Part shown: in pieces, positions 1-64,000 of the stretch
Position numbering within the stretch: the stretch's first letter is position 1
Layout: every line of letters starts with the position of its first letter
Position numbers and translations under genes: made by a program
The notes under the pieces: model-generated
Told to the model about the DNA's origin: nothing
Seen by the model: only the letters and a program-made list of their open reading frames with translations
The model's database searches: none
Assembly: GCA_951406725.2 (NCBI GenBank)
Contig: OX597817.1
Coordinates: 129,022,001-129,086,000, forward strand
Direction of reading: 5' to 3'
Source: Octopus vulgaris
Lineage: Eukaryota
Length of the DNA: 64,000 nucleotides

Positions 1-345
1 GATACAGCTGAATTAGTTGTGGCGGGGAAAGCTGCATTATTGTTGTTGCTTAGCCCCTGTTCAGTTTCATACCAGAACACTTATGATCAAAGGTACATCA
101 GCTACGACTACCATTTCTGATATTTTTGAAGACTCTAGGGTTAATTGTCTAATATCATCCCTAATTTTAAGATAGCTGTTTAAGCCGCATATGAGACTTT
201 ATTTAGCAACTCTATGACCAAGAATAATCCAGCAAGAGCATTCATACCAGCTTTTTTCTGTATATTAGAAACAGTGCGGCTTAAGGTTTGAATACACTGA
301 GGAGTTACCCAGTGGATGGAGCTCACGTATCTAGGGGCCCAATTT

Positions 346-715
346 TTACCTCCGCCTTAGTGAAGGCAGACGTGTTGTTTTCAGTCGTGTTTGTTTGTCT
401 GTGGACAAGATATCTCAGCAACCGCTGGATGGATTCGGATGAAACTTTTAGAGATGTTTGGCCTTGTTACTGGCACGAAGCGATTAGATTTTAGGATCGA
501 TCCAGTACCGGACAAGAATTCTAGATTATTTTTCTTTTCTTTTTTTTTTGTTACTTAATTTTTGAGAGCGGTCGGATTAATTTTCAGTATTCTCGTTTGT
601 AAGAGCAGTTGAGTTTATTTCAGATATTCTCATTTTAAAAATCATCTCCGGCTAATCGTTGAGAGGACGTTGGTGTTGCCTAGGCGGAGGTTTACGCTCT
701 CTAAGTGCTCTTGTT
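346..715 (+). mobile_element. Non-autonomous Helentron-associated (HINE/DINE-like) element, copy 1
   Basis: Starts TTACCTCCGCCT and has the inverse AGGCGGAGGT sub-terminally (about 682-691), an internal GTTT/GTCT microsatellite, and a short 3' hairpin ending TGCTCTTGTT. Homologous copies lie at about 29070-29409 and 57827-58141. Confidence 0.65.
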
Positions 716-1394
716 ATCTATGTATTCTGTGGCTTGCTGTCAATAAATAAATACTAATGGGTCCAGTACATTGATTTTGTCAAGGGCTAATAATCAGATG
801 GCCCTGATTAGAGAGTGGATTGGCAGAATCGTTAGAGGACCGGAATAAATGCCTTGTGGTTTTCTGGTTCTTTATGTTCTGAGTTCAAATCCCACCGAAG
901 TGAACTTCACTTTTCATAATTTCGGGGGCGATAAAATGATATATCATTTCATTACTAGGGCTTGATATAACCAACTAGTCTCTTTTCAAATTCGCTGTCC
1001 TTGCGCCTGGTTTAGATACAATATTTGAGAGCACATTAACAATAGATAGTTGAGAAACAATTAGCTGTCATTTCTAGCAAGTACAGCGACTACGATGGTA
1101 TCGGTGGTGGTGGTGGTGGTAGTAGTTAGATGGAAAACATTGAGGTGAGAGGAAATTGGAGGATAGTGGTATTCGTGTTCGAAAGTGGGGAACGGAGACG
1201 GCGGAAAGACGAGTGGGGCACGGACGAAAGTTTAACACTGACATTGTTATAGATATCGCCCGTTTTCACACCGTTACCACCCGACACTCCAGTCCATGCC
1301 AGCCTCTCATAAGTCATATACGAATTAGCTGGTGGTGGTTGCAGTGGTGATAGTTGAGGTCGTAGTGAGCGTGCAGCCACTGTTGCTATTGCAG

Positions 1395-1432
<38 letters not shown>

Positions 1433-2024
1433 ATTGATGATGACGACGGTAATGGTGGTGGTGTCGGTGGTGTTGACGGGGGTTATGGGGCGAATGTGTT
1501 GATGTTGCTGGAGGTGTTAGCGTTGGTAGTGATAATGGTGATTTGTTTATGATTCATTCGTTTCTATTTGGCGGCAGGCTGACTAGATGTCTGATGTGTT
1601 GGGACGCTGGCTAGCTGTCACTGTGTCTTAGCATCTCTCTTCTCCTTCTTCCTCTCTTCCTTTCTTTCGTCCCCTTCTTGATTTGTCCCCTTTCGTTTGC
1701 CCAATTTTCTCTTCCGCCCTCTTTCTCTTCCTTACATCGCTATGGGTCTTATTTATATATATTTCTTTGTTATTGATTTCCTTTTCTTGCGAACATCCAT
1801 TCGTATGTCAGCAAATATTGTGACACCTCCCATGATTTACAACACCAGCAACAGCATCAGTAACAACAGCAATCAGTAAAGTCAAGCAAGAGAAAATAAC
1901 AACACGTACTAATGATTTTCAGTAGGTGTTAATATATACGTGTATAGAAGGGTTTATATACGCTTGTAGAACTAGGTTTCTCTTTCACTCTCTTGCTCTC
2001 TCTTTCTTTCACTCCCTCTCTCTT

Positions 2025-2349
<325 letters not shown>

Positions 2350-2350
<1 letters not shown>

Positions 2351-5300
2351 GATGAAAATTTTGATGAAAATTTTCAAAAGACTTGAAAATTTTCATCAAA
2401 ATTTTTGAAAAATATTTCTGAAAATTTTCATCAAAATTTTGGAAATGTTTTTCGCAAATTTTCTTGAAAAGTTTTGAAAATTTTCATGAAAATTTTTGAA
2501 AATATTTCTGAAAATTTTCAGGAAAATTTTCGAAATGTTTTTCGCAAATTTTCTTGAAAATTTTGAAAATTTTCATGAAAATGTTTGAAAAGTTTTTTGA
2601 AAATTTTCATCAAAACTTTTGAAAAGGTTTTTGAAAACTTTCATCAAAATTTTCATCAAAATTTTGGAAAGTTTTTTGAAAATTTTCATCAAAAGTTTTG
2701 AAAAATTATCACGAATTTTGATGAAAATTCTCAAAAACCCTTTCAAAATTTTGATGAAAATTTTGAGAAAATTCTTTGAACTTTTGATGAAAATTTTCAA
2801 AGTTATGAAACTTTTCATCGAAATTTTTGATTTTTGAAATTTTTGAAACTTTTCATCGAAATTTTTGAAACTTTTCATCGAAATTTTTGAAACTTTTCAT
2901 CGAAATTTTTGAAACTTTTTCTGAAACTTTTTGAAACGATTTTTGAAAATTTTCATCAAAATATTTGAAAAGTCTTTTGAAAATATCCATCAAAATTTTT
3001 GAAAAGTTTTCTGAAAATATTCATGAAAATCTTTGAAACCTTTCATCAAAATGTTTGAAAAGTTTCATGAAAATCTTCATTAAAATATTGGAAAATTTTT
3101 TGAAAATGTCCATCAAATGTCCATCAAATACATACATACATACATACACACAGGGTGTAACAGGTAAATTGAGACCATTTAAATATTTTTATTATAATTG
3201 GTATAACTCGGAAACTCAAACACTGCAAATTTTATATTTATGCCAACTTATTGTGGAGTGTTTAGTACCTACTTCAGTTCAATGTTACCACCATTTAATC
3301 TCTTTGTCAGTTCAATCCGTTTATGAAATGATGCGCATGTCTTAAGTATTTCAAAAATTTTGATGAAAATATTCAAAAAACGTTTCAAAATTTTGATGAA
3401 AATTTTCAAAATACTTTTCAAAAAACGTTTCAAAAATTTTGATGAAAATTTTCAAAAAACTTTTCTAAAATTTTGATGAAAATTTTCAAAACACATTTCA
3501 AAAATTTTGATGAAAATATTCAAAAAAACGTTTCAAAATTTTGATGAAAATTTTCAAAATACTTTTCAAAAAACGTTTCAAAAATTTTGATGAAAATTTT
3601 CAAAAACTTTTCTAAAATTTTGATGAAAATTTTCAAAACACATTTCAAAAATTTTGATGAAAATATTCAAAAACGTTTCAAAATTTTGATGAAAATTTTC
3701 AAAAACCTTTTCTAAAATTTTGATGAAAATTTTGGCAAAGCTTTCAAAAATTTTTGAAAGGATTTTCTATAAAGTTTTTGAAAATTTCTTTGAAAATTTT
3801 CGTCAAAATTTTTGAAAAGTTTTCTGAAAATTTATCAAAATGTTGATGAAAAGCTTCAAAAACTTCAAAAATTTTGATGAAAATTTTCAAAGAAATTTTC
3901 AAAAATTTTATAGAAAATTATCAAAAAACTTTTCAAAAATTTGGACGAAAATTTTCAAAAGACTTTTCTAAAATTTTGCTGAACATTTTCCAAAAATTTT
4001 TCAAACATTTTGATGAAAAGTTTCAAAAATTTTCATGAATATTTTCAGAAAACTTTAAAAAATTTTGATGGATATTTTCAAAAGACTTTTCAAATATTTT
4101 GATGAAAATTTTCAAAAAACGTTTCAAAATGTTTCAGAAAAAGTTTCAAAAATTTCGATGAAAAGTTTCAAAAATTTCGATGAAAAGTTTCAAAAATTTC
4201 GATGAAAAGTTTCAAAAATTTCGATGAAAAGTTTCAAAAATTTGAAAATTTTCGTCAAAATTTTCATCAAAACTTTTGAAAGGTTTTTTGAGAATTTTCA
4301 TCAAAACTTTTGAAAGGTTTTTTGAGAATTTTCATCAAAATTCGTGATAATTTTTCAAAACTTTTGATGAAAATTTTCAAAACACTTTTTTATAATTTTG
4401 ATGAAAATTTTCGAGTATTTTGATGATAATTTTCAAAGAACTTTTCAAACATTTTCTTGAAAATTTCCAAGAATTTTCAAGTAAATTTGCGAAAAACATT
4501 TCGAAAATTTTCCTGAAAATTTTCAGAAATCTTTTCAGAAGTTTTGGTGAAAATTTTCGAAAGACTTTCAAAAATTTTGATGAAAATTTTATAACTTTTC
4601 AAAGTTGTGGATGAAAATTTTCAGAAAAATTTTTAAAAATTTTGATGGAAATTTTCAAAAATCTTTTCAAAAATTTTGATCGAAATTTTCAAAAAACTTT
4701 TCAAAAATTTTGATGAAAATTTTCAAAACACATTTCAAAAATTTTCATGAAAATTTTCAAAAAACATTTCAAAATTTTGATGAAAATTTTCAAAATACTT
4801 TTCAAAAAACGTCTCAAAAATTTTGATGAAAATTTTCAAAAACCTTTCCAAAATTTTTTTTTAATTTTGATGAAAATTTCCCAAAAAGTTTCAAAAATTT
4901 TGATGGAAATTTTCAAAAATCTTTTCAAAAATTTTGATCGAAATTTTCAAAAAACTTTTCAAAAATTTTGATGAAAATTTTCAAAACACATTTCAAAAAT
5001 TTTGATGAAAATTTTCAAAAAACATTTCAAAATTTTGATGAAAATTTTCAAAATACTTTTCAAAAAACGTCTCAAAAATTTTGATGAAAATTTTCAAAAA
5101 CCTTTCCAAAATTTTTTTTTAATTTTGATGAAAATTTCCCAAAAAGTTTCAAAAATTTTGATGAAAATTTTCAAAAAACTTTTCTAAACTTTTGATGGAA
5201 ATCTTGGCAAAGCTTTCAAAAATTTTTGAAAATTTTCTTCAAGACTTTTGAAAGTTTTTCGAAAATTTTCCTCAAAATTTTTGAAAAGTTTTTTGAAAAT

Positions 5301-5580
5301 TTATCAAAATGTTGGTGAAAAGCTTCAAAAAACTTCAAAAGTTTTGATGAAAATTTTCAAAGAAATTTCAAAAATTTTATAGAAAATTATCATAAAACTT
5401 TTCGAAAATTTTGAAAAAAAGTTTTTTGAGAAGATTATCGAAAATTTTGAAAAAAAGTTTTTTGAGAAGATTATCGAAAATTTTGATGAAAATTTCCAAA
5501 AAATTTTCGAAAATCTTCTCAAAAAACTTTTTTTTCAAAATTTTCGAAAATTTTTTGAAAATTTTCATCAAGATTTTAGA
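2350..5580. repeat. A/T-tract satellite or foldback array built from about 11-12-bp units (AAAATTTTCATC / GATGAAAATTTT / AAAATTTTTG)
   Basis: Hundreds of degenerate quasi-palindromic units. About 2810-3060 is the reverse complement of about 4000-4240. About 4630-4890 is tandemly duplicated at about 4890-5160. The array is interrupted at about 3130-3345. Confidence 0.9.
3150..3345 (+). mobile_element. Possible Tc1/mariner 5' terminal fragment inside the satellite
   Basis: Begins CAGGGTGTAACAGGTAAATTGAGACCATTT, which resembles a CAGGGTG-type TIR, after a (TACA)n tract. No coding part was recognised. Confidence 0.35.
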
Positions 5581-6584
5581 AAATGAGTTGTGTGAAATGC
5601 ATAGATGTTTATATAGGGAATCGCAGTGTTGCTCATTTTATAAATAACTTTTCCTTTGGTACCAAATATGTTTCGATAGCCACGTAGCGTTCTTTCTACG
5701 TGTATATTATAGTGCAAATGATTGTGTTGTATATGTCTGGTTTTGAAAGTCTCGCTTTAATACAATTCAGTTATTATGTTTTTCTGTCTTGTTTTATCGT
5801 TACTATGTCGATTACTTTTTATCAATTTCCACTTGACGGACATCGTTTTGATCAGTTGCAAGTGTGTCTATTTGAAGCTGAGTGTTTATATCACCTGATT
5901 TTGGTCTCTTAATAAAGAGTTAGTCCACCATAAGGAATTCCAACCGTAGTAATCATGTTGTTCCACCTGAAATGTGTGATTTGAGGAAGATTTAGATGTT
6001 ATTTCTCGTACTTTGAGGGTCACTCTTCATTTCCAGTCAAATTATATTGAAGATGATGTTACTGCCGATTTTAAATATATTTGAATCTTAACATTCTGTT
6101 TCTTTGAACAATCACTAAGTGGCTCAATTTTGTCATAGGTTGCTGAATCAGTGTGTTAATATTTGCTTTTTAGTTTTAATAAATATTCATAGTGGCTGAT
6201 ACTTCTGTTCGAAGCAAATATATATTTATTAAAAGCTCAAATTACAGTGTGAGAGTGACACATACGCAGAATAACACATCTATATGCTCTGTATATACAT
6301 ACGCAGACTCACATATACATAAGAGTCAATAAATGTCTATGTCTATGTGTATGAATATTTGTGTCGATATATGTATTTAAGTATACATATGTATATAAAG
6401 ATATATATAAAGTTGAGAGAGTTTTATTGAATGTCGTACATAACACACAAGAAAGAGAAAGAAAACAATGTCTTAGTAGCAATTGCTAGCAACTCTGAAG
6501 AGAAAGGGGAGGTAATATCAAGAAACCAAGAACAATATCATAATAGAATTTAGGGAAACAAATTTGCTTGGAGGCAAAGGACAT

Positions 6585-6629
6585 CTATGGACATATAGCT
6601 TCGGTCGTGATTTTACATCGTCAACATAG
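6585..6629 (-). ncRNA. Degenerate minimal type-I hammerhead-like motif (PLE pLTR remnant)
   Basis: Minus strand reads CTATG-TTGACGA-TGT..ACC-GAAG-CTATATG-TC-CATAG. Stem I (CTATG/CATAG) is perfect, but the core carries two substitutions. Confidence 0.4.
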
Positions 6630-7070
6630 TGTATGCAACTTCGTGTCTAGACCTGGTTTAAAATTTTAAGACTTATGAAAATGTTTAGTACAAGAGTAAA
6701 GTGCAAATATAAAGCAAAGCAATATAAGAGGAAATAACACAAATGAGCCACTGGCATGTTAATTCAATTTTGGATTTTAAGTTCGTAAATTATCTCCCCT
6801 TCTCCTACGAAGTAACTAAATTTCTGTTGATTTTTCTTTTTCTTTTCGTTCTTAAAGAGAAGTTTCAATAAATAAGGATTGTATTTGCTAATCAGTTCAC
6901 TTCATCTCATTACTTAAGTGCCTGGGCATCTTTGAATTATGTTCCTGTAGTGCTTTTGAGTTTTAACAATATTTTCTATAAAACTCCTCCTTTACGTTTA
7001 TATAAGCCATGTTTATCCAAGACACTAACCAAATGCGTTTTAATCTAATCAGTCGGCTGATGCTACTTCA

Positions 7071-7273
7071 TACGCCGGGCGAAATGCTTAGCGGTATTTC
7101 GTCTGCCGCTACGTTCTTAGTTCAAATTCAGCCGAGGTCGACTTTGCCTTTCATCTTCTCGGAGTCGATAAATTAAGTACCAGTTATGCACTGGGGTCGA
7201 TGTAATCGACTTAATCCGTTTGTCTGTCCTTGTTTGTCCCTTCTGTATGTAGCCCCTTGTAGGCAGTAAAGAA

Positions 7274-7275
<2 letters not shown>
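7071..7275 (+). mobile_element. SINE family B (tRNA-related head, MetaSINE-like central domain), 5'-truncated
   Basis: Variant of GTCGACTTTGCCTTTCATCCTTTCGGGGTCGATAAATTAAGTACCAG with the tail GTAAAGAAATA. Many copies occur in the window. Confidence 0.8.
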
Positions 7276-7306
<31 letters not shown>

Positions 7307-7803
7307 TGCATGCATGCATGCATGTATGTATGTATTGATGGATGGATGGATGAATAGATGGATGGGATCATTGAAGAGCTAGCATCAAACTTCAGAATTG
7401 GGAACTATAACAGTTACTTAAATGTTTGTCACTGCATATACCCAAAGGAATTACACATTCACCACAGCAAAAGCTCAGGTAGAGACAAGCATTAGCTTGT
7501 ATTAAACGGCACGTGCCTTTCTAATCTTGGGCATAGGACTTGAGAAGTATAAATGGAGTGGAGGCAAATGTATTCCATAAACACTTGGATATCCTAAAAT
7601 CTGAGAACTCAGATGAACCAATATCAACTGAAGGGACAATGGGTGGAAGTATTAATCTACATTATTCACAAGAAGACAAAAGGAGATTGCAATGTTAGTA
7701 GCAGTACCATAGGTGGTGGTCCAGCGTAACTGTCACACTTGCTAAAACTAGAAAAACAAATGTAAATATTTAAATACATACATACATGCATGTATATATA
7801 TAT

Positions 7804-7892
<89 letters not shown>

Positions 7893-8753
7893 TAGGCACA
7901 CATACGCTCACGCACACATACATAGATGTACATATATATGATGAGAACATGTCTGTGCTTATGAGTGTATGTGGTTTTAAAACTTTATTAACTTCATTCC
8001 ATTTAACTGTTTCTTTATAACCCCATTAAAAAGTAATAAAAAGGTATTGTGATTAAATATGGACATTAGGAAAGCAATAAAACTACTTCTAGTTATCTAA
8101 TGGCAGGGGCAAACCTCTATCATACACACACAATATATATATACATACATACATACATATATAAAGTATGTATACATATACATACATACATATACATATA
8201 CATGTATATGTATATACACATATACACTCATGCATATGTATACACATATATATACACGAACACACACTCACAAACATATATATAAGTGATGGTGTCTCTG
8301 TGTGTTTTATGTGCATGTGTATAAGCGTGTGTGTGTGCTTGTGTTTTGTTAACCTTGAAAGACCACATGACAAGAGAGCTATACATAGTGTTTATGTGCA
8401 TATAGCTTCTCTTGAGCAATAGTGTCCTCCATGCTCAGCGGTGTGCACCTATGTTCATAGGGTTCAAAATCCATTTTAAACCAATGTACAATGGTGCAGT
8501 CACTGTTGCTGATGTCCCTGGCCAAATTGCGAGCGACATTTATAAAAAAAAATATACTTGAAAAAACAAGTCGGGGTTGTAGAGTAATGTCAAGACTCGT
8601 CGTAGAGAAGTTTTACAAAACTGATAAAGGACAACTGCTGAAATTGGCCTTTACAAATTCATAACCGAGACTGAGTCGACAGCCAGTATATGGGCACAGG
8701 CGTGTGTGTATGTGTGTGTGTGTGTGTGCGTGCGTGTTTGTGTGTGTGTGCAG

Positions 8754-8836
<83 letters not shown>

Positions 8837-8845
8837 GTGTGTGTG

Positions 8846-9530
8846 TAATTAAATAATAAGGGTAGAAATTGATATTAATCAATTAAAACCAGTGGCTTAG
8901 CATATTTTAAAAATCCGAAGATTAAAAATTGTGTTACATGCAAAATTTAGAGGAATGACCACTAGAGTGGACACCCTATATGCTAAAAATAGACGTCAAA
9001 TCGTCATTACCACGAGGAATATGTTCTCAAGAAAAAATTTCAGCAAAACGCCAAAATGTAAAAATAAGCAAGACAAATGAAAATATACGAAATAAAAAAC
9101 GATTACCTACATACCATGGTTTCACTTGTTATTATTTACGTATATGAACCCGCTAATATCTGCAAGATCATCAGCATAGTCTGTCGCTTACAAAACACAA
9201 TTCCCAGAACTAAATACAAAACGCTCAATCGAAATCGAGCATGTATAAACTTCTACAAATTATATTTGGGTGTATTTTTCAAATGCCTTCACTTTGGCGC
9301 GTGGAGGTCGGAAATTACTCTGCAGTTAATAAATTACAGCAACCAATTTACCGGTTAGAGAACATTTTTTATTTTAAATTAAATAATAAGGGTAGAAATT
9401 GATATTAATCAATTAAAACCAGTGGCTTACCATATTTTTTTTAAAATCCGAAGATTAAATATTGTGTTACATACAAAATTTAGAGGTAAGACCACTAGAC
9501 TGGACACCCTATATGCTAAACATAGATGTC
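8846..9530 (-). mobile_element. Solo PLE pseudo-LTR with a partial tandem (about 150-bp direct repeat at 8846-8997 and 9377-9530)
   Basis: The direct repeat AATTAAATAATAAGGGTAGAAATTGATATTAATC... occurs twice, a hammerhead motif lies between the copies, and the unit abuts (GT)n. Confidence 0.65.
9107..9179 (-). ncRNA. Type-I hammerhead ribozyme, canonical core
   Basis: Minus strand reads CTATG-CTGATGA-T-CTTG(34-nt loop)CAAG-T-GAAA-CCATGG-TA-TGTAG. Stem III is the palindrome ACCATGGT and the cleavage triplet is GUA. Confidence 0.75.
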
Positions 9531-9799
9531 ATCTTAGGTCAGTGTGCAGCCATTTAATAATAGTGATGTAATTATGAGATAGTTTCAAAGCCAACGCCGC
9601 ATTTATATCTCTCCTCATATTTCCATTCTTCATCTTTCCACGTCTCTTCTATATAGTCATCATGATCACAATGATAATGATGGTTATCGTCATCATCTTT
9701 GTCATAGTCATTCTCATGAGCGATCCGCCGTTTTCTTTCTATCTTCATTTCTACTGTCAATATATGTGCTCAGAAAATAATACATTCCTATATGCATAC

Positions 9800-10300
9800 T
9801 CAAATTCATAAGAGAAAGGGGACATCTATGAATCATTGATAAGGAGTTTGCAAATCCAGTATCCAAGATACACTTACAGCTTCACACCTATTAATATTGG
9901 AACAACAGGATACATACCAATCCGTCTAGAGCGAAGTATATATTTCTTTACTAGCCATAAGGGGATAAACACAGAGGGGATAAACAAGGATAGACAAACG
10001 GATTAAGTCGATTATATCGACCCCAGTGCGTAGCTGGTACTTAATTTATCGACCCCGAAAGGATGAATGGCAAAATCGACCTCGACGGAATTTGAACTCA
10101 GAACGTAACGGCAGACGAAATACGGCTACGCATTTCGCCCGGCGTGCTAACGTTTCTGCCAGCTCGCCGCCTAGATCAAAGTATAACCGAACTTAGGATT
10201 TTGGAGAGAGAAAGCAAATCCTTAATTCATATGCTACAAATGATCACGATATCTAGGACTATAAAAAGTTGCAAGACCTTAAGATTTAAAGGAAGATGAC
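9800..10300 (+). pseudogene. C-terminal remnant of a restriction-like-endonuclease non-LTR retrotransposon (R4/NeSL-like), split by a SINE
   Basis: Manual translation gives IYESLIRSLQIQYPRYTYSFTPINIGTTGYIP, then after the SINE ESKSLIHMLQMITISRTIKSCKT. This resembles the RLE C-terminus. Confidence 0.4.
9941..10172 (-). mobile_element. SINE family B, full length
   Basis: Reverse complement of GGCGGCGAGCTGGCAGAAACGTTAGCACGCCGGGCG...GTAAAGAAATA. Confidence 0.85.
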
Positions 10301-11269
10301 TAAAACAAGATACTTTCCTATACAACATTGCCCCCATGTATTTGTTTTCCTAGAATATTGATTACAAATTCAATGATTCATATTTGCATGATAACATGTA
10401 TAATACAGAATAGGGACTGCATTAATATACATCATCTCCCTGCGTAATTTTATGCATTTTTTACTATGATTGTTGGTTTGAAATACATATTCACTATGAA
10501 GTTTAGCTTAAATAATATAATGACTCCGTTATAAGAACGTATGTCTGATTGAGCGGTTTAGTTTGGAGCAAAGGGTATTCGATGTCGGTCCTAGTGCGTG
10601 GTACTACGGCACTGAAGTTTCTTTTTTACCGTATTCTACAGTTGACTTGTAAAAGAAAATTGGTAGACGTAAGTATATTGTATTTGTCTGTGTCTATGGC
10701 TAAGTATTTATTTCTTGCAATTTTCCCGGACTTTGTCGACTTTTAGAAGACTCTCGCTGCTTCTATCGGTATAGGACCCGAAGAGCCCAACAATTCGATC
10801 ATTTGATAAACTGAAGTCGAAAGTAAGGTAAATAAGTACTGGAGTCGATATAATTTATTAAAACCCATAAAGGTCGCATTCCAATGACTGAAACAGTAAA
10901 AGTATAACACAATAAATACCAGTTTGAGATAGAAAAGGAAACTAGTATTTTCTACTTGCTGAGAGACCGCATTATCTATTATGCAGTAGTACACTATGAA
11001 ATGCTTACCATATTAAGTGGTAAAGAGTACTCGAAATTTAAGGTAGATATTGAGATGTATTAAGGTTTGTGTTACATCATTTTTTGAATTCGAAGGACTT
11101 AGAACCTGAAAAATTGTAAACAAAAAGATATATTAAGAAAGAAAATTAGAAGTAAAACTTAAAAAATGAATACATGTATCTGCATGTAAGTGTGTGCGCG
11201 TGTGTATATGAATATATATGCGTACGTATGTATATATATATGTGTGTATGTATGTGTATGTGTGTATAT

Positions 11270-11494
11270 ACTCCTTTTACTCTTTTTACTTGTTTCAGTC
11301 ATTTGCCTGTGGCCATGCTGGAGCACCGACTTTAATCGAGCAAATCGACCCCAGTACTTATTTTTTGTAAGCCTAGTACTTATTCTATCGGTCTCTTTTG
11401 CCGAACCGCTAAGTGACGACGACGTAAACATACCAGCATTGGTTATCAACCGATGTTGGGGAGACAAACACAGACACACAAGCATACATACACA

Positions 11495-11526
<32 letters not shown>

Positions 11527-11527
11527 T

Positions 11528-11585
<58 letters not shown>

Positions 11586-11745
11586 GACGGGATTCTTTCA
11601 GTTTCCGTTTACCAAATCCACTCACAAGGGTTTGGTCGAGCCGAGGTCATAGTAGAAAACACTTGCCCAAGGTGCCACGCAGTGGGACTGAACCCGGAAC
11701 CACGTGGTTGGTAAACAAGCTACTTACCACACAGCTACTTCTACG

Positions 11746-11748
<3 letters not shown>
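11270..11748 (-). mobile_element. SINE family A (tRNA head, CORE-like CTTGGGCAAGT, internal (TA)n(TG)n, tail GACTGAAACAAGTAAAA)
   Basis: Near-identical to copies at 30355-30799, 56838-57270 and 63311-63720. A-box-like and B-box-like (GGGTTCAGTCCC) motifs are present in the head. Confidence 0.85.
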
Positions 11749-11816
<68 letters not shown>

Positions 11817-11889
11817 GGCCCATATATATATAAAATAATTGGCCCTTTTTGTCTATGCAGACGGTCAATTTAGCTTAAAGGTCACTTAA

Positions 11890-14330
11890 TCGAATATACC
11901 AGGGGCTTCTTTCCTTCCAGCTTCTTTCATGGCTGATTCTTCCTATGATAAAAGCGCAGCTTCTGTCACATTACTTGCATACCAAGAGGGTGGCTCGGCG
12001 CTCTGCATTTCTGTTGTTTTCCTTTCGCCGCCGACGCTTCTCAACTTGTTTGTTTCTGCCGCTGCTCTTTAGTGAAGCAGATCCTTCCTTCACCACAGTC
12101 CTCCTTGTTATTCTGTCCTCAGCCTTCTCTTCCCAGGTGCCGACATCCACCTTACACTTGGACAAACTAGTTTTGCAAGTGTCCTTATACCTCAGTTTTG
12201 GTCTTCTTCTTGGTCTCTTGCCCTGGTCCAGTTCTCTATAGAGCAATTGCTTCGGGATTTGATGGTCATCCATTCCCTTGACATGTCCCAACCACCTCAG
12301 TCTTCTCATACACAAGATAGCTGTCATGCTTTGAAGATTCGACTGGGCCAGTACTTCAACATTGGTGACCTTGTCGCGCCATATTAAGCCTAAGATCTTG
12401 CAAAGGCATCTTTCCTGTCTGCTGTACAAGGTCCATGCGTCAGATACATAGAGGAGTGTGTTGAGAACACTTGCTTCATAAATCCCAATCTTTGTCTTGA
12501 TCTCTAATCTCTTGTTCTTCCATACTCGCTTTGTCAGCCTTCCAAAAGTTGTTGCTGCCTTCCCTGTCCTGACGTTAACCCCATCAAGTGAAGTATTAGA
12601 GGAAATGGTAGACCCTAGATAGCAGAACCTGTCCACTGTCTTTGTCATCAAGGTTGATATGGCCTTTCACTGTGCCCTCCTGAGTGAAAATGACAGTCTT
12701 CTTTACACTGATGACCAAACCGAAGGCCTTGCATGCTGATGATAGGTGGTCCATCATTATTTATAGAGTTAATTCACTGTGAGCAACAAGCGCCGCATCG
12801 TTGGCGAAGAGAAAGTCTCTTATTGCTGCTCTATTGTTCTTGGTCTTGTCCCGAAGTGTAGAAAGATCAAAGAGGGACCCATCAGTTCTCCAACAAAAGG
12901 AGACATCTCCCGGTGACTCTTGAAATGCATACTGCAGCAATACAGCAAAGTAAATGCTGAAAAGGATTGGTGCTAAGACACAACCTTGTTTTACTCCGCT
13001 GTTGATGTTGAAGCTATCTGATATTAAACCGTCAAACTGAATGGTAGCCTTCATGTCATCATGGAACGAAACAATGAGCTGCAGCAGTATTGGGGGGCAG
13101 TCACATTTTCCAAGCACCATGTACAGTCCTGATCTGCTAATTGTATCAAATGCCTTTGTCAGATCGATAAATGCTATATATACTGGTAATTGATGTTCCG
13201 GCATTTTTCTTGTAGTTGACGAATGGAGATCATATCCATAGTTGAGCGGTTAGATCTAAAACCGCGCTGGCTCTCTGGTAGTACTCTTTCTGCTAGCTTC
13301 TGAAGTCGTTTCATAATGATCCTCGCAAAAGCTTTTCCAGTGATGCTCAGCAGTGAGATGCATCTGTAGTTATTGGAATCTCCCTTTTCCCCTTTATTTT
13401 TGTAGAGAGTGATGATCTTGGGATCTCTCATATCCTGTGGAATTTTTACTTCCAGCCAACACGTCTTTAGTAACTTGTATAAATGTGGAAGGAGGACATC
13501 TTTGTTCTCTTTCAACGCTTTAGCAGGTATATTGTCATTTCCGGGTGCTTTTCCGCTTGCAAGTCCATCGATTGCATTGGAGAGTTCTTCCGTTGGTGGT
13601 ATATTAAGTTCTTTCATTTCGGGGAACTGAGGAATGGATTCATCAAGCTGTCTATCAACATCTCGCTCCTTTGTGTGCAATTTAGAGTAATGTTCCACCG
13701 ATCTTTCCATTTGTTTCTTCTTGTCCGTCAACTGGTCACCTGTTGCAGACTTGAGAGGTGCAACTTTACTCACTGTTGGTCCGATAGCAACTCTAATCTA
13801 AGGCGGCGAGCTGGCAGAATCATTAGCACGCCGGGCGGAATGCCTAGCGGTATTTCGTCTGCCGCTACGTTCTATGTTCAAATTCCGCCGAGGTCGACTT
13901 TGCCTTTCATCCTTTCGGGATCGATAAATTAAGTACCAGCTACGCACTGGGGTCGAGATAATCGACTTAATCCGTTTGTCTATCCTTGTTTGTCCTCTCT
14001 GTGTGTAACCCCTTGTGGGCAGTAAAGAAATAAGCAACTCTAATCTTCTCATACATTTTCCTTATGTTACCCATATATCTCGCCTATTGAATTTCTAAGC
14101 CTTATTTAACCACTTACTGGTTGGCACATTTTCTAGTTTCTATTTGAAGGCTGGATTTTGCAGCACGTAGCTGTTGTTTAGTACTTTCTGTTGGCTTTCT
14201 ATTGTGTTTTATGAATATCTTGTGCTTTTCCTCAAGTAATGGCATTAGTATTGATGCATTGGCTTCGATCCAGTCCTCCTTGGAAAGTCAATCCGCTCCA
14301 AAGTCCCTCGACGCAGAGTAATCATATATT
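11890..14330 (-). pseudogene. RTE-clade LINE, 5'-truncated and frameshifted reverse transcriptase
   Basis: ORFs 13174-13773, 12761-13204 and 11971-12651 give KAPGNDNIP, NYRCISLLSITGKAFAR, FIDLTKAFD, GVKQGCVLAPILF, FLFAND (degenerate YADD), FCYLGS, RRLRWLGHV and PKQLLYREL...PKLRYKD. Confidence 0.92.
13800..14032 (+). mobile_element. SINE family B inserted in the RTE, with a 14-bp TSD
   Basis: AGCAACTCTAATCT occurs at both 13786-13799 and 14033-14046. Confidence 0.9.
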
Positions 14331-14353
14331 ACTGATTTCATGTTCGGATCGAC

Positions 14354-14437
<84 letters not shown>

Positions 14438-14534
14438 ACGGGAAGGTTTACGAAAATAAACAAAAGACGAAGGCAGGTGGAGTACAAACAAACAATTGTA
14501 TTAGTATGGCGCTCAGGAATAGAAATAAAACAAG

Positions 14535-14572
14535 TCTTTTACGTTTCGAGCCTATGATCTTCGACAGAAAGA
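14535..14572 (-). ncRNA. Minimal type-I hammerhead-like motif in a PLE pLTR remnant (about 14437-14720) flanked by (TA)n
   Basis: Minus strand reads TCTTT-CTGTCGA-A-GATC-ATAG-GCTC-GAAA-CG-TA-AAAGA. Stem I is perfect, stem III is the ACGT palindrome, and there is an A6T substitution. Confidence 0.65.
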
Positions 14573-14719
14573 TACACAGAAAAGAAACAAGGAGAGAAAC
14601 AAGGAGAGAAAAAAATGCGTGTAGGGGCTAACGATCCAACATGGCGTTCTGATTTCAGAGGTCAGACGTTAGACGCTAGAGGGATAATAGGGGAGATAAC
14701 AGGGTCAAGTGACTTCTTA

Positions 14720-14766
<47 letters not shown>

Positions 14767-15199
14767 GGAGAGGGAGAGAGAGAGAGAGAGAGAGAGAGGA
14801 AGAGAGATGTATATATATTTTTGTGGGGGAGGGATAATAGGGCAACCAGTGATGAATTTGTTGCTTTTTAAACGCAAGGGTCAGAAAGTAAATGGTAGGA
14901 AGCAGTGATAACATTACGTAACAGTCATAATCTGTAGGATATATCAAGCAATGTATTAATGTATTTTCTGAGATGTGAGATTGGCGTCTCACCTGCTACA
15001 TTGGAATCTAGATCTAAGTTCAACTTCTTTACACAACTTCTTTACACACAAACATGCATGCGCGCACACACACGCACACACACACGTAAACACATATACA
15101 CGCACGCATACAGAAGCACACACACGCGCAGACACACACATATGCACGCATATAGACATGCGCACACATACACACACACGCACGCACACACATATACAC

Positions 15200-16150
15200 A
15201 CCAAGTTGAGTCGAAATTATTTTCGCATATCAAGTTTAAATTAATAGTCCAAGCAAATTATAAACGAAAGGCATTTATTCATCAAAATATACCCCACCAT
15301 ATTGTCTGTTACCATCATTGTATCAGAAGCTCACTTCCACGCGTATACCATTTGGATGGTACAGATGCGAAAATATCTCTTGCAAGCGTTCTCAATGTGA
15401 TCCGTGCAGAAATGAGCCATGGATTGGAAAAGCTGGTAATCTGATGGTATAAGGTCTTGAGTGTAGGTAGGGTTAAGGCAACACGTGTGGCCCATCAAGT
15501 CCCGTAAGTTTGTGCTTGATCATATAGCCAGTGGGTGTTGGGACATTATGGGCAATTTCATGTGCGCGTCTTCGATTGAACAATGCTGTGTAGCGGGCTT
15601 TCAAGGCATCATATATTCGTCCCATTTGTTGAGCGTAAGAAAGTTAGCGATCACAGCATGACCAAATGGGGCAAGTTCAAAGTGCAAGCCCCTCTCGAAA
15701 TTCCACCAAACACATGACCATCTGTTCAAACTGCCCTCGATTAACGACAAGTTCTGAAGCCTGTCCTGAATGAATCCACTGTCTTGCGGAACTTGACGAA
15801 CGTGTGCCACAAAATTGGTTCACACGTTTCAAGATAAGTGACATCAGCCTTAGAGAAAGCTACTGTAGGTGGAAGAAGAGGTGTTGCTTGAAATGGTTGA
15901 ACGACAGTCATGCACCAAACATTCGAACTTTGTCGATAGTGTTTCACAATGCAAAATAAATTGATATCAACATTATCTCGGCCTTGTGAACTGATGTGGT
16001 TGAGAAGCTTCTCGTGAACAGACTAATGCCGAGACTCAATGACGTATGAATGTTTGTAAATAGCAGCTGGCAAAGTTTCGATATGTCATTTTTGGCATCG
16101 ATTTGTAAATGGTGATAAAAATGGATATATTTTCATAATTCTAGCAAGAG
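15200..16150 (-). pseudogene. Highly decayed mariner transposase
   Basis: Minus strand about 15480-15330 gives PTYTQDLIPSDYQLFQSMAHF (compare PPYSPDLAPSDYHLF), then IFASVPSKWYTRG. Confidence 0.6.
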
Positions 16151-16225
16151 TGTCTGTTTCTCTACTGTAGCAAGTCTGACTGCCTGTCTGTCTGTCTGTT
16201 TATCTATCTATCTATTTTAGATTGG

Positions 16226-16299
<74 letters not shown>

Positions 16300-17532
16300 C
16301 GAGAAGTGTTCATTAAAGATTTCACTTGAGCCACTTCCCAAGGACTGGGATAAACGAAACTTGATATAATTATTAGTCCTTCTCTTGCCACCGCCAATGG
16401 TGACATACTTCTGCCATCGCTTTATCCACTTGTGATGACCTTGTCGGTAGAAGTCGGTAATTTGCGTCTGGAGCCAAGATTTTACCTCGGAAATAAGTCC
16501 ATCATCATCCAAAAAGTGCTTCTCCTTCAAAAAAGTCTTCATGGTTTGAACGAGCTGTCAGTTTGTCAGATGGTGCACAGTTGGGAGAGTAAGAGGGATG
16601 AGGAAAGGTTTCATAGCCGTAGGAGTATGCTTTCATCTGAGCAATATGTGCATTGTGAACCGGGGCGTTGTCTTAGGGGAGACGGACTTCTTTGATCAGC
16701 ATGCCACCACTCTCTGCTTTGATGGCGTCCTGTAATTTCTGCAGCAGAGAAGCATAATATGTTCCGTTAATTGTGGTACCCTTTGCCAGAAAATCCATCA
16801 TCACTACTCTGTGTTGGTCTCAAAAAACTGAGCATCACCTTGCCTTCTTTGGAAGTTATCATGCTTCCATTGCTTCGGTTGGACTTTAATCTCAGGATTA
16901 TAGTGATGGACCTATGTTTAATCCTTTGTGATAAGTCTGCCGGAAAAGTTTTCCTCGTTTTCTTGACACATTGTCAAAAGAGCCTGAGAGCAATTGACTC
17001 GTTCTTGCTTCTGAATCCATCATGCAGACGACTTCCGCATGTGCAAATGGTCGTGAATAACTCTTTCCATGGACCCTACACTTATCTTCACTATTTGGGC
17101 TAGTTGCCGAATAGTTATGTGGTGATACTTCAAAATGGCGGCTTCCACTTTATGGACGGTGTCGTCATCAATGGCAGAATGTAGTCATCCAGGAATAGGA
17201 GAAGTTTCCCTCGATGTCCGAGCACATTTGAACTTGCAATGCCAGTGCTTGGCTACGTCATATGATGGTGCATCGTCACCATAAACTTCTATCCTCTCAC
17301 CGAAAGTCTCTTTTGGTGTACGACCTTTGAAGTATAAGAACCTGCTCACTGATCTGCATTCAAATGCCTCCATTATAACGACTCCAGCAGCCGTAAAAGA
17401 CAAACGAATACTAGTGGGAAGCTGAAATTTACAATGTGACATGTAGAGACATGTATGATTATAACTGTACAAGTTCCGTTTCCTACAATAACCGGAAGGA
17501 GGTTAGGGGAAATCCTTAATGAACACTCCTTG
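16300..17532 (-). mobile_element. Mariner transposon with both TIRs and a decayed transposase, inserted in (TAGA)n
   Basis: TA|CGAGAAGTGTTCATTAAAGATTTC ... GAAATCCTTAATGAACACTCCTTG|TA. The N-terminus is MEAFECRSVSRFLYFKGRTPKETF...YGDDAPSYDVAKHW and the C-terminus is MKTFLKEKHFLDDDGLISEVKSWL...FYRQG..KWIKRWQK. Confidence 0.9.
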
Positions 17533-17598
<66 letters not shown>

Positions 17599-18012
17599 TG
17601 TTCACAACATATACCGAGTGCTATATGTATTCTTGAAAGTAAATATATGTATGTATGCATGTATGTGTGCGCGCGTGCTACGTGTGTGTATGTATGTGTG
17701 TATGTATGTAAGGGAATTCTTGATTCAATTTTTTTGCGTGTACGTATTTGTGTGTGTGCGTGCGCGTGCGTGTGTGTGTAATAGTGCGATATAAAATGGT
17801 CATTAAAGGAATTACAACGGGACAATAGCATCTGAGCAAAACAAACAATAAAAGATCAAATACATAAATATATAAGCAAGCATAGACTTTTCTTCCATGT
17901 ATGAAAAAAAAAAAGCGTGCGGGTATAAAATATATTAAATTGCCATTATTGATGACAATGCCTGAAGATATTAGTGAAAGAAACAGAAAAGTGAATGTGT
18001 GTGTGTGTATGT

Positions 18013-18069
<57 letters not shown>

Positions 18070-19781
18070 GTGTGTGTGTGTGTGTGTGTGTGTGTGGATA
18101 AAAGCGACACAGGGTCCGGAAGAGAGAGAGGGTGGTTAAGAGGTTAAGCAAAACACAGGAATAGATAAAAAGAAAGAGAGAGGGAGCATGAAAAATAAAG
18201 AAAAGAAGAATGTTCTCTTAATAAATAGACTTACATTGCTCTTTATTAATGAGCTGAGCAGATGTTGTCGCTTGATGTTAAATTCCTTTATTATTGGCCA
18301 GTGAGTATACAAGGATTATGCCTGGATTAGTATAACGTTTATCCTTCAGACATGCATATAAAGATAAAGACACTTAAGCATTTACGAAGTGCTCTACTTT
18401 CGTTTTATCATTATTATCAATATTACTAAAATCCTTTGTATGTGGGCTTTTTTTTATTTTGCATTAGTTTTTATTGTGTGCATAATAGGCGCTGGTGACA
18501 ATAATAAAAAAAATTATTATCGTTCTTAGTAAGAGGACAAAGGCAGTGGATTGACTGAATCGCTAGAGTGTCGGAAAAGCATGCTCTGCAATGTTTGTTT
18601 TGACTCCATACGTCCAAGGCTCAAATCCCGTCTGCGTAAACATTGCCTTTCATTTTTCCGTCATCGATAAAATAAGATACCAGGCAAGTACTGGAATCAG
18701 TTTCAACACAATGTACTTCTGATAAAGTACATTGTGTTGGAAGAATCATAAGAGTTTCGAACAAAATGCCTTGTGGTATTTAATTTGTTCCTATTCTTTA
18801 CTTTCTAAGTTCAACTCCATCCCTAACATTGTTCTTTATTCTTCCACGTTAGAATATTGGGATCGATTGTTCCTTCCAGCTAGATTTTCAATTATATATT
18901 TTTGTTAATTTCTATTAAACGCAGGTGACAAAATACCACAAGGCCTTTTGTTCTGGTTCTTTACGTTAACAGTTTATATGCTGTTTTCTTCACATGGTCG
19001 ATAAAATAAAGTATTAGAGGAATATGGTTGGTTTAATCAACTACCTTCCCTCTCCAATTTTTTTGCCTTGTGGTTATGCTAGAAGTTATACTTATCATGA
19101 TTGCTATTAGATCCGTTTTATGATAGAATTAGTAGGTCGCTGAAGAAAAGACATTCCATTTTAGCCATGTAACATTAACGTTCTTATTTCTAATGTTGCA
19201 GAGATAAATTTTGACCTATCCTGTGCTCGAAGTTAATCGATGTCACAGTAGCATTTATGTACTGGTATTTATCTCCACTACCTGAAACATATCATATTGC
19301 GCCTATGTTAGAAATCATTATTATTATTGGCTTTAAATTTTGGCACAAGGCCAGTAATTTCAGGGGAGAGAGTTAGTCAATTAAATCGACTCCTGTACGC
19401 AGTTGGTACTTATTTTATCGACCCCGAAAGGATGAAAAGCAAAGTCAACATCGAGGGAATTTGGAAGCAGAACGTAAAGACGGACGAAATGCCACTAAGC
19501 ATTTTGACTGGTGGGCTAATGGTTCTTCCATCGCGTCGACTAATCATCATTATTATTAACATGAAGAACAATGGGGTGCTTGGATCATTACAACATCGAA
19601 CAAAATGCATTGCGGTATCTAGTTACGGATCTTTACTTTCTGAGTTCGAATTTCGCCGAGGTCGATTTTTACCTTTCCTCCTTTCGGGATCGATAAAATA
19701 AGTACCAGTCCAGTACGATGGCCTATATAATCAACTACCCGCTTCCTCAAAATGTCAGGCTTTGAGCTCGTAGTAGAAAGG

Positions 19782-19844
<63 letters not shown>

Positions 19845-19879
19845 GTCTTTGTTGTTGGGTTATTGTTGTTTTTTTACAC

Positions 19880-20760
19880 ACATTCTTTCGTGGAATGGAT
19901 AAAGGAGGAGTTTGTCTGCATGACCATAAAAACTAGGAAAATAATGACTATGCATAGCTGCCGTCGTACTAGAAGTAACGCAGCGAAGCTTTGCATAACC
20001 AGGGAGGAAGGTGGAAGAAGATTGGTTGGAAAAGACAATAGTGTTAAAAAATAGATCACGTCCTTGCATACCTGTCTGAGAAATTAGGGTTATGGTTAGA
20101 AATACTGAGAAATAGCGACGAAAGAATGTTGCAGGTTGTATTGAAAGAGAAGGTTATCAGTGACAATGATGAGGCCTTTCAGGAGTACAAAGTGACGAAT
20201 AATAAAAGAAAGATCATCAACTGGAAAGAGAAAACCCTATACGAGGATTTTTTTCCCTGCAAACATTGAATGAAGCTGATGAAGAATTCTGGAGATAGTT
20301 AACTCATGGATTTTTAAAGGAGCCAGAAGGACTGACCTTTGCTACCCAAGAACAAACTTTACGAACCAACTCAATCAAGTGTAGCATTGACAAGACAGTA
20401 GTATCACCTTTGTGTAGATTATGTGAACAATCATCTGAGACAGTTAGACATATAATTAGTGGATACTCAAAACTGTCTCAAAAGAAGCACACACAAAAAA
20501 ATCGCCTCGACAAATTTGCGAATACACTGGTAGTTATGCAGGAAATATGGGCTAGAATGTTCCAGCAAGGATATGAGCATTAATCATTGCCAGTAGCAGA
20601 GAATGATCGTATGAAACTCAAACTCACGTGGGATGTGTCAGCCTACAAGCTGCAACATAACCGACGGAAAGAGTCGAAAGAATGGACATTCATCGACATA
20701 GCTAAAACTAAAGACCAGAATATTGTGAAGAGGAGACAGAAAAAAGTGGAAAAGTACTAA
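19880..20760 (+). pseudogene. R4/Dong-like (RLE) non-LTR retrotransposon 3' remnant
   Basis: Manual translation gives LCITREEGGRRL, QEQTLRTNSIKCSIDKTVVSPLCRLCEQSSETVRHIISG (zinc knuckle), HNR and FIDIA. It is flanked by (ATT)n at 19781-19844 and (CTA)n at 20783-20842. Confidence 0.7.
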
Positions 20761-20782
20761 GACGAAGCATTTATTATTCTTT

Positions 20783-20842
<60 letters not shown>

Positions 20843-21858
20843 AGGCAGTGAGTTGACTAAATAGCATGCCGGAGAAAATGCTTAGTGACATTTCGTCCGT
20901 CTTTACGTTCTGAGTTAAAATTCTTCCGCGCTCGACTTTGCATTTCAAGCTTTCGCTGTCGGCAAAACAAGTACAACTTCAGTACAGGGGTCGATGTAAT
21001 AGACTAACTTCGTTCCCCACAAAGTTTCAGGTAGAAAGAAATACTGTTATTGTCAAGAAGGCGAACTGGCAGAAATGCATAGCGAGACGGGCAAAATGTT
21101 TAGCGCCATTTCGTTCGTCTTCACGTTCTGAGTTCAGTTTCCACTGAAGTCGACTTGGCCTTTCATCTTTTCGGGGTCGATGAAATAATTATCAGTTGCG
21201 CGTCGGGATCGATATTACCGACAAGCCCCAAATCCACAAAATTTCAGGTCTTGTGCCTATAGTTGGAAGGATTGATAAGAGAGATGAAATGGCAGTACCA
21301 GTAATGCATCGGATACTGCGTTTTTAATTTATGGCTATTCACGTTTTGTGTTCAAATCAGGCTGCGGTAAACTTTGCATTTCATCCCTCTGATAAAATGA
21401 ATTATCTGTCAAGTAGGCAATCAATATGACACCTAACCTCGCCCAACCGAAGAAAAAATTGCTGGGAATGCACCTGAATTAGAATCAATTATTATTATCA
21501 TAAAGAGCGGCCTAATGGCAAAATCGTTAGAGCTTCGGATGAAATACCATGTGCTATTTTGTAGTGGTCCTTTACATCGTGAAATCAAAATCTTGTTTGC
21601 AGCAATTCTGTAATTCATCATAGCAGGAAGCATCAAATAAAATACCAGTTATTAAGTATGAAAATGAATTTCCTCAACTTGCCAATCCGCCCCGAAACGT
21701 ATGACTGTGATTATGTTAGAAATAATTAGCTTCATGAATGACAATAAATCCTAAGTTTATGTAAATAAATTCAAGTCGTGGCGCATAAAAACGAAACTAA
21801 GACATACTTAGCCAGAAAGAGAGTAAAAAACTCAACATAACATAATATCTAATAAATG

Positions 21859-22398
21859 ATTTGTAGGTGCATGAAACTTCGTTATGCAAACTTAACATAC
21901 TATAAAATATACTAAATGTTTTTGTTTTTATAAGTCAGCAGCACGTTCTACTGCGTCAGCAGTGCTTCTTATATTATTTTGTTAAGTTATTTCTACAGAT
22001 ACTCTATAGAAATCATAATCAGCACTGATTTTTGCTACAACGTTTTGTATCGAGATGTAAACAAACAATAAGATCTGACGCAGTAGAACATGGTACTGAC
22101 TTATAAACATAAAACATTTAGTATACTTTAAGTTTGCATAACGAAATTCCATGTAACTACAAATCCCTAATGCTTACACACCAGCAAAATGCGTATATTC
22201 AATAACTTAACATCCCTGTATGTGGTGGCTATATAAGCAAATTGTTCGGATGCGAGAATGGGCTAGATGGGTGCTGATGAAGAGGCAACAAACCCCGAGA
22301 TATGGCATATACACTCATTATCCATTTTTGTCTTCGATTTCATTTGTTTGTTTACATTTGACATCTCGATGCGAAACATTGTAGCAAAAATCAGTGCT
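21859..22398. repeat. Nested inverted repeats (21859-21959 with 22075-22164; 22021-22070 with 22345-22398), probable rearranged PLE pLTR
   Basis: Reverse-complement matches read directly. The region contains a hammerhead motif. Confidence 0.7.
22267..22318 (+). ncRNA. Type-I hammerhead-like motif
   Basis: ATGGGTG-CTGATGA-A-GAGG-CAACAAA-CCCC-GAGA-TATG-G-CATA-TA-CACTCAT. Stem I is 7 bp, and GAAA is replaced by GAGA. Confidence 0.65.
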
Positions 22399-23181
22399 TT
22401 CATCTTTTCGGGGTCATTAAATTAAGTACCAGTTGTGTACTGGAGACGATGTAATCGACTGGCCCCCCTCACCAAAAATTTCGAGCTTTGTGCCTAGAGT
22501 AAAAAACGAATATATTTTTATTGTATCTTTCGAGCACGAGAAACAACTCTATGTATAGTCCTTAATTATTCTGACCCTACTAGCTAAGTAGCAACACCAT
22601 TCTTAACACGTGCATGTAATAACTGAAATTCGAAAGTAACACAAATTTAGTTCCGATCGGAATAAACAGAATTTCTTTTTTCTATGATGTTGTGAGTGTA
22701 GGAAACGACAAATAAACCGACCCCGAAAAAAACCCAAAAAAACTCACGAATGACAAAAATCGTGCTTCACCTTGCATTGCTCCACATTCATCCCCAAGAA
22801 ATAACGATAGAATCGAAATTAAATTATCATATTGAAATCTTGTTATGAAGAATTTCTGACGTTGACAGGAAATGCTAAGTAGATACATGTATTATATTGT
22901 CGGTATGTTCTGATTCTTGGGTCGGCTTTGCATTTTCTCACAATCACAACCGGATGTAAATGTAATTTGAGCCACATAAATTGCTTCACCATAAATTTCA
23001 TTTTCAACATGAACAGCACATTTGAATATATACTGCTGATTTATTTAAAATGTGTCACACATGCATACATGCATACAGATAAACACAGAAATACACATAC
23101 GACAGCGCACACAACACGCGCACACATATCAATACGCACTAATACGTACGATGTGTGTGCATGTTAATGTTTTTACTCATA

Positions 23182-23257
<76 letters not shown>

Positions 23258-24154
23258 AATATTTATATATATATACACACATTCACGCAAGCATACATAC
23301 ACAGATACACGCTCACCACACACACACACATTACACATGGACACACACACACACTCACACACATCACAAGGACCTACATATATACTCGCACACATTTCAT
23401 TGCAGCAGTGTTGGGGCACAGCCTTGTAGATTTTTCTCAATTAAATCGCCCCCACTACTTATTGTACTTGTTTTATTGAACCCTTTTCTCGAACCGTTAG
23501 ATTACAAGGGCACAAACAAACCAAAATTTGCTGTGAAGGCTTTGGTCGGCTCGAGAAGACACTTGCCCAAGGTGCAACGCAGCGGGACTGAATCCGGAAC
23601 TATGTGGTTGGTAAGCAAGCTACTTAATACAAAGCCGCTCCTGTCCCTATATACTATCAGCTCAGAAAATATTTTAAGTGACAAGAATTAAGATGAACTG
23701 AATATGTTTCATGAATTTTCACTAGTTCCACTGCATCTGCAGAAGAATATTTCTGAAACTGCGTTGAAACAGCTAAATTTTAACTCAGTATAAGCAAAAG
23801 AAATATGGTAGAGGATCTAGTTTGAACAATTCACATGAATGAATCTTTAGATATGACGTTAACGCAAAGAAACTTTTTGTTACACTGTAAAGTGTTCCCT
23901 TTTATATCGAAAGCAGGAAAAAGGCAAACCGCTCAAAAGTATCGGAGCGTTTCTCACTAGCTGAACAAGGTGAAGCGTATAGACTATTGAGTGAACGCGA
24001 AGCACAAAACGTCGGTGTTTATTTTATACGGGAAGCAAGTAACGCGAAACCGAGAATACTTGAAAATTATTGTCGAGACTATTATTCACTGCATAAGTAA
24101 ACAGTTCATCGAGGTCATGCAGTGAACTGCAGTAACTCCGGTGTTTTAATATTT

Positions 24155-24530
24155 TTTTCAAGGCCTGAAATTTTGGGGGAGGGTGCCAGTCGATAAGATC
24201 GACTCCAGTACGCAACTGGTACTTAATTTATCGACCCCGAAAGGATGAAAGGTAAAGTCGATCTCGGCGGAATTTGAACTCAGAATGTAGAGAGACGAAA
24301 TACCGCTAAGCATTTCGACCAGCGTGTTACCGTTTCTTATTTCTTTAATGCCCACAAGGGGTTAAACATAGAGGGGACAAACAAGGACAGACAAACGGAT
24401 TAAGTGGATTACATCGACCCCAGTGCGTAACTGGTACTTAATTTATTGACCTCGAAAGGATGAAAAGCAAAGTCAACCTCGTCGAAATTTGAACTCAGAA
24501 CGTAGCGGCAGACGAAATACCGCTAAGGTC
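24155..24530 (-). mobile_element. SINE family B dimer
   Basis: Two tandem central domains with two different tails. Confidence 0.75.
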
Positions 24531-26922
24531 GACTTTGCCTTTCATCGTTTCGGAGTCGTTGTAATCTAAGTCAATTACTGCTGGCCTTGTGCCAAAATTT
24601 GAAACCAAGATTACCATACTAATTTTCTGGAAGTTCTACACCTTCAGTTCAAGGATTCCTCAGCTTGGAGAAAAACTTAAATCTTTGTTAGATGTACATA
24701 AGCCTAGGATAGAAGAGAATTTGAGAAAGTGTTCAGAATATTCCATTATCGTTGATGTCAATCATCATCAGCTGTATTGAACAAGTCGCAATAGGTCTCA
24801 GATCATCACCAAAGGAGAATTCAGTGAGTCTTTCGTCGGGTCTTATACTACAACCTCTACCGAAGGGCGGTGTTCTCAATAAATTAATCAAAATGTATTC
24901 GGGAAGCTGAAGCTAAAAGTAAACAAAACTGGAGAAAATTGCTGACAAGAAGCTATGCAAATATATACAAATATATGCAAATATATACAAATATATAAGC
25001 TATATACAATACATAAATTAATATTGGACTCTTATTAGATGGAGTACTCGTTGACTTTTTTTATGCAGATCAATTTACTATATATATATATATATATATA
25101 TATCGCAAACCTGCGCGCGCGCAATATTATATATGTATATATATATATACGCTTACTTAACCGCAGCTGGCCCCAGAAGTTGTGCCTATTTTTACGGGCT
25201 GAAAGGTCAACCATAGCGTATTACCTTAGCGGTATTATGCCGCGAGCATGCCACTAAACACTTATTCCTCTCTGATTCAAATACACTCACCTCCATCCCA
25301 ACCGAGCTGCAAACATCTGTCACGCAGAGATGCAATTTAAACGCTTTAAGTAGCAAAAGGCGACTACATAATTGAGAAATATTTTCGTTGCAGTGTATAG
25401 TATGGACACATCTTCCTAGGAGGCACTCAGCTTATTTCAACTGGTTTAGCATTAATCACCTGTTGTCTACACAGTATCTGATTAGACCAAAACAACTTGA
25501 CGATTCTCTTTCATATAACTGTAAATACACATACATACATATATACATACATACATATATATATATACATATATATATATACATATATATATATATATTT
25601 ACAGACACACTTAAATATATATATGTATATATATATATTTTCTATTATGCAAAAGTGTTCTAAAACCAAAACATTGCTTTTTCAGAAAACGAAAACTAGT
25701 TTCACTATTCCATTTCTTTTTACACTAGTAACAGTTTTAGCTTAACAATAATATTTTGCTAGGCGCATAAAATCGTACCTCCATGCATGTATGATATTTT
25801 CAGTCAGAAATATTTTTGCAAAACTGTTGTATGTGGGACGTATTACACATTTAAAGAATGTTAAACCGTTGTACTACACTTTGACAATTTTCATCTGAAG
25901 TAGCTGGAGACACGATAGTTTAAGCAAAAGAAGCGGCTATTGCAATCAAAATTAAATATTGAAAAAAAAAAAACAACACTGTTGGCTAAATTTGGACATA
26001 CGACAGTTTAACATAATAGCAACGACAAACACACACATATGCACACACACACATACAACAAATAAAGAGGGATTATCAATTCAGGCAAAAACTTCATAAG
26101 CTATCAGATGGCACACCAGGCTAACAACATTACGTAGATTAGTCAAGAACTCCAGGTAATCTTTTGGTTGGATTCTGGTTATGGTTCATCACAATTCTAT
26201 ATTGTAAATCCGTGGATGGGTTCAGATAAACTGGTTTTTACACAGAGTGCTATATAAGAAGCAAAGTTTAAAATAATGGTCATTACATATTTTTCCTTTA
26301 TTGGAATAAATTTGGCTCACAGCTGTTTCCAGTAGTCATTATAAGTACATTACTGACAGGCTTACTCAATTGGCCAATTGTTCAGTTGAGGAAAATTGAA
26401 CGACATAAGAAAATTAATGCTACTTTAGTCGGAACCATTTCTGATAATAACAAGCAGGGCACTGCAGGAATGGCTATTATATGGGAAAGGTAGAAGAAAA
26501 AGGTGGAAATATTCAAGTAGCACAGAGAACAGAGGAAGGCAAGTTACAAAAGAGCGGAAGTAGGTAAGGGGATAGTATAGGAGTCACTTGCTAGACGTAG
26601 AGGCATTGTACTGCCAAATTTGGAAGAGAGGTAGTCTAAAACATTAGTGTTTTGTAATCAGGTCAACACCCAATACCATATTAGCATAGTATATAGGTCA
26701 GATATTCTCCAGCCATTGTGCTGAAGTTTGATATGGTCTTTTCATGGACATGGTCGGGCTAAGACAGTAATGTTCAGTTTTTGCTATCTAGCTATATAGT
26801 GGAGTAACAATGTTAGAAAATAAAATGATACTAGTTGTAGTCATTCTGTAGAGGTGAGGAATGCTCTTATTATCAAGGATATAAATACTGATAGATTGAG
26901 ATATATGATTACAAATAAAATA

Positions 26923-28170
<1,248 letters not shown>

Positions 28171-28554
28171 AATATAGGATAGTGGTACAACAATGCACCA
28201 GTATTTATTGGAAATAGCAGACTATAACATACAACGGTATAGTAAAGCTTTACTGTTTATATATATATACTGACAAAGATGTTTGCAGGCGGCGGACATA
28301 AAAACTTTCATCTTACCTGCAGGAAGAACATTAAGTAAATGTACCACCCAGATGTGGATAATCTAGAATCTAGGTTTCGAACTTTCCGAATTATGTTAAC
28401 GTAAATTTGATTTGTTCTCTTCGGCTAGATTCACCAAGATAAACTTTCAAATGTCGCTACGTCAATGTTAGTATTACTCGTCTGAACACCTGGCCGTTAA
28501 CAGACCGAGAACAGTGAAAATGTTTATATATATATAAATGAGTTTATATATATA

Positions 28555-28830
28555 CCAAAGTATGCACAGAAATGTGAAACAAGGTTGGAGAAAATAGTAC
28601 TCGAATACCGGAGATAGAGTAATAATGCATTATTATTAAAGCTGCAAAAGCATTACTAAAAAACTGCTACTTATTCCCGTAGTTTCATATTCCCGTTTGT
28701 CAGACAGCTGTAATTGAGAATCCATTCTGAATAACAACATTCTTAATCACAACAGTCCAACGAACGGGAACGAGAAACTCTGAGTAGCATTTTTTTGTGA
28801 TGTTTTTCCAGCTTTAATGATAAAGTATAC
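28555..28830. mobile_element. Head-to-head foldback pLTR element with two degenerate hammerhead motifs, same family as 38326-38550
   Basis: Shares AAATGTGAAACAAGG..AGTACTC.AATACC..AG.TAGAGTAATA with 38340-38400. Arms at about 28627-28710 and 28750-28830 are inverted. Confidence 0.65.
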
Positions 28831-29069
28831 ATGCACCCACACCCACACGCACACACACACACACACACACAAATACATACGCACACATATATATGTATAT
28901 TTTACAGATATACTACATATGTATGCATGTATGTGCGTTTTTGTGCATGCTTTCGCGTGACTGTCTGCTTGTGTATTATTTGCATGTTTGTGTGTGTGTG
29001 TATTATACTGAATATACGAATCGAGTTTTAGGTCGTATGTTTTAGTTTTTCCTTCTTTCCTAAATTGTT

Positions 29070-29409
29070 TCAGTCGCGTTTGTTCATTTGTTTGTCTGTC
29101 CGTGGAAAAGATATCTCAAGAACTACTGAATGGATTCGGATTAAACTTTCAGGGATGTTTGGCCTCATGAGTGGCACGAACTGATTTTGGGATCGATCCG
29201 ATACCGGATAAGGATTCTGGTTTAATTTTTCTGGATTTTTTTTTTCCTTAATTTTTGAAAGCGGTCGGATTCATTTTTAATATTCTCGTTTGTTAGAGCA
29301 GTCGAATTTATTTCAGATATTCTCATTTTAAAAATCATCTCCAGCTAATTGTTGAGAGGACGTTGGTTTTGCCTTGGCGGAGGTTTGTGCTGTCTGAGTG
29401 TACTTGTTA
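29070..29409 (+). mobile_element. HINE-like element, copy 2 (5'-truncated)
   Basis: Homologous to 380-715. Confidence 0.7.
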
Positions 29410-30179
29410 TGATTAGTTTGGTGATGCAAACTATCTTAAATAAGAAACGATGGAAACTTTATTACTTACAAAATTAAAACCAAACGTTTACTTAAATATA
29501 CACGACTTTAATAATAGACTTAGAGCAGCTATTGTTTACAGAAAGTAACATGGACATACTGGTCTAAATGAAATGCGCCAATAAAATCTCATCAGTAACA
29601 TAGCACATAGCTTTCTTCTCCAGCAATAACAAGACAATAACAAATAGGACTGCCAGTCACTACCTCATTCAGAAGGTAAGCGAAAGAAGGTGTCCAGCAG
29701 TTGATATATATATATATATATATATGTATATTATTTATTATTGGTGTAAAGTAAATTCTTATACTCATAAGCGCAAGCGTGGCTGTATGAACATCTTGAG
29801 CAAGTGTCTTCTACCATAGCCTCCGGACAAGCAAAGCCTTGTTAGTGCTTTTGGTAGGCGGAAACTGAAGGTGGCCCATAAATGTGTTTGTGTATGTGTA
29901 TATGTATGCGTGCACATGTGCGGTGTATAGTAGCCTTTCGCAATCCGAGAAAAATGGGTCTGCAATTTCTTGTTGAACAACCTGCACAAATGACTAATTT
30001 ATAGTGATCAAACATCTGTGGTACAAATGGACATTGCCTGAACAGGTTCGTGGTGCACTACAGGTGCACTAATGTTGAAATGATCGCAGAGCAACGTGAA
30101 ATGAAGTGTTTTGCACAAGAACACAACGTACAATCCGCTGCAAGAGTTGAAACCACAATCTAGCAATCATACATCCATG

Positions 30180-30238
<59 letters not shown>

Positions 30239-30354
30239 TTGCATATATGCGTGTGTGTTTAGGTATGTCTGTATGCAAGTATGTACGCATGTGTTTATGT
30301 ATGTAAGTATATATGCATGTATGTATATATTACATTTGTGCGAGTGTATTTCTA

Positions 30355-30576
30355 TCTCTTTCTCTTTTACATGTTTCAGTCATTTGACTGCAGCCATGCT
30401 GGAACACCACCTTTAGTCGAGCAAATCGACCCCGGGACTTATTCTTTGTAAGCCCAGTACTTATTTTATCGGTCTCTTTTGCCGAACCGTTAAGTGACGG
30501 GGACGTAAACACACCAGCATCGGTTGCCAAGCAATGCAAAGGGGACAAACACAGACACACAAACACATACACACAC

Positions 30577-30639
<63 letters not shown>

Positions 30640-30799
30640 TACGACAGGCTTCTTTCAGTTTCCGTCTACCAAATCCACTCACAAGGCATTGGTCGGCCCG
30701 GGGCTATAGCAGAAGACACTTGCCCAAGATGCCACGCAGTGGGACTGAACCCGGAACCATGTGATTGGTTAGCAAGCTACTTACCACACAGCCACTCCT
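30355..30799 (-). mobile_element. SINE family A
   Basis: Homologous to 63311-63720. Confidence 0.85.
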
Positions 30800-31149
30800 A
30801 TAAATATGTACGGTACACACACGCTTAAACAACAAAATCAAGTTAACAATTTCATTCATGCATAATGTGTCATAATGGCTCCCTATTAACAGCTGTTGGG
30901 GTATCTTGTTTGTTTCAACATTTAACACTCAAACGAGATCGTATCTCTTCAATTTTTATATATTAACATGTAAATATGCTTTTTCATCTTTTACCTTTTT
31001 GCTTTTTTCAGGCATTTGACAACGGCAATGCTGGTGCCTCTGTAAATATGCATACATGCATTCGTACACGCCAAAACACATTCTCACATATACACACACA
31101 TACACACGGCCTTATTAGATTTACATATTCATCATTACGGTAATTAATG

Positions 31150-32182
31150 TTTCATCTTTCGAGCTATCACATTGTAATGTAGAGAAAACTTGATAAAATT
31201 CCTGTATATTAATTGCTTTGTGGGATTGAATGCAAAGGAAATGCAGAAGGAGTGAGAGTCGTGTGGGTATAGTGGACACCGAGAAAAAGGGAGAAGGATA
31301 GGAGAAAAACTAGCAGTAAAAGCAAGTGAAGAGCGAGTTTTAAAATATAGAAGTGACTGGTAAAAATATCGGGAAGAAAATATATAGATATGCTTTTGGA
31401 ATGAAAAGATTCAAAACGGTATGTGTACTGAGAAGGTAGCAGAATTTAGTGTCCAAAATTAAAAAGTAGATTGTATGTAATAATTCCATTTTTTTTTCTT
31501 GAATCGTGGAAATGGAAGCAGAGAAAGCTATTAATAACAACGTGTGAATATTGAGTTAAAATATTCTTTACGGGGAAGAAAATGTCTAAAGGTCGTAGAC
31601 GGGAAAGTTTTCTTAGTAACTAATGTCAGCGTCTGGGATACGGAAAGACTTCGAATGTAATCATTTTAGACTGCTAACGTAAGTAAAATGACACTATGTC
31701 TGAATTCCGGATGAGAAGAGATTATTGATAGAGTAAAATTTCTAGTGTTGCAGAGATGCAAATTGACACGGCTTGTAAGACTGAAAATAAGGGTTAGCAT
31801 AACAAATTATTTTCCATTTAATGTCTATAGACGTATTATTCTATTTGACGTTCCATATAAATTTAGATAAAAGGATATCGAAACGTCTTGTTTGGTAACG
31901 AAAAAAAGAAAGGTAATAGCAGCTTTTGAAAGAATTTGATAGCAATCCATTGTATATGATTAAGAAACTGTCATAGTTTTAACAATAGCACAGTAAATAA
32001 TTCCTTTAGAAGTAAATTTACGGTCGGGTAAGTAATTATTCAAATGAATATAGTTACATGTTTACGGAGATTGGACTCAAGAAGAAGTATCATGTTTAAT
32101 TTGATTCATATTGGGTAAAGGTTGTGCAAGGTTAAATCATTTTTCGTGTGTGTGTGTCTGTGTGTCTGTGTGTCTGTGTGTT

Positions 32183-32213
<31 letters not shown>

Positions 32214-32450
32214 ATGAGCATTTACTTTTACATTGGTGATAGTGTTCATGTTGCGTGTCTTTTGCTTCGTAAGATTATGTAATTTATTGATTGTGAAATT
32301 TGTTTGTAAATAAACTGGTAGAGAATTTCTATTAAAATATGGTAGTTTTAATGTTTTGGGAAAAAAGTTTGAGAAGGTTTTCAGACAATATTAGTGACGG
32401 ATGTGGAAGTATGTGAGATGAAAGGAGGATTAAACCAGGTGGTAAGACAT
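31150..32450 (-). pseudogene. Old decayed Penelope-like element, GIY-YIG region
   Basis: Minus-strand pieces: FPK..IFNRNS (about 32360-32320), KGIIYCAIV (about 32010-31980), YNGLLSNSFKS (about 31955-31920) and IWNVK*NNTSIDIKWKIICYANPY..YKPC (about 31858-31765). These match the PLE GIY-YIG C-terminus pattern. Confidence 0.6.
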
Positions 32451-32689
32451 ACTCCTTTTATTAGTATTCGTGCGATGTCGTTTATAACGTAGTGTGTTTA
32501 TTTCGAAAGCCCACTTCCTTCACAAGAAAACTATTTTATTATCTCTGGTCTATTAGTGTTGTATTACTGCAGTTAAGTTTCCGTCATTAGTGAAATTTTA
32601 ATGACAGTAACACTCTAAGTAAGTAGAAAATGTTTTACTATTTCCTATTCTCCCTCTCTCTTCCTCTGTTCACCTTCTCTTTGTATATA

Positions 32690-32694
32690 CATAC

Positions 32695-32780
<86 letters not shown>

Positions 32781-32863
32781 CGCCTGTTACGTTCTTGTTC
32801 CATTTTTGTTTTTTTTTATATACATATTGCGGTGCACATACACCTTTGGTCTCCTGCATGTAA

Positions 32864-32932
<69 letters not shown>

Positions 32933-34025
32933 TGTATGTATGTATATATATATATATACATACATACTCACACATACATACATACATACATACATACACA
33001 CACACACATACCTACATACACACTCGCATGCACACGCGCACACATGCATGCGCGCGCGCACGCACACATACATTCATGCATGCACGCATGCCTGTGGGGT
33101 CTGGCTTTATTTCGGGCGTACGTCGGAGCGTGTGCGTGTGTGCCTGTAGATTCGCATGCGCCCGCACCTCAAGAGTCTTTTCCATCAGTCTTTCAGTTGC
33201 GAAGTGTGTCCTTGCATGCATATATATACACACATATAAACATATAAACACACATATAAACCCCTACATTTGTACACAGACGCACATACATACATACATT
33301 CACTCCCACGCACGTACACACACACATTTACATATATATACAATACACGCACGCATACATATACACATACAAACACACACTAATTCACATACACACCGAC
33401 ACATATACATACACACAACATATACCTTCACGCGCACGCAGACATACATATAAGTATACACATATAAGCACAGACACACACATACATACACACACCAAAA
33501 CATGCGCACACATACGCACGCACACGCACAAAAAGAAACTCACAACCCCACGGATACACGCATATACATCCATTTACGCTTACACACACACATACAAACG
33601 CACACATACACGCACACACAACTACACGCGCATACATACACACGCACACACACACACGAATGAACCCACACATACATCCCATACGGCACACAACCATACA
33701 TACATGCACACACATACATACACGCACACAATTATACATACGTATATATACACACACACGTACGTACAAGCACACACACACACCTACACTAAGTTAAGCA
33801 CAGTTACTCGCCATACACGCAAGAAACGCACACGTACACACACACATACTACAACAAAACACACACACGATACATATACACACACACATACCTCACTGTT
33901 TCTGACCTGCCTTTCTGACTTGCTAGGGTACCCCCACACCACCCCCTAATTCTACTATTGCCTGCTTCTAGCCATTGCCCACCATACACACACACACACG
34001 CACACACTCACACACACACACACTT
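32690..34025. repeat. Compound (TA)n/(TG)n/(TATG)n tracts and a long degenerate CA-rich simple-sequence region
   Basis: Seen directly in the sequence. Confidence 0.9.
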
Positions 34026-34196
34026 GTCATCACGTACACCTTTTTTACCATTCCTTCTTTGATATAGCTCTCTTGTTTTTAAAAACATTTTCCTCCATTT
34101 TTACCACTTCCGTCTCTTTAGTATGTGAACTCGTGAATACCACCGGCGATTTTTTTTCCCTCTGTCCTCCCGTCTCGGGATCTTTCCTTCTCCCAT

Positions 34197-34231
34197 GTTT
34201 CCGACGAAGAGCTCCGCTCGAAACGTCAAAC
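34197..34231 (+). ncRNA. Minimal type-I hammerhead ribozyme (CCGACGA core variant) in a pLTR remnant ending in (TA)n at about 34329
   Basis: GTTT-CCGACGA-A-GAGC-TCC-GCTC-GAAA-CG-TC-AAAC. Stems I and II are perfect, stem III is the ACGT palindrome, and the triplet is GUC. Confidence 0.75.
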
Positions 34232-34323
34232 CCTCCTTCTTCCCTTCTTTCCTGAGCGTCCAATAATACTTTATTTGTTCCACATCCTTGCGTTGTTGTC
34301 TTTTTGTTTTCTTGTTTGGATTA

Positions 34324-34374
<51 letters not shown>

Positions 34375-34953
34375 ATAAATTCTGTACTAATCTTTTACTC
34401 TTTCCTTTAGCCCACTTCCCACTTTCTTCGTTCCCTACACTTCTTTTTCTCGCTCCTGCCCGCTATCTCATTTCTTGGCCTTCTCTTCATTCTCATCACT
34501 TTCCCTCCTCCTTTTACCTCACTCTGTCCCTTTCCTTTCTTTTTCTCTCTTTCTCATCCCTCCCTAATTCTTCAATCCCTCTACTCCTACCTCTCTCCTC
34601 TCCTTTCACGTGACCGGTGTTTCTTCAAGCCTGACTTTTGTTTCTTGGTTCGACTACAATCCGTGTAGCATCTCTTATATTCCTGCCCATGTCTTTCATC
34701 TCTTATGTTCTTGCCGTAAGGCTTCACTTTCACACAGGCCAGCTTAATTTAATTCGCCCTTAGTCGAAAGACACCTGTTGTTAATGTCCTGTTGTTTGTA
34801 TTTATAATAGTGTACCAGTTCTCCGTTTTTTTTTGTTCTTGTTTATCTCTGTCCTTATTTGTATTGTCTAACTGTCTGAATGTTCTTGTTAGATTTTTTT
34901 ATATATATACATATTGCAGCGTACGTACACTTTTGGTCACCTGTATGTAAGTA
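34375..34953 (+). repeat. Copy of the (TA)n-anchored repeat, inverse of parts of 27030-28170 with an internal deletion
   Basis: CCAGCTTAATTTAATTCGCCCTTAGTCGAAAGACACCTGTTG is the near-identical reverse complement of 27322-27363. Confidence 0.75.
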
Positions 34954-37830
34954 GAGGAGACCGGGGCAAGTTGACTACAGGGGCAAGTTGACACATTTTC
35001 TCTAGAGAAAATGCGAAACTACTTTCAGACGATTTAAAGACATCATAGTAGTGCTGTTAGTATAAGCTTCCCCCTCATCTGATTTCGTCGCCGTTGTGAG
35101 AGTTTGTCTGCTACACGCGGACAACACTGGAATTTTCCACTTGGTATGTTATTTTCGACATTTTTGATAATTAGTTATTTTGGATTTTGTTTAAGACTGC
35201 GTTAAGTGTATTAAACCATAAGGAGTTAGTAAAATATCTCTCACGACCCTATACAAATGGATTCTTGCGAAACCCTAGTGGATTTCTCTCAGTGTTTACA
35301 TTTACGAGGGAAATGGGGTCGGGGAAAGTTGACACATGTAAACAGAGGCACGTTGACACAGTGTGTCAACTTGCCCCAGCCTGTGATAAAGTTGTTGTAG
35401 GTTGCTTACATTGATTCACAGACTGTGTCTATCCCATTGTAACAAAGAGTGTTTGCTATTTGATTTATGTCTGGTACATTGGATCAATTCATTGAGTAAT
35501 TTATGTATTGCTTGCTATAGTCTTAGATCAGCTATCTTTATCTATACCAACCTATTCTATCTTCATACCGCAAACCTACTTAGGCAACAGCTTGTATACT
35601 GACTCAGCTTTGTAACATGTACCACTGATATATAAGTATGAAGTTATGCCGTGACCAGGCATGCTTGAAACTAAAATGTAGGTATATACTCAGAGCTTCG
35701 TTTTGCTTTCACTGTTGGATTATGCAATGAGCTAAATTGCTTTTTTTCTCCCTCTCTCTCTCTTTCTCTCTTTACTGACCTAGATCTGCAATTGTCATGG
35801 TGCGACACTACAAACGCAAAAGCGAGAGGGCAACCCTTCCACAGGATGTAATCCAACAGGCTATTCAACAGGTCCGAGCTCGTGTCATCTTCTTGCGGAA
35901 AGCTTCGAGGACATTTGGCATCTCTTTAAAATCTCTGTCTTGCTACTGCACCAAGGCCGCTGAAGCAAACAACAACGATTACAGTCTTAGTGGATACAAA
36001 AAAGCCACGGCAAGTTCTCACCGACGAGTTCGAGAATCAGTTAGAGGCTTATGTTTTGGCTACCGCAGAAATTTACTATGGGCTTGCCCCAAAGGATGTG
36101 CGGAAATTGGCTTTTCAAATGGCAAAGGCACATGGATGTAATATCCCTCCAACCTGGTATGAGACAGAAATGGCAGGTGAAGATTGGTTCTCTGGATATC
36201 TTCAACGACACAAGAATTTATCCATAAGAAGTCCACAGGCAACAAGCTTGGCACGAGCAACAAGTTTCAACAAGAAAAATGTTGCTATGTTTTTGAACCA
36301 ACTTGCTGAGGGGATGCTTCGGTATAAATTTGATCCATTCAATATCTGCAACATAGATGAAACTGGCATAACAACTATGCAGCGATCCGATAGAATTGTT
36401 GTCAGAAAAGGAACAAAGCAAGTGGGAAAAATGACAAGTGCGGAAAGGGGAACTCTGGTCACATTGGCAGGCTGTGTAAATGCCGCTGGAAACAGCATAC
36501 CACCGTTTTTTTTTTGTTTTTATCCGGAAGAACTTTAGGCCACATTTCCTGAACAATGGACCATCAAGCAGCGATGAAAGTGCTAATCCATCTGGTTGGA
36601 TGTGCGAGGAGCAGTTTGTGAAATTCCTTCAACACTGTGAAGAATGTGAAATGTTCAAAGCAGTCACCGTGCCTTCTCTTGCTGGGCAATCACGATTCCC
36701 ACCTTAGTATCGAGGGGCTGACTTATGCATCAGACAATGGCATCACCATGCATTCTTTCCCACCTCGCTGCACACACAGGTTAGAGCCGTTGGACAAAGC
36801 GGTCTATGGACCACTGAAGAAGTACACAAACACTGCCATTGATGACTGGCATATCAAACATCCTAGCGAGACCATGACTATTTATGACATTCCGTGTATT
36901 GTCAAAACTGCATGGCCATTGACTGCAACTCCGACGAACATTCTTACTGGCTTTACTTCTACAGGAATGTGCCCTTTTAATCATAAAATTTTCACAGACA
37001 GCGACTTTGCACCAAGCTATGTCACTGACTGACCGGATCCTGCACTTTCAGCACTTGGGTGGCCTTCAGCACCTGCAACACCTGGGCCTTCAAGCAACAT
37101 AGCCGCCAGGTCTTTTCTTTCAACATTTCAAATCCGTCCACTACCCAAAGCAGGCCCTAGGAAAGAATCAACCAGAGGAAGAAAGAAACGTTGTTCTGAA
37201 ATCCTCAGTGACTCGCCGGTTAATAGAGCAATCATAGAAGAAAAGACAAAAAGTAAAAGTAAAAAGAAGACAAACATTGATAAAGGAACGATAGGAAAGA
37301 GACTCAGTAGGGACAGGTCAACGAAGGGAAAAGGTCCAACTACTAAGAAAAAAGTTCAAATTCAAGAAAGTGATACCTCTGATGAGGAAGAGTGCTATTG
37401 CTTAGTGTGTTGCGAGCCCTTTTCCAACAGCAAAGGCAGGGAAGTGTGGCTTCAATGCTCTGATTGAAAAGGTTGGGTTCACGAGGCATGCACAGGTCTG
37501 ACAATATTCACATGCCCAAATTGTGGCTCTGATGATGATATGTAATGAAACCGTAATAAAGGCACTTGATCAAACCAACAAGCTTATATCATGTGTTTCT
37601 GTCCACTAACATGTATGTTCCAAGAAAATGCATTCATGTGTCAACATACCCCATTATATGTGTCAACTTCCCCGGTATCGGGGCAAGTTGACACATTTAA
37701 GTGGTCTTAGAAAATGCACAAAATATAAATCCAGACAATAAGCAGATGAAATCTCTAGCTTTATAAGTCTTCTACTATGGAAATGAAAATATGTAGCCTA
37801 TGAAGGACCAATTAACGTATATTTTTGTTG
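34954..37830 (+). mobile_element. pogo/Tigger-like DNA transposon, 3' TIR apparently lost
   Basis: Left end is TA|GAGGAGACCGGGGCAAGTTG. The GGGGCAAGTTGACAC motif repeats at about 34962, 34980, 35320, 35362 (inverted), 37636-37674 (inverted) and 37680. The element contains a transposase pseudogene. Confidence 0.85.
35797..37545 (+). pseudogene. pogo-like transposase (HTH_psq, CENP-B HTH, DDE_1) with a C-terminal PHD-type zinc finger; about 3 frameshifts and 2 stops
   Basis: MVRHYKRK..., AGEDWFSGYLQRHKNLSIRSPQATSLARATSFN, NIDETG, SAERGTLVT, SGWM, LLLLGNHDSH, FPPRCTHRLEPLDKAVYGPLK. Reading past the TGA at 37030 gives IRPLPKAGPRK...CLVCCEPFSNSKGREVWLQCSD*KGWVHEACTGLTIFTCPNC...M*. Confidence 0.9.
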
Positions 37831-38140
37831 GTAAGGTGATGAGCTGGCAGAATCTTTACCACATCGAACAAAATGCTTAGTAGCATTTCGTCCACATTTT
37901 TACGTTCTAAGCTCGACCGAAATCAACTCTGCCTTTTGTTTCCTTTCTTCAAAGTTCCTAGTCTTGAACCCTGCAGCGGACTTGCTCCCCGTTCAGGGAA
38001 ATGTTGTGAACTTAGTCATTTATACGCCATGGCGACCGGGTAAACAACCTTATGAATTCTAGGCAGGCTCCAAGAAAAAAAATAAAGACTATGTATTATG
38101 TTGTCATCGAACCTAGATACATCTTGATCTATTTATCTAT

Positions 38141-38220
<80 letters not shown>

Positions 38221-38222
38221 AA

Positions 38223-38254
<32 letters not shown>

Positions 38255-38281
38255 GCGCATGATTGCATGTATGCATGTATG

Positions 38282-38325
<44 letters not shown>

Positions 38326-38327
<2 letters not shown>

Positions 38328-38550
38328 AGAGCAAGCACATAAATGTGAAACAAGGTGGAAAAAAGAGTACTCAAATACCAGAGGTAGAGTAATATGCTTT
38401 ATTTAAAAGCAGCCGAAATATAACAAAAGCTGTTACTCAGAGTTTCGGACAGTTTTGTTCGGACAGCTCACAAAACTGTCCGACGAACGGGAACGTGAAA
38501 CTCCGAGTAACAGCTTTTGTTATATTTCTGCTGCTTTTAAATAAAGTATG
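38326..38550. mobile_element. Head-to-head foldback pLTR element next to (TA)n
   Basis: 38393-38446 is the reverse complement of 38496-38550. A hammerhead motif lies in the right arm and an internally deleted copy in the left arm. Confidence 0.75.
38476..38513 (+). ncRNA. Minimal type-I hammerhead ribozyme (CCGACGA core variant)
   Basis: CTGT-CCGACGA-ACG-GGAA-CGT-GAAA-CTC-C-GAG-TA-ACAG. All three stems are perfect and the triplet is GUA. Confidence 0.75.
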
Positions 38551-38712
38551 CATCAGATGGCGTTTGCTAAAAAGCATCCGTGAGGTAAAATCGTGTAGCA
38601 AACCAAATGGCGGTGCCCCAGCATGGCCACAGCTCATTAGCTGAAACTGGAAAAATCAAAATCAAATCAAAATCATATACATATATATATATATATATAT
38701 ATACATATATAA

Positions 38713-38744
<32 letters not shown>

Positions 38745-38899
38745 GTGTGTGTGTGTATCGGTATTTTCCCGTTGTCAATGCTGTTTTCAAGTTTAGTTCC
38801 CATTTCAGGCGTGAACATTCTGGTATTTAACCATGAATCATTGGCTACAGGAATGAAACTAAAACTGCAGAGGTTATTATTGTCATACAAGTCGTCAAG

Positions 38900-39150
38900 C
38901 CCTTTACTTTTTTCTGAGGCTTTTTATATACAGCTTATTAATGTCAAATGTTTTCCTCAACAAACAACTCCTCTGCATGCATGCCGCCAGTTCTTTCTGT
39001 CTTCAGCTACTTTTACTCAACTGATAGATATTCAGCAAGGGTATCTTCTTGTTGGGGGAGTTGTGAGTTTTTCTCGCATGCGCTCACGTTGGACGGTGAC
39101 CATGTTAAATTCAGTGTTCAAGAACTGTCTGGGTTACGTCGTGCCTGACA
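38900..39150 (-). pseudogene. Possible RTE LINE 3' remnant
   Basis: Minus strand gives PRQFLNTEF...VAEDRKNWRHAC, which resembles the RTE C-terminus. Confidence 0.4.
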
Positions 39151-39676
39151 TATTTTTTTACCCGCCCTAGCAATCGGAGTTGATATTTATCAATCATGGC
39201 TTTTGTTACTCACAAAGATTTGGACAATCCATCGGTATGGTAAAAGAAACTAGTCAAGGGTGTTGCATGTAAAGTGATCGAACATGGAACCACATAGTTG
39301 TAGAGCGTACCTCTTATCTATACAACCAAATCTGCACAAATATTCGAAATCCACATCAAACTTTTCCTTGCAGAATAAACACGGTCTGCTAAAATGCATT
39401 GAGTAACCTTTCAGTTAAATATAAAATTGCTTGGCATAAAAGGGAGACGAGAACATATATATATATATAGCAGTTAAAGCCTGGAGGTATCCCGATTAAA
39501 GCACATTCCCTGTCTATGGCTACCTGATATCATCCACAGTAACGATATGGCTGCCACTGGATTTGCCTTAGGAATTCCTCACTGTTCGTTGAGTGTATAA
39601 CAAATATGACAAACAAAAACTTTTCTCACTTGCTGTATATGTGCGTTCGTGTGTGTGTACACATATACATATATGA

Positions 39677-39710
<34 letters not shown>

Positions 39711-39721
39711 ATGTATGTATG

Positions 39722-39786
<65 letters not shown>

Positions 39787-40023
39787 GTGTATACTCTTAC
39801 TCTACTCTTTTACTTGTTTCAGCCATTTGACTGCGGCCGTGCTGGAGCACCGCCTTTAGTCGAGCAAATCGACCCCGGGACTTATTCTTTGTAAGCCCAG
39901 TACTTATTCTATCGGTCTCTTTTGCCGAACCGCTAAGTTACGGGGACGTAAACACACCAGCATCAGTTGTCAACCAATGCTAGGGGGACAAACACAGACA
40001 CACAAACACTTAAACATACATAC

Positions 40024-40085
<62 letters not shown>

Positions 40086-40260
40086 GTTTAAATATTTGTT
40101 GTGCAAGATTTTTTATGTGAAGTCGTGTGTTGAAACAGATATTGTTATATTTCGGAATGGTCATATTGCCAGTTTAGCCAATAAAAACACACGCACTATA
40201 TATTTGGTGTTATTTTGCTTCAGTGATATTTATTTTTTACATTAATCTTAATCTTATTTC

Positions 40261-40305
40261 GGCCAAAGTTCTTTCGTCACACTCCTGTGACCGCATCAGT
40301 GGTCC
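40261..40305 (-). ncRNA. Variant type-I hammerhead ribozyme in the PLE pLTR
   Basis: Minus strand reads GGACCA-CTGATGC-G-GTCAC-AGGAGT-GTGAC-GAAA-G-AA-C-TT-TGGCC. Stem II is a perfect 5 bp. The core has A9C plus one extra nucleotide. Predicted cleavage is after CUU, between 40266 and 40265. Confidence 0.65.
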
Positions 40306-40824
40306 TTTGTTTTCTTCTCACTTACTTGTGTCTCTCCTTACTAACCGTCAGCCATTTTGTATTTCTATTGTATGTCTTCATTTGCGCATGCTTATATCTC
40401 TATGTGCGTCTATGTTTATTTAGTGTGTGGGGGGGATGTCTGTAATATTTGTATCTTCTGGTTATATACATTCTTGTAATTTGTATTTTGTTTTTGTTGT
40501 TGTTGCTTTTGTTCTAATTTTGTTCATGTGTTTACATCCACCCATTATTATCATTACATATGCTTGTATGTATGTATAACAACAATATTAGTAATAATAA
40601 TAATAAATCTAATCGAGAAAAAAAAAAAAAAAAAAGAATATACATATACATATATATATATATATATATACATACACATACATATACATATATATATATA
40701 CATATATACACACATATATACACATATACATATACATATATATACACATATACATACACATAGATATTCATTTCTATTTCTTTAATTACCTGTGTATTTA
40801 TTATGTTTGCAGGATCCACTATTG

Positions 40825-42998
40825 TCATATGTTGTGGTGTGCGCTATTGCTCCATTCTAGTTTTCTATTCAGGCTAGGTTTATTTTCTATTATATGTGTA
40901 GCTTCTGTAATTTGTCTAATTGTTGCATCTGTTCTATGTGTGGACAATATCTTAATCTCTATGTTATTGATTGATCCCCCGTGTTCTTGTTCGGCGTGTT
41001 GGTACAGAATCGATGAGCTTTTACCTTCCTTGAGTTGTCTCCAATGTTCATTCACCCGCTCACCAATGCTTCTTGCAGTTTCCCCTACGTATGTTACTGT
41101 CTTGTTACTGCATCGTCCCTCTATACATCTTATACTATAGACCACATTTCTGGCTTTACAGTTCGTTTGTGGGCTAAATCTACATACAGTGCAATAGTTA
41201 TCCGTACAGAGAGTTCTACTAAAAGGATAGGTTCTACCAATTATAGATCTGATAGGGTTGCCTGGCTTTTCAACAACCTTAATTCTTAGTTTAAGTTTAT
41301 CTAGGGTCCTTCTAAAGCGGTACGCTAGTTCACCTCCAGGGGTGGTGTCAACGAACATGACACTCTGGTATTTATGGCTATCATACCAAGAGTTGGCCTT
41401 CCTTATTTTCTTTTTTGTCCTTTCTATAGTGTTCCATGACTTGTTCCTATAGAGTGGGCAAATCCCATTCCTATCATTACATAATATATTATCAAATTTC
41501 TTCATGGCTCCTTTGTATACTCTGATCCTTTCTTTATGGCTGTAACCTGAGAACTGCATGCGGTGAATGAAATACTGTATGTGTCTCTTTAATTCTGTAG
41601 GCTCGCACATGCGTGACACATTTCTCATTATTCTGACGAGGTCTGCCATCAAAATATTGAATTTGGCATTGCCCGCAATGGCTGAGTTCCGGTGGATCAG
41701 GTATTTTGAGGCCATAGGTTTTGCATAGTATGAATGAAGGATTTGGGTTTTATTTTTCACAATTTCTAGCCAGAGTTCAGTGTCTAGTACTGGTAGTCTA
41801 TGGTTGGGGTGTTTAATGGGGTAGTCTATTGTGACCTTAATACTCTGGTGGATGGAGTTAGCTATTTGCTGGATGCTCTCCATAGTATTAGTTTCTATTA
41901 CTATATCAACCGTACTCTCTTGTGGGGGTGCCTTTACTACTATATTGATATCATCAACATAGCGAGAGTACATGTTTACGAGTATGGATTTCTGCAGTAG
42001 GCATTCTTTAAGCCTTCTGTCCCACCATACCATGAAGAGGTTGGCCACATCACCAGCGATACTAACACCGATGGCTGCCCCCTCGTCCTGGGCATATATT
42101 TTATTATTAAATTTAAATGTGTGGCCTTTTAGGGTAACTCTTATACTAGCTCCTAGTGCATGTGCGATCATTTTCTTTACCTGATGGACATTTGCGGGGC
42201 TCCGTATGGCTCTGGTCCATCCGCGCCATCTTTCTATATGTGTCTTCCTAGCCATAGAAGTAATTGTAGGCGGTCTACCTCTTAAACATCTACTGGGGCA
42301 GAAACTACTAAGATTATGTTTATCTAAGTATTCACTATTATATGTCAGTCTAAGTAGGAGGCCCAGTTCTTCTGTGTCGACATTACAGAACTCCACCTGG
42401 CTCTCGTTGATCATCTCCACGCACTTCTCCACTGCAAAATCTACGTCAATCGATGGGTATAGGGATACCACATCCATGCTACCTACTATACATCCTGTCA
42501 AGTCACAAGTTTTGTTACAGTCACTGATCCTGCTTAGGAGATCTTCTGTGCTGTCACATACATCAGGTGACATCCTGATTATAGGGCGTATGATCATTGA
42601 GAGGAAGTAGGAGATTCTGTAATTGCTAGCGATATTCGCTCCACAGACTGGTCTTGTTGGTGGTCCTGCTATAGGGTCAGTAAAACCTTTATGGTCCTTG
42701 CGAAGTCCATACAGTGCCGGGATATCATTGTTCCAGGCTTGGAAATTCTTTGCAGTACGTTTCTGAGGTCCCAGAACAATTGTCCACATCATCATGTGGG
42801 CATTGAGGACCTTTTCTCTCTCCTCATGCGCCTGTACAGTTGTTACTTTTGTATTGGCGATATGAGGTTGCATTGCCTGGATGTAGTTCGGTAAGCTGTC
42901 TATTGACATCCTGCCTGACTTATCCGTGGGAAGGCATATCACCTCTCCGTTCCTCGTGCGCTGAATGAGCTTCTGTAGGCCACATGCAGGTTTAATCC
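40825..42998 (-). CDS. PLE reverse transcriptase plus C-terminal GIY-YIG endonuclease; uninterrupted, N-terminally truncated, possibly Naiad clade
   Basis: [30 protein letters not shown] (motif A), [17 protein letters not shown] (B'), YSRYVDDI (C), LPVLD (E), Cys linker [11 protein letters not shown], and NVVYSIRC...[16 protein letters not shown]...RQITEA..I....PSLN. The first 15 aa of the tracked ORF (to 43044) come from the inverted repeat. Confidence 0.95.
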
Positions 42999-43120
42999 CT
43001 TTGGCCGAAATAAGATTAAGATTAATGTAAAAAATAAATATCACTGAAGCAAAATAACACCAAATATATAGTGCGTGTGTTTTTATTGGCTAAACTGGCA
43101 ATATGACCATTCCGAAATAT

Positions 43121-43176
<56 letters not shown>

Positions 43177-43940
43177 GACAGGTTTCTTTCAGTTTCCGTC
43201 TACCAAATCCACTCACAAGGCTTCAGTCGGCCCGGGGCTATAGCAGAAGACACTTGCCCAAGATGCCACGTAGTGGGACTGAACCCGGAACCATGTGGTT
43301 GGTTAGCAAGCTACTTACCACACAGCCACTCCTGCGCCTATGTAGTGAATTTTAGAAGCGGCTTTAACACTTGAGGACTTAGCCAATATTATAACTGTTA
43401 GATTCCTCATACAGATAATTTTCTTTCATGAGTAAAGTTTTGTGTAGAACCAACCACATATTTTGGAACTGCTGTGAGTACAAAGTTGGTGCAAAAGTTA
43501 GCCATAAACTCAATGAGCAACGTACCCCAGACTTTTCCATTAGAGTTCTTTATGTCCTGGCTTAGTAGGTTTCGCCAAATCTAAGAGTCCATCCTTCCCT
43601 GTTAGCCTCTTAGGCTAAATGTGCCTCTAGGCACCAAAGCAGAAACTACTAAGTCCCCGTTCAAGTTTACACACTCAAACACACGCGCGAGCGCACATTC
43701 ATAAATATCAGACAATGGGAATACCTGCTGAAAAACGTATTATTGAATAAAGATAAAAATTCATTATTTGTGTATTAAGGCTACCACTAGTTTCAACAAT
43801 TATCAAGCCATTCACATGGGGCATAGATGTTCGTCTCTATTTTGGATTAAAACACTTATGTCCCATGTAATAGGTATTATAAATGTTAAGGTATTCCTTA
43901 ACAGGAAACCAGTGGTAGCCTTAAAACACAAATATATTAT

Positions 43941-43973
<33 letters not shown>

Positions 43974-44007
43974 TAAATGTGTGTGTGTGTGCTTGTGTCT
44001 GTGTGTG

Positions 44008-44063
<56 letters not shown>

Positions 44064-44600
44064 GGCCTGGCCCTTGATTTCCTGAGCTCATTCTCCCTTT
44101 TTGCGGGTAATGTTTTTCATCTCTCAGGATGTCCCAAAATCACCATAATCCGTTAAGTTTAGTGGCGTTGCTGGTTTTGTCGTCAACCATCCGACCATGC
44201 AACAAGTTGTACTTAGTTGAATATTACCAGCATGACCTTACACACACACACACACACACACATGCACACACACACACACACACACACACGCACGCACGCA
44301 CACACACGCACACGAAGAATATCACTTCGCAATTAAGAGATTCCGGGTTCGATCCCGCTGCTGTGGAACGATAACTAGCTTTTGATCGAAAGAGGATATA
44401 CGGAAACTGTGCTGAAGTTCGTCTGTTGGATTGTATTAGGTGCAGCCCTATCACTCACTGTAACTTGCTGATATTGTCCGACAATCATGTTAATGAGATA
44501 CCTGCAAGTACAATTAACAAGCAATTAGATTATAATTCGATAAGCAAGTGAATTCAGTTGATTGACCATCTGAAATTTCATCGTCGAAATATACATATAC

Positions 44601-44742
<142 letters not shown>

Positions 44743-44931
44743 GTGTGGCGTATGTGTGTGTGTATATGTTTTGTGTGTGTGTTTCTTTGTTTCAGTTCTT
44801 AATTTCATTCACAAACAACAGAGACAAAAGGTACTAGATTCTTTTGTTGGTATTCAGTCAACAACAATAAACAGACACGTCAAACGCTGGACGCTTGATA
44901 AGATTTGCACGTGCCTTTATACACACACACA

Positions 44932-44971
<40 letters not shown>

Positions 44972-45421
44972 TACTCAGATATATAGCATTCATACAGAAA
45001 TACATATCATACATGTATATGTATCTATGTATGTATGTGCACTCACTTGCATGCAGCAAACAATACAGGTATAAATAAACTTACCTGGTTAGACTGTTAG
45101 ACTCGGTCAGTGAAGTTGCGTGTTGTGTCACATTTCATTTCTTCCTGGCATTCTTTTTTCTTTCGCTTTTCGTTCTGTGTTGTTGTAAATTTTATTTACT
45201 TTTTTCGTTTTATTTCATTATATTTTTCTTTCCCTATATCTTCTTCTTTTTTTTTCTATTTAATTTAATTTCATTTTCTTTTTCACTCTTTATTATTTTT
45301 TACTTCTTATTTTCTTAAATTTTTTCTTTACTTAAGCCGCTTGCTCGAAACTTGCCGGAGGTATGCGTCAGTAGTTATGAAAAAAAGAATGTGTATACTA
45401 TAGTTAAGTGTCCGGTGGTAC

Positions 45422-45529
<108 letters not shown>

Positions 45530-45876
45530 ACACCTACATATATATGTATGAATACACATATATATGTTATATATACACATATATTATATATATATATCCA
45601 CACCTACATATATATGTAGCTTACATATGAATATCTTATCACACACATGCATATATGTGTGCATACATTATATACAGATGTGTGCATTATACACCGTTGC
45701 GTGTGCATACTTACGTTTGTTCGACTACTATAGAGAATGATGACCTAGAGAACGAAAATATAAACAAAGCAAAATTAAGCAACAAAATATAAATAATTAC
45801 ACCAATCAAATACACACACACACATATATACATACATAATCATACACACACACGTGAAAACATGTACATATATATG

Positions 45877-46380
<504 letters not shown>

Positions 46381-46780
46381 ATATATATATATACAGCGCA
46401 ATTATGATGACGACTCCAACCATAGCAACACGAACGTGCCAATGAGGAACCTCCAACGGGTTTTTTCGTTTTGTTAGAAATGGTGGCCAAAACTCCCTCA
46501 TAGTATTCTCGATATTCTTAAAAGAATCATAGGGCGACATTGAATAAAGAAGTCCTAGATTTCACAGTCTCGACAAAGTAAACACGAGTTGGCTGCGGTT
46601 GAAATGGGTCGAATTCACCGGGGTTGACCAAGGGTTAAATAAAACCACCAACAACAAACATCTCTCAAAGTCTCTCTCTCTTTCTCGTTCTCTCTCTCTA
46701 TTTCTCTCTCTCTATTTCTCTCTCTTTCTCTCATTTACTAAGTCTACTGAGGCTCTCTATTTCATATTCTTTTAATTATT

Positions 46781-46824
<44 letters not shown>

Positions 46825-46991
46825 CAATGGGCTTCTACGCAATGGTTGGGTAGCCTTATGCAAGGAAACATTCGACCAATGTTTCATGCAGTGAAATTGA
46901 ACCTGAAACCACGTGGCTGCAGAGCAAAACGTATTTACCACGGAACTATATTTACCATACAGCCACACACACACACACACACATACACAAT

Positions 46992-47423
46992 CCTTTCTAC
47001 TATAGGCACAAGGTCTGAAATTTGGTGCGAGGGGTGGGGCAGTCGATTAGATCGACCCCTACACGCAACTGGTACTTAATTTATCGACCCCGAAAGGATG
47101 AAAGGCAAAGTCAGCCTCGGCGGAATTTGAACTCAGAACGTAAAGACATACAAAATACAGCTCAGCATTTCGCCCGTGTGCTAACGATTCTTATTTCTTT
47201 ACTGCCCACAAGGGGCTACACACAGAGGGGACAAACAAGGACAGTCAAACGGATTAAATCGATTATATCGACCCCAGTGCGTAAATGGTACTTATTTAAT
47301 CGACCCCGAAAGGATGAAAGGCAAAGTCGACCTCGGCGGAATTTGAACTCCGAACGTATCGACAGACGAAATACCGCTGAGCATTTCGCCCGGCGCGCTA
47401 ACGTTTCTGCCAGCTCGCCGCCT
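46992..47423 (-). mobile_element. SINE family B dimer
   Basis: A full copy followed by a 5'-truncated copy with the alternative tail. Confidence 0.85.
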
Positions 47424-48314
47424 TACGCACACATATATAATGAACACATACATTCATGCATACATACTTACAGATATATATATAAACATACATACACAAA
47501 TGAACACACACACTCTCTCCCCCTCTCTCCCTCTCTCACAAACACACACACGAATGTTCCTCTTTCGTGGTCTCTGTTATTTCCTCCTTCATTCTTAATC
47601 TCTCGCACTCCCTCTCCTCTCCGTATCTTTTTCATTTTTCTATCTAACGCCGTCTTTTCCTTTCCATATCTCTCTATTTCTCTCCCCCTCTCCCTCTCCC
47701 TCTCTACATTCTCCCTCTCTTACACATACATGATCAGAACTCTCATTTGGTTTTCTTGCTCTACTCCATCCCCCCCCCCCATTTCTCTAACCTTCTTTAT
47801 TTTCTGATGCCCTAATCTTCTCTTCCAAATCTATTCACCATTCTGCCACCTTACGACATATGTAACCTAAATCCGGCCCTACGGCATCATTCAAGACCCT
47901 TATTAAGGTCATTGGCACATTTACCCCTATTTAAGCCTACTTATAAAAGAAAAAAGGAAAAGAAACAAACGCAGAAGACAAGTTCTTTCAGAGGTAATTG
48001 GGATGTCGATTAAATTAGTCTCTTTTTAATCTTTAACCTTTAATCTTTATTCTCAATATTTTCGTCTCGTCCACCACCAGCTATATTTATGTACGAGTTA
48101 ATCTAAGAATCCTTAGCGTGGATGTCAATCTGACAGAAATAGCAGTAAAATTCCCTAAAAAGAAATTCTGCCAGCGTGAAGAGAGTGGGTCGCATTATAT
48201 AACGTGGTCTTTGGCAATTTAGAAAACAGGGTGGAATGATCATGGCGTCGATGTCTTGATGATAAATGTCTGCCCTGTTTTAGAGGTGAACGGAAGCAAA
48301 ACAGTTAGATCAGC

Positions 48315-48678
48315 AGGGGAGGTGGACAATCGATCACATGGACTCCTGTACTTGACTGGTACTTAATTTATTGACCCCGAAAGGATGAAAGGCAAAGTCA
48401 ACCTTGTCGGAATTTGAACTCAGAACGTAGCGGCAGACGAAATACCTATTTCTTTACTACCCACAAGGGGCTAAACACAGAGAGGACAAAGAGGACAGAT
48501 AAGCGGATTAAGTCGATTACATCGACCCCAGTGCGTAACTGGCACTTAATTTAATCGACCCCGAAAGGATGAAAGGCAAAGTCGAACTCGGCGGAATTTG
48601 AACTCAGAACGTAACGGCAGACGAAATACGGCTACGTACTTCGCCCGGCATGCTAATGTTTCTGCCAGCTCGCCGCCT
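48315..48678 (-). mobile_element. SINE family B dimer
   Basis: Same architecture as 51426-51825. Confidence 0.85.
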
Positions 48679-49321
48679 TCACAGTAACAATATAATATAG
48701 ATTTCATAATTCTCTTCACAGCTACACAGCTTTCGTCATCATGACTTGCTGTTCTTTTAATTTTTGGTTTGGTTCTAAGTATTCCTAAATTCTCCTACTC
48801 GCTTCGAAAACACGTAGCCTAATCACGGACTATACGCGATAATAAAGTGTGCGGTATCACAAAAGTCTCTTTTTCTTTTGTGAGTCCTGCTGAAAGAATT
48901 GCTGTGGCCGCGATGTGAATGCTTCTTTCTTCGCCCCTTCAAAAAGCCGATTGTGAAAAATAAAAAAATAAAATAAAATAAAAGGAGAAATACACCTAGT
49001 ACTTGACCAGTATTTTGTTCATCGACTCAGAAGCCATGAGAGGCAAAAGTCAACCTCAGCAGGACTTGAATCCCAAAATGCAGAGAAACGAAACAACACT
49101 ATAATTTTTTATGACCTTCATTTAGAAATACGTGGATGAGAACGGAAGTAGTCATGAAATCAAGATTTCAATTTATATCATTTTAAGTTCTAAGGTATAG
49201 GAATTGATTCTATTATAGGCACTAGGGCCTGAAATACCGCACGACATTTTTTCGAAAATTTAGTGTGTGTATATGTGTGTGGAGGTAAGTAGGAAAGAAA
49301 GATAGATAGATCGATAGATAA

Positions 49322-49391
<70 letters not shown>

Positions 49392-49646
49392 GCAGGCAGG
49401 CAGACAGGCAAACAGACAGAGAAAGAGGTGGCGTCACAGTGAAAGCGACACGGAAATAAAGAAAAATGAAGATGAGAAAGGGAAAGAGCGAAAAGGTGAA
49501 AGATGTCGGAATGAAATGAAAAAGATATAAAAATAGATGAACGAAAAAAAGAAAAGAACAGGTAAAAGTTAGATAGATAGATAGATACATACATACATAC
49601 ATACATACATACATACATACATACATACATTGATATCTATATATAT

Positions 49647-49747
<101 letters not shown>

Positions 49748-49918
49748 TAGATAGATAGATAGATAGCTAGATAGATAGATAGATAGATAGAGGCATGTTA
49801 TTTCCCAGCATCGTCTAACCTGTCTTAATTATCGCTGCTAGTGTCGACAATATATATATTATACACTCTGTAATTATACTCAGACCACCCGAACCTGCAA
49901 TCATCAAACCGAAGCCCA

Positions 49919-49967
<49 letters not shown>

Positions 49968-50294
49968 TGTGTGTGGCTATACATACCTACAGGCATACAT
50001 ACATACATGTATGAGTGTGCGTGTTTATGCGTACAAACCTCCCTAATACCACAGTGCATATTTTTATTGTATTCTTTTATTCATTATATATGTGTGGGTG
50101 AATTTGAATATATATATGCATGAATCTGTATCTGTGTGTATATATGTATATGTATATGGATGTGTGAGTGTGTATAACAAAAGAAGCATTCACGCTTCAC
50201 ATCATTTTTGTTGTTTAGAGTGGTCCATAATTTCTGTTTTGCAATACAACAACATACCATGCCGAGCAATCTGCAAAGAACGGCAAAAATAATA

Positions 50295-52250
50295 TCGGTT
50301 TCAACTTTTGGCACAAGGATAGCAATTTAGGAGGAGATAGTAAGTCGATTACATCGACCCCAGTGCTCAACTGGTACTTTTTGTTATCGCACCCTAAAGG
50401 ATGAAGGGCAAAGTCGACCTCGGTGAAATTTGAACTTAAAACGTAAAGCCAGACAAAATGTCGCTAAGCATTTTCGCCGGTGTACTAACGATTCTGCCAG
50501 CAAGCCGCCTTGAATTCTTTCTAATTTTGGAACAAGACCAGCAATTTTGAGGGGAGAGCCTAATCAAGTACTAATCAGCACTTGGCTGATATTTGATGTT
50601 ATCGACCCTGAAGAATAACAGGTGAAGTTGACTCTGGTTAGAAATTTGAACTTAGATTGTAAAGAGCCGGAAGAAATACCTCTAAGCATTTTGTCCAAGG
50701 CTTTAGTGATTCTACCAGCTTGCTGTCTTCCATAGTAATCTTAATAATAATTGTATCTATCAAAGTCTCGACGTTTGAATTACGGGAAAAGTGATTAGGC
50801 GATTAAAGTAACAGCAGTTCCGAAAGGGAGATAACCAAAAAGATCTCAGCGGGATTTATTCTTCTGGCATAAAAATATACTGAAGCCAATACTTATTTAC
50901 CTATCCACCGCTTTGGTTCTATTAATTATCCTTTCTACTGTCGCCACAAAGTCTGAAATTTTGAAGGAGGTTTAAGTCAATTACATCGATCCTAGTGCTC
51001 AATTGGTATTTATTTTATTGTATTCATCCGAAAAGATAAATGGCGAAGTTAACCACGGTGGAATTTGAATTCAGAACGTATAGACGAACGAAATGCCGCT
51101 AAGCATTTTTTCCGGCGTACTAACGATTCTGCCAGCAAGCCGCCTTGAATTCTTTCTAATTTTGGAACAAGACCAGCAACAAGACTAGCTTTAGTACGAA
51201 TAATAGTTTCTGATAAAGAAACAAAGCCGGAATTTTTGCGAGAAGGGTTTTGTCTAAACCGGCGATCCCACTATCCAGTTGGTATTTCATTTCGTCATCT
51301 TTGAAGAGATAAAAGCAGAATTGACCTCGGTGCGAAATGAACATAGAACGTAGAGTTGGAAGAAATACCGCAAGACATTTTCCCCCGACGTTCTATCTGA
51401 CACCTTTAATGATTATTTCTGATTGAAGGCGGCGAGCTGGCAGAAACGTTAGCACGCCGGGCGAAATGCGTAGCCGTATTTCGTCTGCTGTTACGCTCTG
51501 AGTTCAAATTCCGCATAGGTCGACTTTGCCTTTCATCCTTTTGGGGTCGATAAATTAAGTACCAGTTACGCAATGGGGTCGATGTAATCGACTTAATCCG
51601 TTTGTCTGTCCTTGTTTGTACCCTCTGTGTTTAGCCGCTTGTGGGTAGTAAAGAAATAGGTATTTCGTCTGCCGTTACGTTATGAGTTCAAATTCCGCTG
51701 AGGTTGTCTTTGCCTTTCATCCTTTCGAGGTCGATAAATTAAGTACCAGTTACATACTGGAGTCGATCTAATAGACTGCCCCCCCTCCAAAATTTCTGGC
51801 CTTGTGCCCAGAGTAGAAAAGAATAATTCTTTCTAATTTAAGCAACAGGGCAATAATTCCCTCCCCAGTATCTGGCTGGAACTTTATTTTATCCATTTTG
51901 AAAGGAAAAGGCCTGAAATGACTGTGATGGGAATTGAACTCAGAACAAAATGACTTGGATCAAATGCCAGAAGTTATTTAATCTGGGGCTTTAAGGAAAT
52001 TGCCAATCCACCACTTTAGTAAGAATTGCGCGTAAGATGGCGAGCTGGCAGAAACGTTAGCACACCGGACGAAATTCTTATCGGGATTTCGTCTGTCTTT
52101 ACGTTCTGAGTTCAAATTCCTCCGAGGTCGACTTTGCATGTCAACTTTCCGAAGTGTATAAATTAAGTACCAGTTGCGTCCCGGAGTCGATCTAATAGAC
52201 TGGCCCCCTCCTCCAAAATTTCGGGCCTTGTGCCTAGAGTGGAAAAGAAT
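50295..52250. mobile_element. Dense cluster of SINE family B copies of mixed age (minus 50295-51400; plus 51426-51825 and 52034-52250)
   Basis: About 8 central-domain copies. 50463-50544 is duplicated at 51098-51179. Confidence 0.8.
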
Positions 52251-52840
52251 GCTTATCGTGCAGTTTTTAAGCTAATTTCTTTCAACCCTACTGCTTTTCC
52301 GTTTTATTTTTTTGAAACATTTACAATTTCTTTGTTATATTTTGTTTCTGTTTCTTAATTTGTATAGATGCTTTTCTGCTTAAATGTGGGATTAAGAAAT
52401 AAAAACAGAAATTGTATATAAATTAACACATAAGTAACTAAAAGATATTGTGAAAGGTTGTGCTGGAAAGCCACATAACTGACAGGGGTTAGTGAAGTGG
52501 AAGACATTCCGCAATAATGATAGATTTCCACTCGAACCTTTGACTATCAGCGCCGTTAGCTCATTATACATTATTGCTGGTAAATGAGTAAAAATACAGA
52601 GGAACGAGATTACAACAGAGACAGATTTTCCCCTACCGGTACCCATAACCCATCGATAGACGTTGCTATTTGAAATATAAAACTTGTCTAACACATACAT
52701 ATACACTCACTCACACACGTACATACATACCTTCTTCTTATCTTTTATATATATATATATATACATATATATGTACACATTACATACATACTCAAACGCA
52801 CACACTCTCATACGTGCGTAGATACAAATACATATGTATA

Positions 52841-52929
<89 letters not shown>

Positions 52930-53574
52930 TATATATATACGCATTAGATTGGCATGCATTATATTGACATATATACAACGAGTGTATGAAGAGTCTTGAG
53001 CCTCAAAATATAAGAAAACCTGGTACAACGCTTCTGATGAAGGTACAAGACTTCAAGGCTCAAAGGCTTTGAAGGCTCAAACCTTTTCATACATCCTCTC
53101 GTGCGTGTGTATGCTTTTACATATGTAAGTGCGTATATTCGTTAGAGTATCAATATAGTTAGTGTTTTTGTAGACATGCTGCTAAAACTAAGAGACCTTA
53201 ATAATTAATGCAGATTTAATTCTCTGTTGATTTCAGAACATTCCAGTGGTCATCAGTTTTATCTCTGAATTCTTCAGATGGTGATAGTTTAAAATATTTT
53301 AAGACCTTTTGACTATTTCTTCTATATATGAAATTACTTTTTCTCTCAAGTATATGATGTCATAATTTCATATCGGTTTTGGCACGAAACCAGCAATTTT
53401 CTGGGATGAGTTAGTCGATTACATCGATCCCTGTACCCAACTGGTACTTTTTCCATTGACCCCCGAAAGGATAAAAGGTAAAGTCAATTTCGAGGAAATT
53501 TGAACACATAACGAAAAGGACAGATGTCATAATTTGATATTGCGTTAGTGTTGGTATAATATTACTGGGGGGAG

Positions 53575-53822
53575 CGGAGGCGCTTGGTTTACTGGTTAGG
53601 GTGTCAGTATCACGATCGTAAGATTGTGGTTTCGATTCCTGGACCGGGCGACGCGTTGTGTTCTTGAGCAAAACACTTCATTTCACGTTGCTCCAGTCCA
53701 CTCAGCTGGAAAAAATGAGTAACGCTGCGATGGACTGGCGTCCCGTCCATCTGGGGAACACATATGCCATTGAAACCGGGAAATCGGGCCCATGAGCCTG
53801 GCTAGGCTATAAATGGGCGCAT
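53575..53822 (+). mobile_element. SINE family C (tRNA head, CORE-like TGTGTTCTTGAGCAAAACACTT, CTGCGATGGACTGGCGTCCCGTCC)
   Basis: A-box-like TGGTTTACTGG and B-box-like GTTTCGATTCC. Reverse copies lie at 54728-54955 and, partially, at about 30085-30175. Confidence 0.75.
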
Positions 53823-54727
53823 TTATTTTATTTTTTATAATATTACTGGGGGACGTAATATTCATATAAGCACACATAGCTCTTCATCAAATAATTCTAC
53901 CATGTGGTGGGGGATAATGCAAACAAAATGGTAGAGATGTTTAGAGACAAGATTTTAGTTAGGGGTTCAGAGATGAAAGCACTGGTGCGTAGAAGAATAG
54001 TAAGAAGGGTAATTGATATGATTGATAATAATTTTCAGGTAATTTTTGTCTATTCAGGAGATGTTCATACTGGTGCAAGAACGTGTAGAATATATGTGAG
54101 CTTTTGTCCAAGAGCAAAAGCGCAAGAATTTGGCAGCGAGGTGGTGGTAAAACAGGCACAAGTATTCAGAGTTAGGCATAAGCTGGTCAGATGCAATGAA
54201 AGTGGACTTCTCATCGAAGTATATATGAATATTGGTTTCAAATTTTGACACAGAGTCAGCAATTGTGGGAGAGAGTGCAAGTCGATTATATTGGCCGCAC
54301 TGTTCAACTGGTACTTCTTTTATCCAGCCCCAAAAGATAAAAGATAAAGTTGACCCTGGCGGCATTTGAACTAAGAACGTAAAGTCGGAAGAAATACCGC
54401 TAAGCATTAGGCCCGGTGACGATTTTGCCAGTTCGCTGCCTAGTATATATGAATATCAGGAGGAATTCTGGGCGGACTTTCAGTAATACAACATTAAGTT
54501 ATGAAACCGTTGTGTATAACAACCACATCCACCACCAAAGCTTCTTTGCCATTTTCCTGCGAATTTTGCACAATTCTGTATTTAGGCATCGGCGCACTGG
54601 AGACAGTTGTGTAGAGGTCTCAGGGACCTACAGCCCCAGTTTCGGATCTATATACGCCATGGCGCTTGTTGTCAATAAGTACATACTATAGTTCTTTTTT
54701 CTTTCTTTCTTCTTTCTCGATTCATAC

Positions 54728-54955
54728 AGATTCATAAGGGTCGTTTTCCCGGTTTTTATGGCGTATATATTCCCCATCTGGACGAGATACCGGTCCATCG
54801 CAGGATTACACATTTTTGCTGGCTGAGTGGACTGGTGCAACGTGAAATGAAGTGTTTTGCTCAAGAATACAATGCATCACCCCATCCAGTAATCGAAGCA
54901 ACAATCTTACGATCACCAGTTCAATTCCTTAAAAACTAAGCCACGCGCCTCCACT
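54728..54955 (-). mobile_element. SINE family C
   Basis: Reverse-complement homolog of 53575-53822. Confidence 0.75.
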
Positions 54956-55968
54956 GCATTGATTTACTAGAGGTTTACAATACAGCTAAACGGTTCTGTT
55001 TTCGCGCGAGAATTGACCTCATTAGAAAAATATCATGGAAGAACCACAGAATCAGAAGGAAATAAAAATAATAAGGTTGCGAGAAACAGTACAGAAAAAC
55101 CAACATTTTGAACAATTTCAAGAAAGCCTAAAATAATATTTACCTCATTCGCCAATGCGAGTAACGTTTACTTGCATGTGGAAGACGAAAAATATCTTGT
55201 AAATCATTCTAACAATCTCATGGGCTTTAATTCAGAATGCAATAGTGCTCCAGCATGACCACAGCCACCTGGCTGAAACACATAGAAGAATAAAAGAATA
55301 TAGCTACTAATTTCAACATCGCAGATAGAGTGCTGAAAAGCTATGCTTAAGAAAAAAAGGGAGAAAATCGGTTTTTACCAACAAAATTCAAAAGCTTTTC
55401 TACATACCATTAATGAACCATGTCATACCACTACAACACTAAGTAAGTAAAACAATCCTTGATACGATCATGTCAATAATTAAGAACCACTCCCGCCAAA
55501 CACTAACGTACAATACCAACTCAATCATCAAATTTTTTCAAATGCAAACAAGTTAGAGAAGTTTACAAGTGTACCTTCGGACCATGAAGAGGTGTGAATT
55601 ACGCGAAATTGAGAGAATGTAAGAATTTCGTAGCTTACTACATGAACAATGACTTTATACAATCCCTCAAATATTGTAATATACGCGTAAGCTATTGAAG
55701 ATATTTTAACAGAAAGGAGAGTTTTTATTACAACTGTTACCGTTTATTCACCAGGGACTCATAACTAATAGGACTGTCTTTTCTACTCACTTTTTACAAA
55801 TCAACGGATACCAGTTCCATGCCATAGAGCACATTTGAGATTATTATTTCTTTATTCCACGAATGTATGTGTGTACACACACACATATATACACATATAC
55901 ATACATACATTACATACATACATTGCATACATACATACATACATACATACATTGCATACATACATACA

Positions 55969-56000
<32 letters not shown>

Positions 56001-56027
56001 GAGAGAGATTTGTCTGAGTGAGTGTGT

Positions 56028-56089
<62 letters not shown>

Positions 56090-56837
56090 ATATATAAATT
56101 TATTTACATTTACACCAGCGAAAATCTTTTTCACTCCACAAGAACACTCATTCCTTCATACGCGTTTTACATTCTCATATGTCCATAAACAGACGCATTG
56201 ACGAAGCTCTATTAACGCACTCGTACACCAACACTTAAGCACACGCACTTTCACTTCCCCTTCCCACCTCACAATTCCCATCAATTTACACCGAAACAAT
56301 TGAACATACACGCGCCCTTACGCCAATATTTGCATCCATGAATACAAATTAACAGACGACAAATTAATTAAGCGAACAACTACCAGTCGCAATTGTAAAC
56401 GTATACATTATCACTGTTTTATCATTGAGAGTTTTCTCTACATTTGCTCCAGTACTCGCCACAATGGGTGCCGCTTTGTCTCTTTATCTCGCCGCTTGCC
56501 TTTGTCCATCTCTATATTCGAACATCTGTGTACCCTCCATCCTACTCACACTCACTCACTCACCAACGCTGAGACAATAAATTACACCCCCACCCATCCA
56601 CCAAAATTCACATATTCCTTCTATAAATAGAAAAATGCTACCCAGTTAATACATAAATGTTTTATCAATAAAATCTTTCACAATTGATTTATGGTTCAAT
56701 GCATACGTTTCTCTTCTTCTCTTTGACCGTTTGCTTTCATCCATCCGCATCTATGCACCCATGTACTCATCACCCTTCAGCTACATGCCTTCACATGTAT
56801 ACTGTTTTATGCAGTCAATAAAAAAAAAGAATAAAAC

Positions 56838-56992
56838 AGCGCAGGAGTGGCTGTGTGGTTACGGGTTCAGTCCCACTGCGTGGCACCTTGGGCAAGTGTC
56901 TTCTACTATGACCTCGGGCCGACCAAAGCCTTGTGAGTGGATTTGGTAGACGGAAACTGAAAAGAAGCCCGTCGTATATATGTGTATATGTA

Positions 56993-57058
<66 letters not shown>

Positions 57059-57275
57059 TGTGTGTGTTTGTGTGTCTGTGTTTGTCCCCCTAGCATTGCT
57101 TGACAACCGATGCTGGTGTGTTTATGTCCCCGTTACTTAGCGGTTCGGCAAAAGAGACCGATAGAATAAGTACTGGACTTACAAAAGAATAAGTCCCGGG
57201 GTCGAGTTGCTCGATTAAAGGTGGTGCTCCAGCATGGCCGCAGTCAAATGACTGAAACAAGTAAAAGAGTAAAAA
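56838..57275 (+). mobile_element. SINE family A with a deletion in the head
   Basis: Homologous to 63311-63720. Confidence 0.85.
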
Positions 57276-57567
57276 AAAGAGTAAGGAGAGTATCTACTAC
57301 TTAACTCTGATTGTTTAATTATTGCTTACTATATTCTTCATAAAAAAAATTTGATTTCTTAAATACAGCGAATTGTCAATTGGTCCCACGAAATATCACA
57401 GCCTGCAAAAATCACGAGATGAAAGTGACAATATTGAAATTTGCATTACAGGCGTTGCACACGTACGCGCGCGCACACACACACACACACAAACACGCAG
57501 GCATATATATACATACGTGTGCGTGTATAAACATATATACATGCACACACACAGGAACATACATACA

Positions 57568-57657
<90 letters not shown>

Positions 57658-57826
57658 TTAAATAGACTTATAGACTTTTCTGAATACGTTTAAAACAGAT
57701 ATAATTTTAATTTGTATAAATAATAAACGTAATTAAAACTTGCATTACCCAAGTGAATTGAATAGGAGAAAGAAGAAAAATGTTGATTCAATCAACAAAA
57801 CTTAGCAACCGTTAAAAGTATAAATT

Positions 57827-58141
57827 AACAAGAGCATTTAGAGAGCGCAAAACTCCACCAAAGCAACACCAACGTCCTCTCAACGATTAAACGGAGATGA
57901 TTTTTAAAATGAGAATATCTGCAATAAATTCGACTGCTCTTACAAACGAGAATACTAAAAATGAACCCGACCTCTCTCAAAAATTAAGTAAAAAAACTTA
58001 ATTCGTACGTGCCAGTCACGAGGCCAAACATCCCTGAAAGTTTCATCCGAATCCATCCAGCGGTTCTTGAGATATCTTGTCCATGAACAAACAAACACGA
58101 CTGAAAACAATACCTCTGCCTTTTTCCTAAGGCGGAGGTAA
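57827..58141 (-). mobile_element. HINE-like element, copy 3
   Basis: Reverse complement of 346-715 with an internal deletion. Confidence 0.7.
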
Positions 58142-58378
58142 TAACGTAAAATATGCGAAGTCGCATGTACTGTGCGAAAAATTCAAAATACGGTCCTGCA
58201 GATTGAATACTGAAGTGATTTATTAATTCTGTAGATCTATGTGAGTGTGACTTGCCCTTGATATAGAGGGCATCTAGAATGTGCGTGTGCCTGTGACAGA
58301 TCCTCTGCGCTCCATTTGTAGCGGGCAAATATTCATGAAAATTGTTTTTGTGAGAAAAGTAAATATAATCATAGATAT

Positions 58379-59202
58379 ATGAGGTGGTATCATAGATATA
58401 TGAGGTAGCACATGGTTTTCGTGCGCAGTGAGAGCTAGCAGTTTCCTTAATGAAGCAGTGTGCCGAGGGACATCGCTGTATTTACTTCGCAAGTTGTCAA
58501 ATTTGTGTTTTTGTGATCACGTATATGTTGTAGACTGCGATTTTTTCATGAACAAGGAAGTTGAAGCAAAGAGCCAACGTGAAATTTTTCGTTAAACTTG
58601 GCTAGACTGCGATAAAGTCATTAAGCATGCTGCAACAAGCTTAAGGCTACGAGTCAATGTCTCGAAGCAATGTTTGGAGTAGCACGACCGCTTCAAAAGC
58701 GGAAGAGTATCCCTGGGGGACGATGAGCGATTTGGAAGATCCATCACGGGTATCACCCCCCAGAAATGTGATATTGTGCGTCGAGAATTCATTCCTTAGG
58801 GTCAGGCCTCCAATCGAGAGTTCTACTGCGACGCTTTGAAGCATTTGAGAGAGGGCATTCATGAAAGCGACCGTTCTGTGGAGTGCGAAGAATTAGATTC
58901 TTCAGTGAGCTCTCCTCACTCGTGATTTATTCGAAAAAAAAAAACAATTTGGTATCGCTTCCGTGCCCGCCCTATTCGCTAGATTTAGCCCTTGCGGACT
59001 TCCATCTCTTCTCCAAGATGAAGTCGCTGTTTTAACAGAAAAAAAATTACTTCCCGGCCAGATTCCGAAAGTGGCAGGAACGTTGGGACCGGTGTGTTGC
59101 TGTGCAAGGTGACTATTTCGAATATGATGTTAAAACTTAGAGATAAATAAGTTATTTTTTTATTAAATATAATTAGTCCAGAAACCTCTTGATACCATCT
59201 TG
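58379..59202 (+). mobile_element. Internally deleted mariner remnant
   Basis: QRANVKFFVKLG (about 58567-58602) and PPYSLDLALADFHLFSKMK (about 58967-59023). Ends are TATGAGGTGGTATCA and TGATACCATCTTGT. Confidence 0.8.
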
Positions 59203-59780
59203 TTGTCTGTCCATGAAAAAAAAATTAACAAACGGGATCGAGTATATATTTTTTCTGGCCTAAGTGATCTAGACTAAAAAAACAACTCGGATACAGAGGT
59301 TTATGTACTGCCAGAAATTTACTTCATCAATTCTGTGTTATAAGATTAACACAACTGCATCTGTGTCACTTAGAATGAATGATGACAACGAAATAATAAA
59401 GTCGATAAATAAATAATTGAGTCGATAAATTAAGTACCAGTTGTCTACTGGCGTCGATCTAATCGACTGGCCCGCTCCCCCAAAATTTCGGGCCTTGTGA
59501 GTAGAGTAGAAAAGGATATATGTATCTGAGCGTATGTGCGTATGCATGTATGTACATAGCTCGACTCATTCATCGCTTTGGTCGTTAAGAGTAAAGCAGT
59601 ATAGAACTGAGCAGCATAATAAAGTCTTTCACTTATGGAGACGGAAAAAGTTTATTTACACTAGGACGCGTGCATGATTTTAAACACACGGGCACACACA
59701 CACACACACACACACGCACACACACATATATATCTACTTACATAAACATATATATATATATGTAAATATATATATATACA

Positions 59781-59886
<106 letters not shown>

Positions 59887-60045
59887 TATGTATATATATG
59901 TATATATATATATATATATCTGTGTGTGTGTATGTGCATGTGTACACAGACACACAAGTGAGTAAATATTCAAATGAATACTCGTAAAGATATTATTCTT
60001 AGCAGCGGCAAATCTAAATTAATAATAACAATAATATTAGTGGCA

Positions 60046-60111
<66 letters not shown>

Positions 60112-60525
60112 CAAGAGATTTGTTGTGTATGGAAACTAGAGAATGCCATTACATATTCCTCTCTCCATTTTCCTCCGTCTCCCTAAAAACCTCGTTTGTT
60201 TTTCACCACCCTTAGTTCTGTAGCCACACCACCAGTTCGACCCCTACACCTCCGTCTCCATCACTCTCTTCCACCATATTATTTACTTCTCCATATCTAA
60301 TTGAAAGCAATGCTTCAGAGGGTACACATCGCACAATAATCTTCAGAAGGCAAACGAAAGCGACGCGCCATTATCGTTAATTCACCCCATTGGCTGGTCA
60401 CACGCACACTAACGCAGAAAACATTCGCACACGCAGAAGGATTTTACCTAGAAGCACACACCCACCCAGATATTGACAAACGCGTAGTCAGACACATACA
60501 TATTTTATCGTCCTGTCTCTTCCCC

Positions 60526-60589
<64 letters not shown>

Positions 60590-60593
60590 TGTA

Positions 60594-60662
<69 letters not shown>

Positions 60663-61178
60663 AAAAATCAGACCCTCTTTCACAAGCCCTCTCTCTGTTT
60701 CTTGGGGGCACTGTAACTCTTATTCATTCTTTTCTTTACACACACACACACACGCACACACACACATGCACACACACGCGCACACACGCACACACACACG
60801 CGCACACACACACGCGTATAAAAAGTTCGAACTTCAGATACACATTAGCGTGTATGATGAGTTTTGTACATATAATGTCCGTATATATATATATCCAGAA
60901 AAAGAATTATATCAGAGCTTTGATGCATATGTATATAGTATAGCTCCTTATACACTTTTCAAAAGTTTATACATACATATATATGCAACTGCACCACCAC
61001 CCCACACACACACATATAATCGTTAATGGCCGATCACTGGTGAGGAGTTGGGACCTTCCGTGTCTATTTTCCGTTTGTCTGTGCATTTACTCTATGTTCT
61101 TTAGATTGATATTTTGTCTGTTTTTTTTGTTTGTGCACTTACTATATATGTTTTTTAACACACACATATATATATATG

Positions 61179-62056
61179 TTGGGTCATCCTATAAATAATG
61201 CGGTTTTTTCAATTGCATGAACTAAACGTCGTAGGAGAACGGGATAAACTACCTCCATCAACTTGCTGTAAAAGCAAGTAGTAATTTTACCTTATGCTTA
61301 TTCTTAGTGCATGTTTTGAAGAGTGCTGTTCGATTTTAACAGTTGGAGCATATTTGGCATATTTTGCTTTATGAGTTCAATAAAAGCAGAACTCAACTGA
61401 AATCACAAGGAATATTAATGCAGTATAAGGGGATCGGAGAGTAAGAGTAAGCCAGTGTCAACGGTGGTTCCAGAAATTCTGAACCGAAAACTACTGCCTC
61501 GAAGACGACCCTCGTCCTGGAAAATCTGTAGAACTCAACGAAGACGTCTTGCAAATCCTGGTGGAACAAAATTCCATCGTAACTGTTGAGGAACTAGCAG
61601 AGAAGCTTGGATTTGGTCATTCAACTAGTCATTCAAGTCAGTGCTAAAAGAAAGACGACCATCTTTGGTTTCAAGATGAAAGCTTTCTTCCATTAGAATA
61701 ATGCTTGGCCACATACAGCGAGGATGACATTCCAAAGGTTGGGGCAGAATGAATGGGAAATGATGCCCCACCCACCATATTCGCTGGACATTGCCCCCAT
61801 CTGATTATCATTTATTCTGCAGTCTTCAAAATCATTTGGATGGGAAAATATGAATTCTGTAGACAAGATCAGAATAGTACTGGAGTAGCATTTTTCGTCA
61901 CGGACAGGTGAATTTTGTGAAAAAAAGGCGCCTTTCAAGTCTACAAGATAGATGGAAGGGAATTGTACAAAATGAAAGTGAGTATATGTTAGATTTAAAA
62001 AGAACTTTGTTTATCTTAATCTTGAAAAATAAAAGAAGTATAAAAAAAGACCCGAT
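61179..62056 (+). mobile_element. Internally deleted mariner remnant
   Basis: TIR TTGGGTCATCCTATAAATAATGCGGTTTTTT. Peptides ILLYEFNK, QCQRWFQKF, EDDPRPGK, NNAWPHTA and PHPPYSLDIAP/SDYHLF. Confidence 0.85.
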
Positions 62057-62082
62057 ATATACATATATATATATATATATAT

Positions 62083-63260
62083 ACTAGCATTAAAGACCCG
62101 TCGTTGCCGGGTCATAGTGCTAGTGCATGTATATATGTGTATATATATGTGTACATACTACATGTACATCTATATATATATACATCTACACATAAAATAC
62201 AAAATACAAAGTTATATCTTGATATCGCTAGTGATAACAATACTCAAAATATATAACAGACTGGAATTGTTAGCCCGTCTCTTGTGATTTCGATCAATTG
62301 TATCTTGTCCTCCCTCTTGTATAGAAATATAGCTACAATCCAGCCTACCTCTACTTCTGGAGGAGGGAGGGCATTTAAAATGTTTTTCCGGGACGTCCTA
62401 CGTCCCAGATATAAAGGTAAAAATAAGATATTTCCACTTTGCAAGTTCAAGTCGAGTACTCCCTCGCACGCTCCGTTGACTCGAACCTTGCTTCTATTGT
62501 GGCGAATTTACCGCCTCTGATTAGATACCTTTCATAGTCGCACCAAGACACTTTTCGAAGGTGCATTCCTCCATGTGTTCAAATCGTCTTTTTTCTCTAC
62601 ATTGTATACTTTATAGACAGTAGTCTTTTCTTTAATTTAATTTTTTATTATCCATCTGGACTATTCCATTTCTGCAAGCTAATCTTATTTTTAATTTATT
62701 CCCATTCATGTGAAACCACTTATTCAAGTTTAGGTCATTGATGCAATTTTATACCAATTGCTATTTTTACTTTTGTTATGTTACGATTATATTATACTTT
62801 AGTTTGATTTTTATTATTACTTGCTACATATAATTCAACTGTTATTTTTATTTTTATTGTTAAAGTGAAAGTATCTGACATAAAATAGAGAAACGTTTTT
62901 GTTTCACTTTTAACACGTAATACTGAAATAGTGGAGAAAATATGATATTGCTATGGGCTCGCTCTAGACAAGAAATTGAACATTTTTTTCCCATGAAACT
63001 ACATGGACCCTAAGTAAGGCATGTGTAAAACTTAAATGGAATTGGTTGTGTAGTTCTCAAGTTTTAGGGAATCGTAGTGGAGAAAATATGATATTGCTGT
63101 GGGCTCGCCCTAGGCAAAAAGTTCAACATTCTTTTTTGCCAATGACACTCCCCGGACCCTAAGTAAGGCATGTGTAAAATTTGAATGAAATTGGTTGTGT
63201 AGTTCTCAAGTTTTAGGGAAACACACAGACAGACACACATTCCCAGTTTTATATATATAA

Positions 63261-63264
<4 letters not shown>
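62083..63264 (+). mobile_element. Non-autonomous Helitron-like (Lep1/DINE-type) element with an about 147-bp internal tandem duplication
   Basis: One end is ACTAGCA...GACCCG-TCGTTGC-CGGGTC (hairpin), the other is CAGACAGACACACATTCCCAGTTTTATATATATAAAGAT. Duplicated units lie at about 62929-63075 and 63076-63221. The middle part may be unrelated. Confidence 0.55.
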
Positions 63265-63310
<46 letters not shown>

Positions 63311-63313
<3 letters not shown>

Positions 63314-63720
63314 GCGCAGGAGTGGCTGTGTGGTAAGTAGCTTGCTAACCAACCACATGGTTCCGGGTTCAGTCCCACTGCGTGGCATCTTGGGCAAGTG
63401 TCTTCTGCTATAGCCCCGGGCCGACCAATGCCTTGTGAGTGGATTTGGTAGACGGAAACTGAAAGAGGCCTGTCGTATATATGTATATATATATATATGT
63501 ATGTGTGTTTGTTTGTGTTTGTGTTTGTCTCCCTAGCATTGCTTGACAACCGATGCTGGTGTGTTTATGTCCCCGTTACTTAGCGGTTCGGCAAAAGAGA
63601 CCGATAGAATAAGTACTGGGCTTACAAAAAGAATAAGTCCCGGGGTCGAGTTGCTCGATTAAAGGCGGTGCTCCAGCATGGCCGCAGTCAAATGACTGAA
63701 ACAAGTAAAAGAGTAAAAGA
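63311..63720 (+). mobile_element. SINE family A, full-length young copy
   Basis: GGCGCAGGAGTGGCTGTGTGGTAAG..GGGTTCAGTCCC..CTTGGGCAAGT..(TA)(TG)..GACTGAAACAAGTAAAAGAGTAAAAGA. Confidence 0.9.
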
Positions 63721-63744
63721 ATATATATATATATATATATATAT

Positions 63745-63954
63745 AGTAAAGGCTATTTGCCAACATAATGTGGCTATCCCGTTTTAGCCTCAAGAAACAT
63801 CATTTCTGGCTGGCTATACGACACACTATCTGTGACCTTATATTTTCGAACAGGGAGCCCAGCATTGCCATTAATGAGCTTCCTATAGCCAGCTAGAAAC
63901 AGTAACATTGGCCCTTTCAGGACAGCCACATTATGTTGGCAAATAGCCTTTACT
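63745..63954. mobile_element. MITE-like foldback with a 31-bp perfect terminal inverted repeat
   Basis: AGTAAAGGCTATTTGCCAACATAATGTGGCT (63745-63775) and its reverse complement (63924-63954). The inner imperfect inverted pair is TTTCTGGCTGGCTATA / TATAGCCAGCTAGAAA. Confidence 0.7.
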
Positions 63955-64000
63955 TTAAAGGACTGTTACTGAATGTCTCTCTTTGAGAGATCTAGAAGTA

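What the first reader, a model, noticed from the sequence alone, without database searches (positions are those of the whole stretch)
40085..43128. The inverted 5' segment of a young Penelope-like element starts at its own hammerhead cleavage site, suggesting ribozyme-defined two-ended insertion
Seen: 42999-43128 is a perfect 130-bp reverse complement of 40139-40268. The insertion is therefore two cDNAs joined head-to-head, with both 3' ends pointing out into the (TA)n target. The short cDNA's 5' end (CTT|TGGCCGAAA) falls within about 3 nt of the predicted cleavage site (40266/40265) of the hammerhead-like motif at 40261-40305. Its 3' end stops inside the pLTR at AACAATAT, which is microhomologous to (TA)n, about 55 nt short of the long copy's 3' end. 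Established: PLEs carry minimal hammerheads in pLTRs and often have inverted 5' pLTR pieces. Inference: each side of the (TA)n break primed reverse transcription internally at an AU-rich site, and one cDNA ran off at the ribozyme-cut RNA 5' end. This would be genomic evidence that the variant ribozyme cleaves in vivo and sets the inversion breakpoint.
Basis: partly seen in the sequence, partly recalled or inferred. Interest (0 to 1): 0.85.

Follow-up and report, generated by a model that had tools for sequence, protein, structure and literature searches.

The report
Penelope retrotransposon with inverted arm
This is a young, shortened copy of an octopus Penelope-like jumping gene with the usual short inverted arm; the arm starts beside a ribozyme cut site, but nothing here shows that the ribozyme made that end.

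Summary
Observation confirmed: 42999-43128 is a perfect 130-nt inverted copy of 40139-40268, head-to-head with a 5'-truncated, stop-free 724-aa Penelope-like RT/GIY-YIG frame, inserted in the (TA)n of a SINE-like repeat. Close copies are Octopus vulgaris gene models. The anatomy (inverted, shorter 5' pLTR; 'tail' on one end; microsatellite target) is the published standard. The short 3' end at 40139 recurs in other copies, so it is the family's tail boundary. The hammerhead-like motif is real (1 hit in 64 kb; 7 of 16 relatives have one at this place) but has C at position 9 and a non-palindromic helix III, so activity is doubtful. The arm runs 1-3 nt past the cut site, including the minority U17 allele, and shares 1-2 nt with the ORF: ordinary microhomology joining explains it. 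No junction row at the cut site appeared among 23 shown of 600 loose-end rows, so a peak is neither seen nor excluded. Chance that cleavage set this junction: about 25%. The scan raised the same idea on another genome (e1-9850483; mild enrichment only). Side finding: this lineage has a telomerase-length insert between RT motifs 3 and 4 despite a C-terminal endonuclease.

The parts
39790..40015 (+). Left half of a composite SINE-like repeat (the target)
   Evidence: Both halves lie together, separated only by a TA/CA tract, in 5 other window copies; the label SINE is recalled, not from a call
40016..40084 (.). Left (TA)n target tract
40085..40138 (-). 54-nt 'tail', present only on the long copy; the last two letters (CG) also follow (TA)n in the target repeat
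   Evidence: two X9 contigs match through 40085 (table 8)
40139..40268 (-). Part of the 3' pLTR that is duplicated in the inverted arm
40084..40164 (-). ATG at 40164 and 27-codon frame MTIPKYNNIC..., probable start of the element's ORF repeated in the pLTR and tail
   Evidence: Inferred: 29 and 41 contigs diverge exactly beyond the ATG; L001 and L004 have a TGCGTGT motif, ATG and (TA)n in the same order. Protein-level tests were not significant
40260..40305 (-). Minimal type I hammerhead-like motif: CUGAUG-C-G, 6-bp helix II, GAAA-GAAC-UU; predicted cut 40266/40265; C at position 9; helix III not palindromic
   Evidence: family variation
40306..40824 (-). 3' non-coding region with an internal U-run and TA/CA microsatellite (about 40617-40767); candidate intron 40789-40609, untested
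40825..42999 (-). 5'-truncated, uninterrupted 724-codon ORF: telomerase-like RT (DKS, SMD at aa 173-175, YVDD at 346-349), CX4CxxC linker (597-605), GIY-YIG-type endonuclease with C624/H651/H667/H672
42999..43001 (.). Junction letters: 42999 shared by arm and ORF; 43000 shared if the upstream Leu codon ends in A; 43001 equals U17 of the pLTR and is not ORF-derived
42999..43128 (+). Inverted 130-nt pLTR arm (short cDNA), ending at AACAATAT
43129..43175 (.). Right (TA)n target tract
43176..43345 (+). Right half of the composite SINE-like repeat

Best explanation
A recent insertion of a high-copy octopus C-terminal-endonuclease Penelope-like element. Shown: a 5'-truncated body and a 130-nt inverted pLTR piece sit head-to-head inside a (TA)n tract; the short piece ends at a 3' site that many copies share, the long piece 54 nt further on. 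Inferred from PLE biochemistry: the endonuclease nicked both strands of the TA tract; each 3' end primed reverse transcription internally on the element RNA, at one of two preferred sites just inside the ORF start (their distance is the tail); the long cDNA stopped after about 2.9 kb, the short one after about 130 nt on RNA that was not cut, inside the folded hammerhead core; the two cDNA 3' ends were joined through 1-2 nt of microhomology. The closeness to the cut site is chance, or a mild preference for stopping in structured RNA.
For: Same anatomy in print: inverted, shorter 5' pLTR, tail on one end, pLTR holding the first codons of the ORF, microhomology at 5' junctions (PMC3846280; PMC8557442). 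Both-strand nicking at AT-rich DNA, two internal RT start sites that define the tail, and no need for hammerhead cleavage (PMC11167929). Recurrent (TA)n-joined end at 40139 in 3 of 4 runs; L001 and L004 end in (TA)n at the like place. The arm carries the three letters 5' of the cut exactly as the uncut RNA has them, including U17 where 65-77% of family depth has C. At least 1 nt is shared with the ORF. No loose-end row at 40260-40272 among 23 shown; table 6 empty; the two opposite-strand joints shown lie elsewhere. In 4 of 44 related loci with inverted pieces, 3 begin inside the ORF, 1 just upstream of the first ORF match, none at a hammerhead.
Against: The position is a 0.2-2% event under simple length models. 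All three overhang letters can also be explained on a cut template (one or two untemplated A plus ORF letters). 577 of 600 loose-end rows and 9 of 24 joint rows were not shown, and contigs drop rare forms. Two replaced or skipped segments among the 15 joints shown have an end at 40260-40272. The junction is 7 nt short of helix II and past helix I, so a simple hairpin stall does not fit exactly. The related-locus inversions lie at contig ends and may be assembly effects. Two-ended priming itself is inferred: an antisense self-priming model is also in print. Microhomology with the target at the long end is not established.
Confidence: 0.7

Rival explanations
1. One reading: the hammerhead cut the template at 40266/40265, the short cDNA ran off the new 5' end, gained one or two untemplated A residues, and joined the long cDNA at the ORF's Leu/Gly codon boundary.
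For: Junction within 1-3 nt of the cut; chance 0.2-2%. The motif is a true positional homologue of PLE hammerheads (7 of 16 relatives, 0 in 7902 nt of opposite strand). Its two common family variants keep it cleavable in principle (U17/C17; G-C to G-U at the end of helix I). The anole PLE ribozyme cleaves only with its protein, so poor RNA-only folding is not fatal.
Against: Needs three overhang letters to match the uncut template by luck (roughly 1 in 10-25, my arithmetic). C at position 9 and helix III AGAACU, which gives only 2 bp as a dimer (+1.4 kcal/mol against -0.2 to -5.1 for 7 of 7 palindromic relatives). No cut-site row among the shown loose ends. No RNA ends at the cut and no effect of ribozyme mutants in the anole element.
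Confidence: 0.22
2. The arm did not come from a second target-primed cDNA but from fold-back or self-priming (for example on an antisense template), or from a template jump from the long cDNA to its own pLTR during second-strand synthesis or repair.
For: Self-priming on an antisense template was proposed for head-to-head PLE inversions (PMC3846280). Arm and pLTR are identical even at sites where the family majority differs (40226, 40266), which fits copying from the same molecule. A 5-bp inverted repeat GGCCA/TGGCC spans the junction (42978-42982 and 43002-43006).
Against: The arm ends at the family's recurrent (TA)n-joined 3' site, as expected of an independent priming event; there is no long palindrome at the junction; in vitro both target strands are cut and extended. 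Identity is equally expected from one RNA or one young subfamily.
Confidence: 0.07
3. Assembly artefact: the inverted arm is a mis-join or chimeric read at a repeat.
Against: The arm's outer end is a boundary seen independently in three runs; the flanks rejoin into one target repeat; the structure is the standard PLE form.
Confidence: 0.02

Closest known systems
Canonical EN+ Penelope-like insertion with inverted 5' pLTR and one-sided tail (Pen2a_Av of Adineta vaga, PMC3846280; Fig. 2 scheme of PMC8557442)
   Same: Head-to-head inverted, shorter pLTR at the 5' end; tail on one end only; pLTR and tail probably holding the first ORF codons; microhomology at the 5' junction; AT-rich target.
   Different: Tail is 54 nt rather than 30-40; no direct upstream pLTR because the body is truncated in the ORF; a target duplication cannot be delimited inside (TA)n.
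Poseidon of Anolis carolinensis (PAc), in vitro mechanism (PMC11167929)
   Same: Two internal 3' ends near the ORF start defining a tail; both-strand, AT-rich target; hammerhead close to the start codon.
   Different: PAc starts RT at sites not homologous to the target, 111-118 nt and beyond into the ORF; here the short end is TA-like and about 26 nt after the probable ATG. Poseidon lacks the zinc-finger linker that this ORF has.
Minimal type I hammerheads of metazoan PLEs (PMC4209133)
   Same: CUGANG core, extra nucleotide before G10.1-C11.1, 6-bp helix II, short helix I and III, place in the pLTR.
   Different: C instead of A at position 9 (shared with closest relative L001); the six bases of helix III are not palindromic, unlike 7 of 7 relatives.
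Neptune and Nematis clades of PLEs (PMC8557442 and its supplementary Figs S1, S2, S7)
   Same: C-terminal GIY-YIG endonuclease, CX2-5CxxC linker, conserved Cys/His in the endonuclease, hammerhead, (TA)n target. The short spacing between linker and endonuclease resembles the Nematis rows.
   Different: DKS instead of DKG; RT motif 3-to-4 distance 132-138 aa in 108 of 108 measurable homologues against about 64 in canonical PLEs; no tree with reference clades could be built.

Membership tests
Penelope-like elements, C-terminal EN+ | Telomerase-like reverse transcriptase | tested here: met
   Model pLDDT 93; top 3 Foldseek and top 14 VIA rows are TERTs, best Z 16.2, rmsd 4.0, 285 aligned; Pfam RVT_1 only weak, E 0.0013
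Penelope-like elements, C-terminal EN+ | GIY-YIG endonuclease after the RT in one ORF | tested here: met
   VVY..YVG pattern with invariant R/H/E/N-type residues; Pfam GIY-YIG in 5 of 25 aligned members, not in the window protein itself
Penelope-like elements, C-terminal EN+ | pLTR, direct or inverted, with optional tail | tested here: met
Penelope-like elements, C-terminal EN+ | Hammerhead motif in the pLTR | tested here: met
   Single descriptor hit in the window; 7 of 16 relatives; variant core
Neptune/Nematis clades | CX2-5CxxC linker before the endonuclease | tested here: met
   C597, C602, C605 in 113/113, 114/114, 112/112 rows with a residue
Neptune/Nematis clades | CCHH motif in the endonuclease | tested here: met
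   C613, C624, H651, H667, H672 in all or all but one of the rows with a residue; C629 lies in an unevenly aligned loop (1 of 64 in that column); assignment of the four ligands is by comparison with Fig. S2 rows
Neptune/Nematis clades | DKG motif | tested here: not met
   DKS in 75 and DKT in 2 of 77 rows with residues, 40 of 117 gapped
Neptune/Nematis clades | No insertion in fingers between RT3 and RT4 | tested here: not met
   Spacing 132-138 aa in 108 of 117 rows measurable against about 64 counted by hand from Fig. S1 rows
Neptune/Nematis clades | Placement in the RT tree with reference elements | not testable with these tools
   Reference proteins were visible only as text in a supplement, not as stored sequences
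Naiad/Chlamys | N-terminal endonuclease | tested here: not met
   Endonuclease is C-terminal
Hydra clade | CCHH absent, CxCX5C linker, ORF short (<3 kb elements) | tested here: not met
   Cys/His conserved, CX4CxxC linker, full-length homologues above 1000 aa
PLE minimal hammerhead | Core C3 U4 G5 A6 N7 G8 and G12 A13 A14, extra base before G10.1-C11.1 | tested here: met
   features from PMC4209133; numbering recalled
PLE minimal hammerhead | A at position 9 | tested here: not met
   C at 40293, no other letter listed at 1% in four runs; 6 of 7 relatives have A, L001 has C
PLE minimal hammerhead | Palindromic positions 15.2-16.2 and loop 3 for dimer cleavage | tested here: not met
   AGAACU; 7 of 7 relatives palindromic
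PLE minimal hammerhead | Self-cleavage | not testable with these tools
   Needs RNA assay or raw RNA reads; all runs were contigs
TERT-like insertion in fingers (IFD) | Structural equivalence of the RT3-RT4 insert to the TERT IFD | tested here: inconclusive
   Insert is confidently modelled and largely helical, but fold searches give only whole-domain ranges and the single-sequence model of the piece failed, pLDDT 38

The most novel reading that the evidence does not exclude
The C9, non-palindromic hammerhead of this family does cleave in the cell, helped by the element's protein, and a distinct class of inverted arms begins where reverse transcriptase runs off the cut RNA. Genomic junctions would then be a fossil record of in vivo PLE ribozyme activity. 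The family's U17/C17 polymorphism makes this testable from an assembly alone.
Probability: 0.2. Interest if true: 0.65.

Novelty: new member of a known kind. Interest (0 to 1): 0.28.

Why it matters
The in vivo role of PLE hammerheads is an open question (PMC7761336 calls it 'still a mystery'; PMC11167929 found no need for it in vitro). One junction cannot settle it, but this family is a good test bed: it is young, has at least 55 near-identical gene models, and carries a natural U/C marker at the cut nucleotide that separates templated read-through from untemplated addition. Separately, a C-terminal-endonuclease PLE lineage with a telomerase-length RT insert would not fit the current clade scheme and bears on PLE-telomerase ancestry.

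Tried and rejected
No whole genome is held, so the direct junction census could not be run. Rfam: no hammerhead match. Depth profile drops across the cut site in X1 and X9 but not in X14 and X15; summed contig depth is not copy number, so it was not used. RNA: no RNA holder listed; no inference on expression. Gene models as junction witnesses: 0 of 182 proteins held a 7-residue word of the translated 40085-40600 region; they start at internal Met and are spliced. N-terminal peptide MTIPKYNNIC...: profile of 36 N-termini, 236 of 283 scored shuffles as good; pairwise against 6 nearer N-termini, 214 of 2000; database search, 0 of 488 candidates; the ORF-start call rests on position only. A 17-nt pattern in prokaryote genomes gave 54 matches, about the number chance gives, not read further; a 24-nt pattern in viral contigs gave 0. 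Conservation of the hammerhead within the family: 2 common variant sites in 46 nt against 17 in about 360 nt (counted by hand, table 3), no depletion, so not used as evidence of selection. No alternative helix III partner near the motif. Naiad, Hydra and Penelope/Poseidon membership rejected on domain order and motifs. Single-sequence fold of the RT insert failed. Lunse et al. 2017 and Arkhipova et al. 2017 could not be read; either may already list C9 variants. No paper reporting PLE junctions at the hammerhead cut appeared in the listings of searches; none on a C-terminal-EN PLE with an IFD in one search; the library lacks most subscription papers and Repbase/Dfam entries.

Full report
Observation. 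The inverted repeat is exactly as described: 40139-40268 and 42999-43128, 130 nt, 100% complementary. On the minus strand a stop-free frame of 724 codons runs from 42999 to 40825, followed by about 740 nt of non-coding sequence that ends at 40085 against (TA)n. The arm reads in element sense on the plus strand and ends at AACAATAT in a second (TA)n run, 54 nt short of the long end. The two flanks are the halves of one repeat that occurs uninterrupted, with only a TA/CA tract between the halves, at 5 other places in the window. The insertion therefore went into the TA tract and no flank is missing. Both TA runs are followed by CG, and together they are longer than the tract in any of the 5 uninterrupted copies, so a target duplication of (TA)nCG is possible but cannot be delimited.

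What the element is. The best protein match is an Octopus vulgaris gene model, 99% identical over 89% of the query; of 182 proteins examined, 55 are at least 98% identical over 100 or more residues of a core stretch and 26 are 85-98% identical. Three large DNA-type runs laid 4917-12958 contigs on the 516-nt pLTR stretch. It is a young, high-copy family, most likely in Octopus. The AlphaFold model from 117 sequences (pLDDT 93) matches telomerase RTs best. The C-terminus has a CX4CxxC linker and a GIY-YIG-type endonuclease. It is a C-terminal EN+ Penelope-like element; it works like Neptune/Nematis but fails two of their motifs (DKS for DKG; a long RT3-RT4 insert), so I do not file it in either clade.

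The anatomy is known. Craig et al. 2021 (PMC8557442; abstract, passages, sections 11 and 12, supplement searches and two parts) describe an inverted 5'-truncated copy and a 30-40 bp tail on one end as typical. Arkhipova et al. 2013 (PMC3846280; passages) describe a head-to-head, shorter inverted pLTR, a tail on one side, the first ORF codons inside pLTR and tail, and microhomology at a 5' junction; they proposed self-priming on an antisense template. Frangieh et al. 2024 (PMC11167929; parts 1-3 of 4, main text and methods; supplements not read) show both-strand cleavage of AT-rich DNA and RT initiation at two internal sites that define the tail; ribozyme mutants inserted normally, the ribozyme cleaved only with protein, and no RNA-seq reads began or ended at the cut.

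The short 3' end is a family landmark. Loose ends before 40139, with a consensus ending in (TA)n, stand in 15 of 465, 20 of 450 and 2 of 5 partly laid contigs of runs X1, X15 and X9; X14 has no such row among its six shown. The two nearest relatives with an intact end, L001 and L004, show a TGCGTGT motif, an ATG and then (TA)n about 20 nt later, as the window does with the ATG at 40164. So the '55 nt short' end is the tail boundary. That the ATG starts the ORF is inferred from position; three protein-level tests gave no support. TA-likeness is visible at the short end; at the long end it is not established.

The hammerhead. A relaxed descriptor finds one hit in both strands of the window, at 40299 on the element's sense strand, and hits 113-397 nt after the ORF match in 7 of 16 related loci (picked from 44 for having 3' sequence, near-duplicates left out), with 0 in 7902 nt of the opposite strands. 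The motif has the extra base before G10.1-C11.1 and the long helix II that Cervera and de la Pena report (PMC4209133; parts 1-2 of 4). It departs in two ways. Position 9 is C, fixed in the family at the 1% level and shared with the closest relative L001. The helix III hexamer AGAACU is not palindromic, whereas 7 of 7 relatives are; as a dimer it gives 2 bp at +1.4 kcal/mol. That loss of A9 slows hammerheads is recalled, not from a call. The two common variants inside the motif (U/C at 17; C/U at the end of helix I) are neutral for the structure, but overall variation is not depleted. The motif is a true homologue; whether it cleaves is open.

The junction. The cut maps to 43001/43002. The arm continues for three more letters that equal U17, U16.1 and C16.2. 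Other copies read Leu-Gly at this point (44 of 44 Leu), so 42999 belongs to both arm and ORF, 43000 does if the Leu codon ends in A (19 of 49 here), and 43001 does not. On an uncut template all three are copied and the join uses 1-2 nt of microhomology. On a cut template one or two untemplated A residues are needed and the ORF's G must match by luck, about 1 in 10-25 by my arithmetic. Against that, the position is a 0.2-2% event for a 7-nt window. The resulting likelihood ratio for this copy is about 10-20 in favour of cutting; with a prior of 1-5% that a given arm is cut-defined, the posterior is 10-50%. These figures are rough inference. U17 is the minority allele (C in 77, 77 and 65% of depth), and the arm has it too, which is the plain expectation for read-through but is mimicked by an added A.

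Population test, partial. Of 600 loose-end rows 23 were shown, the best supported; none lies at 40260-40272, while 40139, 40164 (29 of 465 and 41 of 473), 40327, 40364 and 40429 do appear. The table of places where many molecules begin or end was empty. Of 24 joint rows 15 were shown: two change strand, at 40223/40366 and 40375/40415; two events on one strand have an end at 40260-40272 (a replaced segment 40197-40269/40272 in three runs; a skip 40211-40260 in one). The ranking rule is not known and contigs drop rare forms, so a modest peak is not excluded; a dominant one is unlikely. In 44 related loci, 4 have inverted pieces; 3 begin inside the ORF and 1 just upstream of the first ORF match, none at a hammerhead, though they lie at contig ends.

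Verdict. An ordinary, young PLE insertion of published form. The ribozyme-defined breakpoint is possible, about one in four or five, and is testable on an assembly with the U17/C17 marker. Other papers seen: Weinberg et al. 2019 (PMC6765202; passages), de la Pena et al. 2020 (PMC7761336; passages), Li et al. 2026 (bioRxiv 10.64898/2026.07.22.740005; part 1 of 5; supplements closed). Lunse et al. 2017 and Arkhipova et al. 2017 were seen only as reference-list entries; they and the unread supplements of PMC4209133 may already contain C9 variants.

Side finding. The distance from RT motif 3 to motif 4 is 132-138 aa (median 135) in 108 of 117 aligned rows where it could be measured, against about 64 for Penelope, about 87 for a Naiad and about 121 for human TERT, counted by hand from Fig. 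S1. Craig et al. limit the insertion in fingers to N-terminal EN+ elements and some Coprina. A C-terminal EN+ lineage with such an insert did not appear in one search. Without a reference tree and a local superposition this stays a lead.

Noticed in passing
window 42081-42483 (ORF aa 172-306, minus strand): RT motif 3-to-4 spacing is about 134 aa, twice that of canonical PLEs and close to telomerase, conserved in 108 homologues with its own CPxR..GRPPT..RW..W motif; with DKS and a C-terminal endonuclease this may be an undescribed PLE lineage of marine animals.
   Followed up: partly
window 40164: 29 (X1) and 41 (X14) contigs match only from the ATG to the 3' end and continue into mixed sequence that begins with a run of about 12 T on the plus strand; sibling families, very short inserts or jumps onto poly(A) RNA are possible.
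   Followed up: no
window 40609-40789 (minus): Candidate 181-nt intron in the 3' non-coding part: CAG|GTAATT donor, 18-U tract and TAG acceptor, enclosing the microsatellite. PLEs are known to keep introns; untested.
   Followed up: no
window 40293 and L001 about 2490-2540: C at hammerhead position 9 plus an extra G is shared with the closest relative, which also has the U3-A8 swap; L026 shows an A3-U8 swap and L002 a U15.1-A16.1 pair.
   Followed up: partly
window 40084-40086 and 43175-43177: (TA)n is followed by CG on both sides of the insertion; the target repeat has (TA)nCG, so the long end may have used CG microhomology and duplicated part of the TA tract.
   Followed up: partly
window 40351-40360 (minus): CAAAATGGCT, a YY1-like motif (recalled), about 45 nt upstream of the hammerhead; possible promoter element.
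   Followed up: no
window 38413-38434 and 38509-38528: Short inverted pair resembling the element's 3' end (GCCGAAATATAACAA, 90% over 20-22 nt), about 100 nt apart; perhaps ends of another small repeat.
   Followed up: no
window 2352-5584: About 3 kb of degenerate tandem repeat with 11/22/34-nt periods (GAAAATTTTCA-like), GC about 23%.
   Followed up: no
P0159, P0324, P0326, P0282: Octopus gene models fuse pieces of this element to other copies or to host genes (heparan-alpha-glucosaminide N-acetyltransferase; a helitron-like domain); probably annotation artefacts.
   Followed up: no
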